Shown here: one piece after another, positions 1 to 64,000 of the stretch
Layout: each line of letters opens with the position of its first letter
How positions within the stretch are numbered: the first letter of the stretch is position 1
Origin: Clostridia bacterium
GTDB taxonomy: Bacteria > Bacillota > Clostridia > Oscillospirales > RGIG7773
NCBI GenBank assembly: GCA_017554835.1
Contig: JAFZHO010000039.1
Span: forward strand, 106-64,105
Length of the DNA: 64,000 nucleotides
Direction of reading: 5' to 3'
Made by a program: the position numbers and the translations under genes
Notes under the pieces: generated by a model
Seen by the model: only the letters and a program-made list of their open reading frames with translations
Told to the model about the DNA's origin: nothing
Databases searched by the model: none

Positions 1-30
1 AAAATGGTAACAGCAGCACTTACTAAATAA
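1..30 (+). CDS. Probable 3' end of a gene that starts upstream of the window (...KMVTAALTK*)
   Basis: Frame 1 is open from base 1 to TAA at 28-30. A diverged copy of the same codons at 1121-1147 differs only at third positions, which argues this is coding. A terminator follows at 72-105. Confidence 0.3.
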   Translation, partial: KMVTAALTK

Positions 31-71
31 TAAAAAGCCCTACGGACTTTTCAAAGTTTATAAAACTTTTA

Positions 72-105
72 ATATCCCATCCGAATACGGATGGGATATT
101 TTTTC
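72..105 (+). terminator. Rho-independent terminator
   Basis: Perfect 12-bp stem atatcccatccg/cggatgggatat with a 4-nt loop, followed by a T-run. Confidence 0.75.
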
Positions 106-147
106 ATAAATAAAATCCGAGGAGTTTTATTATCAGTATTAGAAAAT

Positions 148-198
148 CCTGCATATAATAAAATGCAGATGGAAATCTGCTGCAGATAAAAATCTGCA
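148..198 (+). promoter_or_regulatory. Promoter -10 region plus tandem palindromic operator-like sites upstream of the DUF11 gene
   Basis: TATAAT at 154-159 lies inside the inverted repeat ctgcat/atgcag (149-154/163-168). Two abutting 18-bp palindromes of form TGCAGAT-N4-ATCTGC(A) follow at 164-181 and 181-198, just before the RBS. Confidence 0.4.
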
Positions 199-221
199 AA
201 AAGGAAAGGGGATTTCTAAGA

Positions 222-1070
222 ATGGCAATTTTCACTAACCAGGCAACCTTATCATATAATAACGCCGTAACAAATTCCAACGTGGCAACGGGAGAAATCC
301 TTGAGGTAATTTCGGCGACCAAAACCGCCGTTATGGATAGCTACGTTCAAAACGATGATATAACCTATATCGTAAGTATAACAAATTCAGGAACGGTAGG
401 GTTTTCCAACCTGACGGTAACGGATAATCTGGGTGCGTATCCATTTGGGGAGACTACTTTATACCCATTGACATATACTCCCTTATCAGCAAGGTATTAT
501 ATTAACGGAGTTTTGCAAAACGCAGTAAACGTAACAAGTGAAGAGCCTCTCGTTATTGAGGGAATATCAGTTCCCGCCGGGGGCAACGCTATCTTAATCT
601 ATGAGGCAAGAGCAAATCAGTTTGCACCTCTCGGAACAGAAGATAGCATAGTCAACGAGGCAACTATATCAGGGGGAGGATTAACTCCTTTTACTGCTAC
701 GGAAACGGTATTCACCGAGAATAGAGCAGATTTAATCATAACAAAATCAATCTGCCCCGAAACCGTTACGGAAAACGGTCAGATAACTTATACTCTTATT
801 ATTCAAAACTCAGGAAATACAGAGGCCGCCGCAACGGATAACGTGGTAATATCTGATATTTTTGACCCGATTTTGACTAATATATCGGTAACACTGAACG
901 GCGAAATCCTACCGGGAACAAATTATACCTATAACGAGGAAACAGGGGAATTTCAGACAATTGCGGGGGCAGTTACCGTGCCTGCTGCAACCTATGAACA
1001 AGATGCCACCAACGGAAATTATATAATAAATCCGGGCGTCAGCGTAGTTACAATTACGGGAACAGTATGA
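222..1070 (+). CDS. DUF11 / conserved-repeat-domain protein with two repeats and no signal peptide
   Basis: Two copies of the DUF11-type motif: ITYIVSITNSGTVGFSNLTVTDNL and ITYTLIIQNSGNTEAAATDNVVISDIFDP. RBS ggaaagggga lies upstream. The N-terminus MAIFTNQATLSY has no hydrophobic leader. Confidence 0.6.
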   Translation: MAIFTNQATLSYNNAVTNSNVATGEILEVISATKTAVMDSYVQNDDITYIVSITNSGTVGFSNLTVTDNLGAYPFGETTLYPLTYTPLSARYYINGVLQNAVNVTSEEPLVIEGISVPAGGNAILIYEARANQFAPLGTEDSIVNEATISGGGLTPFTATETVFTENRADLIITKSICPETVTENGQITYTLIIQNSGNTEAAATDNVVISDIFDPILTNISVTLNGEILPGTNYTYNEETGEFQTIAGAVTVPAATYEQDATNGNYIINPGVSVVTITGTV

Positions 1071-1074
1071 TAAG

Positions 1075-1120
1075 AAAAAAACAGAGTAGTCTTTTTAGAC
1101 TACTCTGTTTAAATTTCCGC
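1075..1120. repeat. Copy 1 of a 46-bp perfect direct repeat containing a bidirectional terminator hairpin
   Basis: aaaaaaacagagtagtctttttagactactctgtttaaatttccgc is identical to 3643-3688. The hairpin is cagagtagtc/gactactctg, flanked by A- and T-runs. Confidence 0.9.
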
Positions 1121-1157
1121 ATGGTAACGGCAGCTCTAACAAAATATATCCCTACGG
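1121..1157 (+). pseudogene. Relic of a gene 3' end, homologous to bases 4-45
   Basis: atggtaacggcagctctaacaaaatat...ccctacgg aligns with atggtaacagcagcacttactaaataa...ccctacgg. Both encode MVTAALTK, and the 4 differences within those codons are all synonymous. Confidence 0.35.
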
Positions 1158-1372
1158 CATAGAACAAGTCAGGTGAGATACTTGCCTCTCACTTTGGGAG
1201 ATTTGCAAGTCGTCTCTACGGAGATGAAAGGGGCAAAATTTTATAAACTCAACTTTGAAATTTACGTAAAAAGAAAATGTTTACTTTTTATAGGAAGATT
1301 TTTCACATCGAATTAACAAATAATTCATAGTTGGAGAGTATAATCGTTTTATCAATAAAAAGGAGCAGAACT

Positions 1373-2983
1373 ATGTATATTTTGAAAAATGCCTGGAAAA
1401 ATATTGGCCGAGCCAAAGGAAGAAACATCCTCATAGGAATTATAGTTGTTATTATTTCCCTTGCAAGTTGCATAACTTTATCTATCAACAATTCTGCAAA
1501 CGAGATAATAAAAAGTCAGAAAGAAAGCTCGTCAATAGTGGCGACGATTTCTGTTGACCGTCAGAAGATGATGGAATCAGTAACATCAGGGGGTCAACCC
1601 GGAAAAGACGATTTTCGGAATATGATGAAAGATTTTGATAGTTTATCTGCAGAAGAAATAGAGAAATATTCAAAATCTGAATATGTTAAAGAATGCACTT
1701 ATTCTCTTACGGGAAACATCAACGCAGTAACAATGGAAGCATATAGCTCCACTACGGCAGAAAACTCCTCAAATATTTCAAGACCCAATAACTTTCAGGG
1801 AGGCGGAATGGGTGGTTTCCCTGGCGGAAAAGATATGAATAAAATGCCAACCAGGGTTCAGGGAGATTTCTCTATTGTTGGATATAGCTCTTCAACTGCT
1901 ATGACAGATTTTATTAAAGGAGATAGCAAAATAGTTGAGGGCGAAATGTTTGATGCCACAACAAGCGAAAAAGTCTGCGTAATTTCAAAAGAACTTGCTC
2001 TATTTAACGGGCTTTCAGTTGGAAATACCATCACTTTATGCAATCCTGCAAGCGATGCCGAAACCTATGAATTTTTAATAACAGGAATTTATCAGGATTC
2101 AACTTCCGGTTCAAATCAGGATATGTTTATGAATATGTCCTCAATGGATAGCGCCAACAAAATCATAACAAGTTATAACGCTTATAACGACATGATAGCG
2201 GCATCCAAAACATATAACACAACAACCGAAGATGACCAGACTGCAACATCTGAAATTATGGGAAATCTTTCAAGCTCTTATTATCTCACAAGTGCCGATG
2301 ACGTAGAAAAGTTTGAAAATGATATAAGAAGCATGGGCCTTGACGAAATGTATAGCGTTTCATCTAACCTTTCATCCGTTACGGCGGCTTTGGAGCCACT
2401 TGAAAATCTTCGCACTTTCTCCCTTGTTTTCCTTCTTGTTGTTCTTGTTATAGGCGGCATTATACTTATTGTTATCAATATTATCAATATACGCGAAAGA
2501 AAATACGAAATCGGCGTTCTTACTGCAATAGGAATGAAGAAATCAAAGGTGGGCTTGCAGTTTGTTTTCGAACTTATGACGGTTGCTTTAATCGCCCTTA
2601 TAATCGGAACAGGTATCGGCGCTGCGGTTTCCGTTCCTACTGCAAGTTTGATGCTTGAAAACCAGATAGAATCTCAGACTTCTCAGTCAAATAAGATAGA
2701 AGAGAACTTCGGTCGTCCTGGCGGCGGCGGTCCTGGTGGAATGCCGGGCGGAAACGGCGGCGGATTCCCCGGAGGATTCCCCGGTGGCAATATGGGTGGA
2801 ATGTTTGGTATGGATGATAGAGAAAACGTTACCTATATTGATCAGATTAACGCAGTAGTAAGCGGCAAAGTGCTATTGGAGCTTCTTGGAATCGGACTTC
2901 TTCTAACTCTTATTGCATCGGGAGCATCAATAGTATTTATATCAAGATATTCACCACTTAAGATATTAAGTGAAAGAGCATAG
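1373..2983 (+). CDS. ABC transporter permease, FtsX/MacB-like, with Gly/Pro-rich low-complexity inserts
   Basis: N-terminal TM helix, a large extracytoplasmic domain, then 3 C-terminal TM helices (FtsX topology). The ATG at 1373 follows RBS aaaaggag. The gene sits directly upstream of its ATPase partner. Confidence 0.8.
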   Translation: MYILKNAWKNIGRAKGRNILIGIIVVIISLASCITLSINNSANEIIKSQKESSSIVATISVDRQKMMESVTSGGQPGKDDFRNMMKDFDSLSAEEIEKYSKSEYVKECTYSLTGNINAVTMEAYSSTTAENSSNISRPNNFQGGGMGGFPGGKDMNKMPTRVQGDFSIVGYSSSTAMTDFIKGDSKIVEGEMFDATTSEKVCVISKELALFNGLSVGNTITLCNPASDAETYEFLITGIYQDSTSGSNQDMFMNMSSMDSANKIITSYNAYNDMIAASKTYNTTTEDDQTATSEIMGNLSSSYYLTSADDVEKFENDIRSMGLDEMYSVSSNLSSVTAALEPLENLRTFSLVFLLVVLVIGGIILIVINIINIRERKYEIGVLTAIGMKKSKVGLQFVFELMTVALIALIIGTGIGAAVSVPTASLMLENQIESQTSQSNKIEENFGRPGGGGPGGMPGGNGGGFPGGFPGGNMGGMFGMDDRENVTYIDQINAVVSGKVLLELLGIGLLLTLIASGASIVFISRYSPLKILSERA

Positions 2984-2994
2984 GAGGGGATATT

Positions 2995-3657
2995 ATGGCA
3001 GTTTTGGAAACTAAAAATCTATGTTATACCTACGATAAAAAGAGAAAACCCGTATTAAATAACGTATCCATCTCCTTTGACGAGGGCAAAACCTACGCAA
3101 TTATGGGCAAATCAGGAACGGGAAAAACCACCTTGCTTTCACTTTTGTCAGGGCTTGAAGTTCCAACGAGTGGTGAGATATTATACCACGGCAAAAATAT
3201 TAACAAAATCGATAAATATAAATTCAGAAGCCAGAATATCGGCGTAATTTTTCAGAGTTTTAACCTATTGCCTCAGTTAACGGCTCTTGAAAACGTTATT
3301 TTGTCAATGGACGTTTCAGGGTTAAAAATCAAAGATAAAAAAGGCGAAGCCCTTAAAATGCTTTCAAAAGTTGATATCAACGAGGAAAAAGCAAATAGAA
3401 AAATCCTCAAACTTTCCGGCGGTGAACAGCAGAGAGTTGCAATCGCAAGAGCGCTATGCTATAACCCTGATATAATTCTTGCCGATGAGCCAACAGGAAA
3501 CCTTGACGAAGAAAATCAGAACGAAGTTGTAAATATATTAAAATCTCTTGCTCGTGATGACGGAAAATGCGTTATTATCGTAACTCATTCCCAGAGCGTT
3601 GGAAACGCCTGCGATGAGATATTTGACCTTTCTTCTCTTAATAAAAAAACAGAGTAG
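2995..3657 (+). CDS. ABC transporter ATP-binding protein (MacB/LolD-like)
   Basis: Walker A GKSGTGKTT, signature LSGGEQQRVAIARA, Walker B ILADEPTGNLD and an H-loop VTH. Confidence 0.9.
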   Translation: MAVLETKNLCYTYDKKRKPVLNNVSISFDEGKTYAIMGKSGTGKTTLLSLLSGLEVPTSGEILYHGKNINKIDKYKFRSQNIGVIFQSFNLLPQLTALENVILSMDVSGLKIKDKKGEALKMLSKVDINEEKANRKILKLSGGEQQRVAIARALCYNPDIILADEPTGNLDEENQNEVVNILKSLARDDGKCVIIVTHSQSVGNACDEIFDLSSLNKKTE

Positions 3658-3688
3658 TCTTTTTAGACTACTCTGTTTAAATTTCCGC
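3643..3688. repeat. Copy 2 of the 46-bp perfect direct repeat
   Basis: Identical to 1075-1120. It encodes the last codons of the ABC ATPase on the + strand and the last 8 codons plus stop of the dehydrogenase on the - strand. Confidence 0.9.
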
Positions 3689-4622
3689 CGTTATAGAAAC
3701 TTTCTATATTTTCGCATATTTTTGTAACAAGACTGTTTCTCGCTTCAACGCTTGCCCAGGCAATATGAGGAGTGAGAATCAGTTTATGGGCAATTTCTTT
3801 ATCAAGTATAGGTGAGTCGGGGCGAGGTGGCTCGTTTTCATAAACGTCGATACATGCCCCGCCGATAATATTCTCTTTAAGCGCTTTTGCAAGGTCCTTT
3901 TCATTAATGTTTCTGCCTCTTGCCACGTTAACGATAATGGAAGAGGGTTTCATTTCTGAAAGCTCTTTATAAGTAATAAGATTATCAGTAACCTCGTTTA
4001 AAGGACAATGAAGGGAAACAACATCACTTTTTGATAAAAGTTCCTTTAAAGAAACTGATTTATACTCGCTGTTATTATTTTTGCCGCTTGTCGAATAGTA
4101 TAAAACGTCGCATCCGAAAGCAGAGGCGATTTTTGCAACCTCTTTGCCAATATTTCCAAGTCCGATAATTCCCCAGGTCTTGCCATCAAGGTTATAATAA
4201 GGCCAGCCGAGATAGTTTGCCGTATCTCCGTTTGCGTAGGCGCCTGATTTCACGTGGTTATCGTAGAGGGCGATGTTTTCAATAAGGGATAGCGCCATAG
4301 CAAAGGTATGCTGAGCCACGCTTTTTGTGGAATAGCCGGGAACGTTACATACCGCGATATTATTTTTCTTGCAGTAATCGGTGTCTATATTATTATAGCC
4401 CGTTGCAAGAAGACAGATAAGCTTGAGATTTTTTGCGGTTTTGAGATTTTCTTCGTTAAGAAAAACTTTATTAAGAATCAAAACTTCTGCATCTTTGATT
4501 TCTTCTGCTACTTTTTTCTTTGGGGTAACGGGGTTAATAAAAAGCTCTCCGTGAGCTGCAAAGGGGGAAACGTCTATATCATTTCCCAAAGTTTCTCTAT
4601 CAAGCATTAAGATTTTTCTCAT
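3663..4622 (-). CDS. D-isomer-specific 2-hydroxyacid dehydrogenase (glycerate dehydrogenase-like)
   Basis: NAD-binding motif GIIGLGNIGKEVA and catalytic-region motifs ARG...ID and TPHIAWAS, typical of the family. Confidence 0.85.
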   Translation of the reverse strand: MRKILMLDRETLGNDIDVSPFAAHGELFINPVTPKKKVAEEIKDAEVLILNKVFLNEENLKTAKNLKLICLLATGYNNIDTDYCKKNNIAVCNVPGYSTKSVAQHTFAMALSLIENIALYDNHVKSGAYANGDTANYLGWPYYNLDGKTWGIIGLGNIGKEVAKIASAFGCDVLYYSTSGKNNNSEYKSVSLKELLSKSDVVSLHCPLNEVTDNLITYKELSEMKPSSIIVNVARGRNINEKDLAKALKENIIGGACIDVYENEPPRPDSPILDKEIAHKLILTPHIAWASVEARNSLVTKICENIESFYNGGNLNRVV

Positions 4623-4649
4623 ATTGCGCCTCCGTTTTGTAATTCATAA

Positions 4650-5201
4650 TCAAGGGTGATGCTTTTCCAAATAAATATTTATCAAATTAATTATCACGGG
4701 AATAAGAATAAACTGCAATACAATTCCCAAAAGCGAATCAAGTATCCCACCTGCTATAAACGCCTGAATGGTAAAGACCTGACCTTTTATTCCCAGTAAA
4801 ATCGCCTTTGCAACGCCCCAGACGATGCGTCCGCAAACCATAGATATAAAAAGGCAGCAATAAATCCACCATATTTTCTTCTTTCTGAAAGAAAAATATA
4901 GTAATCCTATCACTAAACCGTATGTTGCAAGTTCTGCCGACATCCAGACAGCGTTGGGGTAAATCGGGGGCATACCAAAAGCCACCGACCTTAAAAAAGG
5001 TAGTATAAGCCCTACGGCAAAGCCATATTTCCATCCGCAAATAATTCCGCAAAGCATAACGGGAAAGTGCATGGGAAGAAGCGTATCTCCTATTTCTTTG
5101 ATTTGCCCCGTTAATAAGGGCAAAACCATTCCAAGAGAAAGAAATAACGCAGAAAAAACAATTTTATGAATATTTGATTTACATAAGGAATTCTTTTTCA
5201 T
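4650..5201 (-). CDS. ECF-transporter S-component-like membrane protein, substrate unknown
   Basis: About 180 aa with 5-6 TM helices. The motif LPMHFPVMLCG...G is typical of ECF substrate-capture subunits. Confidence 0.5.
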   Translation of the reverse strand: MKKNSLCKSNIHKIVFSALFLSLGMVLPLLTGQIKEIGDTLLPMHFPVMLCGIICGWKYGFAVGLILPFLRSVAFGMPPIYPNAVWMSAELATYGLVIGLLYFSFRKKKIWWIYCCLFISMVCGRIVWGVAKAILLGIKGQVFTIQAFIAGGILDSLLGIVLQFILIPVIINLINIYLEKHHP

Positions 5202-5313
5202 TATATCACCATCGATATTATATCATTTTTGAAAAATAATTTCAAACACTTGAAATATTTATAAAAAAGTTATAAAATATAAGGGAAAAGAAAATAAAAA
5301 GGAGATAATAAAA

Positions 5314-5883
5314 ATGTCAAAAGTTATTATTGAAACATCTGCAAAACACGTTCACCTTTCTGAAAAAGACTTAGCAGTTCTATTCGGAGAAGGCGCAAAA
5401 CTAACAGAAAAAAGACCTCTTTCTCAGCCGGGTCAGTATCTTTGCGAAGAAAGAGTTATCCTTAGAGGAGAAAAAGGCGAACTTAAAAACGTTGCTATTT
5501 TAGGTCCTACTCGTCCTGATACTCAGGTTGAGGTATCTTTCACCGATGCAAGAGCACTTGGAGTAGTTCCTCCTGTTCGTGAGTCAGGCGACGTTGCAGG
5601 TAGCGCAAAATGCACTATCGTTGGTCCTTGCGGCGAGGTTGAAATTCCTTATGGAGTTATCGTTGCAAAAAGACACGTGCATATCACTCCTGAAGACGCA
5701 GAAAAATTCGGCGTTAAAGATAAAGAAATCGTTACCGTAAAAACCCAGGGTGACAGAGGAATTTCTTTTGATAATACCGTTGTTCGCGTTTCTGAAAAAT
5801 TCCAGACAAGAATGCATATCGACTACGATGAAGCAAATGCAGCAGGAATTTCAGGCGAAGTAGAAGGCGAAATTATAAAATAA
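5314..5883 (+). CDS. pduL: Phosphate propanoyl/acetyl-transferase PduL
   Basis: Two PduL half-domains carry the motifs SAKHVHLS and AKRHVHITPEDA. Length is about 190 aa. Confidence 0.8.
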   Translation: MSKVIIETSAKHVHLSEKDLAVLFGEGAKLTEKRPLSQPGQYLCEERVILRGEKGELKNVAILGPTRPDTQVEVSFTDARALGVVPPVRESGDVAGSAKCTIVGPCGEVEIPYGVIVAKRHVHITPEDAEKFGVKDKEIVTVKTQGDRGISFDNTVVRVSEKFQTRMHIDYDEANAAGISGEVEGEIIK

Positions 5884-5913
5884 GTTTTCTATAAAAATAA
5901 TCGGAGTAAGAAA

Positions 5914-7251
5914 TTACGCCGATTTTTTTATTTTCAGATTAATCGTTAATAAAATCGCCAAAATCCCACTTGCCGTGCAAGAGAAAAGAGGAGTCAGCCA
6001 TACCCCGTTTAACTGCCATATAGGAGATAAGATAAAAAGAAACGCTATGGGGAAAAATAAGGTGCCGAAAAAGGAAATGACCAAAGATCTTGCAGGTCTT
6101 TCAATAGAGGTAAAGAACGAAGAAAAGCACATATCCACCCACCCCGTAAGATAAGAAAGGGAGAAAAACTTCATCCCGATAATACTGATTTTTAAAAGCT
6201 CCGTATCCTCAGGTTTTATAAAAAATGGAGCAACGTATCTTCCCAAAAAGAGCATAAAAAGCATCGCCGCCGCAGATAATATAATGGCGCTGATAATAAC
6301 CCGATTAAAAAGCTGACGGACTTTTTTTAAAAGATTTGCTCCATAGCAGTAGCTTATTGCGGGAGAAATAGCATCACACATTCCAAAGCAGAGCATTCCT
6401 ATAATACTATCAACATACATAATAACGGAAAAAGCGGCAACTGCTGTTGTTCCACCGTATTCAAGGAGAAAAAAGTTATAGGCAACAGACATAACGGACA
6501 TAGAAATATTGCTGAAAAATTCGCTTGACCCGTTTGCGAGGATTTTGAGAAAATCTTTCAAGGGTATAATTTCCTTTATATAATAAACGTCCATTTTCTT
6601 TTTTCGGAAAAGAAAAAGAGTGAAAAGGGAACCGATTGCCATGGAGAAGCAACTGGTAAAGGCGGCAGCCCATATTCCCTGACCAAGAAAAGCAATAAGA
6701 ATAACGTCCATTGCTATATTAAATAGCTGAGTAAAAATACTTATCCACATACTGATTTTTTCTCTTCCGCAAACACGAAGGTAGTTATCGGTAGCAAAGA
6801 AAATTAGCATAAGAGGAGAAAAAACAGCGTAAACACGAAGGTATATAGCTCCGTATTTAATAGAAAGTTCTGATGCACCGGGGCCGAGAAAACGAATAAA
6901 ATCTTCTGCAAAAACATAACCGAAAATTCCGATTATTATAGAGAGAATAAAAATAAATTTAAGAGAGGAAGAAAAAACTTTCGAAGCTTCCTCTCTTTTT
7001 TTCTCGCCGAGAAGAATAGAGATTCTCACGGATGCTCCCGTTGCAATCATATTGGAAAAAGCAAAAACCATCATAATCACAGGCATAATGAGGTTAATGG
7101 CGGCAAGACCGTCCTCACCAATAAATCTACCCACGAAAAGACCGTCTGCAATCTGATATAATGCGCCGAATACCATGGTTATCATTGACGGAATCGCAAG
7201 ACGGAAAAACAATCTGGTTGATGGCAGCTTTTCAAAAATTTCTGAATCCAT
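5914..7251 (-). CDS. MATE family efflux transporter (MepA-like)
   Basis: 12-TM protein with a typical MATE N-terminus (LAIPSMITMVFGALYQIADGLFVG). The start is set at the ATG at 7251, preceded by GGAGG. The 53-codon extension in the ORF track covers the leader. Confidence 0.85.
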   Translation of the reverse strand: MDSEIFEKLPSTRLFFRLAIPSMITMVFGALYQIADGLFVGRFIGEDGLAAINLIMPVIMMVFAFSNMIATGASVRISILLGEKKREEASKVFSSSLKFIFILSIIIGIFGYVFAEDFIRFLGPGASELSIKYGAIYLRVYAVFSPLMLIFFATDNYLRVCGREKISMWISIFTQLFNIAMDVILIAFLGQGIWAAAFTSCFSMAIGSLFTLFLFRKKKMDVYYIKEIIPLKDFLKILANGSSEFFSNISMSVMSVAYNFFLLEYGGTTAVAAFSVIMYVDSIIGMLCFGMCDAISPAISYCYGANLLKKVRQLFNRVIISAIILSAAAMLFMLFLGRYVAPFFIKPEDTELLKISIIGMKFFSLSYLTGWVDMCFSSFFTSIERPARSLVISFFGTLFFPIAFLFILSPIWQLNGVWLTPLFSCTASGILAILLTINLKIKKSA

Positions 7252-7308
7252 TTTGACCTCCATAAGGTGACAAGACCATCTTTTCACACAATTTATTCTC
7301 GCAAGGCT

Positions 7309-7353
7309 AAAAAAAGAGCTACGGCTACTACGTTTTTTGTAATAACCGAGCTC
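7309..7353 (-). terminator. Intrinsic terminator/attenuator between bioY and the MATE gene
   Basis: Minus-strand RNA forms GAGCUCGG...CCGUAGCUC (8 bp plus a bulge) followed by UUUUUUU. Confidence 0.6.
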
Positions 7354-7466
7354 ACTCGATATCTTATCTGACAGGCGGCCTGCAAGCAAAACGCTTACTA
7401 TCCCCTGCACTACGGTGCACTGTCCTCCGATGGTTTATATTATACGCTATAATATAAATTTGTCAA
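7354..7466 (-). promoter_or_regulatory. Candidate promoter plus structured GC-rich leader (riboswitch-like three-way junction) upstream of the MATE gene
   Basis: On the minus strand, TTGACA (7466-7461) and TATAAT (7444-7439) are 16 nt apart. Downstream, P1 GGACAG/CUGUC (7425-7370) encloses the hairpins UGCAC-CGUA-GUGCA and GUAAGC-GUUUU-GCUUGC. Confidence 0.4.
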
Positions 7467-7977
7467 GTCTTTTCAAAAGTATAAGAGAAGCAAAAATCTT
7501 GATAAAATCCCCGATTATAAAGGGTAAAACCGAAGAAGTAAAAGCAAATAGAAGAGGGATTTTTCCAATATTCATATACCAAAGAGCGCCGAAAATATAG
7601 CAGATTAAAAGCCCTGAACCCATTCCCAAAAAATTATAAAAAGGTCGGTTTTTGAATTTTCGGGAAAAGACCCCCGTAATAAAAGCCACGAAAATATACC
7701 CTATAATAAATCCGCCCGTAGGTCCGAATAAAACGGAAGGCCCCGCCATAAATCCGGCAAAAACGGGAATCCCCAAAAAACCAAGAAGAATATATATTAT
7801 AACGCAAATCGAGCCCAAAACCTCACCGAGAAATCCCCCCGCGAGAAAAACTCCCAAAAGGGCAAGATTAAAAGGAATTGAAGAAAAAGGGGTAACGAAA
7901 CTTATCTGCGCGCAGACAGCGATGACTGCCACAAAAAAAGAACATATACAAATTTTATATAATCGTTTATTTTTCAT
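7447..7977 (-). CDS. bioY: Biotin transporter BioY (ECF S component)
   Basis: BioY-type sequence QISFVTPFSSIPFNLALLGVFLAGGFLG...GPTGGFIIGY. The ATG at 7977 overlaps the upstream gene by 11 nt. A TTG at 8025 is an alternative start. Confidence 0.8.
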   Translation of the reverse strand: MKNKRLYKICICSFFVAVIAVCAQISFVTPFSSIPFNLALLGVFLAGGFLGEVLGSICVIIYILLGFLGIPVFAGFMAGPSVLFGPTGGFIIGYIFVAFITGVFSRKFKNRPFYNFLGMGSGLLICYIFGALWYMNIGKIPLLFAFTSSVLPFIIGDFIKIFASLILLKRLDKFIL

Positions 7978-8710
7978 TTGGAATTTCTGCTTTTTGGTAT
8001 AAAAAAGCGTTTCCTTTCTTTCCAATTCGTATAATTACCCCTAAATAATACAAAATGTTTATAGAACATTGGGCAATTTTCTGAGAAAGCTTGAATTTCT
8101 TTTTAAAATCGGCGGTGGTAAAAACCCCGTCAATATCTTTCAGAAGAGAAAGATATTGGGCTAGGTTTTCAAGAGGGATTTCCTCTATTATATTAATAGG
8201 AAGTTTTTTTAGTTTTTTGCCACCCTTTTTTCTGTCCTCGCTATAACCGTCTAAAAGTCGGTATTCCTCAGTATCCAGAAGAATGACCCGAAAAGAGAGG
8301 TTGGGGTTTTTTAAAAAGGGTTTGATTTTATATAACTGAGGAAAAATGAAAAAAGCGTTGCCCTTCTGAGGAGAGATACGCCCTTTTTTAACCTCGGCAG
8401 TTTCGGGGTCTATCCAGCAGATGCGATTGGTTTTTGAAACGGGATAGATTATGGTTACTTTATTTTCTTTTAGAAAATATTCAAGCTTTTTTCGTATAAC
8501 GTTAAAATTTCCCGTCTGAATTTCAAAAATCTCACCGTCAACAACCGCATCGGCGAAAAAACTTCCGATTTTAATTTCCTGATTATTTATATCGGGGGAG
8601 ATATAGTTTTTCAAGATGGCGTGGAGTGGCTTTTCCATAAGCCGACCGATAACGTCCTTTTCTCTTTCGTCCTGCTCCCACTGAGAAAAGGCGCGAAGAA
8701 ATTTATCCAT
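7967..8710 (-). CDS. Hypothetical protein; possible PD-(D/E)xK-like nuclease fold with a C-terminal winged-helix region
   Basis: The segment FADAVVDGEIFEIQTGNF resembles a D...E-x-K/Q nuclease core. The start at 8710 overlaps the ttcA-like stop by 8 nt. I do not confidently recognise a family. Confidence 0.45.
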   Translation of the reverse strand: MDKFLRAFSQWEQDEREKDVIGRLMEKPLHAILKNYISPDINNQEIKIGSFFADAVVDGEIFEIQTGNFNVIRKKLEYFLKENKVTIIYPVSKTNRICWIDPETAEVKKGRISPQKGNAFFIFPQLYKIKPFLKNPNLSFRVILLDTEEYRLLDGYSEDRKKGGKKLKKLPINIIEEIPLENLAQYLSLLKDIDGVFTTADFKKKFKLSQKIAQCSINILYYLGVIIRIGKKGNAFLYQKAEIPNEK

Positions 8711-9431
8711 TTTTCTTGCCCCAGTCGTCAATATCGGCTCTTTCAAGAGCGCCGAAAATCTGCATCCGAAGATTTTTATAGTCTTTTTCAAGAGTTTTCA
8801 AAAGGGTTTTGATTTCTTCTCTCTTTGTTGTTTTATCGGCGGGACAAGCGCTTTGAACCACCTGGATATCTCTTCTTCTGATAAATCCTTTTATATCACG
8901 CTCGTTGGCGTAAATAAGAGGCCTTATAACCGTTAAATCCTTTCGGGAAAGATAAGTAACAGGTTTAAAACAACCGATTCTGCCCTCGTAAAATAGGTTC
9001 ATAACGAAGGTCTCAACCACGTCGTCAAAGTTATGGCCCAGAGCAAGTTTATTGGCGCCAAGTTCCTTGCAGGCATCGTGAAGAGCGCCCCGGCGCATTT
9101 TGGCGCAAAGAGAGCAGGGGTTGGTCTCTTTTCTTTCCTCGAAAATGATTTCGGCAATCTGGGTTTTTTTGATTATATATTGAACGTTAAGTTCCTCGCA
9201 AAGCTTTTTAACGCTATCAAAAGCGTGAGGGTCCTGGTCTTTGAAACCGTTATCAATTGTAACGGCGATGACCTCGTATTTTTTGGGATAGAAAATCCGC
9301 ATATGAGAGAGGGCAGATAAAATGGCAAGAGAGTCTTTTCCCCCCGAAACGCCAACAACGATTCGGTCTCCCTCGGAAATCATATTATAGTTTTCGATTG
9401 CTCTGCGGGTAAAGGATAACATTCTTTGCAT
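8703..9431 (-). CDS. TtcA-family tRNA thiolation PP-loop ATPase
   Basis: PP-loop motif SGGKDS, Cys motif CSLCAKMRRG and a later C-P cysteine, as in TtcA/ATP-pyrophosphatase family proteins. Confidence 0.7.
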   Translation of the reverse strand: MQRMLSFTRRAIENYNMISEGDRIVVGVSGGKDSLAILSALSHMRIFYPKKYEVIAVTIDNGFKDQDPHAFDSVKKLCEELNVQYIIKKTQIAEIIFEERKETNPCSLCAKMRRGALHDACKELGANKLALGHNFDDVVETFVMNLFYEGRIGCFKPVTYLSRKDLTVIRPLIYANERDIKGFIRRRDIQVVQSACPADKTTKREEIKTLLKTLEKDYKNLRMQIFGALERADIDDWGKKNG

Positions 9432-9589
9432 ATTCTATATTTCTCCCATAAAAAGTCTTTTTATATATAATAACTTTTTTTAATAAATAAATCAACCATA
9501 AATTGAAAGTTAGTATTCGGGAGTAAATGAGAGAAAAACGGCGAAAATGAGAGCAATTTAAGAACAGTTTAATTTTTTCAAAAAAAGTG

Positions 9590-9618
9590 TTGACAAAGGG
9601 GAAAAAGTATATTATAAT
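9590..9618 (+). promoter_or_regulatory. Sigma-A type promoter for rplM-rpsI
   Basis: TTGACA, a 17-nt spacer, then TATAAT: a perfect consensus. Confidence 0.7.
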
Positions 9619-9691
9619 CTAATTCGCACCTGTGAAAAGCAGGGATAATTATGTTTAAAATTATGTTTAAATAAACGAAGGAGGACTACCA

Positions 9692-10123
9692 ATGTCAACT
9701 TACATGGCTAAAAAAGAAACCATTAATAGAAAATGGTATATCATTGATGCAGCCGGAAAACCTCTTGGTAGAGTTGCTACTCAGGTTGCAACTATTTTAA
9801 GAGGTAAACATACTCCAGAATTTACTCCAAACGTAGATTGCGGAGATAATGTTATCGTTATCAACTGCGCAAAAGTTGTGCTTACCGGAAACAAACTTGA
9901 GGATAAATATTATTATCGTCATACTGGCTATATCGGCGGCCTTAAATCCGTTAAGTATAAAACCCTTATGGCAAACAAACCCGAAATGGCTATGATGCTT
10001 GCTGTTAAAGGCATGCTTCCAAAGAACTCCATCGGACGTTCAAGCCTAACCAGACTTCGCGTTTATAGAGATGACCAGCACGAGCAGGCAGCTCAGAAAC
10101 CAGAAGTTTGGAATATTGACTAA
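9692..10123 (+). CDS. rplM: 50S ribosomal protein L13
   Basis: N-terminus KWYIIDAAGKPLGRVATQVATILRGKH is a typical L13 sequence. Confidence 0.97.
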   Translation: MSTYMAKKETINRKWYIIDAAGKPLGRVATQVATILRGKHTPEFTPNVDCGDNVIVINCAKVVLTGNKLEDKYYYRHTGYIGGLKSVKYKTLMANKPEMAMMLAVKGMLPKNSIGRSSLTRLRVYRDDQHEQAAQKPEVWNID

Positions 10124-10138
10124 TAGGAGGTTTTAACT

Positions 10139-10537
10139 ATGTACGAGAATAAAGGTTATTTCTACGGTACAGGCAGAAGAAAATCTTCTGTTGCAAGAGT
10201 TAGACTTTTGCCAGGAACCGGTAAAATCACTATCAATAAAAGAGATATCGACGAATATTTCGGTCTTGAGACTCTAAAAGTTATCACCAGACAGCCCCTA
10301 GTTCTAACAGGAACAGAAGGCAAATATGACGTAATCGTAAAAACTGTTGGTGGTGGCGTATCAGGTCAGGCAGGCGCAATCCGTCACGGAATCGCAAGAG
10401 CACTTTTAGTTGCAGATGCAAACTTCCGTCCAGCTTTGAAAAAAGCAGGATTCCTAACTCGTGACCCAAGAATGAAAGAACGTAAGAAATACGGTCTTAA
10501 AGCTGCTCGTCGCGCTCCACAGTTCTCAAAGAGATAA
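10139..10537 (+). CDS. rpsI: 30S ribosomal protein S9
   Basis: [14 protein letters not shown] near the N-terminus and the C-terminal [16 protein letters not shown]. Confidence 0.97.
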
Positions 10538-10558
10538 TTATTTTATCAGAGAAAATTT

Positions 10559-10590
10559 CAGCACTCACTTTTTGTGGGTGCTGTTTTTTT
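10559..10590 (+). terminator. Rho-independent terminator after rpsI
   Basis: Stem cagcactcac/gtgggtgctg followed by a T7 run. Confidence 0.75.
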
Positions 10591-10676
10591 ATAGCGAAAA
10601 CTACCCTGATTAAGTGCGAGATGCTTTTCATTTGTGAATAAAGCACATATTTTTATATTAATATTATAAAAACATA

Positions 10677-10705
10677 TTGATTTTTTCCATATTTGCAGAT
10701 ATAAT
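10677..10705 (+). promoter_or_regulatory. Promoter for the SLH protein gene
   Basis: TTGATT, a 17-nt spacer, then TATAAT. Confidence 0.5.
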
Positions 10706-10754
10706 CATTATATACACTTTAACTAAATGAAACATTAAAAGGAAGGTGTCCAAA

Positions 10755-13730
10755 ATGAAGAGAATTTTCTCAGCGCTACTTGTTATTTGCATGATTTTTT
10801 CAGTGATGGCAAGTGCAACGGCTCAGGTATTTGCGGTAGATGTTTCTTCTCCGAAGAATATCTTTTATGCAAAATACATAGGCGAAAACGCTGACGGAGA
10901 ATACGAGGGCGAAACCCCCGTTATCGACGGCGTTATTAATCCAAATGAATGGATTGAGTCTGATTTTCAGGCATGGCCAAAAGAAGCAGGAAACGATATT
11001 GCTTTCTATTATGACGAAGAAAATATCTATATCGCAACCAGAATGCTTAACGAAGAAATAAATATTCCGTATTATCCTAACGGCTACCATAGAACAGCGG
11101 ACAGATTTCTTTTATGGATCGATCCATATGATGAGGATAAGGAACCATCTCCCGTTGCAAACTATTTTATGGAATTCCATACTGAATACGTTGAATTGAA
11201 TCAATACGGCAACTATAATACCCATCATTATATAGCCGGTAGTCTTGGACCATCCATTGCTCCCGGGTTAAACTACTACGACGTAGAGTGCAAGGCGAAT
11301 ACTGATGATATCTTCAATAAACTTTACGAAGAATTAGGCGCCAAGGGCTTGAAAGAGCTTATTACTTTTGAGAACGATGAACCTTGGGGATTTGAGGTTC
11401 CAAACGGCGTTTGGGAAGTTGAGTATAAAATTCCTTTCGGACTTATAAATATTCTTGACGTGGAAAACGACGTTATTCGCACCGATACTGAAGACTGGGG
11501 AACATATATTGCTTTCTCAGGATGGCGTCTTGAAACGAAGGACGTATGCAAGGAGCATACTATAACCTTGCCAAACTATTCTGATACTATTCACCATACC
11601 AGTGAATACGTTGCAGGCAGAAATAGAAGATCATTCGATTATGCGGCTTGCTATTTTTCAGATGCAAGACCCGGCGAAAAACCCGCTAACCCAAATAGCA
11701 AAGCATTAGGCGATATTAACCCATCAGGTGAGATTGAAAGATCTATGGAAGAAGCTGACGGATGGGCAAAAGAAAAAATCTCATCAAAAATTACCGTTAA
11801 CGGTAAACTTGACGAGGCAGCTTGGAACCTAAGCAAAACTCCTATCCAGAATCCAAGCAACGAATTTGATTCATATTACGACGTTCAGTGGGATGATAAA
11901 TATCTTTATATCGCAGTAGACACAGGGGACACAAGCGTTTCCACTCCTGAAACACTTAATTTTGATCAATTGAACGAACTACCTATTGCTGAATTTGATA
12001 ATATCAGAATTGATATCGACCCAAATTCATCAAGAGACGGACTTGAACTTTCTGAAAGAGCAATAAGCATCCATCTTCCAAGAGCTGCTCAGGGCGAAGA
12101 AGAATATAAAATCGGCGCCGCAAACGGCAGAAACTGGAACGGTTCCGACTTTATAAAAGGTCTTGCTTTTAACTATGATATGAAGGTCAGATATACTAAC
12201 GCTCTTACCGAAGGCGAATCATGGAAAGCAGAAATTGCTATTCCGTGGGAAATGTTCAATAAAACTCCAAACGCTATCTTCCCAACTACTACTCCTGAAC
12301 TTCTTATCGGGGATGACGTTGAAATCAATATTTCTTATATGAACTCTATCAGAGCAAAAGAGATCCTTTATAACGAAGTGGTTTCAGGGGAAGAAATCGT
12401 TATTGTAACCGAAGAAAATACTATTATTGCTCCCGCTTATAACACGGTTGCTCCTGTTGCTCAGCCATATACTTATAAATTCTTGAGAATGGTAGAGGAC
12501 GAGGGCGAATTCTCAAAAGAAGTTGATGGTTATACCGTAACGTTCAAGGTAGATGATAAATTCCTTGACCAGAATACTTACGGATTAGTATATAGATTTG
12601 ATGCTACGAATCCGGAACAATATTTTGCAAACGTTGAAATCCCCGTTTCATCACTTAACAGACAGAATTACCGTTCATACTATATTGATTTTATAAACGG
12701 TATTCAAATAGAAATTCCATCGGGACTTTTGACCAATAACCTGATTAAAGGTGATAAATCAATTTCTCTTGATGATAAAGTAGTATTCAGTATTAATAAA
12801 TGCGAGGCGTTTTTGGAACCTCACGTTACCGTTGATATTACTATTAACGGCAAACCTATTTACCCCGAAACTCCGTTTAAGTTGACTTACCCACTTGATA
12901 TTAATGCTCCAACAACTGAATATGAAGCTAAGGGACTTGAACTTAGAGATGCAGATGGCCAGGTTTATCCACTTACAAACGTTAAGTTCGTTGATAAATA
13001 TTCAGTTGAAAAAGATCCTTATACAGGAGAAGAATTCAAAACCTGTACAGATAGAAAGTATATCGTTAAAACCACTCTAAGCGGAACTTATGGTATGGCT
13101 ATATACGAAACTTCTGCAAATGATATCGAGGGCTGGTTCAAACCATACGTTGAAAAAGTTATGAAATACGGCTTGATGAAAGGTTACGACGAAGGCGGAA
13201 TCAAATTCAAACCAAATCAGAACATTTCAAGAGCAGAGGTTGCAACTTTAGTTATGAGACTTACTCAGAAATCAGTTGAAATCCCTGAAAACGGCGAAAA
13301 ATTCGTTGACGTTAAAAATAACGACTGGTTCAACACAATAGTTTACAGAGCTAAAGAACTTGGCTTCGTTAACGGCGTTGGAAACGGCAAATTCGATCCA
13401 AACGCTCCTATCACAAGAGGTGACTTCTTCACTCTAATCGAAAGAGCATTGACTAAGATGGATATCGACTTTAAAGATTCTGACCATGCTCTATTCTCTC
13501 AGACGTTCGGTAAAACTGACTATAATATGTTCTCAGAAAACAGAGGCGGTAGATACGCATATGCTTACGCAGGCGCAGTATTCTGCTTCTCAAACGGCAT
13601 CGTAGTTGGTAACGAAGAAGCTCCCGGCCAGTTCTGGATGAGACCTGAAAGAGCTATCACAAGAGCGGAAATCGCTACTTTGGTTGCTAAATTGATGGAT
13701 AACTTCATCGTTCCTCAGGCAAATAAATAA
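10755..13730 (+). CDS. Large secreted cell-surface protein with CBM9/DOMON-like carbohydrate-binding modules and three C-terminal SLH domains
   Basis: Signal peptide MKRIFSALLVICMIFSVMASATAQVFA. CBM9-like segments include VIDGVINPNEW and KITVNGKLDEAAW...WDDKYLYIAV. SLH-type repeats include ISRAEVATLVMRL, ITRGDFFTLIERAL and ITRAEIATLVAKL. Confidence 0.8.
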   Translation: MKRIFSALLVICMIFSVMASATAQVFAVDVSSPKNIFYAKYIGENADGEYEGETPVIDGVINPNEWIESDFQAWPKEAGNDIAFYYDEENIYIATRMLNEEINIPYYPNGYHRTADRFLLWIDPYDEDKEPSPVANYFMEFHTEYVELNQYGNYNTHHYIAGSLGPSIAPGLNYYDVECKANTDDIFNKLYEELGAKGLKELITFENDEPWGFEVPNGVWEVEYKIPFGLINILDVENDVIRTDTEDWGTYIAFSGWRLETKDVCKEHTITLPNYSDTIHHTSEYVAGRNRRSFDYAACYFSDARPGEKPANPNSKALGDINPSGEIERSMEEADGWAKEKISSKITVNGKLDEAAWNLSKTPIQNPSNEFDSYYDVQWDDKYLYIAVDTGDTSVSTPETLNFDQLNELPIAEFDNIRIDIDPNSSRDGLELSERAISIHLPRAAQGEEEYKIGAANGRNWNGSDFIKGLAFNYDMKVRYTNALTEGESWKAEIAIPWEMFNKTPNAIFPTTTPELLIGDDVEINISYMNSIRAKEILYNEVVSGEEIVIVTEENTIIAPAYNTVAPVAQPYTYKFLRMVEDEGEFSKEVDGYTVTFKVDDKFLDQNTYGLVYRFDATNPEQYFANVEIPVSSLNRQNYRSYYIDFINGIQIEIPSGLLTNNLIKGDKSISLDDKVVFSINKCEAFLEPHVTVDITINGKPIYPETPFKLTYPLDINAPTTEYEAKGLELRDADGQVYPLTNVKFVDKYSVEKDPYTGEEFKTCTDRKYIVKTTLSGTYGMAIYETSANDIEGWFKPYVEKVMKYGLMKGYDEGGIKFKPNQNISRAEVATLVMRLTQKSVEIPENGEKFVDVKNNDWFNTIVYRAKELGFVNGVGNGKFDPNAPITRGDFFTLIERALTKMDIDFKDSDHALFSQTFGKTDYNMFSENRGGRYAYAYAGAVFCFSNGIVVGNEEAPGQFWMRPERAITRAEIATLVAKLMDNFIVPQANK

Positions 13731-13745
13731 TTAGATTTTTTAATA

Positions 13746-13779
13746 AAAACAGACGTGCATTGGGGCACGTCTGTTTTGC
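13746..13779 (+). terminator. Rho-independent terminator
   Basis: Stem acagacgtgc/gcacgtctgt followed by a T-run. Confidence 0.75.
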
Positions 13780-13844
13780 TCTATTGACTTATTTTTTTAG
13801 AGGGTTTATAATTTAAAAAAACATATTTAAAGGAGTTTTTAATA

Positions 13845-14564
13845 ATGAAAAGATACCTGGAAAAAGTATTTTCCGATATAAAAATCGACGAGGATATTAC
13901 CTATGCGGTTTTGCCCGGACTTGACGAGCCCCACGAAGAAAGAGAATATAAATTCGACGTTTACTATTCCGAAAGCGATACCGAGAAAAAACGCCGTGGA
14001 ATTATTGTTGTTCACGGTGGCGGATTTTGGGCAGGTGATAAAAAGCAGCCCTATATAGTTACTTTGTGCAATCTTTTTGCTCAATACGGCTACGTTTCTT
14101 TCTCCGTTGATTATAGACTATTTTCAAGAGAAACAAGACCTGAATTTTGCGGCGGAGCTCCCGTTGCGGCAGTTGATATTGAACTTCTTCGTAAATTCCT
14201 TTTCGAAAACGCAGAAAAATTCAATCTTGATACCGAAAACCTTTACATAAGCGGTGGAAGCGCAGGGGGAATGGGTTCTCTTGAAGCCGCAAAATTATAT
14301 AAAGGTTATAACGCCATGGTAAACCTATGGGGAACCTATAAAGATGCTCAGTGTCCGACGGATTTTATACCTACTTTTCTTGTTCACGGAACGGTGGATA
14401 AAGATGTTGACTATAATTTCAGCGTGGAATTTTTCAAAAAACTTAAAGAAAATAATATTCCCTGCGAATTGATTACTCTTGAAGATGCGGGTCATACGGC
14501 TATCCATAGACTTCCCGATTTTGAAGATAAGATGATAAAATTTATGAACGATTTTGCAAAGTAA
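13845..14564 (+). CDS. Alpha/beta hydrolase (esterase/lipase-like)
   Basis: Oxyanion motif HGGGF, nucleophile elbow GGSAGG, and C-terminal HGTVD...DAGH completing the triad. Confidence 0.75.
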   Translation: MKRYLEKVFSDIKIDEDITYAVLPGLDEPHEEREYKFDVYYSESDTEKKRRGIIVVHGGGFWAGDKKQPYIVTLCNLFAQYGYVSFSVDYRLFSRETRPEFCGGAPVAAVDIELLRKFLFENAEKFNLDTENLYISGGSAGGMGSLEAAKLYKGYNAMVNLWGTYKDAQCPTDFIPTFLVHGTVDKDVDYNFSVEFFKKLKENNIPCELITLEDAGHTAIHRLPDFEDKMIKFMNDFAK

Positions 14565-14566
14565 CT

Positions 14567-14599
14567 AAAAAACCCTTCAACAAAAGTTGAAGGGTTTTA
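14567..14599. terminator. Bidirectional terminator hairpin
   Basis: Stem aacccttcaac/gttgaagggtt flanked by A- and T-runs, between convergent genes. Confidence 0.75.
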
Positions 14600-14601
14600 T
14601 A

Positions 14602-14910
14602 TTATTTGCTTAAGCGTTCTGCCGTATTAATTAATATTTCCAAATCCGACGCCGACATATTTCGTGTCAGATTATATAATCTCTGCACAAGCTGAGGTTC
14701 AATAACGTCTTCATCAAAAAACTCTTTTGGCGTTACTCCAAGATATTCGCAAATATAAAGTAATTCACTCAATGACGGCAGAGACCTGCCGGAAGATATG
14801 CTTTGAATATAGCTTTTACTATGTCCAAGGTCGGTGCTCATTCTATATTCAGATATATTCTTTTTTATTCTTAATGCAGATATACGCTCCCGAATAAATT
14901 GCAAATCCAT
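14602..14910 (-). CDS. XRE-family helix-turn-helix transcriptional regulator
   Basis: HTH_3-type N-terminus (IRERISALRIKKNISEYRMSTDLGHSKSYIQSISSG...LSELLYICEYLGVTPKEFF). The ATG at 14910 follows RBS GAGGTGG. Confidence 0.8.
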   Translation of the reverse strand: MDLQFIRERISALRIKKNISEYRMSTDLGHSKSYIQSISSGRSLPSLSELLYICEYLGVTPKEFFDEDVIEPQLVQRLYNLTRNMSASDLEILINTAERLSK

Positions 14911-14945
14911 TATTACCACCTCTTTTTATTATTTTATAATGATTT

Positions 14946-15010
14946 TAGCGGTAATATTCACGATAAAACTACCGATTATAATTGATATTTACCGTTAATA
15001 GCGGTATAAT
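14946..15010. promoter_or_regulatory. Divergent control region with four CGGTA/TACCG half-sites overlapping the promoter of the SLOG-like gene
   Basis: tagcggta at 14946-53 and 14999-15006; taccg at 14970-74 and 14990-94. The palindrome TACCG-N7-CGGTA (14990-15006) overlaps the -10 TATAAT (15005-10). The -35 TTGATA is at 14982-87. Confidence 0.45.
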
Positions 15011-15053
15011 TGTAATTAAATTATAACAATACGCAGTAATGAGGTGGGGGAAT

Positions 15054-15530
15054 ATGTTCGACGTATACACGGTTGCTTTTTTCGGACATAGATATATTGA
15101 TAATTTCTTAAAAATTGAAAAACTTCTTGAAAAACATATCAGAAATATCCTGAATGAAAAGCAATACGTAGATTTTTTAGTTGGCAGAAACGGAGATTTT
15201 GACCGAATTGCCGCTTCCTGTGTCCGACGTATTCAAAAGAATTTCAGAAACGATAACAGTTCTTTAACTCTTGTTTTGCCATACCGCCTTGCTGAATATG
15301 CTAATAACGAGAAATATTTTCAAAATTATTATTCCCATATTGAAATTTCATATAATGCTTCAATTTCTCATCCGAAATCCGCAATACAAATACGGAACAA
15401 GGAAATGGTTGACAGAGCCGATTTAATTATATTTTACGTGGAGCATAATCACGGCGGCGCATATAAAACCCTCAGATATGCCATCGGACAAAAAAAGCAA
15501 TTTATTAACCTTAAAGATTATATAACATAA
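15054..15530 (+). CDS. SLOG-fold / YpsA-like (DUF1273-like) protein
   Basis: Pattern VAFFGHR...VGRNGDFDRIAA...RNKEMVDRADLIIFY resembles the YpsA/DUF1273 SLOG family. RBS GAGGTGGGGG precedes the ATG at 15054. Confidence 0.4.
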   Translation: MFDVYTVAFFGHRYIDNFLKIEKLLEKHIRNILNEKQYVDFLVGRNGDFDRIAASCVRRIQKNFRNDNSSLTLVLPYRLAEYANNEKYFQNYYSHIEISYNASISHPKSAIQIRNKEMVDRADLIIFYVEHNHGGAYKTLRYAIGQKKQFINLKDYIT

Positions 15531-15540
15531 GAAGACAATA

Positions 15541-15568
15541 AAAACCCTCGGATTTCTCCGAGGGTTTT
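15541..15568. terminator. Bidirectional terminator hairpin
   Basis: Stem aaaaccctcgga/tccgagggtttt between convergent genes. Confidence 0.75.
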
Positions 15569-15571
15569 ATA

Positions 15572-17179
15572 TTATTTACCAACGTATTTTGACGGGTTAA
15601 CGAAAGATCCGTTTCTCTGAATAGAGAAATGAAGATGGTTTCCGGTACTGTTACCCGTTGAACCGACTCTTGCGATAACTTCGCCTTTCGTTACTTTTGT
15701 TCCTGCCTTAACAAGAAGTTTTGAGCAGTGGGCATACCAGGTTCTGTAACCATTTCCGTGGTCAATTATAATAAGGTATCCGTAGCCCGTTCTATTCCAA
15801 CCGGATGAAACAACTCGTCCACCGTCTGCGGCATAAATAGCAGTTCCATAAGGAGCGGCAATATCAATAGCAGGATGAAGTCTTCCCCATCTATATCCAT
15901 AAGGAGAGGAAATATATCCTGCGCCGCAAGGCCATCTGAATTTGCCCGTTGGTGCAGTGGAAGGACGGGGTTTTGTTCCTACTAAAATAATTTTATCACG
16001 AGGTTTTGAAACGACCTCTTTGCTTATTACCTCTCGGTCAACTTCTTTTCCGTCGATATAGGTGGCCTTTGCAGTAACTGCAATAACGCCTTTTTTACCT
16101 GACTGCTTGACGGAAGTGCTTCCCTCATAAATATCCGAAGAAGACTGTTTTACGGTTTCGAAATCGGTATATTCTTCATAGACAATATCTCTCACGAATT
16201 TAACGGAAAGATAAGGTTCAGGGTTTGAGGTATTTAAAACCGTTCCCGCTTCAAGCTCATCGAAATCAACATTGGGGTTATAGTTTTTGAGTTTCGTTTT
16301 GCTGATATCAAGTTTAAGAGAAATAGTTGAGAGAGTCTCGCCTTCTTCTACTGCGTAGAAGGTGGAGCTACTAACGTCGGTAACGATCTCTCTTATTTCT
16401 GCCTCGGTTTTAAGGGATGCCTTGGGGTGCATTGCTTTATCGATTTTAACGTCCTTGATAAACTCAACCTGCCCCTCGTGAGCTTTTTTTGCGTAGGGGG
16501 CTTTTACCTCTTCGAGAAGGGATTCGATAAGACCGTTTTGCGAGGTGGAGGCAACCAAGGTTCCGTCAATATAAAGACCATAGGTGATTCCAACGTCGTC
16601 TTTTGCCTCGTTAAAGAATCGGTCATAAAGTTTCTGACCTTCGGTATAACCACCTTTTTTAACAAGGGCAACGGAATATTTTGGAGTCTCCGTAATGGAA
16701 TAGGTTTCGCCGATTTTAAAAGAAATATCTTCCTCAACTTTATTAACAAGGATATTGATATCATTCTGATTCTGAACGTATCCGATAACGTCGCCTTTAT
16801 AGGATACTTTGAGAGCAATATCAACGTTATTCACAGTGAGCAAAAATCCCAGAATAAGTCCAAGCGTTCCCGCTATGCTCCAATGACGTCGCAGTAATAA
16901 ACCGACCCATCTTGCCGCAAGGACGATATTCTCCCTCGTTATAAAAGGAAGAAGTCTTTTGAATACCCCTCTTATAAAATCAAAAACGTATAAAAACAAA
17001 AGGATAACGAAATATCCGATTTTAGTAACGTTTTTTCTGCCAAATGCGTAAGAAAGGGTATACGCAGCGTTAATGGTTTTGTTTCCTATAAAAACTATAA
17101 AATTATATAAATTTTTCAAAAACGATATCAAATTAAAGTTTGGGGACTGATTTTCTTTTTTTGAAAATAAGCGTTTCAT
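15572..17179 (-). CDS. M23 family peptidoglycan metalloendopeptidase with an N-terminal membrane anchor plus LysM and G5-like domains
   Basis: M23 motifs HPAIDIAAPYGT and GNSTGNHLHFSI. LysM-like segment YAVEEGETLSTISLKLDISKTKLKNYNP. G5-like segment VKQSGKKGVIAVT...ILVGTK. Confidence 0.85.
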   Translation of the reverse strand: MKRLFSKKENQSPNFNLISFLKNLYNFIVFIGNKTINAAYTLSYAFGRKNVTKIGYFVILLFLYVFDFIRGVFKRLLPFITRENIVLAARWVGLLLRRHWSIAGTLGLILGFLLTVNNVDIALKVSYKGDVIGYVQNQNDINILVNKVEEDISFKIGETYSITETPKYSVALVKKGGYTEGQKLYDRFFNEAKDDVGITYGLYIDGTLVASTSQNGLIESLLEEVKAPYAKKAHEGQVEFIKDVKIDKAMHPKASLKTEAEIREIVTDVSSSTFYAVEEGETLSTISLKLDISKTKLKNYNPNVDFDELEAGTVLNTSNPEPYLSVKFVRDIVYEEYTDFETVKQSSSDIYEGSTSVKQSGKKGVIAVTAKATYIDGKEVDREVISKEVVSKPRDKIILVGTKPRPSTAPTGKFRWPCGAGYISSPYGYRWGRLHPAIDIAAPYGTAIYAADGGRVVSSGWNRTGYGYLIIIDHGNGYRTWYAHCSKLLVKAGTKVTKGEVIARVGSTGNSTGNHLHFSIQRNGSFVNPSKYVGK

Positions 17180-17258
17180 TTAAGAAATCATCTCCTTACT
17201 AATTTAAAAGACATAGAATAATAATACCCTATTTTAAAGAAAAAAACAAGAGAAAACG

Positions 17259-18449
17259 CTACTTTTGGTGGAGAAAATCCATAATTTCCTGCCTGTTATT
17301 AGGAATATTGCCTTCCAAAACCTGATTTAAGACCAGATTCAAGGTTTCGCCGATTATTTTCCCTTTTGGGTATCCCAGAGAGATAAGGTCGTTTCCATCT
17401 ACCTTCAAATCGGAAATATAAAGGCACTGTTTCTGAGAAATTATATGGTCAAGGGCCTTTAAAACAAAGGGTTTATTAAAATTTTCCGTGCCGAAAAGGG
17501 ATTTTAACTCAATGAGAGTTCTGAAATTTTCCTCCTTTAAAAAGGCAAGGCATTTTTTTATTTCCAAATCAGTTGAAAGGGGAGTTTTTACTTGGGAAAG
17601 TATAGATAAAACCGATGAGATGGTTTTTTTATCGTATTTCAGATTTTTCAGAATGGTTTCTGAATTTTCAAGGGGCAAAAAGTATAGAATGCCGCAAAGT
17701 CGGGGGATTATATAGGGGGGAAGGGATGATATTTTTTGAGAGGTATTAATTCCCTTTGCAAAAATATCAAAGACGGGAGAAAAAGCGTCCAAAACCTTAT
17801 GGGCATTTTCTCCGCAGATTAAAAGGGAAAATTCCTTATTTATTCTTTCTGAGGCAATATTATTAAGAAGGTCTTTTTTTTCGCAAATTGCCTCAGCGGT
17901 TTTTCCCTCTATCTCAAAAGAAAGACAAGAAGAAAACCTCAAAGCCCGTAAAATTCGAAGAGCATCCTGGGAAAAACGTTTCTCGGGGTCGCCAACGCAG
18001 CGGATAATTCTTTTTTTTATATCTTTTCTGCCTTCAAAGGGGTCAAAGAAAGATGTTTTTTCGTTATAGGCAATGGCGTTTACGGTAAAATCCCGTCTTT
18101 CAAGGTCGGATAAAAGATTTTTGGTGAAAGAAACTTTTTCGGGATGGCGGTTATCGGAATATTCCCCATCTATTCTGAAAGAGGTTATCTCTATTGGGTG
18201 AGAATCTATCAAAACCGTAACCGTGCCGTGTTTCAGCCCTGTTTCTATGGTTTTATACTCTGAAAAAACCGAAAGAATTTCAGAGGGGGTGGCGCTTGTT
18301 GCAATATCTATATCAAAAAACTCTCTGCATAAAAGAAAATCACGAACGCATCCACCAACGGCGTAAGCTTCAAACCCCGATTTTTCCAGGGTTGCTATGG
18401 CTTTTTGCGCGTGTAAAGGTAGAAAGTTCGTGATTACCATTTTATTCAT
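17259..18449 (-). CDS. cca: CCA-adding tRNA nucleotidyltransferase / poly(A) polymerase family
   Basis: Motifs GGCVRDFLL...FDIDIAT, the RDFTVNA motif and RALRF. Confidence 0.85.
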   Translation of the reverse strand: MNKMVITNFLPLHAQKAIATLEKSGFEAYAVGGCVRDFLLCREFFDIDIATSATPSEILSVFSEYKTIETGLKHGTVTVLIDSHPIEITSFRIDGEYSDNRHPEKVSFTKNLLSDLERRDFTVNAIAYNEKTSFFDPFEGRKDIKKRIIRCVGDPEKRFSQDALRILRALRFSSCLSFEIEGKTAEAICEKKDLLNNIASERINKEFSLLICGENAHKVLDAFSPVFDIFAKGINTSQKISSLPPYIIPRLCGILYFLPLENSETILKNLKYDKKTISSVLSILSQVKTPLSTDLEIKKCLAFLKEENFRTLIELKSLFGTENFNKPFVLKALDHIISQKQCLYISDLKVDGNDLISLGYPKGKIIGETLNLVLNQVLEGNIPNNRQEIMDFLHQK

Positions 18450-19158
18450 TATCCTTTGAAATTTTTATTTCATGATTTTTTTCGTCGAGAAAGACTTTTC
18501 TCGTTCTGAATTTTTTATCTCTTATATACTTATCGATAACAACGGCAAGGGCAACTGCTGTGATAATAAAAAGCCCAAGTCCCATTCCCATAAATATAAC
18601 TCCGATAAAAAAGCTTTTTCCGTTAAAGGCAAAAATACTTCCGAAAGAAAACAATAATGCCAGGCATAGCCCCAAAAATACTACGAAGCATTTATGGAAA
18701 ATCCATTTTAAAGTGGCAGATTTATTTGAAATGCATTTTTGATTCTGGGAGGAGATTTTTACGTCATTCTCGCAGCTGATATCAAGAGAATATTTAGTAA
18801 AATCTCTTCCTTCGGAAAGCTCCATAAGTTTTATATTAACGGTTCCGTCACCGTGAACCTCCAAAATCCCTTCCATAGAAACGAAATAGGGACTTTCCTC
18901 ATATTTATAGGGTTTTGCATCGGTGAGACGGGAAACCATTTTAATAGTATCGTCCACGGGAGTGCTTTTTGAGAAAAAGTTATTCTGAATTATCTCGATA
19001 ATATGCTTACCTTCGGAAAGTTCAACCTCTTTTTTTCCTTCAATAAGGGAAACAGGGTCCATAAAATCAAGGGGGTTGCCGTTTATAATAATATCATAAA
19101 CGGGGTATTTATTTTCGTAGGCCTTTTCAAACTGAAAGGTTACTTTGCAAGTTGACAA
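18442..19158 (-). CDS. Hypothetical membrane protein: soluble N-terminal domain plus 2-3 C-terminal TM helices
   Basis: ORF with hydrophobic segments (FVVFLGLCLALLFSFGSIFAF, FFIGVIFMGMGLGLFIITAVALAVVI). It overlaps the cca start by 8 nt. No family recognised. Confidence 0.5.
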   Translation of the reverse strand: MSTCKVTFQFEKAYENKYPVYDIIINGNPLDFMDPVSLIEGKKEVELSEGKHIIEIIQNNFFSKSTPVDDTIKMVSRLTDAKPYKYEESPYFVSMEGILEVHGDGTVNIKLMELSEGRDFTKYSLDISCENDVKISSQNQKCISNKSATLKWIFHKCFVVFLGLCLALLFSFGSIFAFNGKSFFIGVIFMGMGLGLFIITAVALAVVIDKYIRDKKFRTRKVFLDEKNHEIKISKDNE

Positions 19159-19170
19159 GTAGTATTCCTC

Positions 19171-20133
19171 CTAAATCAGTTGTCTGATATCTCTTCCTTT
19201 AAAAAGAAGAAGGTCGTGATACCCCATAAGGCGGGAAACAATACGGTTTTCGTATTTTTTCATAAGGCCGTCGGGCTCAAGGTTTGTTGTGATAAGATTC
19301 AAAAGTCCCTTTTCCTGGCGAATATTTAGGATATTATATAGCATAGCGGTGGAAAAAGGAGTAACCATTTCGCTTCCAAGGTCATCGATAATCAGAAGTG
19401 AACAGTTCATAATTTTATCGGTATATTCATAGCCGATATTTGAGTATTTTTCTTTTTCGGTTTTGTCGAAAAGGTTTTGAGCATAGTCAAAAACTACGTC
19501 TTCTCCCTGCTCAACAAGACAGTTATAAACGCACTTTGATAGAAAAGTTTTGCCCGTGCCGGTATTTCCCGCAAAGATAATTCCCTTTTTGTTTTGAGTA
19601 AGGGTGCGACAAAATTCCTCGGCACGAGATTTAACGAAAGTCATATAATCATACTCGGAAATCTCCTCTGCAACGAGGTGGTCTTTTCGGTAGTAGTTAA
19701 GGTCAAAAGCAGAAAAAGTATTTTCCATTGCTTTTGCCGCGTTTTTAAGAAGACGGATTTCTTCTTTTTTTAATTCTTCTTTGAAGCATTGGCAAGTTTC
19801 TGCCCCTATAAATCCGTAATCGCTGCATTTATCGCAATTATATTTAAGATCCAGATAATCCTCGGGAAGATTCATACTTTTTAGAAGAGATTTGCGTTTT
19901 TCTTTAAGTTCTTTGTCTTTCTTTTTGGCGTTTTCCAGGGAGGCAGAGCCGCCGCTTAGAGCCAAACGGGTAAAGGTGGAAAGATTTGAGATAATTTCTT
20001 TATCGATTTCGGCAATTTCGGGATTTGACTCGTGAATGGAGTTTTTTCTCTTTTCAAAAGCAGCCATCTTTTCCTGCCTTGTTTTTTGAAAGAGGGATTT
20101 AACGTTTTGATATGCTATTTTCTGATAGTTCAT
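19171..20133 (-). CDS. DnaI/DnaC-like helicase-loader AAA+ ATPase
   Basis: Walker A GNTGTGKTFL and Walker B LLIIDDLGSE. An N-terminal Cys cluster (CDKC...CQC) resembles the DnaI zinc domain. Confidence 0.75.
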   Translation of the reverse strand: MNYQKIAYQNVKSLFQKTRQEKMAAFEKRKNSIHESNPEIAEIDKEIISNLSTFTRLALSGGSASLENAKKKDKELKEKRKSLLKSMNLPEDYLDLKYNCDKCSDYGFIGAETCQCFKEELKKEEIRLLKNAAKAMENTFSAFDLNYYRKDHLVAEEISEYDYMTFVKSRAEEFCRTLTQNKKGIIFAGNTGTGKTFLSKCVYNCLVEQGEDVVFDYAQNLFDKTEKEKYSNIGYEYTDKIMNCSLLIIDDLGSEMVTPFSTAMLYNILNIRQEKGLLNLITTNLEPDGLMKKYENRIVSRLMGYHDLLLFKGRDIRQLI

Positions 20134-21077
20134 TATTTACCCTCCTTGCCTTCTTTGATGGTTTTTTCGATTGCACCTTTGAAATATTTATCTATATCGT
20201 AGTTAGGAGTATCGTAGTCCTGAGTTTTTGGAGAAGGATTTGCTTTTTTATATTCTTCTACCTGAACGGGAGTTTTAAGCCCCAAACGAGCCCAAACGTC
20301 AAGAAGTTTATTCATATAGGCAAAAGATAATCTGCCTGTTCTGTCCGCGGCAATATCGTAGGCCTTTTTGATAAGGTCGGTACTTGCTTTTTGCTCGTTT
20401 AACCATAAAGATATATATTTTTTCTCGTTTTCGGTAAAGGCACGGTTAATTCCAAGAAGATTTTTGATTTTTGAAACGGCTTTTTGGAATTTTTCCTGCT
20501 CCATAAGATATTTATCTGCTTTTTCGAGAGTGTTGATTCCGTTTTTGCTCCAGGTGGCGCAGACTTTTTCGATATATGCGATGCCGGTTTTTCCAAGGGC
20601 TTTGCAGTAACTTACGCAAGTGAGAATAACCTCAAAAGGCAACCCGTGGTAATCATAAATTCCATAAAGTTTAACGAGGTCGCTTTTTGAAATGGTATGG
20701 CCGATAAGTTCCTCGTATTGAAAAACAAAAGAGGAAAACTCGCTTTCCGCCATTTTATCCTGGATTTCGGAAATATCGTAATTCGGCGTAAGTTCGTTTT
20801 TGCGAACAATATTATTAACAAGATAAAATCTGCCGTTTTTCTCTGCCATAACGCCTTTTTCCCGCCAGAAATTAAAGGATGCTTCAATTCGGGAAGAAGA
20901 TAGCCCCGTATCCTTTTTCAAAAGTTCTATAGAAAGTTTGGTGTTCTGATTTCTGAGAAGATATAAAATTATCTTAAGATCGCTTTCGGAAGCGTCTTTC
21001 AGATGAAGGTCAACGATATCCGACGGCACCATAAAAAATCTGCCGTATAAGGACATATCAAATATTATATTTTCCAT
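20133..21077 (-). CDS. DnaD/DnaB-type replication initiation protein (DnaD-domain)
   Basis: Two DnaD-like repeat regions (e.g. LYGIYDYHGLPFEVILTCVSY; ISLWLNEQKASTDLIKKAYD). It sits immediately upstream of the dnaI-like gene with a 1-nt overlap. The start at 21077 follows GAGGAGG. Confidence 0.65.
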   Translation of the reverse strand: MENIIFDMSLYGRFFMVPSDIVDLHLKDASESDLKIILYLLRNQNTKLSIELLKKDTGLSSSRIEASFNFWREKGVMAEKNGRFYLVNNIVRKNELTPNYDISEIQDKMAESEFSSFVFQYEELIGHTISKSDLVKLYGIYDYHGLPFEVILTCVSYCKALGKTGIAYIEKVCATWSKNGINTLEKADKYLMEQEKFQKAVSKIKNLLGINRAFTENEKKYISLWLNEQKASTDLIKKAYDIAADRTGRLSFAYMNKLLDVWARLGLKTPVQVEEYKKANPSPKTQDYDTPNYDIDKYFKGAIEKTIKEGKEGK

Positions 21078-21221
21078 AAAAACGCCTCCTCGAAAATTCC
21101 GTATGCAACAATTATACCATATTAAATAATCCAAAATCAACTCGAAAGGATATAAAGTTGATAAGATGCGAGTTTTATGGTATTATAAAATAGAATTAAT
21201 ATGGTCAAAAGGAGAAAATTT

Positions 21222-22337
21222 ATGGATATTAGATTTGACGATATAAAATATAAACTAAATAATATGCAGTCGGATATTTCTGATCTTTACGATGCTATGA
21301 ATATAAAAAAAGGGGAGGAACAGGTAGAAATTCTTAATAAAGAGTCTGCTGCCCCTGATTTTTGGGATGACCAGGAAAATAGCCAAAAGGTTCTGAAAAA
21401 ACTCAAAAACCTTAAAGATTCCATCGAGGGATATTATAAACTTAAAACTCTTTATGAAGATACCCTTACCCTTATCGAGATGGCAAAAGAACTTGACGAT
21501 GATAGTCAGATAGACGAGGTTTTGGAAAATTACGAAAAAGTTTGTCAGGACCTTGAAAGTCAGAGATTAAAAACCCTATTAAAAGGGGAATACGATACCT
21601 TTAATGCAATTATAACCTTCCACGCAGGCGCAGGGGGAACCGAGGCGCAAGACTGGGCGCAGATGCTTTATAGAATGTATACAAGATGGGCAGAGCGCAA
21701 AGGGTTCAAATATTCCGTTATTGATTATCTCGACGGTGATGAGGCGGGAATAAAGTCTGCTTCTATCCTTATTGAGGGCGAATATGCCTACGGATTTCTA
21801 AAAAGCGAGATGGGAGTTCATAGACTTGTTAGAATTTCGCCTTTTGATGCATCGGGCCGTCGACATACTTCTTTTGCAAGTATAGAAATTATGCCTGAGT
21901 TCAACGACGAAATCGAAATAGAAATAAAAGACGAGGATTTGAGAATCGATACTTACCGAAGCGGTGGCGCAGGTGGTCAGCATATTAATAAAACGGATTC
22001 CGCAGTAAGAATTACTCATATTCCAACGGGAATTGTTACTGCTTGTCAGAACGAGAGAAGTCAGCATCAGAATAAAGATATGGCTATGAAAATGCTTAAA
22101 TCCAAACTTCTTGAAATTAAAGAGAGAGAGCAGCTTGAAAAAATCGAGGATATTAAAGGCGTTCAAAAAGAGATCGCCTGGGGAAGCCAGATAAGATCTT
22201 ACGTATTTATGCCTTATACCCTTGTTAAAGACCATAGAACAGATTTCGAAAACGGCAACGTAACTGCGGTTATGGATGGCGATTTGGATGGATTTATAAA
22301 CGCTTACCTAAAAAGTCAGGTAAAAAATGAGGATTAA
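21222..22337 (+). CDS. prfB: Peptide chain release factor 2, contiguous ORF with no programmed frameshift
   Basis: SPF tripeptide (RISPFDASGRRHTSF) and GGQ motif (SGGAGGQHINKT). The ATG at 21222 follows AAAGGAG. Confidence 0.95.
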   Translation: MDIRFDDIKYKLNNMQSDISDLYDAMNIKKGEEQVEILNKESAAPDFWDDQENSQKVLKKLKNLKDSIEGYYKLKTLYEDTLTLIEMAKELDDDSQIDEVLENYEKVCQDLESQRLKTLLKGEYDTFNAIITFHAGAGGTEAQDWAQMLYRMYTRWAERKGFKYSVIDYLDGDEAGIKSASILIEGEYAYGFLKSEMGVHRLVRISPFDASGRRHTSFASIEIMPEFNDEIEIEIKDEDLRIDTYRSGGAGGQHINKTDSAVRITHIPTGIVTACQNERSQHQNKDMAMKMLKSKLLEIKEREQLEKIEDIKGVQKEIAWGSQIRSYVFMPYTLVKDHRTDFENGNVTAVMDGDLDGFINAYLKSQVKNED

Positions 22338-22340
22338 AAA

Positions 22341-22979
22341 ATGAGAGCAAGAAAAAGAAAAAATACCCCAACCCGTATGGAAAATTGTAGCGATATATGG
22401 GTAAAAGACTATAAAAACCATAAAGGAAAATGGAATATATTATTCGGCAACCAAAACCCAATCCACCTGGAAATCGGATGTGGAAAAGGGGATTTCGTTT
22501 TGGGGATGGCAAAACTTTACCCTGATATAAATTTCGTTGCGGTGGAAAAATTCCCCGACGTTATCGTTCTTGCTATGGAGAAGATTAAGTCTGCCGAACT
22601 TAAAAACGTGCTATTTATTTCCGCCGATGCAAAAGAACTTTGCGAGACTTTCAAAAAAGGGGAAGTTGAGCGAATTTATCTTAATTTCTCCGACCCCTGG
22701 CCAAGAAATAAAAACAGTAAACGCCGTTTGACTCACGAGAATTTTCTGAATATTTATAAAAAACTTCTCAGAAAAGGTCAGTTTATATATTTCAAAACCG
22801 ATAATAAAAAACTATTTGAGTTTTCTTTGAATGAATTTTGCCGTTGCAATTTTCTATTGCAGAATATTTCCCTTGATCTACATAACAGTAATATGGAAAA
22901 TAACGTAATGACAGAATACGAGAAAAACTTTTCCGAAAAGGGATTTCCCATTTATCGACTTGAAGCAATGTATAAATAA
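22341..22979 (+). CDS. trmB: tRNA (guanine-N7)-methyltransferase
   Basis: LEIGCGKGDF SAM motif and FSDPWPK/R motif (NFSDPWPRNK). Confidence 0.9.
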   Translation: MRARKRKNTPTRMENCSDIWVKDYKNHKGKWNILFGNQNPIHLEIGCGKGDFVLGMAKLYPDINFVAVEKFPDVIVLAMEKIKSAELKNVLFISADAKELCETFKKGEVERIYLNFSDPWPRNKNSKRRLTHENFLNIYKKLLRKGQFIYFKTDNKKLFEFSLNEFCRCNFLLQNISLDLHNSNMENNVMTEYEKNFSEKGFPIYRLEAMYK

Positions 22980-25837
<2,858 letters not shown>

Positions 25838-25838
<1 letters not shown>

Positions 25839-25868
25839 AAAAACTCCCCGTTTTTACGGGGAGTTTTT
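25838..25868. terminator. Bidirectional terminator hairpin
   Basis: Stem aaactccccg/cggggagttt flanked by A- and T-runs. Confidence 0.75.
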
Positions 25869-25869
25869 G

Positions 25870-26658
25870 CTATAATATTATCTTTTCGCTTATTTTATCA
25901 AAGTCGGCGACGGAGAGGGTATAGTCGGTATTTTTTGCCCCGTGGGAGCTAAGGGCTTCTCTTGCGCTTTCAAGGGCGAGGGAAGGCAGATTATTCTCAC
26001 GGCTCAGATGCCCCAAAACGAACTGGTCGGTTTTTGTTTCTAAAAGCTTAACAATAAACTTTGCGCAGTTTTCGTTGGATAAATGCCCGAAATCCGAAAG
26101 AATTCTTCTTTTCAGAGGGTATGGGTATTTAGGGTTTGATAATAGCATATTCACGTCGTGGTTTGATTCAATAAGAACTTTATCGCAGGTGATAAGATTT
26201 TTCTCAACGTCCTCGCAGATTTTTCCTATATCCGTTGCGATGCCAAGTTTTTTATCTCCGTTAAAAATGGTATATCCCATACTGTCGGCGCTATCGTGCC
26301 AGGTATTAAAAGGGGTAATCTCTATATCGTTTATGTAAAACGGTTTATCTTTTTCTACTATTTTATATAACGAAGCGTCTATCTCGGGGTAGATGGTTTT
26401 TATTTTTTCCACCGTTTTTTCGTTTGCATAAATGGGAACGGGGAATTTTTTTATAAAGGTTTTGAGAGAATTTATATGGTCGGAATGTTCGTGGGTGATG
26501 AGAATTCCCTGAATTTCGCTATACGAACTATCAAGTTCCGCGAGGGCTTTTGAAATTTTTCGAAAACTTCCGCCACAGTCGATAAGTATGGTGGCTTTAT
26601 CTTTATAGATATAGGAATTTCCCGTGCTTCCGCTGAATAATGAACAAAAATAGCCCAT
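25870..26658 (-). CDS. MBL-fold metallo-hydrolase (YycJ/WalJ-like)
   Basis: HEHSDH metal-binding motif. About 260 aa, located downstream of a WalRK-like two-component system. Confidence 0.75.
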   Translation of the reverse strand: MGYFCSLFSGSTGNSYIYKDKATILIDCGGSFRKISKALAELDSSYSEIQGILITHEHSDHINSLKTFIKKFPVPIYANEKTVEKIKTIYPEIDASLYKIVEKDKPFYINDIEITPFNTWHDSADSMGYTIFNGDKKLGIATDIGKICEDVEKNLITCDKVLIESNHDVNMLLSNPKYPYPLKRRILSDFGHLSNENCAKFIVKLLETKTDQFVLGHLSRENNLPSLALESAREALSSHGAKNTDYTLSVADFDKISEKIIL

Positions 26659-26716
26659 ATAAATCTCCTTTCTTAAAATATTCGCCTTGACAATACTGCC
26701 AAGGCGATTTTTATTA

Positions 26717-28012
26717 TTATATTACGTCTTTTATAACGCTGCCGTCGGGAATAGAGACTTTTTTAATATCAGCGCCAAGACTTCTCAATTTTTCTACCAA
26801 GTTTTCGTAGCCACGTTCGATATAATGGATATCAAGAACCTCTGTTCTGCCCTCGGCAATAAGCCCTGCAATAACAAGGGCTGCGCCTGCTCTCAAATCG
26901 CAGGAGCTAACGGGAGCGCCCATAAGAGAAGAAACTCCCTCAACTACGGCAACCTTGCCGTCAACCTGAATCTCGGCGCCCATTTTATTCAGTTCGCCAA
27001 CGTAGCGGAAACGATGGTCATATACGCCCTCGGTTACGATGCTTGTCCCCTTTGCGATAGAAAGAAGAGTGGTAAACTGAGGTTGCATATCCGTTGGGAA
27101 ACCGGGATAATAATAGGTTTTTATATTAGTTTTTGTTAGTGGGTTTTTATAGAAAACGCGAACGGCATCATCGTATTCCTCAACGCCAACCCCTGCTTCG
27201 ATAAGTTTTGCAGTGATGCATTCAAGATGCTTTGGAATTACGTTTTTTATAGTAACGTCGCCCAAAGTTGCCGCCGCCGCAACCATATAAGTTCCCGCTT
27301 CTATCTGGTCGGGGATAATGGTATAGGTAGCACCAAAAAGTTTAGGAACGCCGTTAATTTTTATAACGTCGGTTCCTGCACCTTTAACGTCGGCGCCCAT
27401 TGTATTCAAAAAGTTTGCCAAATCAACTATATGAGGTTCTTTTGCGGCATTTTCGATAATGGTCTGGCCCTCTGCCTTTGCTGCTGCAAGCATAATATTG
27501 ATAGTTGCGCCAACGCTTGCCATATCAAGATAAATAGAGGTTCCTATAAGTTTATCAACGCTTGCTACTATGCAGCCGCCGTCTGCCTGAATCTCGGCAC
27601 CAAGAAGGGTAAAGCCCTTGAGATGCTGGTCAATGGGACGAACTCCGAAATCGCAACCGCCCGGCATGGGAACGGCGCATTTGCCGCATCTTCCAAGGAG
27701 CGCTCCGATAAGATAGCAGGAAGCGCGCATTTTTGCGGGAAGGTCGGGGGGAGCTTCAAAGGTTCTGACGCCGTCGCAGTTAATCTCAACGGTGGAAGAA
27801 TCGATATAGCGAACGGTGGCGCCCATTGTATATAAAATTTCAAGCATTAGTTTGACGTCGCTGATATTGGGAAGGTTTTCGATAATGCAGGGTCCGTCTG
27901 CAAGAAGGGTAGCGGGAATTACTGCAACGGCAGCATTTTTAGCACCGGCAATCTCAACACTGCCGATGAGTTTTTTGTTGCCGTGTATAACGTATTTTTC
28001 CAAAAATATCAT
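26717..28012 (-). CDS. murA: UDP-N-acetylglucosamine 1-carboxyvinyltransferase
   Basis: VEIAGAKNAA near the N-terminus and the active-site loop PGGCDFGVRPIDQHLKG with Cys retained. Full-length EPSP-synthase fold. Confidence 0.93.
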   Translation of the reverse strand: MIFLEKYVIHGNKKLIGSVEIAGAKNAAVAVIPATLLADGPCIIENLPNISDVKLMLEILYTMGATVRYIDSSTVEINCDGVRTFEAPPDLPAKMRASCYLIGALLGRCGKCAVPMPGGCDFGVRPIDQHLKGFTLLGAEIQADGGCIVASVDKLIGTSIYLDMASVGATINIMLAAAKAEGQTIIENAAKEPHIVDLANFLNTMGADVKGAGTDVIKINGVPKLFGATYTIIPDQIEAGTYMVAAAATLGDVTIKNVIPKHLECITAKLIEAGVGVEEYDDAVRVFYKNPLTKTNIKTYYYPGFPTDMQPQFTTLLSIAKGTSIVTEGVYDHRFRYVGELNKMGAEIQVDGKVAVVEGVSSLMGAPVSSCDLRAGAALVIAGLIAEGRTEVLDIHYIERGYENLVEKLRSLGADIKKVSIPDGSVIKDVI

Positions 28013-28055
28013 CCCCAATACAATTATTCATATTATTATAACATTTTAGAAATAT

Positions 28056-29795
28056 TTATGCAATAGGTAAAGAAAGAACAAATCTATTTCCATTTTCAAA
28101 AGAAGCATCAAGATAAAGGTCGCCGCCGTGTTTTCTTGAGCTTTCTCTTGAGATAGCAAGACCAAGCCCCGTTCCGCCTGTTTGGCGTGAACGTGCTTTA
28201 TCAACGCGGAAAAATCTCTCAAAAATTTTATCGTTATATTCAGACGGGATTTTTTCGCCGTGGTCAATAACGGACATAATAATATTGTTGCCTTTTTTCT
28301 CGGTTGTAATTCTGATAGTATCTTTTTTTATTGTGTATTTTATGGCATTTGATATAATGTTTTCTACGCAGCGGTAAATAAGGTTTTCGTCTGCGGTTAT
28401 GGAAAATTCAAAGAGGTTTTCAAGGTCGAAGGAAATCTCTTTTTCTTTTGCGTTTATGGAAACGTTTTTAACTGCGGACAAGATAGTTTCTTTTATATCA
28501 AATACTGATTTTGAAAGGGTTTCTTCCTTTTCGTTTTTAGATAAAGTAAGCATATCCTTAACGATTTTTGCCATTCTGTCCGTTTCCTTTAATATGGTAT
28601 TTAGAAAATCTTTTTTGATTTCGGATGGCATTTCATCATCGTCATAAATACTCTGGGCATAGCTTTTAACCACGGTAAGTGGGGTTTTGAGCTCGTGGGA
28701 AGCGTTTGCCGCAAAGGTTTTTTGCAAGGTTATGTAATTTTGTTCCTCGGAAACGTCGTGGATTATGCAGAGAAGATTTTTCTCACTTGTTTCAAAGGGG
28801 GCAAAAATGATTTTCAGGGTTTTATCCTCTTTTGGAAGAAGATAGGAAAAAGTTTTTTCTCCCATATCAAGAAGGTCCTTAAAATCTTTTTCAAGGAAAG
28901 AGAAGATGGAGGAGAACAAAGCTTTTTTATCAAAATTAAAAAGCTCTTTTGCAACGTCGTTATAGTGATAAAGTTTTCCCTCTTTTGAAAAAACCATTAC
29001 TCCGTCTGTCAGATGGGAGAAGATGGCGGAGAGCTTATTTTTCTCGTCGTTAAGATTGTCGAGGGAGGTTTTTAACTTTGAGGACATACTGTCAAATGCT
29101 TTTGATAAAAGCCCGATTTCGTCGGTGCTTTTGGAATTTAAGCGAAATTCCAGATTTCCTTCTTCGATTTTCTTTGCTGCAAAGGTTAAATCCTCGATGG
29201 GTTTTGTTATTATTTTTGAAATTTTAAAAGATAAAATAACAGAAATCAAAAGCCCTAAAAAACAGCACCCCAAAGTAACAACGGAAACAGAGGAGATAAT
29301 GCTATTTACTTTTGCCATGCTATCCGTCACGCATATAACTCCAAGAATCTGGGTTTTGTATTTAAGGGGCGTGCAGAAAATCATTGACCTGCCAAAATAA
29401 TTTATAGAGTTTTCAAAATTGCCGTTAAGGGCGTTTTTGAAATTTTCTGTTTTGATTATTTCGTCGTTTTGAAGATGGCTTTCTCCCGAAAGGGTTTTTC
29501 CGTCGGCAGATAAAATTATATATCCACGGTCGCTGTTAAGGGATAGATTCAGCTTCTGATTTTCTACTCCTTCCATAACGCTATGCAAAAAATCCTCATT
29601 GCTTTTTGAAAGGGCGGCATACTGACCTATAAAATCCTTATTCAGAACTTTTTCCGTATCGGAATAAAAATTATTTATAAAGAAAAACCGAACGGAAAGA
29701 CTGATAAGGGACCCAACGAAAAAAAGCATTACAATAACAAGACAAATAAAAGAAATGAGAAATTTAGTTTTTATGGTATTTTTCTTTTCTTTCAT
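28056..29795 (-). CDS. Sensor histidine kinase (TM-HAMP-PAS-HisKA-HATPase), WalK/PhoR-like
   Basis: H-box FAANASHELKTPLT and N/G boxes (NAIKYT; DHGEKIP...GGTGLGLAI). Two TM segments flank an extracellular domain. The start lies 4 nt after the RR stop. Confidence 0.85.
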   Translation of the reverse strand: MKEKKNTIKTKFLISFICLVIVMLFFVGSLISLSVRFFFINNFYSDTEKVLNKDFIGQYAALSKSNEDFLHSVMEGVENQKLNLSLNSDRGYIILSADGKTLSGESHLQNDEIIKTENFKNALNGNFENSINYFGRSMIFCTPLKYKTQILGVICVTDSMAKVNSIISSVSVVTLGCCFLGLLISVILSFKISKIITKPIEDLTFAAKKIEEGNLEFRLNSKSTDEIGLLSKAFDSMSSKLKTSLDNLNDEKNKLSAIFSHLTDGVMVFSKEGKLYHYNDVAKELFNFDKKALFSSIFSFLEKDFKDLLDMGEKTFSYLLPKEDKTLKIIFAPFETSEKNLLCIIHDVSEEQNYITLQKTFAANASHELKTPLTVVKSYAQSIYDDDEMPSEIKKDFLNTILKETDRMAKIVKDMLTLSKNEKEETLSKSVFDIKETILSAVKNVSINAKEKEISFDLENLFEFSITADENLIYRCVENIISNAIKYTIKKDTIRITTEKKGNNIIMSVIDHGEKIPSEYNDKIFERFFRVDKARSRQTGGTGLGLAISRESSRKHGGDLYLDASFENGNRFVLSLPIA

Positions 29796-29799
29796 ATAA

Positions 29800-30465
29800 T
29801 TACTCCAAATCAAGATAATATCCTGCGCCACGCCGGGTTTTAATGATATCAAAGTTTTCCATCTTTGCACGAAGACGCTTTATGGTAACGTCAACCCCAC
29901 GGGTATCGCCGATATATTCTTCGTATCCCCAGATTTTTTTGAGAAGCTCTTCTCTTGAAAATACTCTTGACGGATTTTTTGAAAAAAGGTCTAAAAGAAG
30001 ATTTTCCCTTGCGGTGAGGGGGATTTTTTCTCCGTTTAAAATTATTTCGCTATTTTTAAAATCAAAGAAAAGATTTTCCTTTAATAAAAGTCTGTCTGAT
30101 TTGGGCGGGGCTTTTCTGATATTTGCGTTGATTCTTGCAATAAGCTCTCTGTTTGAAAAGGGCTTTGAAACGTAGTCGTTTGCCCCAAGCTCGAACCCTC
30201 GCACCTTTGAATCCTCGTCATCCATGGCGGTGAGCATAATTACGGGGGTGGTTTTTTTCTCACGAAGGCCCTTTAAAATATCAAATCCGTTCATAAAGGG
30301 GAGCATTACGTCAAGAAGGATAATATCAAAATCCTCTTTAAGAGAAAGAGAAAGTCCTTTTTCTCCGTCCGTTGCAAAAGAGAGGGAAAAGCCCTCTTTA
30401 TCAAGAATATATTTTAAAATTGAAATTATATTTTCGTCGTCTTCGACTATAAGGATTTTGCTCAT
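29800..30465 (-). CDS. OmpR-family response regulator
   Basis: Receiver domain (ILIVEDD...DIILLDVMLP...K) plus a winged-helix C-terminus (DVTIKRLRAKM...TRRGAGY). RBS GGGGGAGGG. Confidence 0.9.
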   Translation of the reverse strand: MSKILIVEDDENIISILKYILDKEGFSLSFATDGEKGLSLSLKEDFDIILLDVMLPFMNGFDILKGLREKKTTPVIMLTAMDDEDSKVRGFELGANDYVSKPFSNRELIARINANIRKAPPKSDRLLLKENLFFDFKNSEIILNGEKIPLTARENLLLDLFSKNPSRVFSREELLKKIWGYEEYIGDTRGVDVTIKRLRAKMENFDIIKTRRGAGYYLDLE

Positions 30466-30664
30466 TATTATCCCTCCCCCCATTTTTCTTCATTATATCA
30501 TATATTATAAAGAAGTGTAAACACGTTATAATAAGGAAAAAAGTTAAAAATGAAATTTAAATTTCAAAAGTAAATTTTGGTTAAAGAAAAATTAGTTTAC
30601 ATAACACGACGGTAAATCAAGGGTTTTGGGAGAAATGGAAAATTTTAAAGGTAAGAAACATAGC

Positions 30665-30797
30665 ATTATCAAGGGTTATCAACATTATCCACCGAGTTAT
30701 CCACAATAATTATGTTAACATTGCAAGTAAATGTTAAAAAAAAATTATCCACCGCCCAAAATGGCTATATTCCACACTTTTCACAGAGTTATCCACA
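30665..30797 (+). promoter_or_regulatory. Cluster of 5 strong plus 2 weak DnaA-box motifs, all in one orientation
   Basis: Perfect TTATCCACA at 30697-705 and 30789-797. TTATCCACC at 30685-693 and 30745-753. TATTCCACA at 30768-776. TTATCAACA at 30676-684. A weaker TTATCAAGG at 30665-673. Confidence 0.6.
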
Positions 30798-30973
30798 ATT
30801 CCGGTGATTTTCTTCGGCAAAAAGGAACTGCTCCCGAACCCTTGATTTTCAAGGATTTGGAGAGTTTTTTACAGAAAATGACGCAAGATGAGACAAAAAT
30901 TCACTTTTTTCGACTTTGGATTTTTAAAGGTCGTGTCAATAGCAAAGTTTGACTTTTTTCAAAAAAATTTTTA

Positions 30974-31002
30974 TTGACATATCAAAATATATTTTGTATA
31001 AT
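30974..31002 (+). promoter_or_regulatory. Sigma-A promoter for the thiT leader
   Basis: TTGACA, a 17-nt spacer, then TATAAT. Confidence 0.7.
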
Positions 31003-31007
31003 CTTGT

Positions 31008-31092
31008 TGAATCAGGGGTGCTGTAAAAAGCTGAGAGAAATTTATTTCAACCCTTTTAACCTGAAGTGGATAATGCCATCGTAGGAAGATTT
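31008..31092 (+). promoter_or_regulatory. TPP (THI-box) riboswitch
   Basis: Conserved elements GGGGUGC...CUGAGA...ACCCUUUUAACCUGA...GGAUAAUGCC.UCGUAGGAA match the TPP aptamer consensus. Confidence 0.9.
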
Positions 31093-31116
31093 AGTTTTTC
31101 ATATCAGCGATAGTAT

Positions 31117-31148
31117 ATCCATAGAGGTAATCTCTATGGATTTTTTTC
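31117..31148 (+). terminator. Riboswitch expression-platform terminator
   Basis: Stem atccatagag/ctctatggat followed by a T7 run, upstream of the thiT RBS. Confidence 0.8.
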
Positions 31149-31192
31149 ATCTTTAGGGAGATATTATTATATTTCTTAAAGGAGGGTTTTCG

Positions 31193-31816
31193 ATGAAAAC
31201 CGAAAAAACCACTGCGCTGGTTGAATGCGCAGTAATGGTGGCACTGGCTACCATATTATCTTTTATCAAAATCATGGACTTGCCATACGGAGGGTCAATC
31301 ACCCTTTGCTCCATGGTGCCACTTATTATCGTTTCCTATCGAAGAGGAACAAAATGGGGTATTATGGCTGCTTTCGTTTTTAGCTTAATTCAGCTTTTGA
31401 CGGGGCTATCATCTATCAAGGGAATAACGGGCTTCTTTATCGTTATGGGGTCTATTCTTCTTGATTACGTAATCGCCTATACGGTTTTAGGTCTTGGAGG
31501 CGTTTTCAGAAACAGCGTTAAAAATCCTGCAATTTCACTTGGTCTTGGAGCTATGATATCCTGCGTTTTGAGATATTTTTGCAGTTTTTTATCCGGAGCG
31601 CTTTTTTGGAGCGAATATGCAACGGATACTCTGAGTTCCATGGCAGAAAAAGGACTTGCCATTGCAGGTCAGATTCTTGAAAACTATTCAGGAACGGCGC
31701 TTTCTATGCTATACTCTCTTCTTTATAACGGACTTTATATGATTCCTGAGATTATTCTGACCGTTGCGGTTTGCGTTATTCTCGGATTTTCTAAAAAAAT
31801 AGCCACTAAATACTAA
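31193..31816 (+). CDS. thiT: Thiamine transporter ThiT/YuaJ (ECF S component)
   Basis: 6-TM protein of about 200 aa, immediately downstream of the TPP riboswitch. The sequence is consistent with the YuaJ/ThiT family. Confidence 0.75.
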   Translation: MKTEKTTALVECAVMVALATILSFIKIMDLPYGGSITLCSMVPLIIVSYRRGTKWGIMAAFVFSLIQLLTGLSSIKGITGFFIVMGSILLDYVIAYTVLGLGGVFRNSVKNPAISLGLGAMISCVLRYFCSFLSGALFWSEYATDTLSSMAEKGLAIAGQILENYSGTALSMLYSLLYNGLYMIPEIILTVAVCVILGFSKKIATKY

Positions 31817-31902
31817 AAAAAGCCACCCCACCGGGTGCTTTTTTTAAGCTTATATGCTATAATTAATCTTGTAACCTTAAATATTTTATTATGGAGAATT
31901 CT

Positions 31903-33411
31903 ATGAACAAAATCAAAATTGGATGGGCGGAAATTGATATAACCCCCGAAAAGAAAGTTTCTCTTATCGGTCAGTTTTCCGAGAGGATTTCGGAATTTGT
32001 TGAAAAACCGTTGACGGCAACGGCGCTTGCTCTGGAATCAGATGGCAAAGTGGCTGTTTTTTGCTCTTGCGACCTTGTGGGAACGGACTGGGCTTTATTG
32101 GATGCAGTGAGAAAACGCCTTTGCGAAAAAAATGCGCCTTTTGATGTGAATTCCGTTATTATAAACGCTACCCACGTTCATACTGCGGGATATAGCAGCA
32201 TGTATCGAAATGCGCCCGAAGGTCAGGGACTTTTTGAAAATTACAGAAAAACCATTTTGGAATATTTAGCTCCCAATCAGAAATACGTTGATAATTCAAA
32301 AACGGAAAAAAGAGAGGACGTTGCAACTCCAAAAGAGATATTTGATATTCTTGTTGACAGAATTTCGAAGGTTATTTTGCTTGCATACGAGAGAAGAAAA
32401 GAAGGCTCTTTTGTAAACGCTTTTGGTAGAGCGCCCGTTGGAATGTGCCGTCGCAGTGCGTTTTCCGACGGTACTGCTCAGATGTGGGGCGATACCAATA
32501 CGGAAAAATTTACCCAGCTTGAAGGCGGCAGTGATACCGGTATTGAGTTATTATACTTTTTTGATGAAGATAAAAAACTTACGGGAATCGTGGCAAATCT
32601 TGCCTGCCCTGCTCAGTGCGTTCAGCACCGCCATTTTGTTTCTCCTGATTTCTGGGGCGAAGCAAAAATGCTTTTGCGAAAAAGGTTTGGGGAAAATATT
32701 TTCTTATTGCCTCAGTGCTCGGCAGCGGGAGATCAGTGCCCCGTTGACCTTGTGCGCTTCGTTGAGCCTGAAAGTGATCTGGACGACCCCAACTGCATAA
32801 GAATTAATCCACCAAAAAGAAAAGCAGATCCGTCTATGTTTGACCTATCGGGAATGAAACTTACGGGCAGAAGAATTGCAAACGAGATTATTATGGTATA
32901 TGAGGATGGTCTTGATGATCCCGTTTTGTCCGCGGCTTTTGAGCATAAAATAATAAAGATGCCTCTGCCTCTTCGCCGCGCCACCGATGATGACGTTAAA
33001 AACGCAAAAGAGGGAATCCGTTCTTATATGGCGGCAAAAGAGGGTGACGTTGACTTTAACGATATTGCCATGGTGATGATTCATCTGGGGGTTTTAGATA
33101 GAGAAAAACTTCAAAAAGAAGTGGAATTTATCGAGGAGGAGATTCATATTATCCGACTTGGAGATATTTCTTTTGCAACAAATCCTTTTGAACTTTTCTT
33201 AAATTACGGAAATCAGATAAAAGCAAGATCAAAAAGCGAGCAGACCTTTATCGTGCAACTTGCAAACGGAGCGGAAGGATATCTTCCCACCAAAATTGCG
33301 GAACTTCACGGTCATTACAGCGGATTTATTTCAAGCGGTCTTATTGGTCACGAGGGAGGAGAGATTCTGGTTGAAAAGACTCTTTCTCATATTGCAGACC
33401 TATTCGAATAA
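31903..33411 (+). CDS. Hypothetical cytoplasmic protein; N-terminus resembles the neutral/alkaline ceramidase-like fold
   Basis: The pattern GWAEIDITP...L.G...R...D.L.A.ALALE and ATHVHT is reminiscent of that family. The call is weak. Confidence 0.35.
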   Translation: MNKIKIGWAEIDITPEKKVSLIGQFSERISEFVEKPLTATALALESDGKVAVFCSCDLVGTDWALLDAVRKRLCEKNAPFDVNSVIINATHVHTAGYSSMYRNAPEGQGLFENYRKTILEYLAPNQKYVDNSKTEKREDVATPKEIFDILVDRISKVILLAYERRKEGSFVNAFGRAPVGMCRRSAFSDGTAQMWGDTNTEKFTQLEGGSDTGIELLYFFDEDKKLTGIVANLACPAQCVQHRHFVSPDFWGEAKMLLRKRFGENIFLLPQCSAAGDQCPVDLVRFVEPESDLDDPNCIRINPPKRKADPSMFDLSGMKLTGRRIANEIIMVYEDGLDDPVLSAAFEHKIIKMPLPLRRATDDDVKNAKEGIRSYMAAKEGDVDFNDIAMVMIHLGVLDREKLQKEVEFIEEEIHIIRLGDISFATNPFELFLNYGNQIKARSKSEQTFIVQLANGAEGYLPTKIAELHGHYSGFISSGLIGHEGGEILVEKTLSHIADLFE

Positions 33412-33419
33412 TGCTTATC

Positions 33420-33444
33420 ACCCCCGTTTATACGGGGGTTTTTT
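33420..33444 (+). terminator. Rho-independent terminator
   Basis: Stem acccccg/cgggggt followed by a T-run. Confidence 0.7.
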
Positions 33445-33594
33445 AAAGGTAAGAAGAGTAAAATCTATCAAGATTCGACTCTTGTTACCTTTTATTTTGT
33501 TGAAATAAAAATAATTTTATCAAAATGGGTTGACAAAAAGATTTTAGCGTGTTAGTATAATAAAGTGATTAAAATATCAAAGGAGTAATTTATC

Positions 33595-34374
33595 ATGAAA
33601 AAAATTATTGCACTCGTATTATTAACAATTTTGGCAGTTACCTGCTTTGCAGGCTGCAAAGGTCAGGAAACAATAGTCGTTGGTTATACTATTTACGCGC
33701 CAATGAACTATATGGAAAACGGTGAGCTTATCGGTTTTGATACCGAACTTGCCAAAGCAGTTTTCGAAGGTATGAACTGCAAGGTTGTTTTCAAAGAAAT
33801 CGACTGGAAAGCTAAATATACAGAATTAGATTCCGGCAATATTGACTGCATCTGGAACGGCTTTACTGCAAACGCTGCTGATGATGACGGCGTTCAGCGT
33901 TCTGAAAAGGTTGACTTCTCATATAACTATATGGAAAACCTTCAGGTAGTTGTTGCTAAAAAAGGTGCGGATATTGCAACTAAAGAGGATTTAAATGGCA
34001 AAATTGCAGATGCTGAACTTGGTTCTGCAGGTGAAAGTTATGCAAAAGGATTTGAAGGCACTACTTTCAAAGGCGCCGTTAAACAGACGGATTGCTTACT
34101 ATCAGTAAAAACAGATAACGCTGACTTTGCAGTTGTTGATGCTCAGCTTGCAAAAAGCTATTGCGGCAAAGGAGACTATGCTGATTTAGAGATAATCGAA
34201 GCTCTTTCAAGTGACGTTGAATACTATGCAATCGGCTTTAAAAAGGGTAGCGAGTTAACTTCCAAAGTTAACGAACAGTTGGAGAAATTGGCTTCTGACG
34301 GAACTATCGCTAAATTAGGCGAAAAATATAACGTTGCAACTTCCGTTATTACTGATTATTCAAGCCAGAAATAA
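33595..34374 (+). CDS. Amino-acid ABC transporter substrate-binding lipoprotein (family 3 SBP)
   Basis: Lipobox LAVTCFAGC. A PBP type-2 pattern (YAPMNY...GFDTELAKAV...DCIWNGFT) follows. Confidence 0.8.
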   Translation: MKKIIALVLLTILAVTCFAGCKGQETIVVGYTIYAPMNYMENGELIGFDTELAKAVFEGMNCKVVFKEIDWKAKYTELDSGNIDCIWNGFTANAADDDGVQRSEKVDFSYNYMENLQVVVAKKGADIATKEDLNGKIADAELGSAGESYAKGFEGTTFKGAVKQTDCLLSVKTDNADFAVVDAQLAKSYCGKGDYADLEIIEALSSDVEYYAIGFKKGSELTSKVNEQLEKLASDGTIAKLGEKYNVATSVITDYSSQK

Positions 34375-34390
34375 TTAAAGGTGAATATAA

Positions 34391-35086
34391 ATGTCGTTTT
34401 TAGAGGTTTGTTCATTCTTATTTGACGGCTTTAAAATATCGTTATTAATCTTTGCGGTGACGCTGCTTTGCGGCGCACCGCTTGGTTTGCCTATAGCGTT
34501 TTGCTCCATGAGCAGGTTTAAAGTTGTCAGAACTATTTCAAAAATCTTTGTCTGGATAATAAGAGGCGTTCCTCTTATGCTTCAGATTTTTATAATTTAT
34601 TACGTTCCTTCCCTTATATTCGGAAGCACCATCTGGAGAGATATAAACCTATATTTTACTACCGGAGATACTTTATCTTATACCGGTAGTATTATTGCTG
34701 TTCTGATTGCTTTTGTTATTAACTACGCCTGCTATTTTTCCGAAATATATCGTGGCGGTATTGAAAGCATTTCAAAAGGTCAATACGAAGCCGGCTACGT
34801 TTTAGGTCTTACCAAATCCCAGATTTTCAAGAAAATTATTTTAAAGCAGGTTGTTAAGAGAATAGTTCCGCCTATGTCCAACGAAATTATAACGTTGATT
34901 AAAGATACCGCCCTTGCTAACTGCATTATGGTTGGAGAAATTATTTATAAAGCAAATACCCTTGCCGCCGAGGAACAATTGATCTGGCCCTTATTCTTTG
35001 CAGGAGTTTTCTACTTGATTTTCGTGGGAATTTTGACCATTGTTCTTGGCAAGATCGAAAAGAAGCTTAGCTATTTTAGGAGTTAG
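34391..35086 (+). CDS. Amino-acid ABC transporter permease (HisM/GlnP-like)
   Basis: EAA-type loop region SEIYRGGIESISKGQYEAGYVLGLTKSQIFKKIILKQ. Confidence 0.85.
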   Translation: MSFLEVCSFLFDGFKISLLIFAVTLLCGAPLGLPIAFCSMSRFKVVRTISKIFVWIIRGVPLMLQIFIIYYVPSLIFGSTIWRDINLYFTTGDTLSYTGSIIAVLIAFVINYACYFSEIYRGGIESISKGQYEAGYVLGLTKSQIFKKIILKQVVKRIVPPMSNEIITLIKDTALANCIMVGEIIYKANTLAAEEQLIWPLFFAGVFYLIFVGILTIVLGKIEKKLSYFRS

Positions 35087-35089
35087 AAT

Positions 35090-35845
35090 ATGGTTATATT
35101 AGAGGTTAAAAACATAAAAAAGAGCTTCGGGAAAACCGAGGTCTTAAAAGATATAAGCTTTTCCCTTGAAAAAGGCGAGGTTTTAGCCATTATCGGCTCC
35201 AGCGGCAGTGGTAAAACAACTTTGCTTCGTTGCCTTAACTTTTTGGAAAACCACGATAGCGGAGATATTATCGTTAACGGCAAGTTGCTTTCTGACGGAG
35301 GCGAAGGCGACCTTAAAGAAGAAAAACTACGTGAAAACCGTCTGCACTTCGGGTTGGTTTTTCAGCAGTTTAATCTATTTCCTCAGTATACCGTTTTGCA
35401 AAATATTACCCTGGCGCCAACCCTGCTTAAAAAAGGTAGCGCTGAAGAAATTGAAAAAAATGCATTAAAGCTTATTGATAAAGTTGACCTGAACGAAAAA
35501 AGAGACTTTTATCCCCATGAGCTTTCAGGTGGTCAGCAGCAGAGGGTTGCTATTGCCCGTGCTTTGGCTCTTGACCCTGAGATTTTATGCTTTGATGAGC
35601 CAACAAGCGCACTTGATCCTGAGCTTACGGGCGAGGTTTTGAAGGTTATCAGAGAATTAAAGGGATCTGATAATACTATGATTATCGTTACCCATGAAAT
35701 GAATTTTGCAAAAAACGTTGCCGATAAAATTATTTTTATGGCCGACGGTATTATCGAAGAAATGGGTACGCCGGAGGAAATATTCAATAACCCCAAATCA
35801 GAAAAATTAAAAGTCTTTATAGAAAAGGCATTCAGCGAAAAATAA
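35090..35845 (+). CDS. Amino-acid ABC transporter ATP-binding protein (GlnQ-like)
   Basis: Walker A GSSGSGKTT, signature LSGGQQQRVAIARAL, Walker B LCFDEPTSALD. Confidence 0.92.
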   Translation: MVILEVKNIKKSFGKTEVLKDISFSLEKGEVLAIIGSSGSGKTTLLRCLNFLENHDSGDIIVNGKLLSDGGEGDLKEEKLRENRLHFGLVFQQFNLFPQYTVLQNITLAPTLLKKGSAEEIEKNALKLIDKVDLNEKRDFYPHELSGGQQQRVAIARALALDPEILCFDEPTSALDPELTGEVLKVIRELKGSDNTMIIVTHEMNFAKNVADKIIFMADGIIEEMGTPEEIFNNPKSEKLKVFIEKAFSEK

Positions 35846-35850
35846 TAAAA

Positions 35851-35881
35851 ACACTCTGATAAATGCGTCAGAGTGCTTTTT
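35851..35881 (+). terminator. Rho-independent terminator
   Basis: Stem cactctga/tcagagtg followed by a T-run. Confidence 0.7.
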
Positions 35882-36035
35882 TATTCTATAATCCAGTGGT
35901 TTTCGTTGTTTTAATTAAAATAAAACTCTTTTTGTGGCATTAAATTTGTATATTAAATATATTTGACAATAATATAATAAACATAGTATAATTTAGAGTA
36001 ATATATTTTACCACTTGAAGAAGGGAAGGATTTCC

Positions 36036-37367
36036 ATGACAAAGTATACAAAAGAGGACATTATCCGCATAGTTGACGAAGAAAACGTTAAATTTATAAG
36101 ACTTCAGTTTGCGGACATTTTCGGAACAATTAAAAACGTTACCGTAATGAGAAGCCAGCTTAATAAAGTTCTTGATAACCAGTGTATGTTTGATGGTTCT
36201 TCTATAGAGGGATTTGTTCGAATTGAGGAATCAGATATGTATTTGCGTCCTGACTTGAATTCTTTTGCCATCTTCCCCTTCGGAGAAGAGCTTGGTAAAA
36301 CTGCAAGACTTATCTGCGATACTTATACAACAAACGGCGAGCCATTCCAGGGCGACCCGAGAAACGTATTGCAAAAAGTTCTTAAAGAAGCAGCCGATAT
36401 GGGCTTTTCATTAAATATCGGTCCTGAGCTTGAGTTTTTCCTATTCAATACAGATGAAAAAGGCAACCCAACCACTCAGACAAACGACGATGCAGGATAT
36501 TTTGATTTTGGTCCTATTGATTCCGGCGAGGATGCAAGACGTGAAATGTGTAACGTTCTTGAAAAAATGGGCTACGAAATCGAGGCGTCTCATCACGAGT
36601 GCGCAAGAGGTCAGCACGAAATCGATTTTAAATACGATGATGCTTTGACTACTGCTGATAATATCCAGACTTTTAAGCTTGTTGTTAAAACCGTTGCCAA
36701 AAAGCATAAACTTCACGCAACATTTATGCCAAAACCCGTTTACGGAATTTGCGGTAACGGAATGCATATAAATATGTCTTTATCAAAAGACGGCAAAAAC
36801 GCTTTCTACGATAAAGCAGATAAACTTGGTCTTAGCAAAACTGCATATCATTTTATTGCAGGCATTATGGACCATATCAAAGGAATCGTTGCAGTAACTA
36901 ATCCCCTTGTTAACTCTTATAAGAGACTTGTTCCCGGATATGAGGCGCCCGTTTATATCGCCTGGTCCGCAAGTAACAGAAGCCCTCTTATAAGAATTCC
37001 ATCTGCAAGAGGAGAGGGAACAAGAATCGAGCTTAGAAACCCTGACCCTTCATGTAACCCATACCTTGCTATTGCCCTACTTCTTGCGGCGGGCCTTGAA
37101 GGAATCAGAAAAGAGCTTATGCCAACTGAAAGCGTTGATATGAACGTTTATGAAATGAGTGACCTTGAAAGAAATAAATATAACGTTGAATCATTGCCAA
37201 ATTCTCTTGAAAATGCTATCGAGGCAATGGAAGCAGACGATTTTGTTGCAAAAACTCTTGGTTCTCACGTATATTCTCAATACGTTAACGCAAAGAAAAA
37301 AGAATGGCATCTTTATACAACGAGAGTAAGCCAGTGGGAGATAGACCAGTATCTTACCAATTTCTAA
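36036..37367 (+). CDS. glnA: Glutamine synthetase type I
   Basis: [11 protein letters not shown], the [10 protein letters not shown] motif, the ATP-binding region [17 protein letters not shown] and NRSPLIRIP. Confidence 0.95.
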
Positions 37368-37383
37368 TGGAAAGGGTATTACT

Positions 37384-38352
37384 ATGAATAAAATCAGAAT
37401 CGGCATAGTGGGATATGGTAACCTTGGAAGAGGGGTAGAAAAAGCAATAAAGCAAAATAGTGATATGGAGCTTGTTAAGATTTTTACCCGTCGCGACCCA
37501 AAATCCCTTGGAGAAGGGTTTGACCTTGTTTCAAATGCCAATTTATATAAAAACGATATAGACGTAATGGTTATGTGTGGCGGGTCTGCAACGGACCTTC
37601 CCGTTCAGGTGCCTTCTATGGCGGAGTTATTCAATACCGTTGATAGTTTTGATACTCATGCAAAAATCCCCGAGTATTTTGAAAAGGTTAATAAATCTGC
37701 AAAGGAAAATAATAACCTTTCTATAATTTCTGCAGGATGGGACCCGGGGCTATTCTCTCTTAACAGAGTTTTGATGGATAGCGTTCTTCCCGAAGGAAAA
37801 ACCTATACCTTCTGGGGAAAAGGCGTTAGCCAGGGTCATTCCGACGCAATAAGAAGAATAGACGGCGTTCTTGATGCAAAGCAATATACAATTCCCGTTG
37901 ATAAGGCGCTTTTGAGCGTTCGAAACGGAGAAATGAAAGATTTTTCAACGAGAGAAAAGCATACGAGACTTTGTTTCGTTGTTGCAGAAGATGGTGCCGA
38001 TAAAGAAAGAATTGAGCAGGAAATTAAAAATATGCCCAATTATTTCAGCGATTATGACACTACCGTTAATTTTATAACTCTTGAAGAACTTAAAAGAGAC
38101 CATAGCGGACTTCCCCACGGTGGTTTCGTTATAAGATCAGGATTGACAGGGGAAGAAACAAAGCAGAAAATGGAGTTTCAGCTTGAGCTTGGAAGTAACC
38201 CCGAGTTTACTTCAAGCGTTCTTGTCTGCTGCGCAAGAGCAGTTTATAAAATGAGAGAAAAAGGGCAGACGGGTGCTATATCAATGCTTGATATTCCTGT
38301 TTCTATGTTTTCTCCTTTATCAGATGAAGAGCTCAGAGCAAAGTATTTATAA
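37384..38352 (+). CDS. ddh: meso-Diaminopimelate D-dehydrogenase
   Basis: N-terminal IRIGIVGYGNLGRGVEKAI, GWDPGLFS and WGKGVSQGHSDA match the Ddh family. Confidence 0.85.
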   Translation: MNKIRIGIVGYGNLGRGVEKAIKQNSDMELVKIFTRRDPKSLGEGFDLVSNANLYKNDIDVMVMCGGSATDLPVQVPSMAELFNTVDSFDTHAKIPEYFEKVNKSAKENNNLSIISAGWDPGLFSLNRVLMDSVLPEGKTYTFWGKGVSQGHSDAIRRIDGVLDAKQYTIPVDKALLSVRNGEMKDFSTREKHTRLCFVVAEDGADKERIEQEIKNMPNYFSDYDTTVNFITLEELKRDHSGLPHGGFVIRSGLTGEETKQKMEFQLELGSNPEFTSSVLVCCARAVYKMREKGQTGAISMLDIPVSMFSPLSDEELRAKYL

Positions 38353-38402
38353 GGTATATGGAAAAGAAGTAGTTTGAAATATAGACTATTTAGGGTGATT
38401 TG

Positions 38403-39365
38403 ATGAAAGTAATTGCTGCCATAGATATTGGCGGAACCGGAATAAAATTCGGTATTTTGACTCCTCAGGGAGAAATTCTAAAAAAGCATAAAAGAGAAAG
38501 CCAGTCTCATCTTGGCGGAAAAGTTCTTATGGAAAACGCTGTTTTAGGTCTTAGCGAAATTTTGGCAGACTTTGATATGAACGACGTTATCGGTATCGGA
38601 ATCGGAACTGCAGGTCAGGTTGACCATAAAAAAGGCGTTATTAGTTTTGCTTCTGAGATAATCCCCGGCTATACGGGCACAGACGTTAAAGGAATTTTCG
38701 AGAAGAAATTCAATAAACCCGTTTTTGTTGAGAATGACGTTAATACGGCTATTCTGGGCGAAATGTGGAAAGGGGCAGGCGCAGGAAATGATATCGTTCT
38801 TGGTATAACCGTTGGAACCGGTATCGGCGGCGCTATTATCCTTAACGGAGAGGTTTTCCACGGCGCAACGGGAAGCGCAGGAGAATTTGGTCATGCCGTA
38901 ATTCAGAGGGATGGGCCTTCTTGCACTTGCGGCGGAAACGGATGCTGGGAGCTTTATGGTTCTTCTACTGCTCTTATCAGATTTACGAGAGAGCTTCTTA
39001 AAGATAATAAAGACTCTCTTATGTGGAAAAAATATATAAAAACTCTTGATGACGTTAATGCAAAAAATATCTTCGATGCAGCAAAAGAGGGCGACGAACT
39101 TATGCTTTCCTGCGTTGAAAAGTTTTCCGAAAATATTGCGGCGGGGCTTGTTTCCCTTGTTCATACCTTTAACCCTCAGGTAATTATTATTGGTGGCGGA
39201 GTTTCAAACGAGGGCGCTTATCTTATCGATAAAATCGATAGATACGTGAGAGAAAGAGCTATGCCGTCTTATCTTAAATGCTTGTCAATAAAAGCGGCGG
39301 CGCTTGGAAACGACGCAGGTATTACAGGGGCTTGTAAGCTTGTTATTAACGGGCTTGGATTATAA
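38403..39365 (+). CDS. ROK family sugar kinase (glucokinase / N-acetylmannosamine kinase-like)
   Basis: DIGGTGIKFG ATP motif and ROK zinc motif CTCGGNGCWE. Confidence 0.85.
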   Translation: MKVIAAIDIGGTGIKFGILTPQGEILKKHKRESQSHLGGKVLMENAVLGLSEILADFDMNDVIGIGIGTAGQVDHKKGVISFASEIIPGYTGTDVKGIFEKKFNKPVFVENDVNTAILGEMWKGAGAGNDIVLGITVGTGIGGAIILNGEVFHGATGSAGEFGHAVIQRDGPSCTCGGNGCWELYGSSTALIRFTRELLKDNKDSLMWKKYIKTLDDVNAKNIFDAAKEGDELMLSCVEKFSENIAAGLVSLVHTFNPQVIIIGGGVSNEGAYLIDKIDRYVRERAMPSYLKCLSIKAAALGNDAGITGACKLVINGLGL

Positions 39366-39389
39366 AATATTATTATAGGAGAGATAAAA

Positions 39390-40094
39390 ATGAAAGAAAT
39401 CAACCCAATTATCAAAGGCCTTAAAGGCAGAGTAGTAATCTCCTGCCAGGCACTTAAACACGAAATTATGTATGGAAGCCAGTATATGCAGAAATTCGCA
39501 GAATCTGCAACTAAAGGTGGCGCTTGCGGTATCAGAGCAAACTCCGTAGTAGATATCAAAGCTATTAAAGAAGTTACTGATCTTCCTATTTTAGGTATTA
39601 TCAAAAAAGACTATGAAAACAGCGAATGCTATATAACTCCAAGTATGGCAGAGGTTGACGCTCTTTATAACGAAGCAAAACCTGAAATTATCGCAGTAGA
39701 TGCAACAGACAGAATCCATCCCGACGGAAAAAACGGAGCAGGATTCATTAAAGATATCAAAGCAAAATATCCTGACGTTCTTATTATGGCAGACGTTTCA
39801 ACTTACGAAGAAGGCATCGAAGCAGAAAAAGCAGGAGCAGATATCGTTTCTACTACTTTGGCAGGTTACACTTCTTACACAACAAAAACAGAAGGCCCTG
39901 ACTACGAGCTTATGAAAAAACTTGCTTCCGCTTTGGAAGTTCCCGTTATCGGCGAGGGCAGAATCTGGACCAGAGAAGAAGCCGTTGAAGCTTTCAAAAC
40001 AGGTATCTATTCACTTGTTGTAGGAACTGCTATAACAAGACCTTACGATATCGCAAAGAGATTTTGCGATTACGTTGCAGAAAACGTAAAATAA
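39390..40094 (+). CDS. nanE: N-acetylmannosamine-6-phosphate 2-epimerase
   Basis: NanE-type sequence GRVVISCQAL...GGACGIRAN...PILGIIKKDY...IGEGRIWT, adjacent to the ROK kinase. Confidence 0.85.
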   Translation: MKEINPIIKGLKGRVVISCQALKHEIMYGSQYMQKFAESATKGGACGIRANSVVDIKAIKEVTDLPILGIIKKDYENSECYITPSMAEVDALYNEAKPEIIAVDATDRIHPDGKNGAGFIKDIKAKYPDVLIMADVSTYEEGIEAEKAGADIVSTTLAGYTSYTTKTEGPDYELMKKLASALEVPVIGEGRIWTREEAVEAFKTGIYSLVVGTAITRPYDIAKRFCDYVAENVK

Positions 40095-40103
40095 TGAAAA
40101 ATT

Positions 40104-40131
40104 ACCGCAGTGTTTTTCACTGCGGTTTTTT
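40104..40131 (+). terminator. Rho-independent terminator
   Basis: Stem accgcagtg/cactgcggt followed by a T-run. Confidence 0.75.
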
Positions 40132-40192
40132 ATTATTGAATTGAAAAATCTCCTTGTTTTTGGTATAATATATAAAGGTGAGGTGGTAAGCT

Positions 40193-40729
40193 ATGAAAAA
40201 AGTTTCTTTTTTACTTACTATATTAATAATAGTAATGGTTTTCGCAGGGTGTAGCGGCAAAACTGACGCTCTCTATGAAAAAGACGGAGTTTCAATCAAA
40301 ATCGAAAACCTTGGCGAAATAAAATTCCTCGGTGAAAAAATTGATGATTTTTCCGACTGGGAAAAAATGCACTCTGACGGAACTATGGCGAAGCTTCAGG
40401 CCTTCGGCAAAACCACCGACGATGGAATTATACATTTAAATAAAGGATACTTTGCAGGCGTAGTTGCAAAGGAAGAATATAAGGAAGAAGAAAAATCCAA
40501 GGTTTCCGAATACGATAGTTATACCGTTCCGGCGGGAAAATGGATAATCGCCCTTGCCGATATTAATTATACCGAGCAGGACCTTGATTCGATGAAGAGC
40601 GTGATAAACGAGTATCTTGAAGAGAATAAAGATATACAAATTGACGAAAACAAAGAAATTATCGAACTTTATCCCCTTAGCGCCAACGCTCTTGACACGG
40701 ATTATAAAGTAATGATTCCGTTAAAATAG
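40193..40729 (+). CDS. Hypothetical lipoprotein
   Basis: Lipobox MVFAGCSG after a hydrophobic signal sequence. No family recognised. Confidence 0.55.
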   Translation: MKKVSFLLTILIIVMVFAGCSGKTDALYEKDGVSIKIENLGEIKFLGEKIDDFSDWEKMHSDGTMAKLQAFGKTTDDGIIHLNKGYFAGVVAKEEYKEEEKSKVSEYDSYTVPAGKWIIALADINYTEQDLDSMKSVINEYLEENKDIQIDENKEIIELYPLSANALDTDYKVMIPLK

Positions 40730-40806
40730 CTTATTTAGTTGAATAAGTTAAAAATTTAACTATATTTAGTTGGTATAAAAATTGTTTATGCATATTGCAC
40801 AAAAAA

Positions 40807-40829
40807 CGAGGAATTCTTCCTCGTTTTTT
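40807..40829 (+). terminator. Rho-independent terminator
   Basis: Stem cgaggaa/ttcctcg followed by a T6 run. Confidence 0.65.
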
Positions 40830-40865
40830 CTACGTTAAAAATTTTGAATAAATCGGGCAAATCCC

Positions 40866-41273
40866 TTGAAATCAAGGGGTTTGTGTAGTATTATATGAGG
40901 GTGTCATTATGGGCACAGGTATGCGATGACGCAGAAGGTTGCTGCCGAAAAGCTTACGGCCGTTGGCAACGGAGTTTTTCAAGAGCAGGTAATTTCTGCT
41001 GAGTATGTCCGATTTTAAACCGGGCGACAACGATATTTTTTTTCACATCGGAAAGCGCTTGAAACCGGGCTTTATGCCGGGTTTTGAGAACTGTCCTGAT
41101 AAAGAGGGTGGTTTTCGGGTGCTTTTGAGCAACGGGGGCATTTTGCGCCTGCTGCGGCAACGGAAGGTTTCCTTCCGCTTGCTTAATATTATAGGGCGGA
41201 AACACCCGGCGATGTGTAAACAAAAATCGTCGTCAAACCAAAAATTTTCTAAATTTTTAAGGAGGCGAAAAAA
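40866..41273 (+). promoter_or_regulatory. Promoter plus long, GC-rich structured leader of the S10 operon (class not recognised)
   Basis: TTGAAA (40866-71), a 17-nt spacer, then TATTAT (40889-94). About 370 nt of multi-hairpin sequence follows, including a perfect hairpin CGGAAGG-UUU-CCUUCCG at 41161-77, AAACCGGGC duplicated at 41017 and 41062, and a boxA-like UGCUUUUGAGCAA near 41120. Confidence 0.45.
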
Positions 41274-41585
41274 ATGGCAGCAAAAGAAAAAATCAGAATC
41301 AGGTTAAAAGCGTATGATCACGCTGTTATTGACCAGGCTGCTGAAAAAATTGTTGAAACTGCGAAAAGGACCGGCGCTGGCGTATCAGGACCTATTCCAC
41401 TTCCAACAGAAAAAGAAATCATCACTATACTTCGTGCAGTGCACAAGTATAAAGACTCAAGAGAGCAGTTTGAAAGAAGAACTCATAAACGTCTTATCGA
41501 CATCTTGAAACCTTCTGCAAAAACTGTAGATGCACTTATGAGTCTTGATCTCCCGGCCGGCGTTGATATCGAAATCAAACTATAA
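41274..41585 (+). CDS. rpsJ: 30S ribosomal protein S10
   Basis: [10 protein letters not shown]...GPIPLPT...[11 protein letters not shown]. Confidence 0.98.
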
Positions 41586-41640
41586 GGCATCGGGGTCACG
41601 TTGGGAAACCAACCAATAACCACAAGGAGGAAATTTAAAA

Positions 41641-42276
41641 ATGGAAAAAGCCATCATTGGAAAGAAAATCGGCATGACCCAGCTTTTTGACGAAGCAGGA
41701 AACGTTGTTCCAGTTACCGTTCTTGAAGCAGGACCTTGTGTCGTAGTGCAGAAAAAAACCGCAGACAATGACGGATACTGCGCTGTTCAGCTCGGTTTTG
41801 ATGATATGACCGAGAAAAAAGTAATTAAACCAGCAAAAGGCCACTTCGATAAAGCAGGTGTTGCTTATAAAAGAGTTCTTAAAGAATTCAAACTTGCAGC
41901 TTCTTGCGAAATGAACGTTGGCGACGAAGTGAAAGCAGACGCTTTCGCAGCCGGTGATAAAGTTGATATTACCGGAACCTCAAAAGGTAAAGGTTACGCA
42001 GGTGTTATCAAAAGACACGGCGCACATAGACTTAGAATGACTCACGGTACCGGTCCTGTTCATAGAAGTATCGGTTCTGCAGGAGCTTGTTCTGACCCAT
42101 CCAGAATCTTCAAAGGTAAGAAAATGGCAGGTCACATGGGTGCTGAGAAGGTTACAGTTCAGAACCTTGACGTTATAAGAGTTGACGCTGAGAAAAATCT
42201 TATCATCGTTAAAGGCGCTGTTCCAGGACCTAAAGGCGGAGTGCTATTCATTAAAAACTCCGTAAAAAATGCGTAA
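41641..42276 (+). CDS. rplC: 50S ribosomal protein L3
   Basis: [27 protein letters not shown]; operon position. Confidence 0.98.
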
Positions 42277-42300
42277 CGGCGGCGAAAGGAGGAAATATAG

Positions 42301-42924
42301 ATGCCTAGTGTAGCAGTATTAGATATGACTGGTAAAAAAGTAGAAGATATGAATCTTTCTGATAATATCTTCGGTGCTGAAGTTAACAAAACAGTTCTTC
42401 ATATGGCAGTTGTTAACTACCTTGCTAATCAGAGACAGGGTACTCAGTCAACATTAACACGTGCAGAAGTAAGAGGCGGCGGTGCTAAACCTTGGAGACA
42501 AAAAGGAACCGGCCGTGCAAGACAGGGTTCAACGAGAGCTCCTCAGTGGATTCACGGTGGTATTGCTCTTGGACCAAAACCAAGAGATTATAGCTACTCT
42601 CTTACTAAGAAAACTAAAAGAGTTGCTCTTAAATCTGCTCTTTCAGCAAAAGTTGAAGCAGGAGAGCTTATCATAATTGATAATATTTCTTTTGACGAAA
42701 TCAAAACTTCAAAAATGGCAAAAATGCTTGAAGACGTTTCCGCTTGCGGTAAAGTTCTTGTTGTAATGCCTGAAGTTGACGAAAAAGTAATCAAAAGCGC
42801 AAGAAACATCAAAGGCGTTAAAACAGCCCTTGTTAACACAATAAATGTTTATGACATTTTAAACAGTTCAAAAATGGTTGCTTCTAAAGAAGCGATATTG
42901 AAAATTGAGGAGGTGTATGCATAA
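42301..42924 (+). CDS. rplD: 50S ribosomal protein L4
   Basis: RGGGAKPWRQKGTGRARQGS motif. Confidence 0.98.
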   Translation: MPSVAVLDMTGKKVEDMNLSDNIFGAEVNKTVLHMAVVNYLANQRQGTQSTLTRAEVRGGGAKPWRQKGTGRARQGSTRAPQWIHGGIALGPKPRDYSYSLTKKTKRVALKSALSAKVEAGELIIIDNISFDEIKTSKMAKMLEDVSACGKVLVVMPEVDEKVIKSARNIKGVKTALVNTINVYDILNSSKMVASKEAILKIEEVYA

Positions 42925-43223
42925 TGAAAGCTGCTCAGGATATTATTCTAAGACCAATTATCACAGAAAAAGCAACTGACGGCATCGCCGACAAAAAATA
43001 CGCATTCGTAGTTGCAAAAGACGCTAATAAAGTTGAAATTAAAAAAGCTGTCGAAGAACTTTTCAAAGTTACTGTTGCAAAAGTTACAACTGTTAACCAG
43101 AAAAGCAAAGCAAAAAGACTTCGTATGGGTGCTCCTGAAGGTAAAACAGCAGCATACAAAAAAGCATACGTTCTTCTTGCAGAGAATTCAAAATCAATTG
43201 AGTTCTTTGACGGTATGATGTAA
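42924..43223 (+). CDS. rplW: 50S ribosomal protein L23
   Basis: ILRPIITEKAT...FVV...ANKVEIKKAVE. Confidence 0.97.
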   Translation: MKAAQDIILRPIITEKATDGIADKKYAFVVAKDANKVEIKKAVEELFKVTVAKVTTVNQKSKAKRLRMGAPEGKTAAYKKAYVLLAENSKSIEFFDGMM

Positions 43224-43237
43224 GGGAGTGAACGAAA

Positions 43238-44068
43238 ATGGCGATTAAAAAATTCAAACCAACCACTCCGGCTCGTCGTCAAATGACAGTTACCGACTAT
43301 TCACAGTTATCAAAGGTAGCTCCGGAAAAATCTTTAACAGAAGTGTTAAAAAGCAAAGCAGGCCGTAACAGCTATGGAAGAATAACAGTTCGTCATCAGG
43401 GCGGCGGTGCTAAAAGAAAATATAGAATCATTGATTTCAAAAGAAACAAACTTGATATTCCAGCGGTTGTTAAAACTATCGAATACGACCCAAACAGAAC
43501 AGCTTTCATCGCTCTTGTTGAATATCAGGATGGCGAAAAGAGATATATCCTTGCTCCCAACGATCTAAAAGTTGGCGACACTGTTATAAGCTCTGAAAAC
43601 GCCGACATCAAACCTGGTAACACATTACCTCTTGAAAAAATCCCTGTAGGTACTGTTATTCATAACGTTGAATTATACCCAGGTAAAGGTGCTCAGCTAG
43701 TAAGATCAGCCGGTAACATGGCTCAGCTTATGGCTAAAGAAAACGGTTACGCTCAGGTAAGACTTCCATCTTCAGAGGTTAGACTTGTTAGACTTAACTG
43801 TAAAGCAACAATCGGTCAGGTAAGTAACCTTGACCACGAAAACGTAAGTATCGGTAAAGCCGGCAGAAAACGTCATATGGGTTGGAGACCAACCGTTAGA
43901 GGTTCTGTAATGAACCCATGCGACCATCCACACGGTGGTGGTGAAGGTAGATCACCAATCGGACGTCCGTCTCCTGTTTCACCATGGGGACAGCCAGCTA
44001 AAGGTTACAAAACCAGAAGCAAAAAAGCTAAGTCTAACAAATTCATAGTTAGACCTAGAAGTAAGTAA
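43238..44068 (+). CDS. rplB: 50S ribosomal protein L2
   Basis: [16 protein letters not shown]...[13 protein letters not shown]. Confidence 0.98.
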
Positions 44069-44094
44069 GCGCGTTGCTGGAAGGAGGCTAAATA

Positions 44095-44370
44095 ATGGGT
44101 AGAAGTGTTAAAAAAGGACCTTTTGTAGACCCAAAATTATTTAAAAGAATTGAAGCTATGAATGAACAAGGCGAAAAGAGAGTTCTTAAGACTTGGTCAA
44201 GAGCATCTACTATATTCCCTGATTTCGTTGGACACACAATCGCAGTTCACGACGGAAGAAAACATGTTCCGGTTTATGTTACTGAAGATATGGTAGGACA
44301 TAAATTGGGCGAATTTGCACCAACAAGAACATTTAAAGGTCATGCAGGTGCAAAAACAACTAAGAAATAA
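44095..44370 (+). CDS. rpsS: 30S ribosomal protein S19
   Basis: [11 protein letters not shown]...[11 protein letters not shown]...GHKLGEF. Confidence 0.98.
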
Positions 44371-44399
44371 GTCGTAAACAGCGAAAGGAGGAAATAAAA

Positions 44400-44735
44400 A
44401 TGGAAGCAAAAGCACATTTAAGACATATTCGTATAGCTCCCAGAAAGGTTCAGATCGTATGTGACCTTATCAGAAAACAGCCCGTTGGGAAAGCTATTGG
44501 TATATTAAAAAACACTCCGAAAGTCGCTAGCGAGCCTTTGGAAAAGCTTTTAAAATCTGCAATCGCAAACGCAGAACACAACTTCAATATGGACGTTGAA
44601 AAGCTTTATGTGGCAGAGATATTCGCTTGTCCGGGACCAATCCTAAAGAGAATAATGCCAAGAGCGCAAGGTAGAGCTTTCAGAATAAATAAAAGAACTT
44701 CTCACGTAACAGTAGTTCTAAAAGAGAAAGAATAA
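44400..44735 (+). CDS. rplV: 50S ribosomal protein L22
   Basis: [15 protein letters not shown]...[15 protein letters not shown]. Confidence 0.98.
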
Positions 44736-44754
44736 GCGACAAAGGAGGTAAAGT

Positions 44755-45423
44755 ATGGGCCAGAAAGTTAATACACACGGACTTAGAGTTGGTGTAATAA
44801 AAGGTTGGGATGCCAGATGGTATGCAAACGATAAAGATTTCGGCGATACTCTTGTTGAGGACGTAAAAATCAGAAAATTCGTTAAAGAAGCTACTAAAGA
44901 AGCAGGCGTTCCTAAAATCGAAATCGAAAGAAAAAATAACACAATTAAATTGTTCATTCACTGCGCAAGACCCGGTATCATCATCGGTAGAGGCGGAAGT
45001 GAAATAGAAAAACTAAGAGCACAGGTTGAAAAAATGACAGGCAAAAGCGCATTCATCAATATCGTTGAGGTAGCGCATCCTGACGTTGACGCTCAGCTTG
45101 TTGCAGAGAACGTTGCAGCTCAGCTTGAAAGAAGAGTAGCATTCAGAAGAGCTATGAAACAGTCTATCGGCAGAGCTATGAAGCTTGGTTCAAGAGGTAT
45201 CAAAATTGCAGTATCAGGTCGTCTTGGTGGTGCAGATATCGCTAGAACAGAGCATTATCACGAGGGAACAATTCCGCTACAGACACTTAGAGCTGATATA
45301 GATTACGGTTTTGCAGAAGCAGATACTACCTATGGTAAACTCGGTGTTAAAGTTTGGATATACAAAGGCGAAGTTCTTCGTGAGGTAAAAAGAGCACCTC
45401 GCAGAAAAGGAGGACAAAGATAA
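44755..45423 (+). CDS. rpsC: 30S ribosomal protein S3
   Basis: [14 protein letters not shown]...KH domain GRGG. Confidence 0.98.
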
Positions 45424-45851
45424 TGTTATTACCAAAAAGAGTTAAATACAGAAGAGTTCATCGTGGACGTATGAAAGGTAAAGCTACAAGAGGTAATACT
45501 ATCGCTTACGGTGAATACGGTTTGGTTGCAATGGAGCCAGCTTGGGTTAAAAGTAATCAGATCGAAGCTGCCCGTATCGCGTTAACACGTTATACAAAAA
45601 GAGGCGGTAAAGTATGGATAAAAATATTCCCAGATAAACCTGTTACAGAGAAACCTGCTGAAACTCGTATGGGTTCAGGTAAAGGTTCACCAGAATACTG
45701 GGTAGCAGTAGTAAAACCGGGAAGAGTTTTGTTTGAACTTTCAGGTGTTACAGAAGAAGTTGCAAGAGAAGCTTTGAGACTTGCTGCTCATAAACTTCCT
45801 ATTAAATGTAAGTTCATGAAAAAAGAAGAGTTAAATGGTGGTGAAGAATGA
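45423..45851 (+). CDS. rplP: 50S ribosomal protein L16
   Basis: [19 protein letters not shown]. Confidence 0.98.
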
Positions 45852-46060
45852 TGAAATTAAATGAAAAACTCAATGAGTACAGAAATTTAACTGCTGACGA
45901 ATTAAATTCCAAATTAGGTGATTTAAAGCAGGAGCTTTTTAATCTTAGATTTCAGCATGCCATTAACCAGTTGGAAAATCCTCAGAGAATTCCCGCTGTA
46001 AAAAAGGATATTGCCAGAATTAAAACCATTCTTCGCGAGATGGAACTTAAAAATAATTAA
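45848..46060 (+). CDS. rpmC: 50S ribosomal protein L29
   Basis: [17 protein letters not shown]. The ATGATG start overlaps the rplP stop. Confidence 0.95.
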
Positions 46061-46084
46061 TTTCCCTAGCGGAAAGGAGGAAAA

Positions 46085-46345
46085 ATGGTGAGCGAAAGAG
46101 CATTAAGAAAAACTATGGTTGGAAAAGTTGTCAGCAACAAAATGGAAAAAACAATTGTTGTTGCAATTGAAGATAATGTAAAACATCCCCTCTATAATAA
46201 GGTTGTAAAAAGCACTTATAAATTAAAAGCTCATGATGAAAATAACGAATGTAACGTGGGCGACAAGGTTCAGGTAATGGAAACCCGTCCTTTATCAAAG
46301 GATAAGAGATTCCGCCTTGTAAAAATAATTGAAAGAGCTAAATAA
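46085..46345 (+). CDS. rpsQ: 30S ribosomal protein S17
   Basis: [14 protein letters not shown]...HPLYNK...[12 protein letters not shown]. Confidence 0.97.
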
Positions 46346-46376
46346 TCCGTGCTAATCAAGGAAGGAGGATATTACC

Positions 46377-46745
46377 GTGATACAGCAACAGACATATCTT
46401 AAAGTAGCTGATAACACAGGAGCAAAAGAAATAATGTGTATCCGTGTTCTCGGCGGAACAAGAAGACGCTATGCTAACGTTGGAGATGTTATAATCGCAT
46501 CTGTTAAAAAATCAACACCAGGCGGCGTTGTAAAAAAAGGTGACGTAGTAAAGGCTGTAGTAGTAAGATCTTCGTTTGGTCTCAGAAGAGCAGACGGTTC
46601 TTATATTAAATTTGATGATAACGCAGCCGTAATCATAAAAGACGATAAAAACCCAAGAGGCACCCGTATCTTTGGGCCGGTTGCCAGAGAGCTTCGTGAA
46701 AAAGAATATATGAAGATTCTTTCACTTGCTCCTGAGGTTCTTTAA
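46377..46745 (+). CDS. rplN: 50S ribosomal protein L14 (GTG start)
   Basis: [18 protein letters not shown]... Confidence 0.98.
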
Positions 46746-46757
46746 TTAGGAGGTGCA

Positions 46758-47156
46758 ATGATGAGTAAAATTCACGTTCAGAAGGACGATTTGGTAGTTG
46801 TTATTTCCGGAAAATCTAACTATAAAAACGCAAAAAATTATAAAGAGTTGAAGGAAAAGAACAAAACCGGTAAAGAATTATATAAACCTGCAAAAGTTCT
46901 TGAGGTTTCTCCTGAAGAAGGAAAAGTAATTGTTGAAGGTAAAAACCTTGTTACAAAACACGTTAAACCAAAAAGACAGGGCGAAGCAGGCGGAATCGTA
47001 AAAGCAGAAGCTGCTATGTATGCAAGCAAAGTTATGCATTATTGCGAAAAATGCGAAATGCCAGTTAAAATCGGTGTTAAAATCGAAGAAGACGGCAGCA
47101 AAACAAGAGTTTGCAGAAAATGCGGCACAGAAATCGGAAAATACGGAAGGAGGTAA
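46758..47156 (+). CDS. rplX: 50S ribosomal protein L24, atypical: about 25-aa Lys-rich insertion in the KOW region and a C-terminal CxxC...CxxC
   Basis: IHVQKDDLVVVISGK and VIVEGKNLVTKHVKP match L24, and the gene lies between rplN and rplE. At 132 aa it is longer than typical L24 proteins. The second ATG at 46761 has better RBS spacing. Confidence 0.9.
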   Translation: MMSKIHVQKDDLVVVISGKSNYKNAKNYKELKEKNKTGKELYKPAKVLEVSPEEGKVIVEGKNLVTKHVKPKRQGEAGGIVKAEAAMYASKVMHYCEKCEMPVKIGVKIEEDGSKTRVCRKCGTEIGKYGRR

Positions 47157-47161
47157 CCTGA

Positions 47162-47701
47162 ATGGCACGTTATAAAGAGCTATATAATAACGAAGTTGCT
47201 CCGGCACTTATGAAGAAATTTAACTATAAGAGCCCGATGCAGATTCCGAAAATTGATAAAATCGTTATCAACGTAGGATGCGGTGATGCTCGTGACAACT
47301 CCAAGGTTATCGAGTCCGTAACTACAGATTTAGCAGCGATTACAGGTCAGAAACCTGTTGTATGTAAAGCTAGAAAATCAGTTGCAAACTTTAAACTTCG
47401 TGAAGGTATGAACATCGGCGTTAAAGTTACTCTAAGAGGAGAGAGAATGTATGATTTCCTTGAGAGACTTTTCGACGTTGCACTACCAAGAGTAAGAGAT
47501 TTCAGAGGAATTAATCCTAACTCTTTCGACGGCAGAGGAAACTATGCTATGGGCGTTAAAGAGCAGCTTATCTTCCCTGAAATCGAATACGATAAAATCG
47601 ATAAAGTTCGCGGCATGGATATTGTATTTACAACCACTGCAAACACCGACGAAGAAGCAAAAGAATTGCTAACCCTTATGGGCGCACCTTTTGCAAAGTA
47701 A
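47162..47701 (+). CDS. rplE: 50S ribosomal protein L5
   Basis: [10 protein letters not shown]...NVGCGDA...[14 protein letters not shown]. Confidence 0.98.
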
Positions 47702-47716
47702 TGAGGAGGAATTAAA

Positions 47717-47902
47717 GTGGCTAAAAAAGCAATGATTAACAAACAACAGGGTACTCAGAAATACGCTGTTCGTTCATATAACAGATGTAAAATATGCGGA
47801 AGACCACACGCTTATCTTCGTAAATTCGGTATATGCCGTATTTGCTTCAGAGAACTTGCTTACAAAGGTCAGATTCCCGGCGTAAGAAAAGCAAGTTGGT
47901 AA
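47717..47902 (+). CDS. rpsN: 30S ribosomal protein S14 type Z (zinc-binding, 61 aa)
   Basis: [23 protein letters not shown] has four Cys. Confidence 0.97.
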
Positions 47903-47957
47903 ACCGTAGTAAAAGAAAGCAATAAAGCTTACTTTTTGAAACAAGGAGGTATTGGAT

Positions 47958-48356
47958 ATGCAGATTACAGATCCTATTGCTGATTTGCTAACTAGAATCA
48001 GAAACGCGAACTCAGCAAAACATGATACTGTTTTAATTCCCGCTTCAAATATGAAAAAAGCTATCACTCAGATTTTACTTGACGAGGGATATATCAAAGC
48101 TTTCGAAGTAACTGAAGACGGAAAACAGGGTGTTATCAAAGTAACACTTAAGTATAACGAAAACAAAGAACAGGTTATCAAAGGCCTTAGAAGAGTTTCT
48201 AAACCGGGTCTTAGAATATATGCAGATGTTGAAAATATGCCAAAAGTAATGCAAGGTATCGGAACTGCAATAGTTTCAACTTCAAAAGGAATTATGACCG
48301 ATAAAGCAGCTCGTAAAGCCAACGTTGGCGGCGAAGTTCTTGCTTATATTTGGTAA
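47958..48356 (+). CDS. rpsH: 30S ribosomal protein S8
   Basis: [14 protein letters not shown]. The ATG at 47958 lies 7 nt after AAGGAGGT. Confidence 0.97.
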
Positions 48357-48372
48357 TTAGGAGGAGCACGAA

Positions 48373-48915
48373 ATGTCAAGAATAGGTAGAAAACCCGTGC
48401 AAATCCCTCAGGGTGTTGAAGTTAAGCTTGATGGTAACCACATTACTGTAAAAGGACCAAAAGGCACTTTGGAGAGAACACTGCACGAAGATATGATAAT
48501 CAAAATGGAAAACAACGAAATCGTTGTTGAACGTCCAAGTGAAGACAAAAATCACAGATCACTTCACGGATTAACCAGAACTCTTATTTCCAACATGGTT
48601 GTTGGTGTAACTGAAGGTTTCAAGAAAAATCTTGAAGTTAACGGCGTTGGTTACAGAGCAGCAAAACAGGGAAAAGATCTTGTGCTTAACCTTGGATACT
48701 CACACCAGGTAATCGTTTCTGAAATCGACGGAATTAGTATCGAAGTTCCAAATCCGAACCAGGTAATAATCTCCGGCGCTGATAAACAGGCAGTTGGCCA
48801 GTTCGCAGCAGAAATCAGAGAAAAAAGACCACCTGAACCCTATAAAGGAAAAGGTATCAAATACGATTACGAAGTTATCCGTCGTAAAGAAGGTAAAGCA
48901 GGTAAAGGTAAATAA
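48373..48915 (+). CDS. rplF: 50S ribosomal protein L6
   Basis: [17 protein letters not shown]. Confidence 0.98.
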
Positions 48916-48933
48916 AGGAAGGAGTGAAGTCGG

Positions 48934-49293
48934 ATGGTTAATAAGCCAAACAGCAACAAGGCTCGTATCAGAAGACATCAGAGAGTTAGAGCAAAAATCA
49001 GCGGTACTACTGATTGCCCAAGACTTAATGTTTTCAGAAGCCTTAACAATATATATGCACAGATTATAGACGACACTAAGGGTCAGACCTTAGTATCAGC
49101 CTCCACTTTAGATAAAGAGTTTGAAGGAGCAACAGGAAACTGCGAAGCAGCTAAAAAGGTTGGCCTTTTGGTTGCAAAAAGAGCTCTTGAAAAAGGAATC
49201 GAAAACGTAGTTTTTGATAGAGGTGGATACCTTTATCACGGAAGAATAAAAGAACTAGCAGACGGAGCCCGCGAAGGCGGACTTAAGTTCTAA
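48934..49293 (+). CDS. rplR: 50S ribosomal protein L18
   Basis: [13 protein letters not shown]...PRLNVFRS...IYAQIID. Confidence 0.97.
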
Positions 49294-49307
49294 TAAGGAG
49301 GGATACA

Positions 49308-49808
49308 ATGTCAAAGATAGATGCAAGCACTTTGGATATAACTGAAGTAGTAGTTGATATGAAACGTGTATCCAAAACTGTTAAAGGTGGCCGTGTTATG
49401 AAATTGCAGGCAATCGTAGTTGTCGGCGACAAAAACGGACACGTTGGATGCGGTATCGGAAAAGCTTCAGACTATTCAGATGCTATCAAAAAAGGAATCG
49501 AAGACGCTAAGAAAAATATGGTTGAGATTTCTCTGAAAGACACAACTATTCCTCACGAAATCGTTGGTAATTTCAGAGCTTCAAACGTTCTTCTAAAACC
49601 AGCTCCCGAAGGTACAGGAGTTATCGCCGGAGGCGCTGTTCGTGCCGTTGTTGAACTTGCAGGAATTAAAGATATCAGAACTAAATCTCTTGGAAGCAAC
49701 AACAAAGTTAACGTTGTTAAAGCAACAATCGAAGGACTTAAAAATATCAGAACAGCAGAAGACGTTGCAAAAACACGCGGTATTACCGTAGAAGAATTAT
49801 TAGGATAG
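49308..49808 (+). CDS. rpsE: 30S ribosomal protein S5
   Basis: [30 protein letters not shown]. Confidence 0.98.
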
Positions 49809-49819
49809 GAGGGAAAATG

Positions 49820-50002
49820 ATGGCTACATTAAAAATAAAGCTTGTTAAAAGTTTAATAGGTAGAAAAGATGACCAAATAGCCACTGCACTATCCCTAGGT
49901 CTTAAACGCATTGGAGCTGAAACTATTCAGCCAGACAATGCTGCTACAAGAGGAAAAATCTTTAAAATAAAACACCTTATCCAAGTTGTTGAAGAAAAGT
50001 AA
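49820..50002 (+). CDS. rpmD: 50S ribosomal protein L30
   Basis: LKIKLVKSLIGRKDDQIATALSLGL. The second ATG has better RBS spacing. Confidence 0.95.
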   Translation: MATLKIKLVKSLIGRKDDQIATALSLGLKRIGAETIQPDNAATRGKIFKIKHLIQVVEEK

Positions 50003-50014
50003 GGAGGTGTCACT

Positions 50015-50455
50015 ATGTTGCTAAGCGAACTAAGTCCTGCTAAAGGCGCTACTCAGGTTGGTAAAAGAAAAGGTAGAGGTGCCGGTTCCGGAAACGGTAA
50101 AACTGCAGGAAGAGGACACAAAGGTCAATGGGCTCGTTCAGGCGGAGGAGTTAGACCTGGATTTGAAGGCGGACAGATGCCACTTCAAAGACGTATACCA
50201 AAAAGAGGTTTTAACAACATTTTCGCTAAGAAATATACAGAAATCAATGTATCCGATTTGGAAAGATTGGAGAACGTTTCTGAAGTTACTGCTGAGGTGC
50301 TTCTTGAAAACGGCATAATCAGCAAAATTCAGGATGGAGTTAAGGTTTTAGGTAGAGGTGAAATCACTAAGAGCTTTACTGTTAAAGTTGCTAAGGTTTC
50401 AGAATCTGCTAAAGCTAAAATCGAAGCTGCCGGAGGAAAGGTAGAGGTGGAATAA
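50015..50455 (+). CDS. rplO: 50S ribosomal protein L15
   Basis: [22 protein letters not shown]. Confidence 0.98.
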
Positions 50456-50456
50456 T

Positions 50457-51752
50457 ATGTTTAGTGTTTTCAAAAACGCTTGGAAAATCCAGGACTTGAG
50501 AAAGAAAATCATATTTACACTTTTCATCGTAATACTTTTCCGTATTGGTTCAGCAATCCCCGTTCCGTTTATTAACGCAGAAGCAGTTGCAAGTTTATTC
50601 AACGTTGGCACAGGAACTGATTTCCTTGGCTACTTGAATACCTTGTCAGGTGGAGCACTTGAAAAAGCAACAATCTTTGCTCTTTCAATCTCTCCATATA
50701 TCACTGCAAGCATCGTAATTCAGCTTTTAACAATTGCTATTCCTTATTTAGAGAGAAAATCTAAAGAAGGCGAAGAAGGAAGAAAGTTTATAAATAACTG
50801 GACTCGTTATACTACCATTATTCTTGGTTCTATCACTGCATTCGGTTTTTATACAATGCTTAAAAATTCTCAGGCACTTTCTCCCGTAAACGGCAAATTC
50901 GAAGCAGTTTTACAGGCAATTATAATCATTGGAATATTTGTAACAGGCGCATGCTTGATTATGTGGCTTGGCGAAAAGATTAACGAAAAAGGTATCGGTA
51001 ACGGTATTTCAATCATTCTTTTCACAGGTATCCTTTCAAGATTTCCGGCATTTATCACTCAGAGCATCGCAAACATAACAACAGGAAGAGCTTGGATCCC
51101 CGTAGTTGGACTAATCGGAAGTATCCTTATGATAGCTTTTGTTGTTATTATGAATAACGCAGAGAGAAGAATCCCTGTTCAGTATGCTAAGAGAGTTGTT
51201 GGAAGAAAAGTATACGGCGGCCAGAGCACTCATATTCCTATGAAAGTTAGTATGTCAGGCGTTATGCCTATCATCTTCGCAACATCACTTATCTCAATGC
51301 CAAGTATGATAGTTGCTTTGTTCTATGGAAATCAGATTCCTCAGAGCGGATTCTGGGCAATAGTTATGAAACTATTCTCACAGACAAGCTGGCTATACGT
51401 TGTTTTGGTATTCCTATTGATAGTTGCATTTGCTTATTTCTACGTTGTAATTCAGTTCAACCCAGTTGAAGTTGCAAATAACTTGAAGAAAAACGGCGGA
51501 TTTATCCCCGGTATCAGACCAGGTAAACCAACCGTTGATTATATTTCAAAGATTTTGTGGAGAATTACATTTATAGGCGCTATGTTCCTTGGAATTATTT
51601 CAGTTGTTCCTAATATAATTGATATGTTTGCAAACGTTGGTTTGGCAATTGGCGGAACTTCACTTGTAATCGTTGTTGGTGTTGCAATTGAAACCGTTAA
51701 AGCGCTTGAATCTCAGATGCTAATGCGTCATTATAAAGGATTTTTGGAATAA
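50457..51752 (+). CDS. secY: Preprotein translocase subunit SecY
   Basis: 10-TM protein with LRKKIIFTL...RIGS.IPVP and the GGALE..TIFALSI.PYITASI motif. Confidence 0.98.
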   Translation: MFSVFKNAWKIQDLRKKIIFTLFIVILFRIGSAIPVPFINAEAVASLFNVGTGTDFLGYLNTLSGGALEKATIFALSISPYITASIVIQLLTIAIPYLERKSKEGEEGRKFINNWTRYTTIILGSITAFGFYTMLKNSQALSPVNGKFEAVLQAIIIIGIFVTGACLIMWLGEKINEKGIGNGISIILFTGILSRFPAFITQSIANITTGRAWIPVVGLIGSILMIAFVVIMNNAERRIPVQYAKRVVGRKVYGGQSTHIPMKVSMSGVMPIIFATSLISMPSMIVALFYGNQIPQSGFWAIVMKLFSQTSWLYVVLVFLLIVAFAYFYVVIQFNPVEVANNLKKNGGFIPGIRPGKPTVDYISKILWRITFIGAMFLGIISVVPNIIDMFANVGLAIGGTSLVIVVGVAIETVKALESQMLMRHYKGFLE

Positions 51753-51770
51753 TCGGGAGGCAATAAAAGT

Positions 51771-52403
51771 ATGAAACTTATACTTTTGGGTGCCCCCGGT
51801 GCGGGAAAAGGAACTCAGGCAGAAAATATCTGCAAGAAGTATAATATTCCCGCAATTTCTACAGGCGACATTATCAGAAAAGCCATGAAAGACGGAACTC
51901 CCATGGGAGAAAAGGTGAAATCCTATATGGAAAAAGGCGCCTTGGTTCCCGACGAAATTGTTATTGAAATAATTTCGGGAAGACTTTTGGAGGAAGACTG
52001 CAAAAACGGATTTATCCTTGACGGCTTCCCCAGAACGGTTCCTCAGGCGCAGGCACTTGATAAAATGGGCGTAGAAATAGATAAAGTTATTTCCATCGAA
52101 GTATCAGATGAAAATATAATTGAGAGAATGTCCGGCAGACGTATCTGCAATAAATGCGGAACGTCATACCATCTTGTTTATAAGCCGTCAGTTAACGAAA
52201 CCGACTGCAAAAAATGCGATGGTAAACTTATTATCAGAGATGATGATAAACCGGAAACCGTTAAAGAAAGACTTCATATTTATCATCAGCAGACCGAACC
52301 TCTTAAAGACTACTACGGTAAAACCGGTAAGCTACGTCTTGTGGAAGGTCAGGAAAAGGTGGAAGACACCACTGCTTTGACAATGAAAGCTCTTGAGGAT
52401 TAA
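51771..52403 (+). CDS. adk: Adenylate kinase (zinc-lid type)
   Basis: GAPGAGKGTQ P-loop; lid CNKCGTSYH...CKKCDG. Confidence 0.98.
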   Translation: MKLILLGAPGAGKGTQAENICKKYNIPAISTGDIIRKAMKDGTPMGEKVKSYMEKGALVPDEIVIEIISGRLLEEDCKNGFILDGFPRTVPQAQALDKMGVEIDKVISIEVSDENIIERMSGRRICNKCGTSYHLVYKPSVNETDCKKCDGKLIIRDDDKPETVKERLHIYHQQTEPLKDYYGKTGKLRLVEGQEKVEDTTALTMKALED

Positions 52404-52411
52404 GATATAGT

Positions 52412-53161
52412 ATGGTTACGCTAAAAAACAGCAGCGAAATCGAAAAAATGAAAGCCGCCGGGGAAATCGCTATCACTGCCTTATATAAGGCGAGAGAGTT
52501 GATAAAACCCGGGGTGACTACATTTTTTCTTGATGAAGTAATAAGAAAACATATCGTGGCAAGCGGTGCAAAACCCTCATTTCTGGGGTATGGCGGATTT
52601 CCGGCAAGCGCTTGCATATCAGTTAATGATAAGATTATTCACGGTATTCCTTCAAGAGAGGAGATTCTCAAAGAAGGAGACATAGTAAGTATTGACGTGG
52701 GAGCGTGTTATAAAGGTTTTCACGGAGATTGCGCCAGAACCTACGGCGTGGGAGAAATATCCGATAACGCCAAAATGCTTATAGACGTTACAAGAGAGAG
52801 CTTTTTTGTGGGAATCAAAAAAGCAATCGTTGGAAACAGAATGGGCGATTTGGGAAATGCGATTTACTCTTATGCTGAAAAGTTCGGATACGGCGTTGTG
52901 GAGGATTATACCGGTCACGGAATCGGAAGAGCCCTTCACGAAGACCCCGGAGTTCCAAATTACGGAACGGCGGGCAGAGGTATAAGATTCCAGGAAGGAA
53001 TGACTCTTGCCGTTGAACCTATGATTAACGAAGGAACTAAGGACTTCTATATCCTTGAAGACAAATGGTCAGTAATGACAATGGATCATAAGCTTTCGGC
53101 ACATTACGAAAACACCATTGTTGTGACCGGTGACGAACCCGTTATACTTACAAAAGTTTAG
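52412..53161 (+). CDS. map: Type I methionine aminopeptidase
   Basis: Metal ligands lie in DIVSIDVGA...HGDCARTY...TGHGIG...EPMI context. Confidence 0.97.
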   Translation: MVTLKNSSEIEKMKAAGEIAITALYKARELIKPGVTTFFLDEVIRKHIVASGAKPSFLGYGGFPASACISVNDKIIHGIPSREEILKEGDIVSIDVGACYKGFHGDCARTYGVGEISDNAKMLIDVTRESFFVGIKKAIVGNRMGDLGNAIYSYAEKFGYGVVEDYTGHGIGRALHEDPGVPNYGTAGRGIRFQEGMTLAVEPMINEGTKDFYILEDKWSVMTMDHKLSAHYENTIVVTGDEPVILTKV

Positions 53162-53171
53162 GAGGACTGTA

Positions 53172-53465
53172 ATGAGTTTGACTAAAGGATGCGTAGTAAT
53201 TTCCAAAGCAGGAAGAGACAAAGGAAAATTATTCTTTGTTCTTTCCCAGCCGGAAGAAAATATCGTAATGATAGTTGACGGCAAGCAGAGAAATCTTGAG
53301 CATCCCAAAAAAAAGAAACTGAAGCACGTAATGAAATTTGACGGAAAAGACGAAGAAGTTCTTTTCGTAAGTTCGAAAATCGCTTCGGAAGAAAAAGTTA
53401 CTAATTCAGAAATTCGCAAAGCGCTGAATTATTTGAATAACAAATATCTTATATCAAAAGAATAG
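53172..53465 (+). CDS. KOW-domain RNA-binding protein (small conserved protein between map and infA in Firmicutes)
   Basis: GCVVISKAGRDKGKLFFVL is a KOW motif. RBS AGGAGG precedes the ATG at 53172. Confidence 0.7.
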   Translation: MSLTKGCVVISKAGRDKGKLFFVLSQPEENIVMIVDGKQRNLEHPKKKKLKHVMKFDGKDEEVLFVSSKIASEEKVTNSEIRKALNYLNNKYLISKE

Positions 53466-53477
53466 GAGGTAATTTCG

Positions 53478-53696
53478 TTGGCTAAAGATGATATAATGGA
53501 ATTCGAAGGCGTAGTTCTTGAAACTTTACCTGACACAATGTTTAAAGTTGAGCTTGAAAACGGGCATCAGATACTTGCAAACATTTCAGGAAAATTAAGA
53601 CAGAACTATATAAGAATATTACCCGGTGATAAGGTAACGGTTGAGGTATCAACCTACGATTTAACTAGAGGCCGAATCACCTGGAGAGGAAAATAA
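53478..53696 (+). CDS. infA: Translation initiation factor IF-1 (TTG start)
   Basis: [39 protein letters not shown]. Confidence 0.97.
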
Positions 53697-53750
53697 AACC
53701 CTGCATCTTTTGGCATTTAAGATGTCAAAGCTAAGAAGGAGGTAATTGAT

Positions 53751-53864
53751 ATGAAGGTAAGACCTTCTGTTAAACCTATTTGCGAAAAATGCAAAATAAT
53801 TAAAAGAAAAGGCAAAGTAATGGTAATTTGCCAGAACCCACAACATAAGCAGAAACAAGGTTAA
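53751..53864 (+). CDS. rpmJ: 50S ribosomal protein L36 (37 aa; not in the supplied ORF track)
   Basis: My own translation gives [46 protein letters not shown] lies upstream. Position is infA-rpmJ-rpsM. Confidence 0.95.
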
Positions 53865-53950
53865 GCTGACAAATAAAGAGGATGCACTAAGTATTTTGTG
53901 ATTTTTTGAAAGCAAAACCCATGAAGATTAATTTTATGGAGGTGTAAGCT

Positions 53951-54319
53951 ATGGCTCGTATAGCCGGTGTTGACTTACCAAGAGAAAAAAGAGTTGAAGT
54001 TGGTTTGACTTATATTTTCGGAATCGGTGCAACAAGCGCTAAGAAAATTCTTGAATCAACTGGTGTAAATCCCGATACAAGAGTTAAAGATTTAACTCCT
54101 GAAGATGAGAACAAAATCCGTGATTATATCGATAAGAACTTTGTTGTTGAGGGCGACCTTAGAAGAGATACTGCTCTAGACATTAAAAGACTTATGGAAA
54201 TCGGATGCTACAGAGGAATCAGACATAGAAAAGGCTTACCTGTAAGAGGTCAGAAGACCAAAACAAACGCGAGAACACGTAAAGGCCCTAGAAAGACTAT
54301 CGCTAATAAAAAGAAATAA
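53951..54319 (+). CDS. rpsM: 30S ribosomal protein S13
   Basis: [26 protein letters not shown]. Confidence 0.98.
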
Positions 54320-54333
54320 GGAGGGAATAGTCA

Positions 54334-54729
54334 GTGGCAAAAGCTAAAAAAGTAATCAGAAAACGTCGTGAACGTAAAAACATTGAAAAAGGCGCAGCGC
54401 ATATCCAGGCAACTTTCAATAACACAATAGTTACTATTACCGACATAAAAGGCAATGCTATATCATGGGCTTCAGCAGGCGGATTGGGATATAGAGGATC
54501 TCGTAAATCAACTCCATTTGCAGCTCAGATGGCAGCAGAAGCTGCAGCAAAAGCAGCAATGGAACACGGACTAAAAACTGTTGAAGTATACGTTAAAGGT
54601 CCGGGCACAGGAGCTCGCGAATCAGCGATCCGTGCATTGCAGGCAGCAGGAATTGAAGTAAACATGATCAAAGATGTTACTCCAATCCCTCATAATGGTT
54701 GTCGTCCACCTAAAAGAAGACGTGTATAA
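54334..54729 (+). CDS. rpsK: 30S ribosomal protein S11 (GTG start)
   Basis: [20 protein letters not shown]...W.SAG... Confidence 0.98.
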
Positions 54730-54753
54730 TATTAATGGAGGTGTTACGTTAGA

Positions 54754-55380
54754 ATGGCAAGATATACTGGAGCTGTATGCAGACTTTGCAGAAGAGAAGG
54801 TCAGAAACTTTTCTTGAAAGGCGAAAGATGTTATTCAGATAAATGCTCAATGGCGCGCAGAGCATATGCACCCGGCCAGCACGGTCAGGCGAGAACTAAA
54901 CTTTCAGAATATGGAAGACAGATGCGTGAAAAACAAAAATCAAAAAGATACTACGGAGTTCTTGAAAATCAGTTCGAAACTTATTTCGAAATGGCTGATA
55001 AAATGCAGGGACAGACTGGTTCTAACCTATTCAAAATCCTTGAATCAAGATTAGACAACGTAGTTTACAGATTAGGCTTTGCTATGTCTAGACCGGAGGC
55101 GAGACAGCTTGTTCGTCACGGCCACTTTACCGTTAACGGTAAAAAAGTTAACATCCCTTCTTTCTTAGTTAAAGAAGGCAATGTTATCGCTATAAAAGAA
55201 GGAAGCATGGATAGCGAAAAAATCAAAGCTATCTTAGAATCCAACGAATCAAAGGTTGTTCCAGAATGGCTAGGATTTGATAAAAAGACTAAAACTGCTA
55301 AAATCAATCACTTGCCGGCTATGGATGAGATTGACTTTGAAGTTGAAGAGCATCTAATAGTAGAGTTATACTCTAAATAA
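54754..55380 (+). CDS. rpsD: 30S ribosomal protein S4
   Basis: [26 protein letters not shown]. Confidence 0.98.
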
Positions 55381-55470
55381 TAATTGATTCACCCTCAGAG
55401 GATTACAATCAGAAAAGTTTGGTAAAAATAAAAAGACGCTAGTTTGTCGTCAATAAGGAGGGTTTCTTTA

Positions 55471-56430
55471 ATGATAGAGATGGAAAAACCGAAAATAATG
55501 CAGGCAGAAGCATCAGAAGACGGTAGATACGGAAAATTTATCGTTGAACCCCTGGAAAGAGGATACGGTATAACTTTGGGAAATTCCCTAAGAAGAATAC
55601 TTCTTTCTTCCTTACCGGGCGTTGCTGCCACATCTATTAAGTTTGACAAGGAAGCCGCAGTGCTTCATGAGTTTTCAACTATAACCGGTGTAAAAGAAGA
55701 TGTTACAGAAATTATTCTAAACATCAAAAACCTTATTGCGAAACTTCATTGCGACGGACCAAAAGAAATTGTTCTTAACGCAGAAGGCGCAGGGGAAGTT
55801 ACTGCCGCAGATTTCGAAGCAGATGCAGACGTTGAGATTCTTAACCCAGAGCTTCATATCGCTACACTTGGCGAAGATGCTAAATTTACTATGACAGTCG
55901 TTATAGATAAGGGCAGAGGATACGTTTCTGCAGATAAAAATAAAGCTGCTATCAAAAATATAGTTGGAGCTATTCCGGTAGACTCAATTTACACACCTGT
56001 TTTAAAGGTGAACTATACAGTAGAAAACACCCGTGTTGGTCAGATAACCGACTTTGACAGACTTATTCTTGAAGTATGGACGGATGGAACTATCGAACCT
56101 GTTGATTCAGTTTCACTTGCTTCAAAAATAATGAGTGAACATCTTAAATTGTTCATTGACTTGTCCGAAAGTGTTAAAAATGCCGAAATCATGGTAGAAA
56201 AAGAAGAAACTAAGAAGGAAAAAATTCTTGAGAAAACTATCGAAGAACTTGATCTTTCCGTTCGTTCTTTCAACTGCTTGAAACGTGCAGGCATCAATAC
56301 TGTTGAAGATTTAATTAATAAGACTGAAGACGATATGATGAGAGTTCGTAATCTTGGTCAGAAATCACTTGAAGAAGTTATCGAAAAACTTCATTCTATG
56401 GGTCTGGCTCTTAAAAAAGAAGACGAATAA
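55471..56430 (+). CDS. rpoA: DNA-directed RNA polymerase alpha subunit
   Basis: [30 protein letters not shown]; CTD with [28 protein letters not shown]. Confidence 0.97.
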
Positions 56431-56472
56431 ACGGCCTCATATTACGAATTTTAAAGAAGGAGGTATAATATC

Positions 56473-56814
56473 ATGCCAGGAACAAGAAAGCTCGGTAGAA
56501 AAACCGACCATAGAATGTCTATGCTTCGTGGAATGGTAACATATTTACTTGAAAACGGTTCAATCGAAACTACTGTTACAAGAGCTAAAGAGGTAAGAAG
56601 TCTTGCTGAAAAAATGATTACTTTGGCTAAAAACGATACATTACACACAAGACGTCAGGCATACTCTTTTATTACAAAGAAAACAGTTGTTTATAAATTA
56701 TTTGACGTAATCGGACCAAAATACGCTGAAAGAAACGGCGGATATACAAGAATTATCAAGAAAGGCCCAAGACGCGGTGACGCTGCTGAAATGGCAATTA
56801 TTGAGCTTGTATAA
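56473..56814 (+). CDS. rplQ: 50S ribosomal protein L17
   Basis: [18 protein letters not shown]...G.IETT..RAKE. Confidence 0.98.
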
Positions 56815-56824
56815 TTAAAGATTT
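56795..56824. repeat. Copy 1 of a 30-bp perfect direct repeat (last 6 codons plus stop of rplQ and 10 nt beyond)
   Basis: caattattgagcttgtataattaaagattt is identical to 59116-59145. It extends to 35 nt with one mismatch (aaatgG/Acaatt...). Confidence 0.9.
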
Positions 56825-56828
56825 TTAA

Positions 56829-56864
56829 AACGCTGCTTAAGCAATGCTTAAGCAGCGTTTTTTT
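56829..56864 (+). terminator. Rho-independent terminator after rplQ
   Basis: 13-bp stem acgctgcttaagc/gcttaagcagcgt followed by a T7 run. Confidence 0.85.
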
Positions 56865-56961
56865 GCTTATAAATAAAAATTTATCGAAAAACAATAAAAA
56901 ATAGTTGACAAATGATAAATAGAAGAATATAATAAATGCATCAAAGGATTGGAGGATAACT

Positions 56962-57420
56962 ATGGAAAATAGAAAAACAGCTGAAAAAATCACCCTGGTA
57001 ATAACAGATATTTCAATATTTTTGTTTTTGTTTTTGAGTGTATTCTGTCGCAGGGCAGTGGAATGGTATGTTGATTTAAGGCAATTTGTTATGACAGAAT
57101 TTGAATTTAATTTATGCTTTGTTATGTCGCTTCTATCTGGAATATCTGCCATAATACTTCTTATGGCAATACATTCTATGCTTTATAACGTAATAAAAAA
57201 CAGAATCTTTATACAAAAAAACGCCTTTTGTTTCAAAATCGTATCGATATGTTCCCTTGCGATTTGCCTTGCTTTTTTAGTGATTCTGATAAAATGCAGG
57301 GTATTTATAGGGCTTGTTGTGGTTTTGGTGTTTATGTTTGTGGGGTTGATATCATACATAATCTTTAAGTTTATGGAAAACGCCATAAAGATAAAAGAAG
57401 AAAATGATTATACAATATAA
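56962..57420 (+). CDS. Small 4-TM membrane protein (DUF2975-like)
   Basis: Four hydrophobic helices and RBS GGAGGA. It sits immediately upstream of a YozG-like HTH gene, the usual DUF2975 context. Confidence 0.5.
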   Translation: MENRKTAEKITLVITDISIFLFLFLSVFCRRAVEWYVDLRQFVMTEFEFNLCFVMSLLSGISAIILLMAIHSMLYNVIKNRIFIQKNAFCFKIVSICSLAICLAFLVILIKCRVFIGLVVVLVFMFVGLISYIIFKFMENAIKIKEENDYTI

Positions 57421-57431
57421 GGGAGTATAAA

Positions 57432-57647
57432 ATGGCTATAATAATTAATCTGGACGTTATGATGGCAAAAAGAAAAATCGGGCTTACTGAGCTTGCCGAA
57501 AAAATAGATATAACTCCTGCCAATTTATCCATATTAAAAAACGGCAAGGCAAAGGCAGTGAGGTTTTCCACTTTGGAGGCAATTTGCAAGGAACTTGATT
57601 GTCAGCCGGGAGATATTCTGGAGTTCAGGGGGGAAAATAATGAATAA
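57432..57647 (+). CDS. Small Cro/C1 (XRE)-type HTH regulator, YozG-like
   Basis: LDVMMAKRKIGLTELAEKIDITPANLSILKNGKAKAVRFSTLEAICKELDCQPGDILEF is typical of the roughly 70-aa YozG family. Confidence 0.8.
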   Translation: MAIIINLDVMMAKRKIGLTELAEKIDITPANLSILKNGKAKAVRFSTLEAICKELDCQPGDILEFRGENNE

Positions 57648-59085
57648 CTTTGAAAGAAAAGATAAAAATTTAGTTTGGTTATCAGCTATTATAGGAATTT
57701 TATATTTTATGCTGGTGTTTTTTGAAGGGCACGGAATAGGAACAGTAGTATTCTTTCTGTGCTATTACGGAATGGTTTTCTATGCCGGAAAAGGCGAGGA
57801 AAATTTTTCAGCAAGAAAAGGAAGGATATTTTTAATTCCGATTAGTGTATTGATGCTGTGTTTTTTAATATATGATAATTCTGTGCTGAACTTTTTTAAT
57901 GTTCCTTTGATGATAATATTGATAACACTTCATACCGCCACTATGTTTTCTAAAAATGATTCTGAAAACCCTGTCGTTTTGTTTTTTAGAGGATTTTTCA
58001 AAAGCTCTGTTTTGAACGGAGACAAAATGTTCAAAGTAATTATGGCAAAAGAAGAAAAATCTAAAAACAAAACAGGGCTGGGAATTTTTATAGGCGTTTT
58101 GGTGGGGCTTCCTATTTTTGCAGTTGTAACGGGGCTTCTATGTTCAGCTGACCAGAGATTTAGTCAGGTAACCGCAAAATTGCTTAATTTTATAAACGTT
58201 GATTTTCTGTCAGTTATTTCGGATATAGTTTTGGGAATTTGCCTGAGTGTATTTATTTACGGTGCGATTTTTTATAACAGACATACCACTGAAATACAGG
58301 AACAAAAACAACTAAACTCTTTTGTTATTAATCAGGCCGTGGGAACGACCGTATTATTTATGGTAAGTATCTCGTATATACTTTATCTTGTTTTGCAGTT
58401 TGAGTATTTATTTTCTGCTATAAGCGGAAAGTTACCGGAAAATTTTATCTATTCCCAATATGCAAGAAGCGGATTTTTTGAACTATTTATTATAGCGGTC
58501 ATTAACTTTGTGTTAGTAGTATTTTTCGCAAATACAGGAAAGGGAAAAGTGCTGAAAACTGCGGTATTATTGGTTTCCTCTATAACATTGCTTCTTATTA
58601 TATCCTCCGTTTCCAAAATGATTCTTTATATAAGAGAATATGATTTGACAAGACTTCGTGTTTATACAACATGGTTTATGGCAGTTTTGTTTATTATATT
58701 CGTATTCATAATAGTTAAAATGTTTAATGAAAAGATTAAGATATTTAATAGTTCTTTAGCAATTTTTTTATCAATGTATCTGATTTTGAATATTGTCAAT
58801 ACTGACGGAATAATCGGAAGATACAATACAGAAAACTATATGAACGGAAGCAGAGAGACAATAGATATAGAAAATATTGCGTCTTTGTCTGACAGCGGAA
58901 TTATATATCTTGAAAAAATAGCGGAGGGAGATTATCCTGAGTCAGAACAGGCGACCTATGCCCTTTGTAAACGAAAAGACTATATAAATAATAAAAAAGA
59001 TTGGCTGGAATTTAATATTTCCACCCTGATATTGAAGGAAAAACTTAAAAATATAGACGAAACAGTATATGTATATTATGATTAA
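57640..59085 (+). CDS. Polytopic membrane protein (DUF4153/DUF4173-like)
   Basis: About 10 TM helices. The ATG at 57640 overlaps the HTH stop in an ATGA-type overlap, suggesting translational coupling. Confidence 0.5.
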   Translation: MNNFERKDKNLVWLSAIIGILYFMLVFFEGHGIGTVVFFLCYYGMVFYAGKGEENFSARKGRIFLIPISVLMLCFLIYDNSVLNFFNVPLMIILITLHTATMFSKNDSENPVVLFFRGFFKSSVLNGDKMFKVIMAKEEKSKNKTGLGIFIGVLVGLPIFAVVTGLLCSADQRFSQVTAKLLNFINVDFLSVISDIVLGICLSVFIYGAIFYNRHTTEIQEQKQLNSFVINQAVGTTVLFMVSISYILYLVLQFEYLFSAISGKLPENFIYSQYARSGFFELFIIAVINFVLVVFFANTGKGKVLKTAVLLVSSITLLLIISSVSKMILYIREYDLTRLRVYTTWFMAVLFIIFVFIIVKMFNEKIKIFNSSLAIFLSMYLILNIVNTDGIIGRYNTENYMNGSRETIDIENIASLSDSGIIYLEKIAEGDYPESEQATYALCKRKDYINNKKDWLEFNISTLILKEKLKNIDETVYVYYD

Positions 59086-59115
59086 ATTCCGTCAGGAATA
59101 AAGGTTGACAAATGA

Positions 59116-59145
59116 CAATTATTGAGCTTGTATAATTAAAGATTT
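59116..59145. repeat. Copy 2 of the 30-bp perfect direct repeat (non-coding relic of the rplQ 3' end)
   Basis: Identical to 56795-56824. It is preceded by gttgacaaatga (59104-15), which also occurs at 56904-15. Confidence 0.9.
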
Positions 59146-59150
59146 AAAAA

Positions 59151-59180
59151 GCATTGTCGAGTTTTCGGCAATGCTTTTTT
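59151..59180 (+). terminator. Rho-independent terminator
   Basis: Stem gcattgtcga/tcggcaatgc (one G-U pair) followed by a T6 run. Confidence 0.7.
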
Positions 59181-59182
59181 AT

Positions 59183-59210
59183 TGACAAAATCACGATAAT
59201 ATTATATTAT
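59183..59210 (+). promoter_or_regulatory. Promoter for the queT leader
   Basis: TTGACA, a 16-nt spacer, then TATTAT. Confidence 0.55.
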
Positions 59211-59219
59211 ACTTATTAC

Positions 59220-59262
59220 GAGATGTTCCCTTGCATAACCATCTCAAATAAAAAACAAGGAG
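59220..59262 (+). promoter_or_regulatory. preQ1-I riboswitch (translational; A-rich tail runs into the SD)
   Basis: GAGAUG-UUCCCUUGCAUAAC-CAUCUC-AAAUAAAAAACAAGGAG parallels the B. subtilis queC aptamer AGAGG-UUC...-CCUCU-AUAAAAAACUAAGG. A queT gene lies downstream. Confidence 0.8.
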
Positions 59263-59270
59263 AAATTTTT

Positions 59271-59768
59271 ATGAAAAAAACCCCATTGAAGTTAACGAGG
59301 GGTGCGCTTATAGCCGCCAGCTACGTTGTTGTCACACTTTTAACAGCGTCTTTTGCTTATAAGGACATTCAGTTTCGTGTTGCGGAGATACTGATGCTTT
59401 TGTGTTTTTATAAAAAAGACTATATCCTGCCACTTTCTCTCGGGTGCGCTTTTGCAAATCTTTTTAGTCCCATGGCGCTTATGGATATAACTTTTGGAAC
59501 ACTTGCAACGGTTTTTGCCGCTATTTTTATGTGGAAATGCAAAAATATTTATATTGCCGCTTTGTTTCCCGTTTTATTCAACGCGGTAATCGTCGGTGCG
59601 GAGCTTAGAATAATGTTTGATATGCCGTTTTTGCTTTCTGCTCTTTCGGTAGGAGCGGGAGAACTTGCCGTTATGGTGGCGGGAGTTATTTTATTCAAAA
59701 CCGTTCTTGAAAAAAGAGACGTTTTTCAGAAGGTTTTTGAGCCGGAAAAGTTTACAAAATCTTATTAA
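59271..59768 (+). CDS. queT: Queuosine-precursor transporter QueT (ECF S component)
   Basis: About 165 aa with 5-6 TM helices, directly behind a preQ1 riboswitch. RBS AAGGAG precedes the ATG at 59271. Confidence 0.7.
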   Translation: MKKTPLKLTRGALIAASYVVVTLLTASFAYKDIQFRVAEILMLLCFYKKDYILPLSLGCAFANLFSPMALMDITFGTLATVFAAIFMWKCKNIYIAALFPVLFNAVIVGAELRIMFDMPFLLSALSVGAGELAVMVAGVILFKTVLEKRDVFQKVFEPEKFTKSY

Positions 59769-59810
59769 GTGATATAATATTTCTATATATTTTATTAAGG
59801 AGAAAAAACT

Positions 59811-60674
59811 ATGAAAAAAATTGGATTTATTGATTATTATATTGATGAATGGCACGCTAATAACTATCCTATCTGGATAAAAGAAAGCTCACTTGGAAGC
59901 GAGTTCGAAGTATCTTATGCCTACGAAATGATTCACCCGGAAGGAAAAACCCATATCGACGAGTGGTGCAAAAATTTTGGCGTTCAGAAATGCGATACCA
60001 TTGAAGAACTTGTTGAGAAAAGTGACTGCATAATCGTTTTATCTCCCGATAATTCCGAAATGCACGAAGAACTTTCTCAGATTCCTCTAAAATCAGGAAA
60101 ACCTACATACATCGATAAAACCTTTGCTCCAAGCTATAAAGAAGCAAAAAGAATAATCGATTTGGCAGTTTCTAATAATACTCCAATGTATTCAACTTCT
60201 GCTTTGAGATTTGCTGACCAGATTGTTAATATGGATAGTGAAAAATTTAATAGAGATACTATTGATTTTGTCAGCACAAGAGGTTCAGGCGTTTTGCATA
60301 TTTACGTAATTCATCAGGTTGAAATGGTAGTTCGACTTATGGGCGTTGGTGCAAAATCCGTAACAAATATCGGAACAAAGGCGGCTCCCGTATTTTCTAT
60401 CGCTTATAAAGACGGCAGAAAAGCAGTTATCAATATGACTAAATTTGCGCCATATAGCTTTATGGTTCAGAATAAGGACGAGACGGGCTTTGTTTGCGAC
60501 GGAGTAACAAGACATTTCGAAAACTTTATCGAAGCAATGCTTAAATTTTTCAATACAGGAAAATCTCCTGTTCCATTTGAAGAAACTCTTGAATGTATGG
60601 CTTTAATCGAGGCGTGCTGCAAGGTATACGATATGCCGGAATATTCAACAATTAATCTTGATGATTGCAAATAA
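59811..60674 (+). CDS. Hypothetical protein, Gfo/Idh/MocA-oxidoreductase-like fold with a degenerate dinucleotide motif
   Basis: The layout KIGFIDYY...VEKSDCIIVLSPDNS.H.E......GKPTYIDKTFA resembles that family but lacks GxGxxG. The call is weak. Confidence 0.35.
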   Translation: MKKIGFIDYYIDEWHANNYPIWIKESSLGSEFEVSYAYEMIHPEGKTHIDEWCKNFGVQKCDTIEELVEKSDCIIVLSPDNSEMHEELSQIPLKSGKPTYIDKTFAPSYKEAKRIIDLAVSNNTPMYSTSALRFADQIVNMDSEKFNRDTIDFVSTRGSGVLHIYVIHQVEMVVRLMGVGAKSVTNIGTKAAPVFSIAYKDGRKAVINMTKFAPYSFMVQNKDETGFVCDGVTRHFENFIEAMLKFFNTGKSPVPFEETLECMALIEACCKVYDMPEYSTINLDDCK

Positions 60675-60728
60675 TCCTTGAATCAAAGAGGTATTTTTGG
60701 TATAATAGATAGGTAATACTAAAATAGG

Positions 60729-62219
60729 ATGGTGATTTTTTTGGCAAGTCTTGCTCAAAAAGAATATTCCAAAAATATATGCTGCGCTATTGCACTTGTG
60801 GTTTTATTTCCCGCAATTTTTATAGTAAATCTGCAGATTCGTTCAGGTGCATCAATTTATACTAAGTTGATAATCCCCCTTATAATCGCAATTTGCTTTG
60901 CTATAGCGTTTCTTATAGTTTCTTTTTATGATAAATTCAAACCCGTTAAATTAAAAGATTACCAGTGGGCTTTGATTGCTTTTGCAGGTGCAATTTTAAT
61001 ATCTGCAATTTTATTCTGGATAGCCCTTGGCACCGGTAAACTTGATTATTGGAAGGATGCATATCATCAGAACTATTCTCCAATTATAGGATATATCGGC
61101 GGCAGCGCAAGAATGGAAGGACTTCTGGCTTTCTTCTGCTACTTTATGTATTTTATCGCATCAAGCTCCATTACCGATAAAAAATATATGAAGGTTATTA
61201 TCGGCGTATTTATCGGAATCCTTGTAATCTCTTCTTTCTTTGCGATTTTGGAGCATTTTGGCCATATGTATAAGGATAGCAAAGGTAACTACATAAGACC
61301 AAAAGTTTTCTGCGGAAACTCAAACTTCTTTGCAAGTTTTACTACTTTGGGTATTGCGGTTTTGAGTTCTTATATAGTTAACACTAAAAAAACAAAAATG
61401 CTTGCTCTTGCAATTCCAACATATATTCTTGTTTGCTTTGCGACTATTTATAATAACTCACGAAGCGCTTGGATCGGTTCAGGTCTTGCGTGGCTAAGTA
61501 TTTTCGCTCTTATAATTTGGGAATTTGCAAAAGATCGCAAATTCAAAGAGCTACTTAAAAAAGGCCTTCTTCTGATGCTATGCGGAATTTTGTTCCTTAG
61601 CGTTCTTGTGATGGTGGTTAAGGTTCTTGAACCAAAAACATATTCAACAAGAATGGAAGCAACAATTGATCAGCTATCAGCTTCAGATGATAAGGTTGAA
61701 TCAAAACCTTCTGAAACCCAGGATGCAGCAACTAAGCTATATAACGAAACCTACGTTAAATGGGGCTCAGGTCGTGGCCATTCATTTAAATGGGGTATTA
61801 AAATGCTTTCAGAGAACCCCATATTTGGAACAGGTCCTGATAACTTCAGATTTGCATATCCAAGCGAAGCGTTTGACGAAAGTAAAAGCGCTTACGGAAA
61901 AGCTCTTGCATTTGATAAAGCCCATAACGAATACGTTCATTTAGGTTCAACTCTTGGTATCGTTGGATTATTTGCATATTTGATATTTGTAACTTTGATA
62001 TGTATCAAAGGATTTGGCGATATAAAAAGGGAGAAAGAGGCATATAACGATAACGAAATAATCAAGAAAATGATGTTTGCGGCAGTTATCGGATATTTGG
62101 GACAGGCGTATTTCAATATAAGCGTTCTCCAGGTTGCGCCTTTCTTCTGGACCTTTATGGGAATTTTGGTTGCCGACTATTTCCCAAAAAGAGTTATAAA
62201 AAAGACTAAAAAAGCATAA
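60729..62219 (+). CDS. O-antigen ligase / Wzy_C-family polytopic membrane protein
   Basis: About 12 TM helices. NNSRSAWIGSGLAW and a later AHNEYVHLGSTLGIVGL match the O-antigen-ligase-type motif. The start codon is uncertain: ATG 60729, or TTG 60741 with better RBS spacing. Confidence 0.65.
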   Translation: MVIFLASLAQKEYSKNICCAIALVVLFPAIFIVNLQIRSGASIYTKLIIPLIIAICFAIAFLIVSFYDKFKPVKLKDYQWALIAFAGAILISAILFWIALGTGKLDYWKDAYHQNYSPIIGYIGGSARMEGLLAFFCYFMYFIASSSITDKKYMKVIIGVFIGILVISSFFAILEHFGHMYKDSKGNYIRPKVFCGNSNFFASFTTLGIAVLSSYIVNTKKTKMLALAIPTYILVCFATIYNNSRSAWIGSGLAWLSIFALIIWEFAKDRKFKELLKKGLLLMLCGILFLSVLVMVVKVLEPKTYSTRMEATIDQLSASDDKVESKPSETQDAATKLYNETYVKWGSGRGHSFKWGIKMLSENPIFGTGPDNFRFAYPSEAFDESKSAYGKALAFDKAHNEYVHLGSTLGIVGLFAYLIFVTLICIKGFGDIKREKEAYNDNEIIKKMMFAAVIGYLGQAYFNISVLQVAPFFWTFMGILVADYFPKRVIKKTKKA

Positions 62220-62221
62220 TA

Positions 62222-62254
62222 TAAAAAAGTCTTCGGAATTCTCCGAAGACTTTT
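62222..62254 (+). terminator. Rho-independent terminator
   Basis: Stem aagtcttcggagaatt-type palindrome (agtcttcggaattctccgaagact) followed by a T-run. Confidence 0.8.
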
Positions 62255-62325
62255 GCTTTTAATCTTTTGAAATGAATATTGATTTTTATATCAAAATGTT
62301 TTATAATACAATATGTTGAAAATAA

Positions 62326-62402
62326 CGAGATGTGGCTCAGCTTGGTGGAGCGCCACGTTCGGGACGTGGAGGTCGCAAGTTCAAATCTTGTCATCTCGAC
62401 CA
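62326..62402 (+). tRNA. tRNA-Pro (anticodon CGG), CCA encoded
   Basis: Hand-folded cloverleaf: acceptor CGAGAUG/CAUCUCG, D-arm GCUC/GAGC, anticodon stem CCACG/CGUGG with loop UUCGGGA, T-arm GCAAG-UUCAAAU-CUUGU, 3' ACCA. Length 77 nt. Confidence 0.9.
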
Positions 62403-62407
62403 GAAAA

Positions 62408-62449
62408 AGACCGAAGTTGAAAGATAAAATCTTCAATTTCGGTCTTTTT
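62408..62449 (+). terminator. Rho-independent terminator after tRNA-Pro
   Basis: 14-bp stem agaccgaagttgaa/ttcaatttcggtct followed by a T-run. Confidence 0.8.
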
Positions 62450-62549
62450 ATTATATCTTTTTTCAAAACTCTCTTGATTTTTAATAGCAAACCAAGTATA
62501 ATAATGATTAAATGTTTAATTATTAACTGTTTAACGAAAGGAGAGTTTT

Positions 62550-62987
62550 ATGTCGAAGGAGAAGCTTTTTCGGGCTATTGAAATGATGATAAAAATCAAT
62601 AAACTGCACCACGAAATGATAGACTACCGAGCAAAAGAGATTGGTATGCATCAAACTCAGCATAGAATTCTGATGCATCTGGCACGAGACGCAAAGTTTT
62701 CCTCTCAGAAGGAACTTGCTGATCGTCTTCGGATAACTCCTGCGGCCGTTACCGTTGCGCTAAAAAAGATTGAGCAGGACGGCTACGTGGAGCGAGCACT
62801 TGGCCATGATGCAAGGTATAACGAACTTCGCATAACGGAGAAGGGGAGAGAGCTTGTTAATCGGACGAGAGAGATTTTTCAGGCGGCAGATACTGCTATG
62901 TTTGAAAATTTTTCTGATGAAGAACTTGATAGTTATATATCCTGTCTTTCAAAAATGCAGTCAAATATAGAAAAACAAACTTTTTAG
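62550..62987 (+). CDS. MarR-family transcriptional regulator
   Basis: Winged-HTH pattern QTQHRILMHLAR....SQKELADRLRITPAAVTVALKKIEQDGYVER. The promoter upstream is TTGATT, a 17-nt spacer, then TATAAT. Confidence 0.85.
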   Translation: MSKEKLFRAIEMMIKINKLHHEMIDYRAKEIGMHQTQHRILMHLARDAKFSSQKELADRLRITPAAVTVALKKIEQDGYVERALGHDARYNELRITEKGRELVNRTREIFQAADTAMFENFSDEELDSYISCLSKMQSNIEKQTF

Positions 62988-63002
62988 AAAGGATTTATTA
63001 TA

Positions 63003-64000
63003 ATGAAAAGATGGATGAAATACATAAAGCCATACCTCTCTTCCTTTATACTTGGACCTTGCGGAATGATGGTAGAGGTTATAGGCGAAATGTTTATGCC
63101 TTTGATACTTGGTATGATAATTAATGATGGTTATGAAGGCACTCTAACGGTAGGAAAAAGCATTGGCTATGCGGCGATGCTTTTTGGAATAGTTATTATA
63201 ATGATGACGGGTGGCGTTGCGGGAGCATATTTTGGCTCCAAAGCATCGGTAAACTTTGCCGCCGATTTAAGGCGTGACGTTTATAGAAAAATACAGAAAT
63301 ATTCTTTCTCAAATATTGATAAATTCTCCCCAAGCTCTCTTGTTACAAGAATGACAAACGACGTAACTCAGCTTCAGAATTTTGTTAATATGATTTTGAG
63401 AATGGCTCTTCGAAGCCCGGGTATGTTTATAGGCGGAATTATTATGGCTATAAGTCTTCGTCCGTCTCTTTCCGTTATTCTGATGGTAACTATGCCTATT
63501 ATGCTTATTTCTATTGCTATGCTTATAAAAATGGGTATGCCAAGATTTGCAAATCTTCAGAAAAAGGTTGATAAATTAAACGGAACAGTCCGCGAAAACG
63601 TAACAAACGTGAGGGTTGTTAAATCCTTTGTTCGTGAAGATTACGAGATAGATAAGTTTGAAAAAGATAATGGCGAACTTAAAAATTCCAGCGTTAATGC
63701 CGTAAAGATTATGATATATATGGGCCCCGTGATGAATCTTTTTATGTATGCTACTATTATTGCGATTATCTGGCTTGGTCACGGTGAGGTTCTTGAGATG
63801 GGTATGCCCGTTGGTGACCTTTCTGCGTTTATTAACTATGCAACTCAGATACTTTCATCACTTATGATGGTTTCCTTTTTATTTATGACTTCGTCCCGTG
63901 CTATGGCTTCTGCAAAGAGAATTTGCGAGGTTCTTGACGAGGTTCCCGATATTCAGGATATTGAAGGCGCAGATGCTTCAAAAGAGGTTGTAGCAGGAGA
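63003..64000 (+). CDS. ABC exporter, fused permease/ATPase (multidrug-type), truncated at the window end
   Basis: My own translation from the ATG at 63003 gives MKRWMKYIKPYLSSFILGPCGMMVEVIGEMFMPLILG..., an ABC type-1 exporter TMD. The frame stays open to base 64000. The gene is not in the ORF track because no stop is reached. Confidence 0.75.
   Translation, partial: MKRWMKYIKPYLSSFILGPCGMMVEVIGEMFMPLILGMIINDGYEGTLTVGKSIGYAAMLFGIVIIMMTGGVAGAYFGSKASVNFAADLRRDVYRKIQKYSFSNIDKFSPSSLVTRMTNDVTQLQNFVNMILRMALRSPGMFIGGIIMAISLRPSLSVILMVTMPIMLISIAMLIKMGMPRFANLQKKVDKLNGTVRENVTNVRVVKSFVREDYEIDKFEKDNGELKNSSVNAVKIMIYMGPVMNLFMYATIIAIIWLGHGEVLEMGMPVGDLSAFINYATQILSSLMMVSFLFMTSSRAMASAKRICEVLDEVPDIQDIEGADASKEVVAG

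Follow-up and report, generated by a model that had tools for sequence, protein, structure and literature searches.

The window, by which is meant the whole stretch of 64,000 nucleotides (64 kb) analysed here, derives from a 69-kb metagenome scaffold and includes a non-coding gap of 727 bp (30466-31192) located between a walR-like gene and thiT, which are transcribed away from each other. The genes bordering this gap and the features found towards its two ends are the following:

25870-30465, minus strand: WalRK-type operon (response regulator, histidine kinase, MurA and MBL-fold hydrolase)
25870-26658, minus strand: MBL-fold hydrolase in the WalJ position (Pfam/NCBIfam)
26717-28003, minus strand: MurA (above the curated cut-off)
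28056-29795, minus strand: HAMP/HisKA histidine kinase (best match WalK, below the curated cut-off)
29800-30465, minus strand: OmpR-type response regulator, walR-like (best NCBIfam match YycF, below the curated cut-off)
30492-30521, minus strand: predicted sigma-A promoter of the walR-walK-murA-MBL operon (TTTACA, 18 nt, TGnTATAAT)
30546-30616, no strand: two blocks of conserved sequence without boxes, lying on the walR promoter side of the DnaA boxes described below
30974-31002, plus strand: consensus sigma-A promoter of thiT (TTGACA, 17 nt, TATAAT; 12/12 matches)
31004-31104, plus strand: TPP riboswitch (Rfam RF00059, 75.3 bits against a gathering score of 54.3)
31117-31141 and a T run, plus strand: terminator hairpin of the TPP riboswitch (terminator scan), the riboswitch and hairpin unit spanning 31004-31148
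31193-31816, plus strand: thiT, ECF thiamine transporter S component (Pfam Thia_YuaJ; NCBIfam TIGR02357, above the cut-off)

The true start of the walR-like gene was placed at the ATG at 30465, which is preceded by GGAGGG, and not at 30483; a database gene call with exactly the same 221-aa product supports this start. The walR promoter scored 11 of 12 matches plus the TG in the promoter scan, and both of its hexamers are kept in the relatives. At the right end of the gap the TPP riboswitch and its terminator hairpin fill about 190 bp, and a permissive Rfam search of the gap detected this riboswitch as the only known RNA family, all the other matches having E-values of at least 0.2.

The window operon was considered to be of the WalRK type because a homologous distant operon (L095/L096, 5233-12742; kinase 33% identical) has the canonical order of response regulator, histidine kinase, two genes, murA, MBL-fold gene and rlmH, the two genes at the WalH/WalI position being without Pfam matches. 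No DnaA-box cluster was found at this distant walRK operon, which makes the link between the cluster and walRK lineage-specific. The downstream junction of the operon is variable, since in the window trmB and the MBL gene are separated by a gene for a LacZ-type beta-galactosidase (22992-25838, plus strand), and in the relative L090 two small ORFs are found there. Beside thiT, a gene at 31891-33411 (plus strand) encodes a protein of about 502-506 aa with no Pfam or NCBIfam match, which was present in the window and in near-identical contigs, and missing from the same position in L090 and L091.

A preliminary description of this DNA had presented the gap as a 700-bp non-coding divergence point with AT-rich tracts and with no dnaA nearby, and this picture held. 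The AT-rich tracts were confirmed, the minus strand carries the four genes to the left and the plus strand every gene in 31193-62219, and no dnaA was detected among the window ORFs of at least 150 aa that were scanned or had precomputed Pfam hits. The same ORF set, which excluded several ORFs (all of at most 276 aa) of the ribosomal-protein cluster at 41-55 kb, contained no dnaN. Proximity to dnaA and dnaN is the rule for Firmicute origins without being compulsory. Farther leftward, beyond the four-gene operon, both gene orientations occur (about 13 kb plus and about 15 kb minus), indicating that the orientation switch is local: it is the walR-walK-murA-MBL operon diverging from the TPP-riboswitch/thiT unit, and no more. 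Ten kilobases left of the DnaA boxes (19171-21140, minus strand) lie two neighbouring genes, one encoding a DnaD/DnaB_2-domain protein and the other an IstB/DnaI-like ATPase, both likely helicase-loading proteins. A prfB frameshift motif was not found near 21.2 kb, which has no bearing on the cluster.

The centre of the gap holds a cluster of DnaA boxes, at a distance of 154 bp from the walR -35 hexamer and 176 bp from that of thiT, with these components:

30676-30705, plus strand: DnaA-box module 1, three head-to-tail boxes (TTATCAACA at 30676, TTATCCACC at 30685 and TTATCCACA at 30697)
30706-30744, no strand: AT-rich conserved spacer separating module 1 from the single box (64% of columns invariant)
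30745-30753, plus strand: single DnaA box, TTATCCACC, between modules 1 and 2
30768-30797, plus strand: DnaA-box module 2 (TATTCCACA at 30768, two mismatches; CTTTTCACA at 30777, weak; TTATCCACA at 30789, perfect)

In the motif search of the window, which allowed up to one mismatch to TTATCCACA, five boxes fell on the plus strand of 30676-30797, a span of 122 bp, while the 64-kb window as a whole had 24 such matches against 16 expected. The two perfect boxes of the preliminary description (30697 and 30789) were confirmed as TTATCCACA on the plus strand, as was its placement of all the boxes on one strand, every site found being on the plus strand. Its list of one-mismatch boxes was correct for 30685 and 30745 (both TTATCCACC) and not for 30768 (TATTCCACA), which has two mismatches; conversely, 30676 (TTATCAACA), listed as weaker, has only one mismatch, and the weaker site given at 30665 corresponds to TTATCAAGG at 30666, with three mismatches and without conservation in the relatives. 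The weak site at 30777 was additional to that list.

The start-to-start spacing in module 1 is 9 and 12 bp, and that of module 2 is identical, the latter module being a 29-nt direct repeat of 30679-30707 (83% identity, offset of 92 bp). An inverted repeat, TTAACATT-N7-AATGTTAA, occupies positions 30715-30737, inside the AT-rich spacer between the box modules. A solitary perfect TTATCCACA at 6741-6749 (plus strand), within a MatE-family gene (5914-7410) and with no neighbouring boxes, is probably due to chance. The 11-mer AATCAAGGGTT was observed three times in the gap, at 30615-30625 (plus strand), 30667-30677 (plus strand, one mismatch) and 30837-30847 (minus strand), bracketing the DnaA-box cluster; with at most one mismatch it occurs seven times in the whole window against 2.0 expected. 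A mobile element bounded by this 11-mer was considered and discarded: in the two relatives with 66% kinase identity the 11-mer is retained only beside the first box, the outer copies not being conserved there as the boxes are, and the cluster has no second copy.

Five boxes with at most one mismatch per 150 bp compare with a maximum of three in 200 block-shuffles of the window, and none of 80 unrelated OmpR-family response-regulator loci (1.3 Mb) had three or more boxes per 200 bp. The cluster was also evaluated with the Ishikawa score, A, which is the summed box affinity divided by the mean spacing of four successive boxes (PMC2533591). In Bacillus subtilis, values of A above 0.3 were exclusive to eight regions bound by DnaA in vivo (PMC2533591), and a DnaA-box cluster (DBC) was defined by four successive boxes, each with at most one mismatch to TTATNCACA, and A > 0.3 (PMC2533591). 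The present cluster yielded A = 0.47 (30676-30753) and 0.38 (30685-30797), both above the threshold of 0.3, and was the only place in the 64-kb window to exceed it; four-box sets still including a cluster box gave 0.05-0.12, and the best value outside the gap was 0.03. In the relatives, A ranged from 0.47 to 1.5.

These relatives are four metagenome contigs (L089, L090, L091 and L092) with kinases 86, 67, 66 and 66% identical to that of the window, after which identity in the kinase protein search falls from 66% to 34%. Closer or intermediate relatives were not recovered from species-representative genomes, which gave only paralog-level regulator matches of at most 47% identity, none of them with a box cluster, and none were found in JGI metagenomes. 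The divergent thiT/walR arrangement was kept in all four relatives, with a gap of 730-800 bp. The alignment of the window with the four relatives (A1; five sequences, about three lineages) gave the following proportions of invariant columns:

Module 1: 73%
Single box at 30745: 100% (9/9) in the five sequences
Module 2: 80%
Variable stretches 30617-30664 and 30798-30864: 10% and 18%, respectively
TPP riboswitch: 78%

The boxes were thus 73-100% invariant, compared with 10-21% in the flanking spacers. Substitutions inside the boxes fell mostly at the degenerate fifth position of TTATNCACA (TTATCAACA/TTATAAACA/TTATTAACA and TTATCCACC/TTATTCACA), a pattern that would be expected for selection on DnaA recognition, and other changes in the relatives turned weak boxes into better ones, the 30768 site being a one-mismatch box to TTATNCACA in L091 and L092. 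These alignments show purifying selection on the boxes in the relatives. In all five sequences the first and third boxes of module 1 were 21 bp apart, and the sole indel within the cluster, of 11 bp (about one helical turn), was located in the AT-rich spacer of two relatives. Between the walR -35 and the first box there are 154, 154, 156, 165 and 155 bp, values that differ by about zero or one helical turn, an argument for helical phasing that is weak because it is based on only five sequences from about three lineages; from the last box to the thiT -35 the distances were 176, 173, 175, 189 and 189 bp.

Conservation in the gap was not restricted to the boxes. Five non-box blocks (30546-30580, 30593-30616, 30715-30737, 30865-30881 and 30935-30953) had 64-80% of invariant columns. 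The first of them contains TGAA-N8-TTCA (80% of columns invariant) and the second reads GGTTTACATAA..ACGGTAAAT (75%), whereas the spacers adjoining these two blocks had 9-25%; a GTCAA-N9-TTGAC motif just upstream of the thiT promoter is also among the conserved non-box blocks. These blocks may be binding sites for further regulators. Direct repeats of the WalR type (TGTWAH-N5-TGTWAH) were represented in the gap by scattered matches with one or two mismatches, at no conserved position. Three other candidates were discarded. A 73-aa ORF at 30731-30952 is not regarded as coding, its frame being broken in the relatives by indels of 11 and 10-12 nt; a minus-strand promoter inside the cluster (TTAACA-17-CATAAT, 30737-30709) is unlikely to be functional, since its -10 hexamer is CATAAC in three relatives; and a terminator-like hairpin at about 30830-30872, seen by eye only, was absent from the terminator scan and not conserved. 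In L090, L091 and L092 the sequence TGTCGAA, which we take to match the Spo0A-box consensus, lies between the -35 and -10 hexamers of thiT (columns ~589-600 of alignment A1); the window and L089 do not have it.

The preliminary description had also raised the possibility of a replication origin uncoupled from dnaA, to be checked through the GC skew. The sliding-window GC skew was positive throughout the 64-kb window, with no sign change at 30.7 kb. Since the coding strand also affects skew, it was split into a coding-strand term and a replication term by using plus- versus minus-strand genes. At the third codon positions of all the window genes C exceeds G on the coding strand (skew between about -0.15 and -0.28), whereas overall G is in excess on that strand, so that the raw skew mixes opposing coding effects and the decomposition was needed. 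Left of the cluster, plus genes had a skew of +0.076 and minus genes of +0.013, which puts the replication term at +0.045 (95% CI by gene bootstrap 0.020-0.068, with no value below zero); right of the cluster the term was about +0.07 to +0.08, and the third-codon-position skew gave the same result as the overall decomposition. Even the first 5 kb leftward, where all the genes are on the minus strand, had a raw skew of +0.057.

In the relatives the replication term also had the same sign on the two flanks (-0.086 and -0.103 in L090; +0.063 and +0.082 in L091), indicating that the cluster lies within one replication arm in three genomes. For L091 (1-21740) the replication-linked skew term was opposite in sign to that of the window and L090, which indicates that the whole walRK-thiT segment is inverted in L091 with respect to the direction of replication, while its internal arrangement and the orientation of the boxes relative to walR and thiT are unchanged.

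An unwinding module was looked for as well. In the basal unwinding system, at least three DnaA-trios are found 0-16 bp from a box, and an AT-rich unwinding element comes next (PMC8287927). Under a permissive NTN rule, the runs next to the boxes of the cluster were 2-4 long, a length that chance alone gives with a probability of 0.15-0.38; they were not conserved and none was of the CTA type. The DNA to the right of the last box, the expected unwinding side, was less conserved than any other part of the gap (18% invariant). Since the skew does not switch at this site in any of the three genomes, the cluster is outside the chromosome origin. The origin proposed in the preliminary description was abandoned, the skew term having the same sign on both flanks and no convincing, conserved DnaA-trio or unwinding module being seen, though triplet runs of this length are in themselves little informative. 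Box density and local gene divergence were insufficient to call an origin, a question that the splitting of the skew into coding and replication terms, together with the comparison with relatives, settled.

The cluster is real, statistically exceptional, conserved and not coincident with a skew switch. Its sequence features make it most likely a counterpart of the B. subtilis DBCs that lie outside the origin. The known B. subtilis DBCs are yqeG-sda, ywlC-ywlB, ywcI-vpr, yydA-yycS, gcp-ydiF and thdF-jag, with which the locus has in common at least four closely spaced boxes, A > 0.3, a Firmicutes host, an intergenic location (the DBCs lie mostly in the 5' regions of genes) and conservation among related species. 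This likeness extends to every sequence-level feature by which these clusters are recognised; unlike the B. subtilis DBCs, the locus has walRK-murA and thiT as neighbours, with no demonstrable orthology to any DBC, and it is set apart by boxes strictly in one orientation and by a three-box module in duplicate. Deletion of six B. subtilis DBCs led to early initiation, and several of them regulate adjacent genes (PMC3245932). The DnaA-titrating or regulatory cluster of the preliminary description is accordingly retained at the sequence level, through the A values and the conserved boxes, whereas DnaA binding and control of the operon are predictions. In B. subtilis, the titration effect depended on the chromosomal position of the clusters.

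We would put at about even the chance that this DBC-type cluster binds DnaA and modulates walRK as predicted. DnaA, with a probable preference for the ATP form, would occupy the two strong boxes at 30697 and 30789 and spread cooperatively over the weaker boxes of both three-box modules and the central single box, resulting in a nucleoprotein complex of about 120 bp between the two divergent promoters. By analogy with the B. subtilis DBCs, such a complex could hold DnaA molecules off oriC, damping initiation, and could make the adjacent promoter responsive to the level of DnaA or to replication status; binding by DnaA, a role in titration and the choice of target promoter are all inferred. Of the two promoters, that of the walR-walK-murA-MBL cell-wall operon seems the more likely target. 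It is favoured over thiT, weakly, by the conserved sequence that fills most of the stretch from the boxes to the walR promoter, by the walR-side indels that preserve helical phase, by thiT being already under a dedicated riboswitch, and by the functional sense of a link between replication and the cell wall, given that in Staphylococcus aureus WalR controls dnaA and hup (PMC10746227).

The arrangement resembles DnaA-regulated promoters, such as those of dnaA autoregulation and B. subtilis sda, in that a sigma-A promoter has DnaA boxes upstream of it, in the intergenic region of divergent genes. It differs from them in that the first box is 154 bp upstream of the -35 hexamer; since the cluster overlaps neither promoter (154 and 176 bp away), a direct effect on transcription is not evident. 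The S. aureus system also links WalRK, and thus the cell wall, with replication initiation, WalR binding to the dnaA promoter (PMC10746227), although in the opposite direction to the one suggested here, where DnaA boxes lie upstream of walR. A full-text literature search for DnaA, walR and DnaA box together found only work on mycobacterial MtrA.

Direct control of WalRK and MurA by DnaA in this uncultured Clostridia lineage is put forward tentatively. If true, replication-initiation status would feed into cell-wall growth, MurA being the first committed step of peptidoglycan synthesis, and this would constitute the reverse arm of the WalR-to-dnaA link of S. aureus, both of which together could close a feedback loop between replication and the envelope. 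If DnaA binds, the locus would be a clean, phylogenetically supported extra-origin cluster outside the Bacillales, in an uncultured Clostridia lineage. Its position in front of a cell-wall master regulator suggests a route for coordinating replication initiation with wall synthesis. The class of element is already well known, and the finding would extend the class and leave the general picture unchanged.

The alternative that survives best, although on the whole unlikely, is a pure DnaA sink comparable to datA or to the gcp-ydiF DBC, buffering initiation and leaving the neighbouring promoters unaffected. The A value and the conservation speak for it as much as for a regulatory DBC, the boxes are at least 154 bp from either -35 hexamer, and there is a precedent in the B. 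subtilis gcp-ydiF cluster, which is flanked by convergent genes and has no evident part in transcription (PMC2533591). Escherichia coli datA is similar in having about five DnaA boxes outside oriC and in lowering the initiation potential. It acts via IHF-dependent stimulation of DnaA-ATP hydrolysis, and to our knowledge the Firmicutes generally lack IHF. Against a sink without transcriptional effect, the cluster is in a divergent promoter region, like most regulatory DBCs; the interval from the walR promoter to the boxes is largely taken up by conserved blocks, with indels that keep the helical phase; and the orientation of the boxes is conserved with respect to the genes and not with respect to replication.

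An improbable reading is that of a relic, in which a former origin or dnaA-promoter region would have been rearranged and retained as a regulatory DnaA site. It would account for the several conserved non-coding blocks around the boxes, which go beyond the needs of a simple operator, and DnaA-box clusters that act on transcription yet do not fire have been described (PMC13438810). The Pseudomonas aeruginosa oriCII, a non-origin cluster upstream of gidA, is a comparable case. No dnaA, dnaN or rpmH remnant lies nearby, however, and the history is not reconstructable since intermediate lineages were not found.

It is very improbable that the cluster is the operator of another protein with a motif resembling the DnaA box, for example the adjacent OmpR-family regulator, which would use the direct repeats for autoregulation. 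The cluster does lie upstream of the regulator's own gene, and direct repeats with first and third copies 21 bp apart would suit tandem winged-helix binding. Nevertheless, two of the copies are the full 9-mer DnaA consensus and three more match it at 8/9 positions, the variation among the relatives follows the degeneracy of TTATNCACA, the gap is without a conserved TGTWAH-N5-TGTWAH site of the WalR type, and no such clusters exist at the 80 other OmpR-family loci.

Extremely improbable is a chromosomal origin, or half of a bipartite origin, apart from dnaA: the oriC-typical box density, the conserved AT-rich tracts close by, the local gene divergence at the gap, the dnaD-like and dnaI-like genes at 10 kb (19.2-21.1 kb) and a window without dnaA would all suit it, but it was rejected because the decomposed skew of three genomes speaks against it, as do the absence of convincing conserved trios, the mixed orientation leftward and the unconserved unwinding side. 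Firmicute origins with a basal unwinding system likewise have tandem high-affinity boxes with AT-rich DNA nearby, and differ from this locus in what is absent here, namely a skew switch, conserved trios, dnaA and dnaN, and a conserved unwinding side. Further to the right, an apparent S10-spc-alpha ribosomal protein cluster with secY and rpoA extends over 41-56 kb, co-oriented with the inferred direction of replication and headed by an S10-Clostridia ribosomal leader (40918-41030, plus strand; 36.5 bits, just above the gathering score); the proximity of the S10 operon, from about 41 kb, is only suggestive of an origin-proximal position of the DBC-type cluster.
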